Positions 1-64,000 of a DNA stretch of 64,000 nucleotides are shown one piece after another (positions within the stretch are counted from its first letter, which is position 1; each line of letters opens with the position of its first letter). Source of the stretch: Orbicella franksi. Its lineage: Eukaryota. The stretch spans positions 15,066,001 through 15,130,000 of the forward strand of contig OZ116699.1 of NCBI GenBank assembly GCA_964199315.1, written 5' to 3'. The position numbers and the translations under genes were made by a program. Below the pieces are notes generated by a model, which made no database searches, was not told the origin of the DNA, and worked only from the letters and a program-made list of their open reading frames with translations.

Positions 1-47
1 CAATAAAAACATTAACTACCTTAGTTTGAGATCTTGCCATAATTATC

Positions 48-806
48 CAGTCTTTTAGCCAGAAAATTTTACTTGAGGGCCAAAGTGGCCCCTGAAGATC
101 TTTTTAGGAGCCAATTTTTTAGGAAAGGGGCCACTAAATTGAAAGCTACAGAAGGAAAAAATGTATCAGGGTACCAAGGGAAATAAAACAGTTTATTAGG
201 ATCTATGATAAAATTTAATAGCACGAGCTTTTTGAAGGGTTTCTACTCAATAAAGTTTCTTTTGAACCAGATACTAGTATGAAGGATCCGTGCGTTACAA
301 GAGAACAATCCTTAGGCCTACATGACGTAGTCAATGATCAAGGGTTTGCAATGCATTATAGGGCGATTTCAAACACGGTCAGCCATTTGGAAGTTTTCCG
401 ATATGAGAGAACCAATACAGCAGAGCAAAAGGACGGATTGACTTCTTTTCTTATGATGAATGTTTTAGAAGCAAAGATCTTTCAATATGATTTTTCTAGA
501 AGGACATAATGTGTGACAAAATAACCGTTATTGATCGTCAACACAGAGAAATGTAGTCGTCATTATGCCGTATTATGGCGACTAAACCAGAATTTTTGGT
601 CGCCAAGGATGAAATGCTTGTTGCCTTGACGACCGTATCTATCACAGTTTCGAGCCCTGGGATGGCTTTTAAAATATTATGCCTGCGTTAGGCCTGCAGT
701 CTTGTTAAAGGAAAAGGGCCAAATTGGCCCTTTTTTCGTTTTTCTGGGGACCATCTCTGATTGTAACGCGGGATTTCCGCAATGGCGCGCTCTGGCGAAA
801 ACACTG
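48..806. mobile_element. Non-autonomous TIR DNA transposon (hAT-like CAG...CTG termini), 759 bp, 6-bp TSD; second copy at 35075-35831
   Basis: Left end CAGTCTTTTAGCCAGA; right end reverse-complements to CAGTGTTTTCGCCAGA. Flanked by ATTATC at 42-47 and 807-812. Colinear along its whole length with 35075-35831. Confidence 0.85.
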
Positions 807-1857
807 ATTATCTATCAGACTTGAATCAGCACGGTCACTAAATCGGCATAAAAAATCAAGAAAATTCCTTGGGCTTCTGAAGACCTATCATCCCACATAG
901 CCTGACTCGCCCAACATGTGCATTCCCCCAGACTCATTGAAGTTAAAATTCCTTTTTTTAAATGAGAATCCATCTTTTCTACATGCCATATATTAAGACA
1001 CATTTTCCTGTTTCAACTTTCTATTTCTATATAAAGCTTAAAATCAACAACTGAAAATAATTTAGGCTTATCTATTAAATCTGAGCACTCATCTCCAGTC
1101 AATCCTCTAATCTGAAACAAGCAAGAAATCGCCTTTGCTTGAAATAATAAATTAATCTTACATTTAAAAACGCAATTTTAAGAGAGCGATGAAAAGCTCT
1201 GTGTGTAATTATAAGTTTCCTGTTCTCTTTCACAGCTCCTCGTCTCTAGATTGATGACTTAGAACATGAAGTCCATAAATCATCGATCTTGAAACAAGCA
1301 GTTGCTGAAATTTCTCCTGGCAGGCAAAAACTTGGGAATAGCGTCGAACTTCCAAACTGGATTGTATGCACAAGTCATACAATAATAAATTGTGTTGATA
1401 CATGTAGTCTTAAAAGTTTTTAATAGCAACCGCTTTCGCCAGAATTTTCTGAACGGAAATCTCAGGTTTTAAAACATTAAGAGGAAATACGCCTTCTTCA
1501 TTAGAAGCGTAAATCGCATGATAAACGCCAAATATTATCGCTACTTCAAACAACAGCAAACTATGATTTGTAAGAATAAAAACCTATTTTCGCTTTTACC
1601 TGACTTAAATCATTAACTGACCGTGACATGCTAAGTTGACACGACAACTCAGGCCTACAATGCGTAAGGTGTTGTGTATTTGTGATTTAGTTGTTAGTTA
1701 GTATCCTGCGTTCCAAAATATTACTGGTCAGCAAGAGACATCCTTGCATTCAGGAAAACCTCATTCCGGGATTGTTGCATCATTCATCGCGCAAAGTAAA
1801 GAAAGTCATCGTTTATAGGCTGTGAAAAACACTGAAATAAAACTGTTGGCAAAGATG

Positions 1858-2173
1858 TATGGGTTATTGACCAAGCTTGTTCGGTTAAGATGGCTGGATA
1901 TTGGCCAAGTTCTATTTTTGCGTGTTCATGGACCAAGACGGAGTCGAGGTCCATAAACTCGCAAAATAATAACGAGGCCAATATCAAGCCATCTTGACCG
2001 AACAAGCTTGGTCAATAAAGGTTTATCATATGGCTTTCGCGAAAATTTTTCTTGCGGGATATGGCGGGAAGTCCGGAGCGGGCAAGATAGCTCCCTTTTG
2101 CCCGCTCGGGTAGCCAATCACAGCGCAGGATTTGATTCATCTTGCCCGCTCACGGAGCTAGCCATATAATAAA
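1858..2173. repeat. Interspersed hairpin-rich repeat family A (copy 2 at 17347-17619), unclassified non-autonomous element
   Basis: Begins TATGGGTTATTGACCAAG and ends GAGCTAGCCATATAATAAA in both copies. Long internal inverted repeat (TTATTGACCAAGCTTGTTCGG...CCGAACAAGCTTGGTCAATAA). Confidence 0.8.
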
Positions 2174-2750
2174 GTTTCTTCTTAGTGTGATATCTTAAAA
2201 CGGGCGTGGGAAAGACAGCGAGAAAAATATTGCAAACTTCGAGGAAATTTTATGATTGAAATGAAGATATAGAAATGGTTTGGATTTTCTGCCGGAACGA
2301 CCGTATTATAACAACGGAAATATCGGGTCTCAAAACACTAAACGGGGTTAGCCTTCACGGCTAAGCTGACACGACAACTGGTGTTTTCCGCCCCTCAAGT
2401 TGGTTCCCTGCTGACAATTCATTTGACAATTCATTATTTTAAAAAGTTTTACATTTTTCCTTTCGTTGCTACGTGCTTTTTAATGACAGGGCCACCCAAG
2501 GTCTTCTCTCAAGAGGATGAATATTTGCACTCCACGGTATGCTATACAAAATATCGGAAAAACCTAATAAATATCGGGACATACTTTCGATGATACGAAA
2601 AAAGATGCTTTGCCCTCACATTAGTGCCAAGCGGTAGTTCATGGCTCTACTGATTACGTCGATGAAGGGAATTGGAAAAAGAACAAGACATTTAGACAAA
2701 TTGTTTGAGGAAATTTCCAGGTACAGACTGAAGAATTAGCTACCGGATAT

Positions 2751-3492
2751 AGGAGTGGCGAATGGTAAATGCGAGACTTTGCGAGACTGCGAGACCAGCG
2801 TTTTTCTTTGCGAGCCCGAGATATATTGACTGTTTAGATTGCGAGACCGAGACTTCAAAGTGTTTTAGGTGCGAGTACGAGGCGTTCAGACTCTTAAAAT
2901 TCGAGCTAGCCCCAGAGATAGTTGAGAGCTATGAGAATGAGCTAGAATGTGCTTGTACAGAAGGAGCCTTGTGTCAAAAATACTTGTGCTTTTACACAAA
3001 TAAGTTCTCCGACTTCGTGGGTTTCATCATGAGCGGTTGTGTGTGGCTTCTTGATTCCCCTTTTAGCCTTTTGGTCAGCTTCTGCAAACAAGCTGGAACT
3101 GGAAATTCGTCTATAACACACTACGTTACAATATCCTAGAACAAGATAAATGTTTTTCTGGCGCCAAACTGACGTTACGGTAGGTTTTGTAGCTTTTTGT
3201 GGAATTCAGACAATTTAGGAGAAGTTAGGATTAACTTTTTCTCGGAAATTTGAAAGTTGCTTTATTGAAATTCAATATCAGGAGACGAGAAGACGTCATT
3301 TATAAAAACAAACAAACGTATCGGGACTTCGATGCGTTAACCTTGCAAAAATAGAGACTCCGAGAGAGCTTCGTATAAAAATGGAGACTGCGAGACGTAC
3401 ATAAACCGCCGAACAACGAGACTGCAAGACCCGTGAAATTCGACGAAAATTTTCCGAGAAGCTGAGATTTTGAAAGACCATTCGCCACCCCT
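2751..3492. mobile_element. Non-autonomous TIR element, 742 bp, 16-bp TIR, 6-bp TSD
   Basis: AGGAGTGGCGAATGGT at 2751 and ACCATTCGCCACCCCT ending at 3492 (1 mismatch). GGATAT flanks both ends (2745-2750, 3493-3498). Internal GCGAGAC-type repeats. Confidence 0.75.
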
Positions 3493-6159
3493 GGATATAG
3501 AAGCTAGAATTGGAAAGCTTTCGTAACCATCCACTTGGCTTGATAGTTTAAATTAAAAGAAAGTAAGTAAGAAAATAATTCAGTAGGCTGAACACTTAAA
3601 TCTAAGCATTTACCTAAAATCAAGCTATTTTGAATGTAAGAAATTGTCCTTGTTTAAAATAAAAAAAATCAATTTTTCATTTGAAACGCGATTTTAAGCG
3701 ACGAGATGAAAACTGACAGTGAGTAAAGTCCACTTTCCGTTCTCTCTTGGAAATTTTGTATTGGCAAAAACGTATCGATCCCATTTAGACAAGAGCTATA
3801 AATTAAATAAGAACTAACTGGTTTGAAGTATGACTTTCAAGGATTACCATACAACTACATCACGTCGTCGATTGAAACGTGACATAACCCAACGAGCATT
3901 TGCAAGACAAATATCATAATAAATATTACCAGCAGCGGTTCGGAAAAGAAGCCAGCACTTCTCTTCGGGAGACAGGAACGGAGATTGGACTCAGAGGGCT
4001 GTGAAATGACGCTTAGACAAACCGGTCTACTGACAAGTTTCTAAACTACCTCCCCGGAAGGAGTAACAATTCTAGCCATGAGTTATCAAGCCGACCACGC
4101 TCCAACGAAAAGCTCACCAAGGAAGTCCTAAATCCGACCTCGACCGACGAAGGAAGAGTAGTACTTCGAGGAGCTCCGAAGTCGAACCCGAAACTACTTC
4201 TCTACTTTCCTACCTCTGCATTCTGCAGAGAGGAAGTCTTTCTACATTTAAAGTGAAAGTGAAACCACAGAAAGAAAATAGAGCGGTTTTCCTTTGAGCG
4301 ACACGATTGGCTTATATAACCACAGGCAGCCCAAGCTCTCTCTATGAACCACACAAGCAACACAATATGGCATCGAATTATAAGGGTTTATATGGGATTT
4401 TCTACAAGATATCCATGGAAGAGAAAATTCTCAATAAAAATGGCATAACTTATTCCATGCGTGTGTTGTTTGCTCCTGGTGTGGTTATTTTACCGATTTA
4501 ACGTGATTTAACCTACTTTTTTGAATTCCGGTTTCCCCTTCATTAATGAGCTAATACTGTTAGCTTAATACTGTTAAAGACTACTCTAAGCAACTTTGTT
4601 TACAATTATCTTCAAAGATATTGCTTATTTCGAAACGCACGGGTTTTCCGCTTTTGAACTGATCACGCGATAGCCTACGATACTTTGTTTGCAAATATAA
4701 GATAGTGTGTATCTCAGAAAGGACGTGTTCTTATTCAGTTAAGAGCTGATAAGCCCCAAGTACCTTACGAGCGATTGATACTAGAATGGCACTCAGTTTT
4801 GTTCTTTAAGTATTTTACGTGCGAAAGATCTGGAAAGTCGCATTAAAATATAGTAAGCTCTATTATCACACAGCTAAATCACAAAAATTCTTTAATCAAA
4901 AAAACTCTTTAAGGGAGGTGGACTTTCCATCACGGAATCGTGTCTATGTTAAAAGCTGCGTGATAAGTAAATGATTTGAGTGTAAGTGCCGAAACGGCTA
5001 GTTAATTTAAATAGTTAACCCTTCGAGGTACGAGACAGTTATAAAAACGCGTAAGATTTCATGCCACACAGTATGCAGAGCTTCGGTGCTTGTTGTGTTT
5101 ACATAGACACTCTGCTAAGCTAATATTTTTCAAATGACTAACGAGAAGTATCGCATAAATAACACGTACCGACAAGAGCTGTATCGCCTGCACTTTTCTT
5201 TTTTTTAGTAAAACATTTGTTAAGGATGCAGGTGTTTTTCTTGACAGCACGTCTACTTGGCAACCTGTGTGCAGACTATATCCGTTTGTTTCACTATTTC
5301 CGCGTAAAACACGGGAAATAGGGGTACTTGACCCCTCTTGCGTCAGTCATCATTTTCCATTCAATTCACAAGCAAGTTCAAATGCTCAAGGCAAGATATT
5401 TTCCCAGGCATTGGCAATACTTGAGTAAGTCTTCGTTGAGAAGCCGGATAAATTTGTTCATTTGTATCATGCGCGGTGTCTTGTTCATTTCGAACAGCGG
5501 GGCGACAGAGCCAAGGACGAGGCCAAAGTTTAAGTTGACCGCTAAAAACGAGAGGGAAAAGATTTTCTTTTCTCTCCCTTTGCTCGTTTTATTTTGCACA
5601 GTCAATTTTGAAACAGCAATGTTGGCAATTCATCGAAACTAAATACCTGAGGGCGGTCCGTACTAGAAAAAGTTAGACTGCTCAAAGAGCCAAGCAGAAT
5701 TCTCCTTTCCATCGGTGGCCAGTTTACCATTTAGTATTAAACAAGCCATATCTTTCTATTTTTTCTAACTTTCTATTCCTTCTTTTTTGAAACCAGAAAC
5801 ACGAGAAAAACCTAAGTTGGCTCTTAGAATTGCGCGCTGTACTATAGGAGTATTGGCCCTTGGTCTTTTTCGAGACGGATCTCTCTGCCTACTGTCAGGG
5901 TCTGTCAAGACCGGGGGCCGATATTCTTCCAGTAAGGACCAGCAAAGCATTCACGTTTGGTTTAACTTTGAAATTTAAAAGTTGAGTTTTGAACTTTTTA
6001 AAAGCTATATTTGCGGTATGTAGCTAAATCACGATTCGCCAAGCGACCTATGTACCCAAACGCAGAAAACGTTACCTGTTTCGACAAGAACAACATGACG
6101 TAACAACCTGATTGTTTTTGAATACGCTGGCCAGTGTTTCCGTCTGTTCATAAACAAAG

Positions 6160-9100
6160 ATGGCGACCAGTTTTGGCTGGAAGAGAAAACTATCTCAAAA
6201 TGTTGCTCGGAAAAGGGCAAGAGCATTTGATGAAAGTAACCAGATACCTGATGATGGTGAAGATGAACCATTTGAATTGGACTGGCGAGTCCTTTTAGTT
6301 AAAAGAGGAGCACTGAGCATCGAAGATAAGGTCGTCAAAAGCAAGCGACTTCAAGACGAAGGAGTTTCCCTCGCGGAACAGCAAAGGTTTGGAAGTTATA
6401 CATTCCTCTGAAGTCTTTGTTTTTAGCTCTTCATTGGATTTCTCAGTCTGGCTTTCTCAGGATTTTACCAAAGGTAATAGGCCCTTGTTACCTAGGGTAT
6501 ACATTTGTGAAAAGCTTGCGCTGGGGTGTTAACGTTGGCGGTTTGGTGGAGGGGAAATTTCAAAACATTGCGAGGTTTATTCGGATTGGTTTCTATTTAA
6601 TAATAATAATAATAATGACTTTATTACTGTGTCAATTACATCTAGCAGTGGAGAATCCCCACTGCTAATAAGAATTATCTAAAAATAATATACAGAAAAG
6701 TCCTACAAGAGAAATTAAAATTATAAGCTTATCATAGTTATTTAAGTGGGTATTGAGAGGAGTTTGTTTTTGCGCCTCCCTGTTGTTGGCTCTCTTTCCT
6801 TGATTACCAACATGCATGCCTGGTGATGTCCGGTGTGTTATCCAACATTTATATGCAACCCGCTGAACTAAAATTTCGCAACTTACAATTTGATTGCGTT
6901 TTTGATGTTGATAGGTACTGGGAGGCAATCACAAGGTGGAATGAGGCCATATCTTTGACACCGAGTAACGAAAAGCTTTATGAAATGAAGTCACAGGTAT
7001 TAAAGAAATAGAAAACAATTTCTGTTTCTATAAAGTTAAATAAACACAAGTGAAAGTTAGAGTAAGACATGGTGCAGGAACATGAGCTTCAGGTGAGGGT
7101 GTCCACAGCCTTTTTGAGTTCTTCCAAACTTTTACTTGTGTTTCCATTTTATAACAACAATAGATTGTGAGCTCAAGATTTCTATGAGGTGAGAGTTGAT
7201 GACGCTGAAAAGAATCATTGCTTTAGTGGAATTGTAACTAAAGCTCCTTCAAATAGGGATTTCCAATTCTGTCCCTAAGTAGTATTTAAACTTCACGCTT
7301 TAGCAAAGTTGAGCAGTCAGACTTACTATTATTGTCACCTCAAACTTGCAATTGTGTAGGTGCATTCCTGAGTTTTTCATCAGTTTCAAGTTTTTAAATT
7401 CGAGAAATGGTGATAAGTATGCCCTTCTTTTAATCCTGTATGATTCAGGAATTAGACTATCCAGTTATGTTTCGAAATCTTTATTGTGTAATGGTAGTAG
7501 TCATAGTAGTAGACTTTATTGGAGAGGGTAACATTTGACAGTAACAAAACTGATAAACTAATGGTCCTTGAAATAAACACAAAAGAAAATTAATTAAAAT
7601 CACTATGTACAACCTATAAATATGACTAATTTACAATTTCTAAGTAGTAAAAATGTAAAACTGCTAGATACTAATACATAATTGAGTAGTAAATTGACTT
7701 TTTAAAATTGATTTAAAAGGTGATCCTTTAAAATGCTTTGTGCTTAGACTATGCTTAAGATTGACATTCAGCTTGTTCCATCCTTGGATTGCTGTTACGG
7801 TGAACGTCGGCCACCTTCCGTACATCTCTTGTAGCGAGGGCAGGTTAAATTTAGATTACAGTATCTAGTTGTTTTATTATGGATATCAGAGTTGACATAC
7901 ATGTAGATAATGATAATCATGGTAATGATACATGTAGATATTATTATTACTGAACAGTCATTGGGAACACATGCCCAAATAAACAGTTTTCATTGTACTG
8001 ATAGGAAAATTCTTGTTGTAGTAGAAGAATTCTCCGTTTCTGACTCACTGAATGTTCTTATTGGGTAACCACAGCTGTATTAAATATTTGCGAGTTTAGA
8101 GATACATGAGTCAGTATGTCAAGAAATGTAGGTACCTGTGCTTTCTGTAAAGAGGTGGAGATGATTGATGTCTGCCAGAACTCAACTTTTTGTCTAGACT
8201 TTTCAGTCAGTGTGAAATGCAGACTGCAGACTGAAGAATAGACCAGGGGTAAAATGCAGACATTGGGTGAAATGCTTGTTTCATACACAGTCAGGGTGTA
8301 AATGAATGAGATATCTGACAGGACTCTCTTTGCAAGCCGACAGTGTAGACTGATCATGGGGTGTCAAGTTTTTAACAGATTGCCATTATTTTTTAAATTG
8401 CACAATATTATCTAGATACTATTGGAGTTGCATGAGTTATTTCCTGCTATACAAGCTGCAGAAAAAGCTGTCTCACTGAACCCTCATTGGCACATCGCTC
8501 ACCAAACACTTGGCCGTGCACAAATGGGGTATGGTGATGTTGAAATGGTGAGTTTCATAATTTTTATTCTCTCAAGTCTGTCGTTTGTATTCCATGTTTT
8601 TCTTCTCCATCCTTGACCATCCTTGTTCCTGTATGGATTATTATCATCTCTTTGGTGTTTTCCTTCAATTTAAAGGACATTTTTAAGCTCCTTAACTGTT
8701 GCTCATGTCAAATCATGGTAAAAACAAACAAACAAACAACCAGACAGACCAGCACTGTGAAACAGAAGGGGTGGGATGAAGGGATCCAACCTACCTACTT
8801 GGCTCCCTCCAAGTATCCATTTTATATTTTGTTCAGAACACTTGCTTAATTCCAATCTGTCGTATTCTTTTCCTCCTCTGGGAGAAACGTGCCAGCAAAC
8901 TACATGCAGTGCTGGCATAAAGTTCTTCAAAAATACTAATCTCCTAAAATTTTCTCTCAAATTTCTTGATGCCATCTTGGGGGCTCAATTTTCTTTGCAA
9001 ATGTCAAGATTATCAAAAGGTGAATAATAATATAATTGTATTTTAACTTTTAACTTTATGGTAGGGTGTGAAAAGTTTTTCAAGAGCTGTCCTGTTACAA

Positions 9101-9596
9101 CCTGATGATTTAGACGTAAGAAAATCTCAATAGTTTTTAGCAATCATGTTGTTATACGAGTTGAATAAATTAATGTTTACTTAATAGTTTGTGGAATTCT
9201 TAGACTGAAATTGCCTTTTAAATTTATTATTTTGGGAAATTAATCGAGGAGAACGTAAGATAATAATATTGACAAGCCATGTCAAAGATTTACTTGTTGC
9301 TTTTCCCTCTGTCAGAAATTTAAATACTGCTACATGTACAAGAGACTTTTTGTTGGACTGACTATAAATCCAAACTTTATTTTATACTTTGCATACAATT
9401 CTTACTGCAGATGTGGACTGAAGACTTGCACTGGGCCTGGAAACTGAGAGACCAAAAACGGAAACAGGAAAAAGATAACAGCAGCTCTAGATCTATTCAA
9501 GATACCCAGGAACTTCAGGAATTATATGCTGAAGATCTAGATCAAGATGATGACTTTCAAGCATTAATTGGATGCAATGTCAAGAAAGAGCCATGA
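6160..9596 (+). CDS. TTC33: Tetratricopeptide repeat protein 33, about 225 aa, 5 exons
   Basis: Exons 6160-6386, 6915-6996, 8416-8547, 9065-9115, 9411-9596; all introns GT-AG and in phase. Motifs MATSFGWKRK, KSKRLQDEGVSLAE, LYEMKSQ, LHELFPAIQAAEKAV, QTLGRAQMG and WTEDLHWA match vertebrate TTC33 from recall. Confidence 0.92.
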
Positions 9597-9754
9597 AAGA
9601 TGTTACCAGATGATAATGATTATTATAATCAACCATGTTTGTTTCTGGAGTGATAGGTTCCTCTAACAAGTACATTCCATTTGGGGATTTGAATTCAGGT
9701 CACATTTCAAGTCACACCAAGACAACCTGGTGTACTTGAAGTCATGTACAGAAG

Positions 9755-10390
9755 CTTAGAAAGACATGTCATACCTGTAATCTGGTTGCAAACTAAATGT
9801 GAGACTTGTCATACTTGTAATCAGGCCACAGGCTTAGAAGAGAAGACACTTGTAGTCAGGATGTGTCACGATTTGTAACTACTTGACAGGAGAATTTAGC
9901 TTGTTACATAACAAGGCTGTGGTACAAAAAAAATTGTGAGGTGCCCTTATATGAAAAAAGTAACTTATTCCAGTCACCCAGAGGCAAAGGTTAGTTACCT
10001 GTGGCATCCGGACACTTCTAGAGCACAGCTCTGCACAACATGTCACACTAACTTGTAATCAGGCCACAAGATTGGTTTAAGACCAGTCACACTATTTCTT
10101 GTGATCAAGTTGCAAGCTCAAATTGCAAGATGTGTCAATCTTGTAATCGGGTTGCAAGTTTAGTACATGACATGTCGCTAAGCCCATTGCAGGACCTCTC
10201 GCAGTTGTAGTTAGGTCTCCAGCGAAGTGCAAGACCTGTGTGTGACACTTGTACTCAAGTCTCAATCTTAGTGCAGGACCTGCCGCACTGGTAATCAGTT
10301 CAAAAGCATAGACTTAGTGCAAGACCTGTCACATCTGTAATCAGTTCAGGAGCTAAGTATTGGACCTGTCAAATTTTTTTAGGTCACAAG
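9755..10390 (+). repeat. Degenerate ~40-45 bp tandem minisatellite downstream of the TTC33 stop codon
   Basis: Core TGTCAYACTTGTAATCAG recurs at about 9767, 9807, 10041, 10085, 10133, 10241, 10281 and 10327. Confidence 0.65.
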
Positions 10391-10796
10391 CTTGGTAGTG
10401 GGGGTTGCGTCAAATTTGTCACTTGCGTTACGACAAAGTTCATTTCTCTGTTATGGTGGTTTAACACACTTTTCAGTAAGATCCATTCTTTGTCTCTGTC
10501 TATTGAGAAAATCATGTGTGCTGTGTGTTAGCTACTCAAAAGTGCTTAGGGTACTAAATCTGAAGGTTACTCTTGGAATCAGTCACTGTTACGGTCCGGG
10601 TTATTAATGTTTTATGAATATCAACAAGAGAACGTGAAAGGTAACTTGCAACATCTGTAGAAATCTCCGGTCCTACAGGCTAGTTTAAGCTTGCCAGAAA
10701 ATCACGATGAAAATTAATGGCAAGGCAAAGGAGGCCAAGAACCTCTGACTTTTCTTGCTCTACAATCTCGAGAGACTTAAAGTTAATTATACAACT

Positions 10797-10961
10797 TAAG
10801 GGCGTAGCTAGGGGTGTCCTGGGATGCCCGTGATCCCCCTTTTGTAAGCCTTTTTTAAGCAAACAACCTTCAACAGCTGGCGAAAATGCCATGACAATAT
10901 CTTGGCAATTGTTGAAAAGTCAGTGTGACTCCGCCTTTGAGTAATCCTGGCTCCGCCACTA
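10797..10961. mobile_element. Degraded hAT-like MITE (GGGGCGTAGC...GGCTCCGCCAC termini)
   Basis: Imperfect inverted ends only; no TSD confirmed. Confidence 0.4.
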
Positions 10962-13093
10962 ACTGTCACAAACAAGCTCATGACGAATGTAGAACACAAT
11001 TTTTTGTGCAAATCAAACTTACATCTTTGCAAGAAAGTTCATTTTCAGTCTAAAATAGCCCCAAGGTTACTGATAACGTGAACTAGAAAAACAAACAAAT
11101 CAGAGACAGTTCTGGCCTTATGACATTCTTTTATTCATTGAGTAAAACCATTACATTATGTAATTTTATCTTTTATAGTCTCTGCAGCGAAATAAAATAA
11201 AATTCCTAAGCTAAAATCTCCAGTAAAAAGTGTTGTACCAACTCTCAACAGAAGGTGAATACAGATGTCTTGTTTCGAGGGGTCACTCAGTAAATACAGC
11301 TAACTAAATTATTGCTAAGTTATACATTATGGTATTACTTCTGTCTCAAGATTAACTGAAATAATACCCAATGTTATTGGGTTGTGGTGTCATCTTTTCA
11401 GCAAACGTTTGAAATAAGCACAACACAAACATGACATCAGTTTATCTTGCACTGAAGCTTTCTTCATTTGTACACCACATAACACATGCTGTGAAACAAG
11501 TACAGAAAAAAATCAAACACATTTTTCCCTTTACTCAATGTAGTTTTTGATGCAAAAGAAAAAAACAAGAGTAATATAGAACACAGAATCTTAGTCGAGG
11601 TAACATGAAAAATACTGCCTGCAATTCCCTGTTGTGGTAATTGAGTAATTATAATATAAGGTAAAAATTACTGAAATGGAAGTTCATCTTTCATGCCATA
11701 CTGTTTGCTATACAATTTTTCTAGGCTGGAATTTCAGACACTTTCGGGAATTAAAGATGCTTATGTTCAGATGTAGATCAGTGTTGGTCTAACAGCACAC
11801 AAATAATCACATTTGTACGTGTGGCAGTGGTTAAGTCTTAGGGTGGGAAATCATTCTCTAGAGATGTTAAAAAACATATTTGTTGGCATAACTTGACTTG
11901 CACACTGGCATTCACACTTACATGCACTGTAGTGACATTTAATTTAACAAGCTCAATAGTAACGTTTAACATGTTACATGTATATATTTATTTATATCAT
12001 AATCAAACTTCAAAACATCAAAGAAAAGTTATTGCATAAATCAAATCCTTTGCTACTGCCAGAACACTATGAAACAAACAACCCCCAAGAAGTCTCTTTT
12101 TACTGACTGAGACAAAGACAAAATGGCAAATTTTCCTGTTCATGGACATTGAGCCAGTCCTTAGATGCAAATAGCCTTACAAGTTTTACATAATACACTC
12201 TTACTCGGAGCACTAAAATGGACATCAGTACCAGCCTGTCAATTCCTTACACTCACTAACTTAACTCACTCACTTAAACTCACTATCAGTTCATTGTTTA
12301 GTGTGTTGCATACCCCCTAACCCTTTCAGTTCCACAGCTCAAAATTAACATCAAAGTCTCCTTACAGAAAGCTACACATTTCATTTAATGACAGTGTTGA
12401 GAATTTGCTGGAGTGTCAAGATGATATCCCTTGTCAATAATAATTTTTGTCATTCTCATCACCTATCTTCTTGACTATGAATTTCTATCGTAAGAAAAAA
12501 GTCAGCTCTTGATAAGGCTTGGGACTATTAAGAGTTATGACTACTTTCATTTGCTCATGCAACTTCAAGGATAAAAATCATTTACGTCAAAAATAACTTA
12601 CAATTAAAAAAAAGTTCTATGACATTAAAAAAAAGGTAAATCATATTTGATGTCTACAGACAATAATTGCAAACTGAAAATGCCACTTAAATTGATGAGA
12701 GACCTGAATCGAGAAAGACTTTGCTCACACAGATAAAGTTCAATTAGTTACATGTACCAAAGTCTGTACGATACCATGTTAACCATACATTCTTAAAGAG
12801 AAAATAAAACTTGCATGGTTTCTTTTTCTTTCATTTCTGCATTCCATGTAACATTATTTTGAAACTAACTCTCTGTTTAGGTAGGTGCACGTCACTAACA
12901 CATAATGCTGGGCTTTTAATTTCTCATCCCACAGGGGGCTTCATGACCCTTCAATAAGATTTTCAACTTTTTTACATTTCAAAACAAGCAGATTTCTTTG
13001 TTACTGTAATATTGCAACTAGTTGAGTTGCACTGTTAAGTCAGTGCCAAATAAAACTTGACCCTCCCTGTGTCTTGATCATCGGGTACTGGTG

Positions 13094-16000
13094 CTAATCA
13101 GCCTTCTCTCCGTCAGTCTTCTCATATTTAGTAGGTCGCTCACCCTTCTTGCTGAACTTCTTCACCAAAGCATCTTTAAAGCTCTTCTTCTTCTTCACTT
13201 TTGTCCCCTTCTTCTTTGTTGGGCTCTCTGGCTCAGGGGAATCAGCATTGGGAGCCAAAAGCTCACCATCTGCACCATCCTCATCTCCATCCTCTGTGCT
13301 CTTTTCATCACCAGCATCACCATTCACTTCTGTTGTGACCACAACTGTCTTCGACTCCTTTGTCTCATCACCATTGATCCCTTTCTCAACATGGACTGAC
13401 TCTGTGATCACAACTTTCGATGACTTCACAATCACTTCTTTGTTTTCAGGGGTCTGATGAAAGACAAGAATTAGTTTTTGATTTTGTGTACAATCTCAAC
13501 CCCATTAGACAGTGCTTTTTCAATTCATCACACAAAATTAACAGTTTTTGTTTAGTAGAAATCTTTTTATATTTACCTTCATGTTTGGAGGACAATGTTC
13601 AGTTAAATGCCCAGAAAAGCAAAATGAGGTACATAAATGTTCATTTACTAAGACTGGATTGCGGAGCTATGCTTAACTTACCAACAAGAGTCATTAAATA
13701 TATATATAAAAAAACTTTTTAATTTTCCATTTCAATTTTAAGCTTGTGTTGTCCGTATTGGATAATATTGGTCTCGTTCTTTCTTTTTGCAAGTTTATTG
13801 GACCTTGTGGCTTGGCCCATAAACCTGCATTAAAAAAAAAAAAACAAGAAGATCTGTTAGATCTTATAACCGCGCTTTTAAAATTTAACTGTTTTCTTAG
13901 TACTACAGTCGCAACGCAGTGCATATTCCAAAGCAATCTTTGATGATTCATTGATTACTGTAGACATCACAGCACTTGATCAACACAAACTCTATTATCG
14001 CACCATCAGTCGTAGCCGTTGTGACATCTCCGATGACGTAATAGTCTTAATCTGGAACTTTCTTCGGGATATGTATGGGCATGAAGATACGAACACTATT
14101 ACAAACCGCTTTCTTTCTTTAAAGTCACGATTAAATTTAATTGTTTTTTTTCCCTTGAGTTAAGGGTTAGCAAAGAAGTCACACGAGTCACATAATTCAA
14201 GAATTGCGTTATCTACGGCTATCTTTAGTACGATGGTTATTTCCCTACCAATGACGTAATCTTTGCACGTTCTGACATGTTCTTTGCTTGGCTTCCAAAT
14301 ATTTAATTTTCCTCCGATCTATGAACTGGCTGTGATGAAACAGTCAAAGGATTTACTTCATTTGCATAAAACCACAAGAAATACTCACAAAATTACAAAT
14401 AAATTAATGACCGTCGCTTCTGCCGAAATAAACTTGCAAAGTAAACACGATCGTTTTTGTCACGTAGCGAAAGTGAAAGCTGCAACGTCAGCGCATTCCA
14501 TGGCTGACGTAATACCTTTTTTCAGCGTATTTATTATTCCCTTTAAATCCAACGCTTTGATAAAACGAAAAGAAAATATATTTTACCCACAAAAAAGAAA
14601 ACAATATCAGTAAAATTGTCCGTGTATTTATGTTTCAACAGCTTCTGGCGGAAAAAAATCACATGTTGCGTGACTCAAAGTTTGGCCGAGCGGAGGTCTG
14701 CATCTGGTCACCGACAAAAAAAAAAAAATAAACCACAGGTAAACCTAGAACCGCGCTCGGCCCATGGCTGCGCGGTTAAAAAAAAAAAAAAAAAAAAAAA
14801 ATAATAATAAGATTTTCAAGGCCAATATTTCTCCAATACAGACCTCATGCTACATGTAGTTCAATAACAAACATACAGGTGTATATCACCAACACTAAAG
14901 TAAACAAATTACTAGAATGGTCCAGGGGATAAGTACCTACAATCCCTGACAAAAGTAGTTGGGACAGTTGAGCTAGATCATGTATGCCCCATCCCCCCTA
15001 ATTAATGTTGGAAAATGTTGTGTTTTTCTCAACAAAAAGGGCCAACATCACCTGATTATCAACATTGTAAGTGGGGGGAGGGGTGAATTTACTTTGTGTC
15101 CCAACTTTTTTGTCTGGGATTGTAGATTATTTTCCAAGCAAGCAACCAAACAGGCCTTTACCTGCTCTAAGTCCTTGTCAACCCTCTCTGGTATAAGATC
15201 CTTTATCGTAACAGGTTCATCACTTTCCAGCTCAACTTTCTCCTTGTCCTTCTTGTATTCAGTTGATTTTACTGGGGTGTTCAGCCATTTCACACGGTTT
15301 CTGTATGTGTTTGCCCGGCCAGTGGAGTGTGCTCTTCTGACAGATGTTCGTTCAATTTCTGGAGTGTAGTACAACTTTGCGCGAGTGGATGACACTGTTG
15401 AAGGAGTCGTGACCTCTCTTTCAGCTGGCTTTTCACCATGGAAAAGTTCTGGATTTCTGTAAATGTAACCTGACTTGTAGCCCTGCAAATTACAAACCAG
15501 ACAACAGTCAACAATTGAATTGTGAAAGTGACAGCATTTTACTACAATCTGGACATGAATTCCTCTACAAACTTCCAACAGATTGAAATGCTTTTCATGC
15601 CAATAGTCAATAACTGAAGTATAAATTAATTACAGTCTGTACATCACCCTTGGGCTCAAGTAACATTTTTCTACAAATTTTCAACATAAATGCTTGTCAT
15701 GCCAACAGTGAATAAATGAATTATAAGTGATAAAATCACTACAGTCTACATTTTTCTTGATTTAGAAGTAACATTCCTCTACAAATTTTCAATAGAAATG
15801 GTACCATTGCCTTTGTATTCATGTACAGGTTGAAAGTTTTAAAGCTTGTAGGATCAATTTGGTCCACTTTTAACTTATGTACATGAACATTACGTCACAA
15901 ATATAATTAAAGGGAGGGTTTCACAGTTCGGTGCATGTCTGTATTATTTATTCACCTGTGCACGCTTTTTGGCACAGGTCCAGTTTTTCATTGTTTATGA

Positions 16001-19000
16001 ACCAATCCTAAGCAAGTTACCTAATTTCCCATCTATAGATGTAAAGTCATCAACTGTAGAATAAATGGTATGGGTCAACACTTAATTCAACGGTTGACAG
16101 TGCCAGTAAAATCCACTGAATTTGGTCATCTGTCATCCTGCCTAAACTAACTATACCTGTAGCATGTGATTACTGAACTACATCTATGTGGGGTTTTTAA
16201 AGCAATAACATTGATAAGTGCACAAAAGTAGTTTGATATAGGCCCATTCCAAATGCTGCTCCATTCATGCACAGAACTTAACTGATGAGTTAAGTATGGC
16301 AGAAGAGCGGTGTTTGAATCAGTTTGGTTTGGCAGGTTAGGTTTGGTGTGGCAAACAACATTAAATTCGGCAGGGTCTGTAGCACTATGCGACGTTGGAG
16401 CGGCAGCTGATTCATACGGCATTCTCCTCATATGTTGAACCTAAAGCATAAATTACTGTAATGTATTTTTCATACAATGGGACTCATGATTGCCTCAAAA
16501 TTGAGTGGCATGACCAGTCAAGCATGAAGCTCAGAGTCGTCACTAAAAATACCAGTATGGCCTAGATTTATGAGAAACGGGACTGTATAAGCGAGTTCCT
16601 CTAGCGCAAATTCATTTTTTGCTATTTCTTCGTGGTAATAGCTCAGCTTATGAGATTTCCCTTTAACAAGTCGAATTAACCGGGAGAAAACCTGTCTAAA
16701 TACAAACAATGAACCTTGAGTTTGAATTTGCTTCCCTAAATATTGCTATAACAGCAAAATGTTAGTCACAGCTTTTCTATTTGGACAGAGTTCTTGAATA
16801 TTCAGAACGCATATTTTCTCGTCGAAAATTGTTCCCACCGGCTTCCCGAATTAAGTTCAACGCAAGTACGCCGTCTGAACCAGTCATCGCTTCAAAGTCG
16901 CTCTTAAGTCGAACTTTATCAAGTTTGGTTCGGCACATGAGTAGAGCGGCATTTGGACCGGGCCTTAGAGACATGCACCGAACTGTGAAACCCTCCCTTT
17001 AATACTAATGTATGTCACACATGCGGCAGACCAAGGTGTACAGGGTTAGTCTGGCTTCCTGCTTATTTACAAGCTGTATGTGACTGTTAGTAGGCCATAT
17101 TTAATTTTGTGTTCTCGGAATTGGACTGGACTGGCATGTAATGTAGGCTCATGTGGGGAAATAATTATCATTAAAAAGAGATTAAAATGTCAATTGAATT
17201 GAAAAGACACCCCATATTAGCCTCAGTTGGAAGCTAGTTCCAGTCTAATGTCAAGTAAATTACATGAAATATGAGCTGTTATATAATTGCCACATGTTTG
17301 GGATGAGGGGTTCCTTGCCTTTTAATGTGGAAGAACAAACTACATATATATGGGTTATTGACCAAGTGTGAAGTCAAGATGGCTGGATATTGGTCACGTT
17401 CTTTTTTTGCGAGTTTATGGACTGAGACGAAGTTGAGGTCCATAAACTCGCAAAAAAAGAATGAGGCTAATATCCAGCCATCTTGACTGAATAAGCTTGG
17501 TCAATAAAGGATTTATTTTATGGCTTTTGGGGAAATTTTTCTTGCGGGACAAGGCGGGTAGTCCCGAGCGGGCAAGATAGCTCCATCTTGCCCGCACACG
17601 GAGCTAGCCATATAATAAATGCATATACAGTGTGGCTCACTTACATAGTCTACAAGATACAGTGTATACATGTACAGTACTCCACAAAAGTGGGTTTCAC
17701 CAAACTTGCTGTACTTGAACATACCATAGAATCCAGTAAACGCATATATGCTTCAAACTCCATCTCTCCTCTTTTCCATTTCATTTCACTGGAGTTCACT
17801 CCCCCGCCACCTTCTTGAGTTGTCTCCTTTACTTGATCTCTTGCAAAATCTTCGCACTTAATCAGGTTGTCAACTCCAGCAGCAACAGCTTTCATCTTCA
17901 GATATATTATATAGTATTACGAAAAACTGGATCATAGGATAATGCAATTCAAGAGTTTTCATTGGCTTAGCCATCATGGTATACGTGCAATTATACCATG
18001 CTCTACAAATATGGTGAGCAAAAACATTTTTCGGGGGCGTTTTTATCTTTAATTTGTTATAGTTTTCTACATTTTGGGGGCGTTCTTAACAAAACAATTA
18101 TTCCACTCGTGCTTGTTGGATACAAGTGTGGGATGATCATAGCCAACTTGGCACTGTGTACCTTGTAGGCTATCTATCATTTCAAATCCAATGCAAGCTT
18201 GTGGAATAACTGTTAAATAGTTTTGAAAAAAAACATACAAGTTGTCTATGTTGTGAATAACTATTCAAGCCACTGAAATTACAGTGCCACCCAAAATAAC
18301 AATACAGTAATGGTGCATAATTTATCATGGTTTGCACGCTTGTGTCACTGACAAACCACAGGAGGATTCAGTTAGTGGAGATTCAACTTAAATGCAGTGG
18401 AGGTGCCCTGGCTCATGGTTAGTGTGCTTGTCTCTGGATCAAGCCGTCCGGGTTAGAGATGTTGTGTTGTGTTCTTGGTCAAGACACTTTACTCTCACAA
18501 TGCCTCTCTCCACCCAGGTGTGTGAATGGGTACCAGCGAATTTAATGTTGGGGGTAACCCTACGATGGACTAGCATCCCATCCAAGGGGCAGTAGAAATA
18601 CTCCTGGTTGCTTCATGTTATGGAAACCGGGACAAGCTCCTGCCCAATGGGCCACTTGGCTCGTATGCAGACTTTTACAACTATAACGTACATGTATCTT
18701 TTACTGTTTAGAGTAAAACTTTGCTACTTTCAGTGTGATCATCATGCAGTAACTTCCAATTTTTTTTTTGGGGGGGGGGGGGTATTGCTTTCTGAAATTA
18801 CATGTACAATAAAGCCTAGTTTACACTAACAACATAACGACATCATGACACAACCACATAACGACATAATTGCCTTATGTCGGTAATGTGAACATCGACA
18901 TGACTTTTAGCTAGATGAAAAATGGAGCTGGAGATTGCAATTGCAATAATGTTGCTTCTTTCTTCTTTTGTTCTTTAAATTCCTTCATACTTTTGACATA

Positions 19001-22000
19001 TAATATTAGATAGCATCGAACCGCTTTAGCAACTGCTTCTTCATCTATCTGAGCTGTCAATATTTCCTGCCTGGCAACAGTCAATTCTTGCTCAGCTGCC
19101 GCCATTTTGAAAATAGTGCTGGTGGCAGACTGGGTTGGACAATTCTTGTGCCGCTCTGATTGGTTCTTTGTTATGTTGTTATGTCGATGATGTTCACACT
19201 TGTTCTAACAGAAACATAACGCCATATTGACATAGACATAATGACATAAGGAAAAGATCAGCTTTTTCCTTATGTTGCTATGTTGCTATTACATGTATGT
19301 CATTATGTCAGGATGTTCACATTGCCAACATAAGAACACAAGGTCCTTCTTATGTTGTTATTTCACTATGTTGCTAGTGTGAACTAGGCCTAAGAACTCA
19401 AGAATGCCAAGTTGTGAAGGTGCTAGTAATAGTACGCTTTTAGGAGACTGTTATCTGTAGAATTCTATTGCTGTGTAAGGTGTAAATCAATTTCTAGATT
19501 GTGTCCAGTGTCCCAGATAAGTGAGAGATCTCAGGTCAAAACCCCGACAAGATCAGTGACATGACCCAACAAATTAATTGGAAATTTATCAATAATGATT
19601 TGGTGGGAGCAGTGGGAATTGACCTGTTGGAATTCCTTTTTGACACCCTACCTTGAAAATTTATCTGGAACCCTGATTGTCTCTTCTCTAATCAGCAGAC
19701 AATGTTAATAGTGATTTACAAAGAGTGCAGAGTATATACAAGGACATAAATGTAATTACCTGGAATGAACAAGCCTTCACAGCACTTTGAGCCAGAGAAA
19801 ATGCTTCTTCTATGGTCTCCCCACAAACCACAATACCATGATTCCTCAGAATCATAGCCTAAGAGAGAAAAGTTTGTTCAGAAGTGTTTGTTATAACACA
19901 ATAATTAGTTCTAAGTGGAATTGATAAACTTAATAATAACGATTATTATTAGCTGCAAATTAATACAATATTGCACCATGTACAAAGTGCCCCAATTGGT
20001 AAAACAGAGCTGTTGATGAAGGGTGCCCACAACCATGCATGAAACAAGCTATTTTTAAGCAATTTGGTGAATCACTTCAACACAACAACAACAGGCTCCC
20101 TGGTGAATAACTGACTAACAATGTCAGTAGTTGAAGTTTGATGATACTTTGCTACCTACATAAACGTTAAAAAAAAGCAAAGCAAAAAGATGGAGGGATA
20201 ATAGCAGGGGAGAACAAATTCCATTTCAAGGTCCACTCACCTTTCATTAAAATTTATAAAGTAAAAACCTAAGTGTATATTATAAAATAAGTAACATGAT
20301 TTGCCGAAACAAATTTGCAAAATAAAATTGATAAAATACAAAAAAGAATTAATAAGACTAGTGCTAGTTTGAGTATAGGTAACTTCAGAAGGGAGATTTA
20401 AAGGAATCAATGCTTGATTTACACATGACATGAGAGGGGAGAGAGAGTTCTACTCATTGACATAACAATACCTTGCTTTCTTCACCCAAGTCTTTCACTA
20501 TTGATTCTTTTTCTTCTTCATTAGAGAAAATGCCTCTAAAATCATGGTAGGCTATTTCACCCAACTGAAAACAAAACAACAAGATACCAGTCATGACACA
20601 GCAAATATGTCATAGCAACCACAACAGTGCAATTATCGCTTTACATTGACAATGTTTAGATTGTTTGCTCTCTCTCAAGAAACCAAGATGAATAGCGTTT
20701 ATACAAGTATCTGCAGCAACATGAACAAAGTTTGTTTTTAGAGCAGTCATTTACATTAATGTAAATTTTACATTTATGTAGTTCTCATTTCTTTTTTTCT
20801 ATTATTTTATACTTTCACCACTTATTTTGACCAATCGGATATAAACCAAATGATCACATCTGTGCAGGGTGCAAAGATTTTCAGGCTAGCCCTTTGGGCA
20901 AACTAACTCTAACTTACTAGTCTGAGAAACATTTTTATGTACCCCCCAAAATTACTCTCTTGCTAACTGTACTCCTGTGATTGAATTTTATTAAATTCTC
21001 TCAAGAAAATTTACTTGCTCTTGGAGCGAGTGAAGGATAGAATCCACTAACTAAATTGCAAAATCCACTAGTTTCAGGACACCACTTTCTTTGCATGTTG
21101 TCTGTCAACAGCACAACTAATGACAAGGACTTACAGAAAGTGCTTCAATACATATTGGTAGAAGTCCACATTTCATCGCCGACACCTGAAAACAGCATGA
21201 AAAAACAACACAATTGAAACCTACCAGTCGAGAACAATTCAGCATTGACGTCAATGTACAAATTGATTTAATTGCTGATTTACAGACATTGTAGGCAAGG
21301 ATAGAGATCTTTTAGCTTAAATTAATTTAACTCCTGAGCATGCTCCCAAGCCCACATTAACAAAAGATATACAAATGTGTAGTTCCAGAAAATATCCATA
21401 CCTCTCCCACCCCTCTGGAAATTCCAATTAAGCTTGAAGTATTTCTTTAAATTTTACTCGTTTTACAGAATCCCCCATCCCCTGAAAATTCCAATCCTTG
21501 CTGCGTGGGGGGAGTATGGATATTTTCTGGAACAGCACAATGTATCATGGTCAAAGGAAGATAAGCATTTCCTGCCCTTGTTTCTTGGCTACCATGGGAT
21601 TTTAACATTCACTTTCAATTTTGTTTTTCTAGCCTTGGGCTAAGGTGTGCCTTATTTTGTAGCAGAATTTGAAATCAAGAGAATTCCCTGGTTGGGACTT
21701 CCACTGATCATCTTGTAGAACAGACTCCAAAAACACAAATATGCACAAGAACTCAAGAAAATTTCTGTTCATAGGTGGGTGGCTGTGCAAAACCTTAAGC
21801 TTAAGCTTTCTATGGTCATGGGCTATGTTATGGCTGTCAGGAATATTGAATACAAAACATTAACACTAACATTTAAATAGGGGCAAAAAGCATTTACAAT
21901 TTTCCAAGATCTAACAAGTCTAAAATTAAGAAATTATACATGGCATCATGCATCATGCACACATATATAAATTTCTGCATTTATAAAACTAAATAGATCA

Positions 22001-24556
22001 AATTTGGTGACACCCTACTCTAGGTTGGCTTAGCAAACTATTTCAGACATAACACCACAAAGAAATTGAACATACAATCTACAAAGAACATGCATTTATG
22101 TTTGCAAGCATAATTGCCACTGACATTTTAAAAACAAACAGGGTGTATAACTTTCAAATGAGACTAAAGAAACCTGTTGAAGTAACATTATCATCCAAGT
22201 TTAAATAGGAAAATGAGCTTTCTCTAGAGTTGGTGAGCTTACCAAAGCAATATCAAGATAAATAAAAGGCTAGTAAGGATTCCTCTGAAAAGAAGGCTTC
22301 CTTTAATGTACTTAGACAATTTGTTACCTAAAACAACTGAGCATAATAACTTTCAATCTAAAATCATTTACACTAAAACAAGTGTCAAATTAAAGGATGA
22401 AAAAGAACTTTGAGAACGTTCCAGAATATTAATCAGCTGACCATCTTACAAATGAGACATGCCTCTAAAGATCTCTAGAAACTTTGCCAATTTTTTTAAA
22501 CAACAGACAAAAACGCAAAGATAAACTTAAAAAAAAGGATACAATTTACGAACACAGAAATAAGAAAACTGTTTATTGAAGGTCTCGGCTAAGCCCACCT
22601 CGCATCCAATGTAGATGTTTAATTTATAGCCTTTTCCAAAGCCACGAATAGGAGATTTATTCAAATCAAGGAAGCCCCTGGTCTAGCCCTGAACAGGTGC
22701 TAAACGGTAAACAAGAGGGATTAAGCTTAAGGAATACTCCAGACTTGACCCATCCACGGATCGTGCTGCAGCCAATACAGCCCCAACCGTGAAATATTAA
22801 ATAAAGAATTTAGAACGGTGACGAGCTAGTTCCAGTGAAACATTCGTTATCAATATAATCAACCACAGAACGCCTCAATTCAACAGCATTCTTTCCAATC
22901 ATTAAAGTTTCATTTTTATTAAGCGAACTCGACATTTGATTCCTTGCCTTTGGTTCCACAGACATGAGTGATATCATTGCGATAGAGAATGCTTCTGTGT
23001 ATGTATCGCCCGTATGAAATCCAACCCATTATTTAATGGTAACATGATGAAAGCGAAATGTACTCGTACGTGCGACCGTTTTCGCTTTCCCCACAAACCA
23101 ACCCTATGTTCGGTTTTATTGGAAGGTTTCGTCCGCATGAAACGCTTCAGAAAAGCCATAAAGCGCTGGCAAATTGCTATCGATAAGAGAACATTTAATT
23201 TAGGCGTTTATAAGGCTTTTTTAACATGGGAATTACAGTAATGCTGCATAGAGTCCACCAATTTGTGACGCGCGTTCGAATCCAAAACGCGGTTACCTGC
23301 AAAAACAGTAGACCCCTGCCGCTGAAATCACAAAAAGTCACGCGAAAAGCAAAACTAACTTTGCTCTGTCTTCAATGGACATTTCAACAAGGTCGGGAAA
23401 CAAAATGACAAAATGAACAACGCTAATTTTGCGCACAAGGATATTGACAAGAGCAAAAATATGCAGCGCATACCGACATGACGTATCATAATCAAGACTA
23501 GTTTGTCGAAAAAAACGCGCATAAAACAATGCAAACACCACGACAGTTGCAGGTCACAAAACTGGTTTCCTAAATTGTAGTTTAAAACTTACCGCCACTA
23601 TAGCGTCTTGGTGTAGATGGATAATGGCTCTGGCGTCCTTCCTAGCTCCATGGATCGCAGAATGGAGCAACATACCAGCTTTGTTCACACCGAGATTGGT
23701 GCTGCCTTGATCAACCACACTTCCATCGGGATTAACTTTGAGCAGACTAGACGCTGTCACTTCATTGTACAAGAGTCCAAAGGGATGAATCAAGAAGCTC
23801 TCTTGGTCAGCCGACGGGCGAATCTAGCAGATGAAACCGACAACGCTTATTGTTACAATCAATTTCTTACTATGAGCACGCTAGCGGCTATTCGCGACAA
23901 ACAACCCTCGACAACTTCAGAAAATGTCTTATCTAAGTATTAGCAGCAGAACAAACGTAGAATTGTGCACAGCCCTTCGAGAAATAAGGAATTAACAGCT
24001 AAATTCAAAGCAGTCACGTCTGCGTCTGCAGCCATTGAAAACAAGCTATTGTGACAGAACGTCCGCGCGCGAGACAAAATAAATATTCCACTAAAATACT
24101 TATCCTAGTAGTACTCACAGTTATGAAACTATAAAGGCCGGTATTCCATCCAAAAAGATCGACTAGGCGGTATGTGGAGGCCAGTTTACAGCGCAATAAC
24201 CTCTCTTGCTTGGAATAATTCAAGGTATCGGAGCCTCTGATGTCTGCTATCGGGGTGACAACGGCCGACATACCTCCTCCGTAGTAACTACTGGAGGGAA
24301 TGAGAAAATCTTGATAAGTACGAACGCCTTCGCCGCTGGATTTAGGCCCATTCTGAACATAGGTTTGAACAAGGTCTTCCAGTTCATCGCGAAGAACTTT
24401 GTCATTCAGAACAAGAGAGACACGCTGTCGAAGCTTCAGACCACGGACATCGCGAACAACATCTTCCGGCCTTCGCACCGCTCTGCCTCTCGAAGGGGCG
24501 CTAAATCTCCTCGCTTTGCCATCAATGAGCGGTTTGTTAGCCTTCCCTGTCGACAT
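13094..24556 (-). CDS. ADD: Adducin (class II aldolase/adducin head, short tail, basic MARCKS-like C-terminus), about 587 aa, 8 exons
   Basis: Exons 24556-24119, 23823-23593, 21185-21135, 20564-20472, 19858-19760, 17895-17725, 15482-15162, 13453-13094, all phase 0. Motifs LLRCKLASTYRLVDLFGW, PFGLLYNEVTASSLLKVN, VSAMKCGLLP, ILRNHGIVVCGETIEEAF, GYKSGYIYRNP and VKWLNTP. Assigning the last exon (KKKKSFKDALVKKFSKK) to this gene is inferred from phase and its basic character. The 17895 acceptor is a weak AAG. Confidence 0.88.
14940..15122. mobile_element. Tc1/mariner-type MITE, 183 bp, TA TSD, in the last adducin intron
   Basis: TIR CAATCCCTGACAAAAGTAGTTGGGACA versus TGTCCCAACTTTTTTGTCTGGGATTG. 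TA at 14938-14939 and 15123-15124. Confidence 0.75.
16241..16964. mobile_element. PIF/Harbinger-type MITE, about 724 bp, diverged long TIRs
   Basis: Left GGCCCATTCCAAATGCTGCTCCATTCATG; right end reverse-complements to GGCCCGGTCCAAATGCCGCTCTACTCATG. Flanks are ATA and TTA. Confidence 0.6.
17347..17619. repeat. Repeat family A, copy 2
   Basis: Colinear with 1858-2173. Confidence 0.8.
17912..18218. repeat. Interspersed repeat abutting the acceptor of adducin exon 6
   Basis: Recognised from recall as an anthozoan repeat type (AACAATTATTCCACTCG...TGGAATAACTGTTAAATA end); there is no second copy in the window. Confidence 0.45.
18399..18677 (+). mobile_element. tRNA-derived SINE
   Basis: A-box-like head (TGGCTCATGGTTAGTGTGC), conserved core CAAGACACTTTACTCTCACAATGCCTCTCTCCACCCAGGTG, GATGGACTAGCATCCCATCCA, and tail GCCACTTGGCTCGTATGCAGACTTT. 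Confidence 0.75.
18813..19390. mobile_element. PIF/Harbinger-type MITE, 578 bp, TAA TSD
   Basis: AGCCTAGTTTACACTAACAACATAA versus TTATGTTGCTAGTGTGAACTAGGCC. TAA at 18810-18812 and 19391-19393. Subterminal ACATAA/TTATGT repeats. Confidence 0.8.
21374..21541. mobile_element. MITE with about 27-bp TIR
   Basis: TGTGTAGTTCCAGAAAATATCCATAC versus GTATGGATATTTTCTGGAACAGCACA. Confidence 0.7.
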
Positions 24557-25801
24557 GTTGGCAAATACGGCTTAGGTTGAGAGGCCAAACCGAGAAAGAA
24601 GCGTTTTCTGAATGGCGATCACACCTTCGTAAAACGCCCAAAGCACGCGCAGAAAAGTCGGGAATATTCACTGCTCATGCGTTACACTGGGAAAGAGAAA
24701 GTAAACTAATTTCATTGGCTAGAATAAGGGCACGTGGTCACGATCATTAGATCGCGCGCAGGAAAATTTCCAAACACGCACGAAGACTTTTTGGCTGAAA
24801 AATCGCGCTTTATGGAGATAATGCGATTACTTACCCAGTGTTTCTTAAACTGACTCGAAAAAGCAGATCAATTTCAACTTACTTTACTAAATTAAGACAC
24901 TGCGATGTTTATAGCAAAATATTTGGAAATTTATTTGAGGGCTCAAAACATCAAAACCTCAAAACACCAAAACCACCAGATTAAATCCACTTGGTGAATT
25001 TCCGATATATGCAGCAAAATTGCGATTGCAAAAAAAAAAATAATAATAATGCTTTACGTATATATCTTGTGCATTATCTAAACCACGATGGACGTTTATA
25101 TTTCCGGAAAAAAAAGAGAAAAAAAATTAACTCCAAGGTATAGTCCAGAAAAGAAATGTTTATCTTGAATTTCCAGATTTTATTAGCTTTTATTGCAGCA
25201 GATATCGATCTGATTCAAGCATTTTCCTTTATTTAACACGTAAATATAATGATTCTAAAATGGAAGCATCCAGGAAGTCCTTTGCGGCGCTGGCTATTGA
25301 GGTGGTCACATGCAATCAAGAATATCAAGGCTTAAGAATATTTTGACTCGCCCCTCGTCTTCTCTTTTCATCAATATCCTATTTCTGTGTTTTACATTCG
25401 GTTTACAATATTCCATATAGCTAATGAGGTTGTCAGGTCCTGAAGAAATCCTGGTGATGATTGCGAAGACCAAATTCCTGTGCATTGATTGGTGTTTTGC
25501 AATTTGCTTATTTAGCGATGTGAGACTTTAACAACCACTTCTTTTATGACCTTCAGTTGTGTGCGAGTTGTTTGTTTATTAATTTCAAAGATTTTTTGGA
25601 TCATGTGCGCGTTATCTTCTACTATACTATTACAAGCCTCAGCAGATTGGATCACTCTATTATTATCTGTTGTTCCCGAAAGATCGCGAAAAATATGAAC
25701 GGGTCAATCAGCCCTTGTTCACCTTTGACCACACGCGCGAGACGCGTTTGTCACGCAAATAGAGCGCGAGTATGCGAAGGGACCGCAATTCATAACACAG
25801 T

Positions 25802-25839
25802 CAAGAGAAAATGAGGGACCTGTCCCTCATTTTCTCTTG
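25802..25839. repeat. Perfect 18-bp inverted repeat with a 2-nt loop
   Basis: CAAGAGAAAATGAGGGAC-CT-GTCCCTCATTTTCTCTTG. Confidence 0.9.
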
Positions 25840-26821
25840 CACAGTCTGTCACTGGATGGAATTAATAGGAGGCGAACGAAAACAATTTGGTAGGTATTCA
25901 AACGCAATCGTGCGAGGCAAAAAAATTCAAAAATTGCACGTGAATGTTTCTTCAGGCATTTTAAAAAGAATTTACTCCGCATGAGGCCTCCAGTCGCTGA
26001 GCTCATCGAACACAGATGGGATAAAAAAAGGTCCGCTTTAGCCTAAAACCGTAGAAAAAGTGTATGTTTTGTTGGGTCGAGTGCAATTTTCCCTCAGACC
26101 GTTTCGGGTGACTTCGTCTCGTTTCAGTTTGTTTATAAGTCGCGACAAAAGAGAGGTGAAACTCAAAGCTATTAAATGAAGAGTACAGTCAAGCACGGAT
26201 AGATATTCGAACCCTGCGGGTAGGCTAATCACTCTCAATATTATTTGTCGTGAGGGATGAGTCCCTAAGGACCAATTATGGAGTCAAACAAAGAGTAAGA
26301 CGTGGGACGCAGAGAATGGACAATTAGACAAGACTAACCACAACTACTGTATTAAAATTATTGTTTTAACACGGCGAAAAAAGACTTTCCCTTCAATAAC
26401 CGTAATTTTTTCGTCGTCATTATTTTGGCTTCCTCAGTGATCACCGCGTCGCTGTAGGATCGATTTCATGTTTATCACATTAAGCAAATTCAAGTCTTGT
26501 GATTAGACAGTATGAGCAGCTCTTGAGATTCAACGGAGATAAACGAAGCGAAAAAAAGAAGTCAACTTCTCGACAAACCGCCGAGGGACCAACCCGAAAT
26601 CTTCAAACGGAGGTGGACGCAAATGGTGACTCATGATTGCAAGGTGCAGAAACCACATGTGACATGCATACCGACTCCTGTGGGTTTTAGTTTTGTGATT
26701 TTCCCACGAATAACGAAAGCAAGATACAGGTAGCAAAAACAATTCACTTCATGATATTTTACGCGAACTTCCGCACGAAATGCTTTCGCACCTTACGTCG
26801 AGATCGTAGCAGACTGATTAA

Positions 26822-27093
26822 TAGTCTGCTGGCAGCTGGTTTTTTCTCTAAGGGTCACTTAGACAGTGTTTAGTCATCGCGAACGCAAAAGGGCGGAAGA
26901 AAGCGGAAGAACGCAAATATGGGGGGACTGAAGCCGATGGGAGTAGCGATAAGGACACTGCAGAGAAACAGGACGACAAGGAAGAACAGGCTGGAGGAAG
27001 CGCAGTGGATCCGGAAACAGATGCGCAGGTTCAATTCAATGTTGGATAACCCCAGCTGAAATTTCGGGACAAAAACAGACTGCCAGCAGTCTA
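26822..27093 (+). mobile_element. Pack-type non-autonomous TIR element (TAG...CTA termini, 9-bp TSD; AcademH- or MULE-like) carrying a PSMD4 exon fragment
   Basis: TIR TAGTCTGCTGGCAGCTGGTTTTT versus AAAAACAGACTGCCAGCAGTCTA. TSD ACTGATTAA at 26813-26821 and 27094-27102. Internal 26928-27040 aligns to the reverse complement of 32769-32875. Confidence 0.85.
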
Positions 27094-30000
27094 ACTGATT
27101 AAAGGCATTTTATCAGGGTTCTAAATGCGTGTTTTTCTAAAGAAAATCTGGATTTAATACAAAACAACACCAGCAACAAAGATATCAACTTCCACACGTA
27201 ATAACTCATTTTAAGTGCATCAGTGATACCCTGTTTCCGTTATAGCTCGTTATCCATCCATCCATCCTTAATCTGGCAATCATTCTTTTCACTGTGGGGG
27301 GTCTATGCAACCCCTCTTGAAGTGTTTTTATCGTATGGTACTTGAATCATAATTGAATTGCCCAAAACCTTTACATATTTCTACTAACAAAACCGAGGAT
27401 AACCTTTGTAAGAATGACACCTAGAAAAGAGCTCAGTCAAGGTTCATTCAAAGAGGTTAACCGAGACATATGCATCAAGAGACTTGTCGGAGCTTGCGCT
27501 AAGGAACGTAATTGGTAATGATTTAAATATAGTGATTGCAGCTTACCATAGCATTTTTTTCCTCCGAGGTAGCGGTAGTTTAGTTAGGCCCACTGGTCGC
27601 TCAGATCCGGTTATCAGCTAAATTTGAAAAGCATTCAAGACTTCAAAGCCAATGATTGAACGAACTATGATTGAACTACTTGATTGATGTTATTACTACC
27701 GGAGCAAACAATAAAGTATATAGCGTCCAATGTTGAAAATATATTTGTTTTGCTCTCCGATTAAGGGTTAAATTTAAAAATCAGCTAGCACAAAAATTTT
27801 GCCAAGTGAAATAAAGACCGATTAAGATGGAATGAACGGAGCTGAGGAATTGAAAAGAAGACTAAAAAAATACTAAACTCTACCATTCCCTTGTGATAGA
27901 GTTACATGTAAAGGCTTGAATCGGCGACTGGATAAATGCACGACAAGACACTTCGATTCCACCAATTGTTGACAAGCTTGGCAAATACTGGGTGAAAACT
28001 GGCAAGAACCCGCCCTGCCCCAGAGAAAAACATAAGGTCACAAACTCCTGCAATCCAGTCTTCGAGGTGCATTTCCCAAGTATATCATCAGCGGCCCGAC
28101 TCATATGCCAGACTCGATTTCCGCCGCTCTCTCGAGTCCGGCTACGTTCCTCCTCGAAAATAGACTTCGGGGGTGGAGCCCAGGTTCCTTTCCCGAACAG
28201 CGGCTGGTAATCAATGCGTGACTATGTAAAACCAGCAAGCCACCCTACTGTAGTGTTTTGTGCCTTAAGGGCTACAAGGACCTCGTGGAGTACCACGTGG
28301 TTAGGGTATTGTCTATGTGGAAAAACAATTAGTGTTAAGGACGGGTGGTAAAACGGTGAGACGGCAATGTTTTCGTGTGCAAAACAACTACAAAACCTGC
28401 AAAACTGGTTCGATCACAATCACGATCTCAAGTCGGCGCACGAATTGAGAGTGTTCTGCCATAAAGTGGTATGTGATCAGCACCTTTTCTACGAACCACA
28501 AGAAATTGTTTTCATTCAACAAACTACTGAAAACTTAAAAATAAAATTGACTTTCATCCCGTCAGCGTGGAATAACGAGTTAAGTTACAAGCATCGGAAC
28601 TTTCCGATTAGAGGGAATTTTTGCCCTGCATTGGCGCGGCTCTGGAAATCGCTCTGGATAAAACAAAACTTAAACAAATCGAGATTTTTTGTACACTCTT
28701 GAAACATTTTGAGTCTTCTGATTCAGTTGAATTTCAAAGAAATAAAATTGTAAGGTTAACCTTGGGAGGCGTGTTGGAGGCTGGGATCATGGCACTCTCC
28801 TTTGCGCGACGAACGCGAAACACGCTAGAAACACGCGCGATTACCTTTTGCCTCTATCAGCTGGCGACCCGCTGAACGCGAGATAAGTAAGTTAGATTGA
28901 TCACGTGCTTTGCCGCAAAACGGAAGTTATTGTTAAGGTACAAAGGACTGATTATTACTTCCATGTATTCGGCTGTTTTAATTTTATAGTTCTTTTGTAC
29001 AACATGACCCATATAATTATCAGTGGTACTGATATAGACGTGTTTGACGTTATTGGATACCATATGCGGTCAGAAAAATAATTTTGAGGCGCTTTTGCAT
29101 TTTCGCACTGTTGACGCCCAAAATGTTTTGTCTAGGACGAGAATTAATCCGTAGGATTACCTCTGTTGGCAGATCGCGAATTTTAATAATCCACAACTAC
29201 ACCCAACCTAAACAGGCATAGAATCAGCGGTATTGTAACCCATGTAATGTGTAGCACAGTTTTGTCAGGAGCTTAGCGCTTTCTTGAACAGTATCGTAAA
29301 TACCATCTGCTGGGAAGCAAAATTGACTTGGCTTGACGTTCCATTTTCCTGTCAAAAAGGCGAATAATTGTTTAGAAAGACTTCCTAATATTTATTATGG
29401 CCCATTTGCAACTGAGAGCAAAAAGCTAATCAAACATAGCTTTAGTTGTAAACACAGATACCTATATAGTTGATAACGAATACTTCACGCACCTCATGTA
29501 GTTTGATCTGCCAGTTTTCTCTTGTACATCCATCAAGCCTGGTAAAAATTTTGGCATTTGTCCACAATGTTTGGTACTTTCTATGAAACATCCTATTTCG
29601 TGCAGAAACATCTGTTTGTTGTTCAGTTGTCTTTTGTTGCTCTTGTCTTGCATTTTTACAGAGGCGCCAACATGGTCTCGGAAACAAGTGTTTGATTGAT
29701 CGGTATTCCCGGCTCAAGTAGTAGCTATCAAGTCTATACCAGTATCTTCACAGAATATCTGCTGCTAGTGCCATTACCGAAAATGGGCAGGTGGAGAGGG
29801 TAAGAAATTCGACAAGATAATCATGATAATAAGAAAAATTATTTATACAAGATAGCCTGTATCAATAATAACAACGTGAGCCGTGTTATTAATATAAGAG
29901 TTGCAGTAAGGTAATGAAATCAAGGGAGACACTGTATATCCACGTTTGTTTTTACACATCTGTTTCAATAATACAGAACCTTGCATTTCATATATATCAA

Positions 30001-30228
30001 ATGCAACCGCTATAACTCCTCTAAGGTTATTGTTACGTTAACGATTGCCACTATGTTAGAGCGATTAGCACTTCATGTTGGTTGACATTTCACTAAAAGT
30101 TTTCCTTCAATGCCGGAACGTTTGGCAAAGTTTTGTTTTCGATGAAACATTTTGCCCAACACTTTGTTCGACCCAATAATGTTGGAACGTAAAGACGGCT
30201 TGGCATAGCAACAGCGAATCACAATTAA

Positions 30229-30879
30229 GGTAATTCCCCTGAAATAAAACTGCACATAGATTTTTGTTCAAACTTTGTCCAATGAATATTTATCATATGA
30301 GAACTTTAAAAATAAAATAAAAAAAGGGGGGGGTACCCATGCTCGTTAAGGAGCAGCGAGGCATTGAAAATGTCCCATTTTAGCGTTATTTAATGCTTAT
30401 TACAAAAACGCATTCCAAGTTACTGTAAACTCTTTGTGAGTCCAGACTCATAAAAACACGCCTCAAACTACAGCCAATACTTGTGTCGGACACAAATAAA
30501 CTTTTTAAGTTTGATTTTGACAGACAGCTGAATCCTTGTTAAAATATTGGAACCAAATTGCTTGCCACGGCTATCAAACTGCAAAATACAAAAAAAAAAA
30601 TATACAGTGCAGCTGCTGTTTTCCTTATTTATTCAATTTTCAACAATAGAAATCAGATCGGTCTTTTCTCACGCAAAGCTAATGTTAGTTGATTAAAATG
30701 ACTGGAAAAAAATTTGGGGTGCCCGAGCTCGTTAGTGAGCTTTAGCCATTTTTCAACTGACAGAACTCAATATCAAGGTAAATCCGCCATGTTTTCAATG
30801 TGCGCGTGCACGAAGCGCGCTAATGACGCCATAAAATTATGCGCAGTAAGGATGCGCAATGCAAAATTGGGGAATGACC
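30229..30879. mobile_element. Kolobok-type non-autonomous element, 651 bp, TTAA TSD
   Basis: TTAA|GGTAATTCCCC ... GGGGAATGACC|TTAA. Purine termini with a TTAA TSD fit Kolobok rather than piggyBac. Confidence 0.65.
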
Positions 30880-31931
30880 TTAAGTACCCAGTCCCCAATC
30901 TGATAGAATTTGAGCTTTTAAAAAATTGAAGACTCGCAGAAACAAATAAACAAACGCAACATTTATAATTGCCGACGTGATGTTGGATGACGTGCTGCGC
31001 ATGCGCCTCCAACAAATGTTGGCCAACAACGTTAGAACGTTCAGACGGCGCTTTAGTGTTTTGAAAATGTTCTACAAAAATTAGTAGCCCCCTGAAAAGT
31101 GCGTTAAAACTGGAAAGTATGTTAAAGCTGTTAAAACAGCCCAAGATTTTTTTAAGAGGGAACTGATCGAGTCGGGTGAAATCAATGCGTATTCAATTTG
31201 TTTTTTGAGAGGGTTTCAGGGGTATGGAGAAACTGGAGTTTGGTTTTAAAGACTTTCAGACACTTTTTCGTGAAATATTCCACCTCGAAATCCTTTTGGG
31301 ATGCAAATTACCTTCGTATTCCCGGGTACAACAGGTTTGAAGCGTCTTGTTAACAGTTCAGGACGCATGGAGATATACTTTGGGAGAGTTCCACTTGTCT
31401 CGGGGCGAGATAAAAGGGGAGGTGTATTGAACAGGAAATGCAAGCTGATCTGCAGATCGGACCGGGCTCGGGCTCGAAGGGTCTTACCGCGACTGGAAGG
31501 CCTGAGAAGGAAGAGAGCAAAATGGCCGATCGAGGGGAGAATGGGGTGTGGGTTGCTCTCCACTAAATCTTCGACTAGAGAGCCTGTTCACAGGCTAGGC
31601 ATCGGTGGGATACAAAACTGTCTTCTTTTTCATAATCGTTCTCGTTTACGATATGTTTTGTTTTTTTCATCACAATCTGAGATTAAGTAATTTTGGATTA
31701 AGTAATCTCCTTAATATCACTGAGAGGAGTGGAGAATGGTCGAGGAGGTGAGGGGATATGAGAGACTGAGTGTAACAAACAGTTATCAAACAATACATTC
31801 ATTTCAAACAATTTATTTAGCGCAGAAGGCGAAAAATCCTCTGCATTACCTGACTTGAGGAAAATTACTCCATTCTATAATTTTTTGCAATGTTTACTCG
31901 AAAAGCAAAAGTATGTACAAAGAATGTTTCG

Positions 31932-34900
31932 TTATTTCTTGTCTTTTTTCTTGTCTTTGCTGGACTCCTCGTCCATGGGCTCATCTTGGTCCTTGCTTTC
32001 GTCACTGTCCTGCTGAGCGAGGGACACCATGACCTTTTGAATGGCCTCGCTGCTGGGGTCTACGCCAGGTAACGTGCTAAGGACGTTCTTGATAAAGTCC
32101 GGATCGGACATGACCCCAGTGATGTCTTGAGTGTCATCTCCCTGTTTGCAACAACAATGCAGATAAAGATTGTGCTCTTTTCTATTAACTCTACGTTAAG
32201 ATATCGCTGATTACTGTGATTGGTTCATAAAATGCGTGCAATGCGCTCTAACCAATCAAAGCTCCGGCCCAATCAATCGTCGTTTCTACCAATCAGGTGA
32301 TTTGCCTACCAGCACTTTTCCCGCGCATGAGAAGATGGATCGCTTACAAGTTGACGTAGTTCAGAATGTTTTTATTCTGCATTTTCCGCTTCCATGATTG
32401 TTTTCGTAAATGCTTTAATTTACAAACCGCTGTAAAATTTGCAGCAATTTCGGTCACATTGACCGAATCAAGTCAATTATTATCTACGTCAGTTTATTTC
32501 TGATAAAGGTAAGAAGCTGCGCCAGGAAGCGGGTAGTTCAACCAAACATTTGTCCAAGCTATAAATTTGATCCGAAGCTACATGTACGAACACTATTACA
32601 CCCAACATTTTAAATTGATTTATTCTCGTAAAAGACTTTTTGTTGATAGAGGAAAATTTTGAGATCTACACAGAAATAATACGTAACATTTTAAAGCACT
32701 TTTCAGCAGTCAAAAAACTGTCACACAACAGGAATAAAAGCAAGTAATTCACAATTTTCCGACGCAGAATTGAATCGAACCTGTGTATCTGTTTCCATTG
32801 CGCTCGCTCCAGCCTGTTCTTCCTTCTCGTCCTGTTTCTCTGCGGTTTCCTTCTCGCTGCTCCCATCGGCTTCAGCGTCCGCCTCTAGATTCTGCAGTGA
32901 CAGCCTCATGGCATACTCAATCTGCTGTTCCTCTGTCATAGCACTGAAGTCAAACACTGGCGTCTGGGGAGTAGACATGGACAGCGCCTGCTGCAGCATC
33001 GCCTCCTCGCTGTCAGCGATAGGAGCTTCAGGGGTGGGAGCCTCCTCCCCGCTGGCTGCTGTGACCCTGCGCGCTTCTTCCTCCTGCCGTTGCCGCTGCT
33101 CCTCCATGGACACACGGAGGGCCTGGAACAGAAACACATGTGCAAACACCCATTAAACCCTGCCGTAACCTTACCCAGGTCGACGTCAAAATTCTCCAAG
33201 CTAATATCATAGATTTTCATTAAGACGACTGTCTTGAAATAATCAGATAGGTCATTTGCAAATCTGCTTATCTGAATCACCTGAACATCCAAATTACGAG
33301 TTCTCCAAAACAACTGTGTTAGTTTTCATTACAAACTGTACAATGTCACACATGCAAGAAATCAAACCATCATCCTAACATAAAAACAGCGATTTTCTGC
33401 TTTTATCCACACCATTTCTACTTTTTTTAAGTCATACATCTGTTTAGAGCATGTTTCAGGTAACCATGCCCTAAAGCTTCCAACTGCTACCTCTTGCCAG
33501 CCAGTGGTGACCCCTGTTTATCCATATGACAGATAGTATGAACACTCACCAGGGCAAGCTCAGGATCAGAATTAGGATCAAACCCGTATTCTGAGGCATA
33601 TTCCATTCCAGGAGCGGCACCATCCTCCCCTTGCAGTATGGGTGATGATATAAGTGCATCGGACAGCAGTGGACCTGGCGGCACTGTCACCAGATGGCAC
33701 AAGTTCCCGTCCTTACCATTAAGGGTGTTGATGAATATTGTTAACTTCTCTGAATTTGCAGTCTGAAGAATTGGAAAAAATTTCACACTTTTCAGTCTCA
33801 AGTTTTCAACCTCGGAGGTAATGTAAAGACCTTGGGTGTTTTCCAATCAATCAAAAATTAGGCCACATCCCTTGCGAGGTTGTCTTCTTTTCCGGAAATT
33901 CCGGAAAATGATGTTCCATTCGTCGATGGAAATTCCTGGAACTGCAAACTGGAATTTTTGGTTGAATGGAACGTGCCCCTTAAAAGTGGTTAAAATGTAG
34001 GATTTGCAAAGTCTGAAAAATATAGACAAGCACAATATTCCCATTCATTAGAGCTATTTGGTATTGAACATTTTCACAAGAGCAAACAAGTGCAGTGCGG
34101 TAGAAATGCTTATGACAGGGTTTCAGTCCTTCAACACAAAAGAAAAAAGAAAACAAAATTTACAAGCACACAGAGTTGGCCCCTCGGTGCACAGACTATC
34201 CCCTCTCAGAACACACTGTAACAGGTCATGCACTTTCTCAGAAGAGTAGTTTCTGGTATGACAGACTAGACTGCAAGCAGTCTCTCTTTCGCTTGATGAT
34301 CCACTTGGGTAGAATGCAAGCAAATAAGAAGAGGCATGAAACCGCAAGACGTGAGACACAGACACAGATCTTTGAGCAAAAGGGAGACTGCTTGCAGCCT
34401 AGTGACATCACTATAATTACCTCTTCACCAAAATTAACAATGTCAATGTTCACTTTTTCCTTTTTAAGCTTCTTGGCAAGTTTGACAAGCTAAATACAAA
34501 AAGTACATAGCAATAAGGTCACCAAGATAAAGCAAATTACTAATTCATTACATAATCAACCTGTTGTATAGCTACATGTAGAAAAGAGTACTGAACTCTC
34601 TATACACCCTGCTGCCATAGGAAAAGGGTAAATCTTGCACTCACAAAAGTGGCTTAGGGTTTCACCACTTCCCAAGATGGGCAGCCTCCAATGCAGGTGT
34701 TCTTTTGGCTCATCATTCACTCCTCCCCATCATGGAGGAGGAAAGATTGCATGGCAAGCCAAAATGATATCCTTGTGGATGCTGTTACAGGTGGCTTAAA
34801 CCAAAGTCTAACACAATGCTAACTGGCCACTGTCACCCACAAAAATGATTCCTTGCCATCATACTACCCATCAATGGTTTATGTTCCAAGAAGAATGGCA

Positions 34901-37100
34901 AAACTCCCAAAAACAAAAACAAGTTGATAACAACTTACTTCCTTTTCATCAGCTTCAACGGGACTTCCCACAAACACAACAATCCTCATTTTGTGATTTT
35001 TCCCTTGTCTGTGTTTTAACACCAACTGAAAGGAAAGAGAACTCAATCAGCAATGAACTTAACCTATACTTGCTCAGTGTTTCAGCCAGAAAATTTTACT
35101 TGAGGGCCAAAGTGGCCCCTGAAGATCTTTTTTAGGGGCCAATTTTTTAGGAAAGGGGTCACTAAATTGAAAGCTACAGAAGGAAAAAATGCATCAGGGT
35201 ACCAAGGGAAATAAAGCAGTTTATTAGGATCTAGGATAAAATTTAATAGTAAGTGCTTTTTGAAGGGTTTCTACTCAATAAAGTTTCCTTTGAATCAGAT
35301 ACTAGTATGAAGGATCCGTGCGTTACAAGAGAACAATCCTTAGGCCTACATGACCTAGTCAATGATCAAGGGTTTGCAATGCATTATAGGGTGATTTCAA
35401 ACACGGTCAGCCATTTGGAAGTTTTCCGATATGAGAGAATCAATACAGCAAAGCAAAAGGACGGATTGACTTCTTTTCTTATGTTGAATGTTTCAGAAGC
35501 AAAGATCTTTTAATATGATTGTCTAGAAGGACATAATGTGTGACAAAATAACCGTTATTGATTGTCAACACAGAGAAATGTAGTTGCCATCATGCTGTAT
35601 TATGGCGACTAAACAAGAATTTTTGGTCGCCAAGGATGAAATGCTTGTTGCATTGGCGACTGTATCGATCACAATTTCAAGCCCGGGATGGCTTTTAAAA
35701 TATTATGCCTGTGTTAAGCCTGCAGTCTTGTAAAAGGAAAGGGCCAAATTGGCCCTTTTTTTATTTTTCTGGGGGCCATCTCTGATTGTAACACGGGATT
35801 CCCGCAATGGCGAGCTCTGGTGTAAACACTGCTTGCTCTGAATCATTTTGTCAGAAATGATTGATGTTGCTCTCTGTCAACTGATCTCATAGACCAACTG
35901 ATTCATCAATAAAAAACACCAATAATAATGTTTAAAAGGAATGTTAATGATTATCACAATAATACTCACATGAGCTATTTTAACGGCTGTGAGGAATTTT
36001 ATGTCTCCTTTTGATTGGACTCTGTGCAGAGAAGCCAGGATTTTACCAACATCTGTTGTTAACGTGACTAGCACCTCAAGACTGGAAACAGAAGGAGTAG
36101 GTTATTCAGTTCACTTCAGAAAATAGTGAAAAACAAACTTTAGAACAAGAAAGTACTGCACAATAGCCGTCATTTGAATGGACACAGGCTAGGGTTTCAT
36201 CCTTAGACTAACACTGTTTGTTAGAAACCCTTTGTACACATACACCATGCAAGATTGTCCACTTTGAGATCCAGAAAATCTTATCTTTGGAAATCTAAAC
36301 CAGAATTTTTGGTTGAATGCCTCCAGTGTTGGTCTTCAGCTACCTTACTGAATCTATTCTCTGTAACCCAACCACCTCTGGAATTCTTTTTAGATGAACT
36401 GATGGTACTTATCCCCATGGTGTTTGTCTTGTTTACAGCTTACAAGCATCAATGATTGTAGAAAAGCACTGATCACTAGTGATGACTTTAAGCCTATCGC
36501 AAAGAGATATTATGCTGTTTATTGATAGATTTGCACCAAAAATTGCAACCTCAGGCCGGACCCCACTTGTTGAGCATGTTCAGAGTATGAGTTTTGTGGA
36601 CTCAGCCAATCAGATTTGTCAGATTTGGTGGGAGTCCAAGAATCGTAGAATTCTGGTCTTGGACCCCCAGAGAGTGCGCTTCTTGGTGCTGACCAAAGGG
36701 ACCACAGCCTCTGGGAACGACAATATGATTCACCCTGCTGTGACTGCAAAGTTAAAATGATCAACCAAATGTAGATGTAAGAGTTTGAAAACTGTTAATT
36801 AATTAATTTGAATGTGAATCGTCCGGCATCAATGCCTCACGTACCCACCTTGCTAGAGTCATTAAACCAACATTATTTTCTGGGTTTTGTCTAGTTTTCG
36901 AGTGACAAACTAAACTGACGGCATCTTGTTGTGCCTGTAACCTCGTTGGAAGGAAATCGCCATTCCTCATCCATTCGCTGTTATCAACGCTACGAAAAAC
37001 ACCAAATATTTTCAATATAAAACCAACTTCATTCAAGAATCGACGATCACGGGGGAAAACTGTTAGAATCTTACCATACAACTGTAGATTCCAGAACCAT
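31932..37100 (-). CDS. PSMD4: 26S proteasome non-ATPase regulatory subunit 4 (Rpn10/S5a), 399 aa, 8 exons
   Basis: Exons 37100-37075, 36989-36849, 36081-35970, 35025-34939, 34489-34421, 33762-33550, 33122-32781, 32141-31932. [75 protein letters not shown] and [19 protein letters not shown]. Confidence 0.97.
34267..34401. mobile_element. TAG...CTA-terminated MITE, 135 bp, in PSMD4 intron 5
   Basis: TAGACTGCAAGCAGTCTCTCTTT versus AAAGGGAGACTGCTTGCAGCCTA. The putative 9-bp TSD is only partly preserved (ATGACAGAC / GTGACATCA). Confidence 0.7.
35075..35831. mobile_element. Second copy of the 6-bp-TSD hAT-like element, in PSMD4 intron 3
   Basis: CAGTGTTTCAGCCAGA...CTCTGGTGTAAACACTG. TSD CTTGCT at 35069-35074 and 35832-35837. 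Confidence 0.85.
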
Positions 37101-37358
37101 TCTGACAAGCAAAGACTGATAAAATTTTTACTTTTTATCGATTTTCTCTCGTCTTTTATCAATATGACTCAACGGATTTGTGCTCATACTTTACTTCGCG
37201 TAGCCGCTGACATAGCGTCTCATATTTACTGGTCAGCGGTATGCTCTTTTGTTTATTATTTGTGTTACGAAATTTTACAAACGCGTCGGTGTTAGAGTTT
37301 GTGGTCAAATAATACTTGTTGCGTGGCGTCTAATGTGTGGAAAACGAGATTAGTGATT
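37101..37358. promoter_or_regulatory. Putative bidirectional promoter shared by PSMD4 and the BTB gene
   Basis: Only 258 bp separate the divergent ATGs. Contains ATGACTCA (37164-37171) and TGACATAGC (37208-37216). Confidence 0.6.
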
Positions 37359-49610: not shown

Positions 49611-52600
49611 ATGAAGCGGTTCAGAAATTTGTCTATGGAAGGTGTAGGTCTTGCTCTTCGGAGTGTCATTGCCCGGGTTAAAGCTGCGACGGCTAAGCGG
49701 TCAAGTGTAAGTGCAGAAGTTAGAATTAAATTTAAAATAATACCACTTCACTTGAACCCTAAATCTGCCTAAATACGTTTTTAACTGTTTTTGAACTTTT
49801 TATGGCTTCCATCACTTGTTATACAATATAACTGATTAAAATGTTTTTCAGTAGCAAGGGTTAAAATCAAAAGTTACCAGGAGTCTGTAGAAAAGCAGAA
49901 ATGCTTGAAGTAACACACCTCTTTCGACAGCCATTACATAAGCTTATAAACCCCTGCATAACTAAGTTGACTGCTTAATGTTTGACAAATTATTCAATAT
50001 GTCTAAGCTTATAAGAAAGTCAGAATGGTTCAATCGAGAAAATACGAATAAGCTCTCTCACTTTGCAAACTGTCATTGGTCATATTGATTTTAGGATCTT
50101 CCTAAAACCACCCCTCGTCTTGTTGCTGTCAGCAAGTTAAAGCCAGCAGATTGCATAATTGAAGCTTATGAGCATGGTCAACGACATTTTGGAGAAAACT
50201 ATGTGAGTGAGTTTTTTTGTCAAGCACTGGCAGCTTAAGCCACCACACTAATGTGTCTTTGAAATGACATGTTTCCAATGATGTGCTTTTGTATGATGTC
50301 AAAAGCTTTGCATTCATGTTGTAATTTTGCTTTATTTTACCCATCCATACTAAAATGCTAAAAACCGCTGGTATGCCACTCTGGACAGCATTTTGAAATG
50401 TACGTAAGTAAATTTTTGATGAAAATGATGAGTGTGGATGATAGGCAAAAACTCATCAAAAGTTTGTGTTTTAAAATTAAATTGGATTCATGCAGACTGG
50501 GCCTTACAGTCAGTTTATTTACAAATAATGTTTATTATAATCACCCACAATTGGAACCTGATCAATATAAACAGATATGTGGACAGATCTAATAGTATTC
50601 CAGTATTGTTTCTCCAGAATTCAGGTTCTGCACTCTAATTGGTTGCTTGACAATAAGCATTGTTAAAAGTAAACTTTGACAATCAAGATACTCAACATAA
50701 TTTTCATCATGCAGCATACTTTTTTTTTGCTAAGGGGGTGTCTATTTGATTGATAAACAAATTGTAGGTGAAGGTAGATTTAAGTATTACTGTGTTTACT
50801 TAATCATTTACACAGGTTCAAGAACTGATTGAGAAGTCAAATAATCCAAAGGTTTGCTATAAATGTTTTAGCTTCAAAGTTTATGACAATCAAAATTAAA
50901 CTATCCTGCTTCGGGGTTTTGGATAGTTGTGGAGCTGTGTGAAAATGGCAAGTGAAAACAAATGGATGGGTTTGGAGCCACAGGATGAAAGGGATTGGCA
51001 TGAAGAATTATAAGGGGGCCAGGTGTTTGGTTAGTTCTGAGCAGCACAAAAAAAACATTGGGCAAAAAAGGGGAGGGGTGTTGAACCACATGAACTTGGA
51101 ACTTGGATTAGTGTGTAGAATGGTGATTGGATTCTTGAATTCAAGATGTTTGGTTAGTTCTAGAGCAGTGTCAAAGGACAAGTGAAAAAAAGGGAAAGGG
51201 TGTGGTGCAAGAAGGCAAGAGAATATCTTTCTGTCATCCTCTTGCCACAAAATCACTTACCCTTTTCTGCTTGCCATTCTTGATGCTGTTGCATTTCCTG
51301 AAATCAAGTTTCGTTCCCAGTTTTTGAGTGCATACTATTATTTTTTATGCTGGATTCCTAGACAAGTTTTTCATCAAGCCATGATTTAATGATCAAGTAT
51401 GGAAATTATGTTGAATTTAATTTCCACTGATTAATTCATTATTTTGTAATTGAAGGGAACGTTTGACTGATACCAAATTTGTAAGATCCATTCTTATGTG
51501 AAATACATTCAATGACTTATAGGATTACTTGTGATTTATTTTTTGTAATGAATTACTTATTTCAGATTCAGGAACTTAAGGACATACGATGGCATTTCAT
51601 TGGTCATTTACAGAGTAACAAATGCAACAATATTGTTGGTAGGAACTGAATAACATTATTGTTTCTGGCTGCAGTTCTAATACCAATTCTAACTTAGAGT
51701 TGATAATTTTTATCTTACTTATGCCCACAGGTGTCCCTAACCTTTTCATGATAGAGACTGTGGACAGTGCAAAGCTTGCAACCACACTCAACTCCTCGTG
51801 GGAAAAACAAAACAAAACCAAACCCCTTAATGTGATGGTTCAAGTGAACACAAGCAAGGAAGAAAGTTAGTGTTCCCTCTCAAGATGAGACATTAGGTTT
51901 TCCAAAATTATCTTTCTTTTCTACAGTCATTCTACAGATTTTAGTATACTGTGTGTGCGATGAGAAATGTGATTGGTATGAAAACAGAAAAGTTCCAAAG
52001 TGCAGTATGTGAAGAAAGTTGCTTCTTATACCCTGTGATAGTGGTTTTAACATCTGGGCTGGTGCATTCAAATCTTCACTTGTCTGATGGGCACATAAGA
52101 TACAATTTGAGGAAATTGCAGAATTAAAGAACCTGTGCACAGAAGATAGGGTGGTGAAAATGACTGTTTGGCTAATACATGATAGTTATTGCTTGTTGAA
52201 AAACTGATTTTTTTGCATGATGCAGTGATTAATTAATTTTATTGTTGGCTGCTAGAACTCTCCAAAACACCACTCAACCATCCCACTTCTAATGATAATA
52301 ACTTTGGTATGCTTAATAAGACAGACAATGAAACATCATGGCATACAAATCTAAAGAATTAGATTTACAATCATACAGTTACATGTACACATGTTTAATG
52401 ATTAAAACAATGTTACTAGCAAGTCTAGAGGCCACTATCGCCAGCCCTTTCATATATGTAGGTGCTTTAAAGAAGAGGGTGGGAGGAAGGGAGGGCTGAA
52501 AGGACCTTTGTAAGAAGGTGTGATGGGTGTGGGAAAAAAATCAGTTACTGATTGCTTAAAATCAATTCTTTTTTATATTGGGTACAGTTCTTGTCTGGCC

Positions 52601-55371
52601 AGCCTGGCTCATAAGCAAGATCTACTATAAATACATGTGTTGCAGTGTGTATACTTAGAAAATCTACAAATTTCAATTGACATTTGATTGCTTGTTATTG
52701 TATATCTTATATTTCCACTGATTTTGTTTTGTTGCAGGTAAAAGTGGATGTTCAAGTGATCATTGTGTAGAGCTTGTGGAACACATTATCTCGCACTGTC
52801 CTCATTTAAAGTTTTCAGGACTAATGACTATTGGTGAAATGAATTACGACTGGAGTCAAGGGGCAAATCCTGATTTTATTGTAAGCACAAAGTTGTTCTT
52901 TAGATTAATGAATTGTTGGGCCATTATTGTTATGTTAATATTGAACTGTTGTACAAAGTGCTGTTTCATGTACTTTCCACACAAAAAAGAGTAAGGATTG
53001 CCATTATGCAAGACATAGTGCCTTCATCATCAGCACATTTGGACCCTGGATTAAACATTCTACTCTGGAATGTAGCCAAGCTCCTGTTCTTAGGCAAAAC
53101 ACTTTACTCTGACTTATAGTGCTTTTTCTAACCTGGAGTATAAAAGGGGCAGGGCTTGAAAAAAACTTGAATTCCAGCGTGCCCTTGGGACAAGTACATG
53201 TAGCTCTCAAGTTTTGGTTGCCCTGGGCAAGTCTTAGTTTGTTCTTTTAATGCTTTAGTTGGCAGATAACTTGACTGATCCCTTGCCCATTATGCAAGTG
53301 AGAATGTAAGTTACTTGCAATTGCACAGTAATTGCAAGTAACTTTTGTCCCAGATGACTGCACGGCACCTTTCTTGAGTCCAGAGGGTGCCAACAACTTA
53401 AAGGTCAACCTGGTAAAATGCTGAGGTTAGCCTAGTAGCCTGCAAATATGTACAACCTTAAGAATGAGTATATTCAATACTTCTGGATGCTTCATGCTAC
53501 AGAAACTGAGATAAACTCTTCTAGCCTTCTGTGCAGGTGTTCTTGCTGGTTGAGAACACTGGATATTTCTGTTCACCTATCAATAAGCCATCGCAAAGCT
53601 GTTAAAAAAACAAATAAATGGTTCATGTTGGGATGAAAGAACAAGAATATAGAGGGGGTGAGGCAATATTTTCTCTTCCCCTCCTCCTTCCCTGTCACTT
53701 TTCATTCAACCTTACTCCTGCTTCTCAGAACACATTTTTTTTCTCTCTCCAACCCTCCCCTATTGGTGCTAACCAGAAATGCACCTGTATTACAGGCTAA
53801 AACTCTGGTGGTGTCAGGTACTCAAGCCCCAATTAAGTTTACAGACGAGGGCAGCTGTTTTGTTAGTTCTCAACAAGTGATCTTAAAAAAAGTGTAAATC
53901 TACGATACATGTAAACCTGTGTTGTAACTTTAGTGTTCTTATTTTCTTTTCAGTGTTTAGTGGAATGCCGGAAAAACGTTTGTGAAAAACTAAGCCTTAG
54001 TCCAGAAGATGTAGAATTGAGCATGGGAATGTCAAATGATTTTGACAAAGCGGTAAGTGTATTGTTTGAAGGCTGTGTCCAGTCAGTTGAGTGACATCTT
54101 AAGGCATGTTACGGATAGTTGCAATTCTGTTTAACTGGTATTATTGGTATTTCAACATAAGGGCACATGAATGAAGTATATTTGTTTCAAGAGAGTCACT
54201 TGACTGTATCTGCAAACAGTCTTTTACCTGCTGAAGGAAGTTATAACTTTATTTTTTGTGGGCACGGGATAGAGACAAAAATCTGAGTCCCCGACAGACT
54301 GGAGCCCATGATCTTCCACACACTGGTGTGGTCAATGCTCTAAGCACTGAGATACAGGGAGACTCATGGCAAGCTGGAGCGAAAGCATGTCATGTTGTAT
54401 GTGTTATTGAGTGCCAACTGTTCCAAAGAGGTTGGACAAACACTTGCTGTCAAAGAAGAAGTATTGTCAATTATCATTATCAATCAACACTAGAATGGTT
54501 TTTGATTGACTGTTCTCAAACTCATTAATAATTCATCAAGTTACAAAAGAAAATCAGAAGGTTACCATGAAGGAGGTTTGGATACTCGGGCTTAATTAGC
54601 ACAGATTTTGACGAGTTTACTTCTCTGTTTACTCCTTAGTTTTTGTTTGGGCTGAGAAGATATATCAAACACTCGGGATAGTGTTTCATCGGCCATCCAA
54701 ACAGCTCGAATTTCGTCAAAAATACTTCGCTGTGCGTCGTATTTTCAACTCTCTTCTCGATGGTTGAATATCCCGATGAAACACTGTCTTTCGTCTTTGA
54801 TATATTACTTGAACATAAATAATAAAAATGTATTTTTTGGTCTTGCTTTTTCTGCTTGGGCTCTCTACATCATCATAATAATAAAAGATGGTTTCTAAAA
54901 ACGAACTCCTGTATAAACATGCTCTAATTGTTCAGAAGTGTGAACAAACTAGTTTTTCACACTTGGCACTGGCTTCAGGATTTCTCTCTGAACTTACATT
55001 GGTTGTTAACGTTATACAAGTTCTTGTGATTGGCCATTTGTGTTGGATCATCTCTGATCATGTCTGGCCTTTCCTTCGTACTCCCTTAACTGTCCCCCAG
55101 TTCTAAACAACGCATGTTTCTTTTTTGGTAGATTTTAATGGGCAGTACAAATGTACGAGTAGGCAGTACCATATTTGGTGCAAGGCAACCTAAACAGCCA
55201 AGCAATGCCTCCACAGTGCAGGGAGCTACTCAGCCTACCCCCCAGGAACCAAAATCGACACCTGATGTATCACAACTCAACATTAGCGAGGATATGTTAC
55301 AAAACTTGAACATAGACAATGAAGTCAAAACCAAAAGATGTACACATTCTGCGCACAGCAATGCAACATAG
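49611..55371 (+). CDS. PLPBP: Pyridoxal phosphate homeostasis protein (PLPBP/PROSC, YggS family), about 309 aa, 8 exons
   Basis: Exons 49611-49706, 50095-50202, 50816-50851, 51566-51638, 51731-51865, 52738-52880, 53954-54052, 55132-55371. Motifs [60 protein letters not shown] and [15 protein letters not shown]. Confidence 0.96.
53522..53799. mobile_element. Degraded TAG...CTA-terminated MITE with a probable 9-bp TSD
   Basis: TAGCCTTCTGTGCAGGTG versus CACCTGTATTACAGGCTA. Flanks AAACTCTTC / AAACTCTGG (7 of 9 match). Confidence 0.6.
54255..54380 (-). mobile_element. tRNA-derived SINE fragment
   Basis: GAGTCCCCGACAG...CCCATGATCTTCC...GCTCTAAGCACTGAG reads as a reverse tRNA-like head with A and B boxes. 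Confidence 0.5.
54513..54808. repeat. Repeat family B, uninterrupted copy
   Basis: Colinear with 41586-41945 minus the 126-bp insert and one TSD copy. Confidence 0.8.
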
Positions 55372-55959
55372 CGATAGAAATTATTTTGTGGAATTTGCTG
55401 GCGTTGATACCAGGGGTTCTGCTATAAACTGCAGCCAGGTCGTGCGACACTTCAACTCAAAGTCTACCATACTCTGCTCCTTTAGAATCATTTTTACCAG
55501 TGATTTTTTTTTAAGGGCACAATGGTAAAAGTAAAAGAAAGCGAAGGACATAAAAATAATTACAATGCGCAACAAAATTGAAAGTAGCAGTAGTAATAAT
55601 AAATCGTTATTGATAAGTCACAAAACTAAATGTGAATCTGAGGATGCTAAGTTTTAGATTGTGATTTAAAATCTAAAGATCATTCTTTGCTTAACACAGG
55701 GTTCGTATGGGTCCTGGAAAACCTGAAAAGTCCTGGAGTTTTGTTGTGGTGTTTTCCAGGATTGGAAAGCCCTGGAAAAAGGCTTCTGGTCCTGCATAGG
55801 TCTGGAAATCTATTGAAATTTACCAAATTCTCAGACCAAAGAAAATTATCTGAACTAACATTACAAGAATTGAATGGCAGACAGTAAGGGCAATTAATAG
55901 TGGGAGTGAAAGGGATTTATGTTAATAGTTTTTAAAATTATTAACAGAAATTTGAAAAC

Positions 55960-56229
55960 GCAACAATCACCGGTCGTTTTGGATTTGTTTGAGCAAAACG
56001 CAGACAGGGAAATTACGTGATTATCGTAAGGTCTTTGTTTTGGTAGAGCTCCGTTTTTAAAATGTTTTCTACCCATACTAAAACGCAAAGCCGGCGTTTT
56101 CGAACTCCGTTTTAAAGAGCGTTTTTGAAAAGCTCCGTTTTCGTGACGGATTAGTGTGGACGGTAGGCCTAACCGTTGAAATAACGCTGCGTTTTCAAAT
56201 TTCTCCGGCGTAGTGTGGACGGGGTTTAA
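55960..56229. mobile_element. Partial Harbinger-type MITE
   Basis: Ends ...TTTTCAAATTTCTCCGGCGTAGTGTGGACGGGGTTTAA. A related end AGTGTGGACAGGGCCTAA lies at about 47802-47819. Confidence 0.55.
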
Positions 56230-56934
56230 AATTGCTGTGTATTTTAATGGAGAGTGTATTTTGACTGGCCTTGCTTGCCAAAATACAGGCCAACTCGTTT
56301 CATATACAGATATTAAATGTCTAATAAGATAGTGCATTTTTTGACATGCGTTCTTATCGCATCAGTCACAATTGCAGTCGATAACAAAACCGCGACAAGG
56401 TCTTTTCAGTTTATGGATTATGAACTTCTTTCACTCAGGGAACAGTTCCAAATGTGTAAAAGTACCAGCAGATAATATAAGCTTTCGAACAGAGGAAGCC
56501 CTAAGAAGGTGTGAATCCACTTAGTCATGTTATGTAGCTTGCATGACGCAAGGGAAAGTTTTTGGGGAACTGATTCCTGATTCTATCTTTCTCTGAATGC
56601 GGTATCGATCATTTCTATCTTCTATTGTACTTAGCTTGAAACGTAACGCTAGCACAAGACCGTACACGACACGATGTCACTGTTTTATACTCCGTCAATA
56701 ATACATCTAACTTTGGATACAATATCTGATAATATCACAAACCATATGCAGAATTATCTTCCCAGACACAATAGTCTTCGATTTGATAGGTACAGTATTA
56801 TTGAAAATTTAGTACAAAGCTTCTGAAACTTTTATATACCTCATACTTGATATGTTACTCTTGGTTTTCTCGTACGTGAGCGCATTCTGTTTTGAAACTT
56901 CCCGAGTGAATGGACTTCCCCGAGGGCTAAAAAT

Positions 56935-57485
56935 ATGTTTTAAAAATATTCATTTGGCTGGTCACGCAACGCTTGTCCCGGTAAGACATTTGAGGCATAT
57001 TCTCCCGGCATATTCCCAAGGTTGTCAATTATAAAAAGCGTAAGCCTCTCATAAGATGTTCCATTCTTTCAGGCAATAAGAAATTGAATATTTTCTTGTT
57101 GGGAAATCCCGTTGAAACGTCGTCATATGATTATCACAGCCTCTTGCGGTAAATATGCAACGGGACAATTCCCTCTTTCTCGGAAGCTCTTTCGGTTTCT
57201 GAGAAATTATGATGCGATCTCATTGGCTCGATTACAATGGGGTGTTTTTGTTTTTTTAAACAACCAGCAAAATTTACCAGAAAATTGCCTTACTCGCTTG
57301 AAGAGTAACCGTTGTAGCTGAATACACGACTTTCACTTGGAACAATCTCAAAGAAGTGGATTACGATGGTTCAGAAATAATCGAGAAAGCGCCGACCAAA
57401 GTTTTGAAAGTCCTGGATGCTGGTGAAGCGGATCTATATATGCCTTCGTCGCCGGAGAATCGAGGTACGGCAATCATTGTCCTCG
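56935..57485 (+). pseudogene. Orphan exon-like blocks, possibly a decayed alpha/beta-hydrolase (acyl-CoA thioesterase/BAAT-like) gene
   Basis: Blocks 56935-56980 (GTAAGA donor), 57073-57148 (TTTCAG / GTAAAT) and 57318-57485 (TGTAG / GTAAGC; open frame ...ADLYMPSSPENRGTAIIVLG). There is a stop at codon 3 and a phase mismatch between blocks. Confidence 0.4.
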
Positions 57486-58054
57486 GTAAGCCTTATTCTA
57501 TTTCTGTGATTTTATAAGATTCACTTAAGTTCGAATTTGGCACATACGGTGGCTGGAAAGGAAAACAACGAAATTTTTGCCTTTCTTAATGTATTTAATT
57601 CATATATCTTAAAAACAGGCGAGCCTGCAAAATGTTTCTTGTACCTTGATTAAAATGAGTTGCGTGATCGAGCGTGAAGCAACTAGTCTTTAATAATGTG
57701 CAACGAGCAAACTCACTTCAATTCTAGTTGCGATAACAGACCTTAAAGAAAGAAGAACCCAATTTGTCGATGTCTAAGGACTAACTTTGCATTTTAAACC
57801 GAAATAAAATACGATTTTCGCCATTTCCGTGTTGCGATTCGGTAGTCGCATAGATCTCGGTGACGTCACCTGTATTGTAGGTTACTATGGATAGTTTTGT
57901 TTAGCAAGTATCGAACGTTCGGAGTGCAAAGTCTATATTTTTTTCGTGGTGGGAAAGCTTTATAATGTCGACGCCGCAGTTGTAATTACATCAAGAGGAA
58001 CTGATCTCAAAACGCCGGTAGAAAAAAGGAAAATAACATATTATGTTACATTAA

Positions 58055-58510
58055 TATACATTATTATATCTCTTAGTTAGTACGCGCGCTGTGATTGGTC
58101 AATTTAGCGGGCCGTACTGTCCTGTACGGCCCGCTAATATTTAAAGTTGGTTTTGTTGCAAAACTCTTTTGTGATTTATCGCAAAGTGTTCTTAACTTTT
58201 ATAGCAAGTAAAAGGTTAAAACTTTCAATTACTCTCAATTGTGTTGTAAAGCGTGCTAACGACTTAAAACGATTTCAGACTGACTCATTTTGCTTTCGAG
58301 GTGAGTCAGAAATTTGAAGTCTTTCCGAGTCCGCGTGAATAGAAATCGTTCTCGAACCCGTCAGACACACAATAGAGATATAATAAATATCTTATTAACC
58401 TCGTCTTCTCGGTCCGTACTGTACGGATCCTCGTTTTTTTCCCCTTCGATTTATGGCCCAAGCGCGAAAGTAAGAGGCAGATGATAAAGTCTGTTCCCGT
58501 TTTTCAAATG
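58055..58510. repeat. Hairpin-containing interspersed repeat upstream of ZNFX1
   Basis: Perfect 14-bp stem TTAGCGGGCCGTAC-TGTCCT-GTACGGCCCGCTAA at 58104-58137. Boundaries are approximate. Confidence 0.5.
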
Positions 58511-58694
58511 ACGTTTATTTCACAAAAAAAGATCCCTCGGACATATGTCCACATTGTCCTATTAAAGGATCAAGTTTTATGTGTAAAGTTTTGTCATCTT
58601 TCGTCTTATTTCAGAAGAGTTGACCAGGAATCGAAGAAATAGAGCGGTCGCAGTTTAAATCCACAGAAACCTGTCGGGTGTTCGCTGAGAAGTC

Positions 58695-61600
58695 ATGTTC
58701 AGCGGCTACAAGGATGAGAGGAATAGTGGAAGACCCGGAGGAGGGTTTCGTGGGAGAGGGGGAGGGGGAGCAAGAGGGGGGTGGAGAGGTGGTGCGAGGG
58801 GAGGTGGAAGAGGTGGTGGAAGGGGAGGGCGTGGTGGTGCCGGATCTTCGGGAAGCCAGCGTCCAGTTAAGCTAGGATTCAAAGCCCTTCAAGACCTGGA
58901 GACTAAAACCCCAGACGAGATCATTCTCGATTTAACATCGAGTCGATGCTTCCCAGCCACTGAATCTTTATTAACGGAACAAACGTTCATGAAAGAGGAC
59001 TTTATTGTGTTGATTGTGAGCATTTTAAGCAAAGCTTGTGATTGCAGCTCTAAGGAATACCTTCTCAAGCTGCTAAACCTGCTGCCAAATTCGGTGTTTT
59101 TCAACTTCCACCTGAGACCTCATCTCAACCGGTTATCTGCCAGCAGGATGCCCCCTTCTGACATAGCAGTGTTTTTGAGGAATGTGGTTAAAATAATGAA
59201 TGAACTACTCCGAAGATACCCTAACTCATACGCTGATTTGCCAGTGCCTGACCTGTACTGCAGTACAACAATGCTTTTTACAGCAGGTCAGCTAGAGGAT
59301 AGCGCTCTTGTGAATGATGTGGAGGAACTGATGAAATTAAGGAACGAAAAGGGCGAGGAACTGAAGAAAAAAGAAGAGGAAAAGCAACACAGAAGAAAAC
59401 CTCGTAGAGATGGTGAGAATTTTTAATGTATAGGAATCGCTCTTTCTCTTAGAAATAGAACAAATGAATTTTCTTCGTGCACTAATGAAACAATTTCTTT
59501 CATGTAATTGTCAGCTGGTGAGAATGATGACCTTAACCCACCGAACGATTTCCGTGAGCTCAGTGTCATTCCCACACAGGAAGACATCTTGACAGGGGAA
59601 AGACCTTTCCTCAGGAGGAACAAAATTGATGGGAGCTACCACGATGCGGAGCACTATTTGGACGTACAGTTTCGACTCCTTCGCGAGGACTTCGTGCGGC
59701 CCCTTCGCGAAGGGATCGCCCAGTTGCTTGAGCGTATTGGGTCCGCTAGGATTGGTGCCTTACAGGACATACGTGTGTACAAAGATGTTCGCTTGTTGTA
59801 CCCTCTATGCACGTCTAACGGTCTCCAATACAAAGTCCAGTTCGACAACACCAAACTCAGGCATGTACGCTGGGAGAACAGCAAACGGCTCATCTTTGGT
59901 TCGTTGATGTGTTTATCCAAGGACAAGTTTGAGAGTTTTGTTTTTGCAACCGTGGCCAACCGTGATCTTAAAGAGTTAAAACAAGTAAGACTTTATGATT
60001 TGAGGGTCTAGCAGTTAACCCTGGTACATATCTGATTTTGCATGGACATGCCAAACTCACGTCACAAAATAATATAATCACAAATTGGTTTCCATGGAAA
60101 ACTGATTTGGAGCGCAGATCAGGCATAATTATTACATCTGCTGATAGGTGTGGGCCCAAACTCTTCATTCATGGAGAGTGAGAATCGCCCATGCCAACGG
60201 ATAACAGTGCATGGGGTGTCACTCTGGTTTACAATTGATTGACTAGAAGAAACGTAATGAGCTAGAACTTGAGAATCCTTTTCGAAAACGCCCATCTAAA
60301 ACATACTTGAGAAACCTTGATGTTCACCAGAGATTCGGTAAAAACTTGACAAAAGCAGGCGAAACGATTTATTTCTCCACTCTCCACTCTACTAAATGGT
60401 TAACAGCTCCACACCCGCAAAAGCAAACGTCCTTCAAGTACGCTAACCAAAGCAACAGGGTTTCCCGGATATCGAATACTTCTCTCAATTTTGTGGTCCA
60501 GCAACGGCTGCACCCACCAAGAGGGTGTAATGACTGATCATGGAATCGCTTTGAATTTTCCATGGCCAAGGGGGTCAAAATCTTACGAGAGATGCAAAAA
60601 AGTCACCAGGTCGGGTTTGACCAGGTCTGCTTCAGAGAGAGGCACGTCGAACCACCGCGTTGTATGTATACATACATACATTTATACACATTTCAAGTTT
60701 AGTAAGTAATTGAGCCGTCTTGTTCCTCTTTAGGGTAAAGTGGACATACAGTTCATCAAGGTTTCAGATAATGTAAGACTTGAGAAAGGTGACGTGTATC
60801 AGATGGTAGAGAGTACTGTCTACTTTGAAGCTTATCGTCACGTGCTGGAAGGACTCAAAGAAGTTCAACCACAAAAACTCCCCTTGCAGGTAACGGACTC
60901 GGTGGTTGACGCACCAAAATAAATATTGATCAGCAAGTAGGACTGGAATGATGGATAGTTTTTCATTTTCCACGAAGACAAACCTTTCCCGCGTTTTGCT
61001 TTTCTCATGTTGTGTTCTGTTATTCATTCACCCTAACTTAAAGAACCCCCTTTTTGCCGGAGTGGGTTGTCTTCTTCTTCTGAAATGCATTCTTTTTGAC
61101 GTTTCGCAAATTATTGTTTTCTTGGTTCATTCAAAACAGAACTACATCGTAAATTGCCAGAAGCACGTTCGAGCTCCCGCCTACTTGAGGAACAGGCTGC
61201 GGGGACAAGTGACCTTTGATCTCACGCCTATCATGAAGAAAGGAAACATGAACAGCACTGGAAGGTAGATTAAATACACAGATACTCGACATACTCCACT
61301 GAATTTTCCACTGAGTAGAAGGGGCGGCGAATGATACTTGGGAAATTGTGATTCTCGGAACTGAACTTTTGATCCGATCTTAAAATCTTGGAATCCTTTG
61401 TGACGCGTCACGAAAGTCTCGTTTTGTGTTTTTCTCCCTTTCTCTTAGTCTGATATCGTTCAAGTCTCAGACCCGAATTTTCAACAAAGGAAATAATCGT
61501 TTATGTCTTGACGAGTCTCGTAGTCTCCCATTCGTCAACCCTAATACCTTTGAATAGCCTCTTTTTGTCCACCAACGACATGATGATAGATAACCGAGAT

Positions 61601-63733
61601 CGGTTTTAGCTGGTGCTAATGCAGAGCATCTCGCGGGCAGCAACAGAACTGAGTGGTAGAATATGATCGCAAAGATTATAAGTGGAGATAAATGGCACTG
61701 CCACTGACGTATTTACATTTTACAGCACTTCTACTCTAAGGGAGATGAGGTTACGGCTTGCAGGCTTGAACATAAGGGACGATGCTCGCAGGGGTGAGTC
61801 CAAGTTGCATTAAGATGCTGGAGCATGTAGTTGGTATTATTGTATTTATCACTGAAATGAGAGAAGCCATTCATTGTATTCTCTCAGGGATTTGTCACCT
61901 AGCTTTATCGTATTCTTTTGTAAATTATCCCTGCATTGAGACGTCGTTGGGTCATCTTTCATCTCTTTTTCTTAACCCATTCTCAACACCGTTTTCACTG
62001 ATCTTTACTTGATTTTCTATTAAAGGAACTGATGTTCCACTTTTGAGCCCGGCCTCCTGGCCGTCCGCGGAAGATCTGGAACTGGATGACTCTCAGTTTA
62101 GGGCTCTACAGATGGCGCTGACCAAGGAATTCGCTGTCATTCAAGGACCGCCTGGAACTGGGAAGACGTACATTGGGTTGAAGGTAGATTAACAAACGTC
62201 CTCTCGTGAAAAGCTTTCATGTCTTTTTTCGCAAGAGCTAGTGGCCATTCCTCTTGTCTCCAATCTAGTCGTGTTATAAAGCATTTCTTGTGGATAGAAA
62301 TAAGTTTGCCTTGCATTTGCACGTGCAAGGTTATCTTGAAAAACAGGTAACGAGCAACCTGGAAATGGTGACCAGTTAACGCCTTTAATCATACTCATCA
62401 CAAAACTAGTAGATCCGGTTTATTCTGTAACACAAGAGGCCCAGACGTTCAACATGCCTAGTCCTATGCAGCAAAATGCTGAGATTTCAATGGAAATATT
62501 TATCGCTAGTCAAGATTAAAAGATGCCATTCGAATTCGATAATGACAGAGACCTCAAGAGCTTGCCTTGGCAGAATCCACAGAACCAATTTTGTTTGCTT
62601 CAGATTGCCAATGTTTTGTTACATAACAAGTTGAAGTGGGACACTGGAACAGAATTGCTTGGCGATGATGGTGACCAGGCCCCTCTGGTGTCTGAACGAC
62701 GGCCCATCCTTGTTGTCTGCTACACAAACCACGCCCTTGACCAGTTTCTAGAAGGAATCCATCGGTTTCATCCCGAGGGGATTGTGAGGATTGGAGGAAG
62801 GAGTCAGAGCGAGATTATGAAGGCATGCAGTTTGTCGGAATTGAAACACAAAATGCACAAGGTGACTATACGCTGAAAGCTCAATGTTATTTTATCAGTG
62901 CCATTGCGATGAAAGATGCAGCCTATTAACGAGGGCTTTCGTTCCTCAAGAATAATTGGAGAAAATAAGGACAGAAAAAAATTAAGATGGGTTAAACTTA
63001 ATTAGAGTACCTCTGGTCAATCCCGCCCGTCCTACCACGGTGAGTCGAGATGAGGGTTGGTAGTCGAGAGGAATAGAAGCAGTCTGCATGAATTATGGGA
63101 CACAAAGGTTATGAGAAAAGATGGGGTCTGAGAAAATGAAAACAAAATACAGTTGAAGCGGCTTTCAATTTAGTATGCTTAAAATTAAACCACTAGAAAG
63201 TAGTTACGTTTCACAGAGAGCTTGCACAACACAACGAACCAGTGAGAATTCTTGACAAATACACGTATAGCCGGTGCTAGACATGACTAAGTCGTTGGTA
63301 TGTTTTGGTTTCGTATTTGATTGTCTGAGTATGTCGAGCGAGAGTGTAGTAAACTGGAGCAAAACCAAAGCCATTGACACTCAGTATTTCTTTTTTGAAA
63401 TAATCTCACTTTGGTTTCTCTGATTTTTGGCGGCTCTTGTCTTGTTCTATATTCTGCAGGATAAGTCAGTTCCTCTACACATCAGAAGGGCTTTTTACGA
63501 TGCTCATTCGGAAATGGACCACACCACGACAAAACTGCAAGGTGCAGCAGAAGATTTAAAGAAATGTCTTGAAAACGTTCTTCACGAAGACGACTTGCAC
63601 AACCGTGCTCCTAGTATGACTGCTGCTCATTACCAGTCTTTAAGGCAGGTGTTTGCTGGAAGAGTTGGACATAAAGAGAGTGCAATGCTACACTGGTTAC
63701 AGCTGTCTATGAACTCGGAAATTCCTGGTCAAG
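58695..63733 (+). CDS. ZNFX1: NFX1-type zinc finger-containing protein 1 (UPF1-like SF1 RNA helicase), 5' partial, about 742 codons in the window
   Basis: Exons 58695-59412, 59515-59984, 60734-60889, 61140-61264, 61726-61793, 62026-62183, 62604-62861, 63460-63733, in phase. Signature [12 protein letters not shown]...[21 protein letters not shown], Walker [10 protein letters not shown] and [19 protein letters not shown]. The gene continues past the window end. Confidence 0.93.
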
Positions 63734-64000
63734 GTAATGAACGGATAAGTCAAGGAAACAACTATATTGTGCAGTGGTTTTAGGCTGGTTTTTAGTAGCC
63801 CCGTAAACATAGCGAGAAGAACAAGAATAAGTATAAAGACACGAATGATCATTGCAGTTATATGCACAACTTAAGCAACTGTGAAATTAAAGATAATATA
63901 TGGTCTTTCGTATATTCAGTGGCAAGAATTAATATAAATTGATGACGAAAGGAGCGAGACAGTGCAGACAAAAGCTTAAAAACAACGAACACGCTCGTTC

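What the first reader, a model, noticed from the sequence alone, without database searches (positions are those of the whole stretch)
26822..27093. Pack-type TIR transposon that captured part of the neighbouring PSMD4 exon 7 and its splice donor
Seen: a 272-bp element with ~23-bp imperfect TIRs (TAG...CTA) and a perfect 9-bp TSD (ACTGATTAA). Its interior (26928-27040) matches PSMD4 32769-32875 in inverted orientation, 5.7 kb away, with 11 mismatches in 107 bp plus an in-frame 6-nt indel by manual alignment. The match crosses the exon/intron junction (CAG|GTTCRATTCAAT), so capture happened at the DNA level rather than by retroposition. Known: Pack-MULEs are common in plants, Pack-TIR gene capture is much less documented in animals, and 9-bp TSDs with TAG termini fit AcademH or Mutator-type elements. 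Inference: this is a cnidarian exon-shuffling vehicle that copied a local template.
Basis: partly seen in the sequence, partly recalled or inferred. Interest (0 to 1): 0.82.

Follow-up and report, generated by a model that had tools for sequence, protein, structure and literature searches.

The report
Old coral MITE carrying PSMD4 fragment
A small non-autonomous DNA transposon in a coral genome had its middle replaced long ago by about 120 bases copied from the proteasome gene PSMD4 5.7 kb away; this is a real example of a known process and shows no sign of having gained a function.

Summary
Window 26822-27093 is a 272-bp copy of a MITE family with at least 150 exact termini in this genome, TAG...CTA ends and a perfect 9-bp TSD. 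Its core is replaced by about 120 bp copied in inverted orientation from the last 95 nt of the penultimate PSMD4 coding exon plus the start of the following intron. The capture therefore happened at the DNA level. The fragment occurs only twice in the 497-Mb genome: here and in PSMD4.

New here:
- The same element, with the same TSD, junctions and a shared 6-nt insertion, sits at the orthologous site of a coral about 15-20% diverged. Another coral of similar divergence has an empty site. The capture is therefore old and happened once.
- The two orthologous captured fragments are 78-79% identical, no better than their flanks (82-87%). They carry frame-breaking indels, and the former splice donor is GT>GC in the other species. 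This is neutral decay.
- Independent assemblies confirm the structure.
- Some RNA-run contigs hold the interior, but a poly(A) raw-read run shows no reads.

This matches the single-copy, cis-biased, gap-filling Pack-TIRs of Tan et al. 2021, so it is a new member of a known kind. The superfamily is undetermined and no autonomous partner was found. The "exon-shuffling vehicle" reading is not supported.

The parts
26813..26821 (.). Left target-site duplication ACTGATTAA
   Evidence: The orthologue L046 has the same 9-mer.
26822..26899 (+). MITE left arm, with the TIR at about 26822-26844
   Evidence: 91-96% identical to positions 1-75 of at least 40 other copies. 94.7% identical to the orthologous copy in L046.
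26900..26924 (+). Degenerate remnant of the family's 42-bp-repeat core, with internal deletions relative to the L046 orthologue
   Evidence: Alignment with family copies and with L046.
26925..27045 (+). Captured PSMD4 fragment in sense orientation on the + strand. The exon-derived part runs to 27028 (..CAG). The intron-derived part is 27029-27045 (GTTCAATTCAATGTTGG).
   Evidence: E about 1e-28, only two places in the genome. (GTTG is ancestral intron sequence in L046's parental gene).
27046..27093 (+). MITE right arm, with the TIR at about 27071-27093
   Evidence: 85-92% identical to positions 225-272 of other copies.
27094..27102 (.). Right target-site duplication ACTGATTAA
32769..32875 (-). 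Parental segment in PSMD4: the last 95 nt of exon 7 (32781-32875) plus the first 12 nt of intron 7 (32769-32780)
32781..33122 (-). PSMD4 penultimate coding exon (UIM1-UIM2 region), the donor of the fragment
   Evidence: Translation. Pfam UIM on the orthologues. Acceptor and donor positions.
31932..32141 (-). PSMD4 last coding exon (GDDTQ...[17 protein letters not shown]...KKDKK*). It shows that 32780 downward is intron.

Best explanation
This is a single-copy Pack-MITE, a Pack-TIR element.

Step 1, insertion. A copy of a roughly 210-260-bp non-autonomous TIR transposon inserted into the PSMD4-adducin intergenic region. The family has TAG...CTA termini, an 8-9-bp TSD and an internal 42-bp minisatellite. 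The insertion happened in a common ancestor of this coral and the coral of locus L046, and made the 9-bp TSD.

Step 2, capture. On the same short branch, a double-strand break inside the element, or its abortive excision, was repaired by synthesis that switched template to the nearest part of PSMD4, 5.7 kb away, and back. This replaced about 65-70 bp of the MITE core with about 120 bp spanning the exon 7/intron 7 junction, in inverted orientation.

Step 3, decay. The packed element never transposed again. It has since decayed as neutral DNA.

Shown: family membership, the TSD, the boundaries, DNA-level origin, uniqueness, the direction of transfer (PSMD4 to the element), shared ancestry of the two orthologous copies, the empty site in an outgroup, and lack of constraint.

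Inferred: the repair mechanism (in-situ gap filling with template switching) and the order of insertion and capture.
For: Family membership and TSD.

Unique interior: only two genomic places match it.

Homology to PSMD4 is confined to the interior, between MITE arms.

Intron sequence is included, and the exon/intron junction was verified.

Direction of transfer:
- The exon end [10 protein letters not shown]|GT is conserved in about 40 coral orthologues, including species without the element.
- Only 1 of at least 150 MITE copies carries the piece.

One old event:
- L046 has the element at the orthologous site with the same TSD, the same junctions and a shared 6-nt insertion absent from all six parental genes.
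- L052 is collinear and lacks the element.
- The tree puts WIN and L046 together, weakly.
- The captured copy keeps states (KDT, DAQ, FNV) that the window's own PSMD4 has since changed but relatives retain.

Neutral decay:
- Orthologous captured pieces are 77.7-78.9% identical, against 82-87% for the flanks.
- There is a 14-nt deletion and a GT>GC change in L046, and a 5-nt deletion in the window copy.

Not an artefact:
- DNA contigs of three labelled organisms carry the element at this locus.
- Six independent metagenome or Logan contigs also carry it. One of them spans from the element to PSMD4 exon 7.

The pattern equals that of Tan et al. 2021 (PMC8277862): most animal Pack-TIRs are single-copy, 57% lie under 15 kb from the parent, their breakpoints are internal, and they are ascribed to gap filling.
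Against: - No orthologous 'MITE without cargo' was found. Insertion and capture fall on the same unresolved short branch, so in-situ capture is not shown directly.
- The junctions show at most 1-3 nt of microhomology, and they are blurred by about 20% divergence, so the template-switch signature is weak.
- The WIN+L046 clade has only 59/75 support. If L052 were closer to the window species, its empty site would need excision or lineage sorting.
- L047 lacks the element together with about 75 bp of flank, which is a deletion and not a clean empty site.
- The captured piece resembles several species' parental genes about equally (87-89%). The capture could therefore predate the radiation that includes L052.
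Confidence: 0.72

Rival explanations
1. Capture first, then a local hop. On this reading the MITE picked up the PSMD4 piece while sitting in or next to PSMD4, for example in intron 7. It was then cut and pasted 5.7 kb away by a transposase, and the 9-bp TSD at the present site dates from that jump. This is a transposition-dependent Pack element, as in Pack-MULEs.
For: - The outgroup L052 has no MITE at all at this site. There is therefore no evidence that a cargo-free MITE ever sat here.
- The TSD is perfect and encloses the packed element.
- DNA transposons often reinsert nearby (general knowledge).
Against: - No other copy of the packed element exists in the genome.
- No MITE remnant or footprint lies next to the parental segment.
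- Tan et al. found multicopy, transposed Pack-TIRs to lie far from their parents and single-copy ones to lie near them.
Confidence: 0.17
2. Exapted element. On this reading the captured open frame and splice donor, or an antisense or hairpin RNA against PSMD4, is used by the coral.
For: - Contigs of five RNA runs from three studies hold 0.80 of the sampled words of the unique interior.
- The PSMD4 frame is open through the fragment in both species.
- The left MITE arm is unusually conserved between species: 94.7% against about 84% for the flanks.
Against: - The fragment evolves no slower than its flanks.
- Indels of 14 and 5 nt break collinearity of the frame.
- The GT donor is GC in L046.
- The segment is inverted in L046, so any antisense relation to PSMD4 is not conserved.
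- A poly(A) raw-read run shows no reads on the element or its flanks apart from cross-mapping PSMD4 mRNA.
- A GA-rich acidic sequence stays free of stop codons by composition.
Confidence: 0.05
3. Not a capture. On this reading it is a chance similarity, an ordinary segmental duplication, or the PSMD4 exon end itself derives from the transposon.
For: None beyond the low-complexity, acidic nature of the sequence.
Against: - The match has E about 1e-28 genome-wide and is a unique pair.
- The homology ends inside the MITE arms.
- The exon end is conserved across scleractinians that lack the element.
- Only one of at least 150 MITE copies has the piece.
Confidence: 0.02

Closest known systems
Single-copy Pack-TIRs of animals (Tan et al. 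2021, Nat Commun 12:4280, PMC8277862)
   Same: - TIR-TE arms enclose a non-TE piece with one unambiguous parental copy.
- It is single-copy and on the same chromosome, within 15 kb of the parent.
- The breakpoints are internal to the TE.
- The origin is at the DNA level.
- There is little or no microhomology at the junctions.
   Different: - The host is a cnidarian. Their 100 UCSC genomes do not mention cnidarians.
- The element has a 9-bp TSD, so it is not hAT or Tc/Mariner, which made up 87% of their cases.
- It is much older: 85-88% identical to the parent, below their 90% cut-off. It is shared by two lineages about 15-20% diverged.
- No cargo-free orthologous TE has been seen so far.
Pack-MULEs of plants (rice, maize), and Pack-MULE-like elements reported in cnidarians (Nematostella Nv1 locus, PMC9842752; myxozoan Sphaerospora molnari preprint 10.64898/2026.02.11.705288)
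   Same: - A gene fragment that includes an exon/intron boundary lies between TIRs.
- The element is flanked by a 9-bp TSD.
- The element is small, about 300 bp.
   Different: - Pack-MULEs are often multicopy and mobilised, and some are expressed or under selection.
- This element is single-copy, immobile and decaying.
- Mutator membership is not established, because no MULE transposase with these termini was found.
Filler-DNA internal derivatives of cut-and-paste elements made by abortive gap repair (P element and Ac/Ds literature; general knowledge, also cited in PMC8277862)
   Same: The internal TE sequence is replaced by a short stretch copied from a nearby template.
   Different: Here the event is inferred from a product tens of millions of years old. 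No excision was observed.

Membership tests
Pack-TIR / Pack-MITE (operational definition of Tan et al. 2021) | Both ends are termini of one TIR-TE family | tested here: met
   Positions 1-78 and 225-272 match at least 40 other copies. There are 150 exact termini in the genome.
Pack-TIR / Pack-MITE (operational definition of Tan et al. 2021) | Internal non-TE sequence longer than 100 bp with one unambiguous parental locus that is not itself TE-associated | tested here: met
   About 120 bp. The only other genomic match is PSMD4 exon 7/intron 7. There is no MITE hit at the parental locus.
Pack-TIR / Pack-MITE (operational definition of Tan et al. 2021) | Identity to the parent of at least 90% (their 'young' cut-off) | tested here: not met
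   85% with gaps, 88% substitution-only. This is an age filter in their pipeline, not a structural criterion.
Pack-TIR / Pack-MITE (operational definition of Tan et al. 2021) | Not a retrocopy and not a segmental duplication | tested here: met
   The piece contains intron sequence. The homology ends inside the MITE arms in two species.
Mutator-like elements (would make it a Pack-MULE) | TSD of 8-10 bp, typically 9 bp | tested here: met
   11 of 13 copies have a 9-bp TSD and 2 of 13 have 8 bp.
Mutator-like elements (would make it a Pack-MULE) | Autonomous partner encoding a MULE transposase with the same termini | tested here: inconclusive
   13 MULE-domain loci (PF10551) were found. None has TAGWCTGCTGGCAG within 1.5 kb of the match. 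Two carry an unrelated CTGCAGGCTA motif inside a segmental duplicate. The longer relatives of 0.95-1.6 kb have no transposase.
AcademH | TSD of 9-10 bp (PMC10045372, citing Kojima 2020) | tested here: inconclusive
   9 bp fits, but the two 8-bp cases and the absence of any 10-bp case do not.
AcademH | Autonomous partner encoding an Academ transposase plus helicase | not tested
   No profile for the Academ transposase was at hand, and the original paper is not held.
hAT | 8-bp TSD and YARNG termini | tested here: not met
   The TSD is 9 bp in 11 of 13 copies. The termini are TAGTC and TAGAC, so the fifth base is C and not G.

The most novel reading that the evidence does not exclude
The packed element is transcribed, since RNA-run contigs hold its interior. 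Because the PSMD4 piece is inverted 5.7 kb downstream of its parent on the same transcription axis, read-through RNA would fold back on PSMD4 exon 7 sequence or act as antisense to it. That would give a lineage-specific small-RNA or dsRNA input on a proteasome ubiquitin-receptor gene. Separately, the strongly conserved left MITE arm may be a regulatory module upstream of adducin.
Probability: 0.05. Interest if true: 0.55.

Novelty: new member of a known kind. Interest (0 to 1): 0.3.

Why it matters
It gives a clean, phylogenetically dated example of transposon-mediated capture of a gene fragment in a reef-building coral. The evidence includes both orthologous filled sites and an empty site. 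It extends the single-copy, cis-biased Pack-TIR pattern described for vertebrates to cnidarians and to a family with a 9-bp TSD.

It also shows the usual fate of such captures, which is neutral decay rather than new exons. That is a useful caution against reading open frames and retained splice sites in captured fragments as evidence of exon shuffling.

It does not change what is known about the mechanism.

Tried and rejected
Search for an autonomous partner. None of these routes found a transposase with these termini.
- The 6.9-kb interval between two termini on C12 is two separate MITEs flanking a TRIM-NHL host gene.
- The 6.4-kb interval on C3 has one 305-aa ORF with no Pfam hit.
- The 0.95-1.36-kb relatives (L019, L032, L033) are longer non-autonomous members. 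Their interior is shared with a roughly 1.6-kb family of over 1000 candidate matches that has TAGCCTGCAG termini and 9-bp TSDs.
- The copies at the start of C6 and the end of C4 are truncated elements inside a subtelomere-like segmental duplicate.
- The MULE-domain loci lack the TIR.

Empty allele. No read-supported empty allele was found in three DNA runs. The 'skips about 200' joints are other, shorter MITE copies mapping onto the arms.

My early idea that 26900-26927 is templated filler with local repeats. I rejected it after the L046 orthologue showed that this stretch is degenerate MITE core.

Search for orthologous packed copies with the element's open frame. It found only the same species or its complex.

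The AcademH paper could not be read.

Full report
**1. The observation**

The stretch reads exactly as described.
- ACTGATTAA lies at 26813-26821 and again at 27094-27102, flanking a 272-bp element (26822-27093).
- The element's ends are imperfect inverted repeats, TAGTCTGCTGGCAGCTGGTTTTT and the reverse complement of AAAAACAGACTGCCAGCAGTCTA.
- A local alignment of the surroundings against the reverse complement of the PSMD4 region pairs 26928-27040 with 32769-32875. That is 113 vs 107 nt, with 10 mismatches and 6 gap columns.
- In a search of the whole 497-Mb assembly this pair scores E = 2e-28. The unique interior has only two matches in the genome: itself and PSMD4.

**2. It is a member of a real MITE family**

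- Positions 1-75 and 225-272 of the element match dozens of other loci at 85-96% identity.
- A 22-nt degenerate terminus pattern occurs 150 times, against 0 for the reversed control.
- Complete copies are 174-274 bp long.
- Their length varies mainly through a 42-bp internal minisatellite, which is expanded to about 12 units in L006.
- Of 13 copies with intact termini, 11 have a 9-bp TSD (5 perfect) and 2 have a perfect 8-bp TSD.
- The multiple alignment shows that the window copy shares the family's left part up to about 26899, plus a degenerate core remnant, and the right part from about 27046. About 65-70 bp of family core are missing and are replaced by the PSMD4 piece.

**3. The source is a real exon/intron junction**

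- The − strand of 33122-32781 encodes the UIM1-UIM2 region of PSMD4/Rpn10 (Pfam UIM on the orthologues).
- That exon ends ...ACA CAG|GT at 32781.
- The next exon begins in phase at 32141 behind an AG. It encodes GDDTQ...[17 protein letters not shown]...KKDKK and ends in a stop at 31932.
- About 40 exon-level ORFs from other corals end with ...GASAMETD(T/A/G)Q and diverge right after it.
- The copied piece therefore holds 95 nt of exon and at least 12 nt of intron. Comparison with L046's parental gene shows that the following GTTG(G) in the element is also ancestral intron sequence.

**4. Direction of transfer**

The exon end is conserved across scleractinians, including species that lack the element. 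Only one of at least 150 MITE copies carries the piece. PSMD4 is therefore the donor.

**5. Age and orthologues**

I used exon-level orthologues to fetch neighbouring DNA from other coral assemblies.
- **L046.** Its non-coding DNA is about 78-87% identical to the window. It carries the same element at the orthologous site, with:
  - TSD ACTGATTAA/ACCGATTAA;
  - the same MITE arms;
  - more of the family core retained on the left;
  - the same PSMD4 piece with the same right junction.
- **Shared insertion.** Both captured copies share a 6-nt insertion that is absent from all six parental genes compared.
- **L052.** It is collinear with the window across the site and has no element.
- **L047.** It lacks the element together with about 75 bp of flank, which is a deletion and not a clean empty site.
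- **Tree.** A maximum-likelihood tree of 1.7 kb of the PSMD4 region puts the window and L046 together, but weakly (59/75), inside a near-polytomy with L048 and L052. L047 and L049 fall outside.
- **Ancestral states.** The captured copy keeps KDT, DAQ and FNV, which relatives still have but the window's own PSMD4 has changed.

The insertion and the capture therefore predate the split of two lineages about 15-20% diverged at neutral sites, and the capture happened once.

**6. No sign of selection on the cargo**

- The two orthologous captured pieces are 77.7-78.9% identical and have 17-22 gap columns. The flanks are 82-87% identical.
- L046 has a 14-nt deletion and a 3-nt insertion in the piece. 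The window copy has a 5-nt deletion at the right junction.
- The former donor GT is GC in L046.
- The frame stays open in both species, but in a T-poor acidic sequence this is expected from composition.
- In L046 the roughly 0.9-kb segment carrying the element is inverted relative to the window and to L052. Even the orientation relative to PSMD4 is therefore not conserved.

**7. Reality of the assembly, and expression**

- Logan contigs of DNA runs from three labelled organisms cover the element and both flanks. They break only inside the repeated TIR. No empty allele was seen.
- Six independent metagenome or Logan contigs, 98-99% identical to the window, carry the element. One of them, 7.5 kb long, runs from the element to PSMD4 exon 7.
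- In the one raw RNA run I could lay (poly(A), about 10 M reads), the only reads on the element are PSMD4 mRNA reads cross-mapping to 26928-27009. Their loose ends are PSMD4 sequence.
- Contigs of five RNA runs from three studies hold 0.80 of the sampled words of the unique interior, and about 0.3 of the 1.3-kb surroundings.
- Low-level transcription in non-poly(A)-selected libraries is therefore likely. Its strand and structure are unknown. DNA carry-over is not excluded.

**8. Mechanism**

The structure is that of the single-copy Pack-TIRs of Tan et al. 2021 (PMC8277862). In that study:
- 370 Pack-TIRs were found in 100 animal genomes;
- 57% of the 281 unique cases lay within 15 kb of the parent;
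- the breakpoints were internal to the TE;
- there was microhomology of a few nt or none;
- the origin was ascribed to gap filling with template switching.

I adopt that explanation: repair of a break in, or abortive excision of, a resident MITE, with a switch to PSMD4 5.7 kb away. The junctions here allow at most 1-3 nt of microhomology and are blurred by age. No cargo-free orthologous MITE was found, so capture followed by a local hop remains a rival, which I put at about 0.17.

**9. Classification**

- A 9-bp TSD with TAG...CTA ends fits Mutator-like elements. It also fits AcademH, for which TSDs of 9-10 bp are reported (PMC10045372).
- It does not fit hAT.
- No autonomous partner was found, so the superfamily stays open.
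- Tan et al. found no Pack-MULE in animal reference genomes.
- Pack-MULE-like elements have since been reported in Nematostella (PMC9842752) and in a myxozoan (preprint 10.64898/2026.02.11.705288).

**10. Verdict**

The element is an old, single, immobile and decaying product of a known repair process. It is a new cnidarian member of a known kind, not an active exon-shuffling vehicle.

Noticed in passing
window 26822-26899 vs L046:19427-19505: The left arm of the MITE is 94.7% identical between the two orthologous copies. The flanks are 82-87% identical and the right arm 78.6%. The left arm is also the best-conserved part among copies within the genome (91-96% against 85-92%). Possible causes are gene conversion among copies, constraint, or chance.
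   Followed up: partly
L046:19070-19971 vs window 26467-27363: A segment of at least 0.9 kb carrying the element is inverted in the L046 coral relative to the window and to L052. The endpoints are not defined, and an assembly error in that contig is not excluded.
   Followed up: partly
window 31932-32141: The poly(A) RNA run X22 gave zero depth on the predicted last PSMD4 exon, although PSMD4 exon 7 reads were present because they cross-mapped to the element. This may be an effect of the tool's filter for conserved or human-like reads. It is unexplained.
   Followed up: no
L006 (G000:C8:29165832-29168907); family copies: The MITE family holds a 42-bp internal minisatellite (unit about GGGCGGTATGGCGGTGGCCGAGTAGGGAAGAAGGCGGGACAA). 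It is present once or twice in most copies and about 12 times in L006.
   Followed up: partly
L042:4151-5745, L043:4165-5754, L045:4129-5728: A non-autonomous family of about 1.6 kb, with over 1000 candidate matches, has termini TAGCCTGCAG(A/T)GCAGGCG and 9-bp TSDs. It shares about 650 bp of interior with the longer relatives (L019, L032, L033) of the MITE studied here. It probably belongs to the same superfamily.
   Followed up: partly
L040 (G000:C6:15200-25150) and L041 (G000:C4:34084900-34094800): Nearly identical blocks (97.8%) of at least 9.7 kb lie at the start of C6 and the end of C4, and recur on many small contigs. Each begins with a truncated relative of the MITE, followed by tandem arrays of about 1.98 kb and about 0.6 kb. 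They look like subtelomeric repeat blocks.
   Followed up: no
L031 (G000:C12:10311344-10319216): Two copies of the MITE in inverted orientation lie 6.4 kb apart and flank an intact 756-aa TRIM-NHL (RING, B-box, filamin, NHL) ORF. I did not check whether a common TSD would mark a composite element.
   Followed up: no
L055:594-1227 vs window 26461/26462: One metagenome contig of the same species complex has an extra 632 bp at window position 26461/26462. This is a polymorphic insertion or deletion about 360 bp from the element.
   Followed up: no
window 28000-28400 and 30200-31000: Summed contig depths of thousands in the DNA runs mark two high-copy repeats in the PSMD4-adducin intergenic region. 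Many joints around 28134-28191 point to a variable short internal segment.
   Followed up: no
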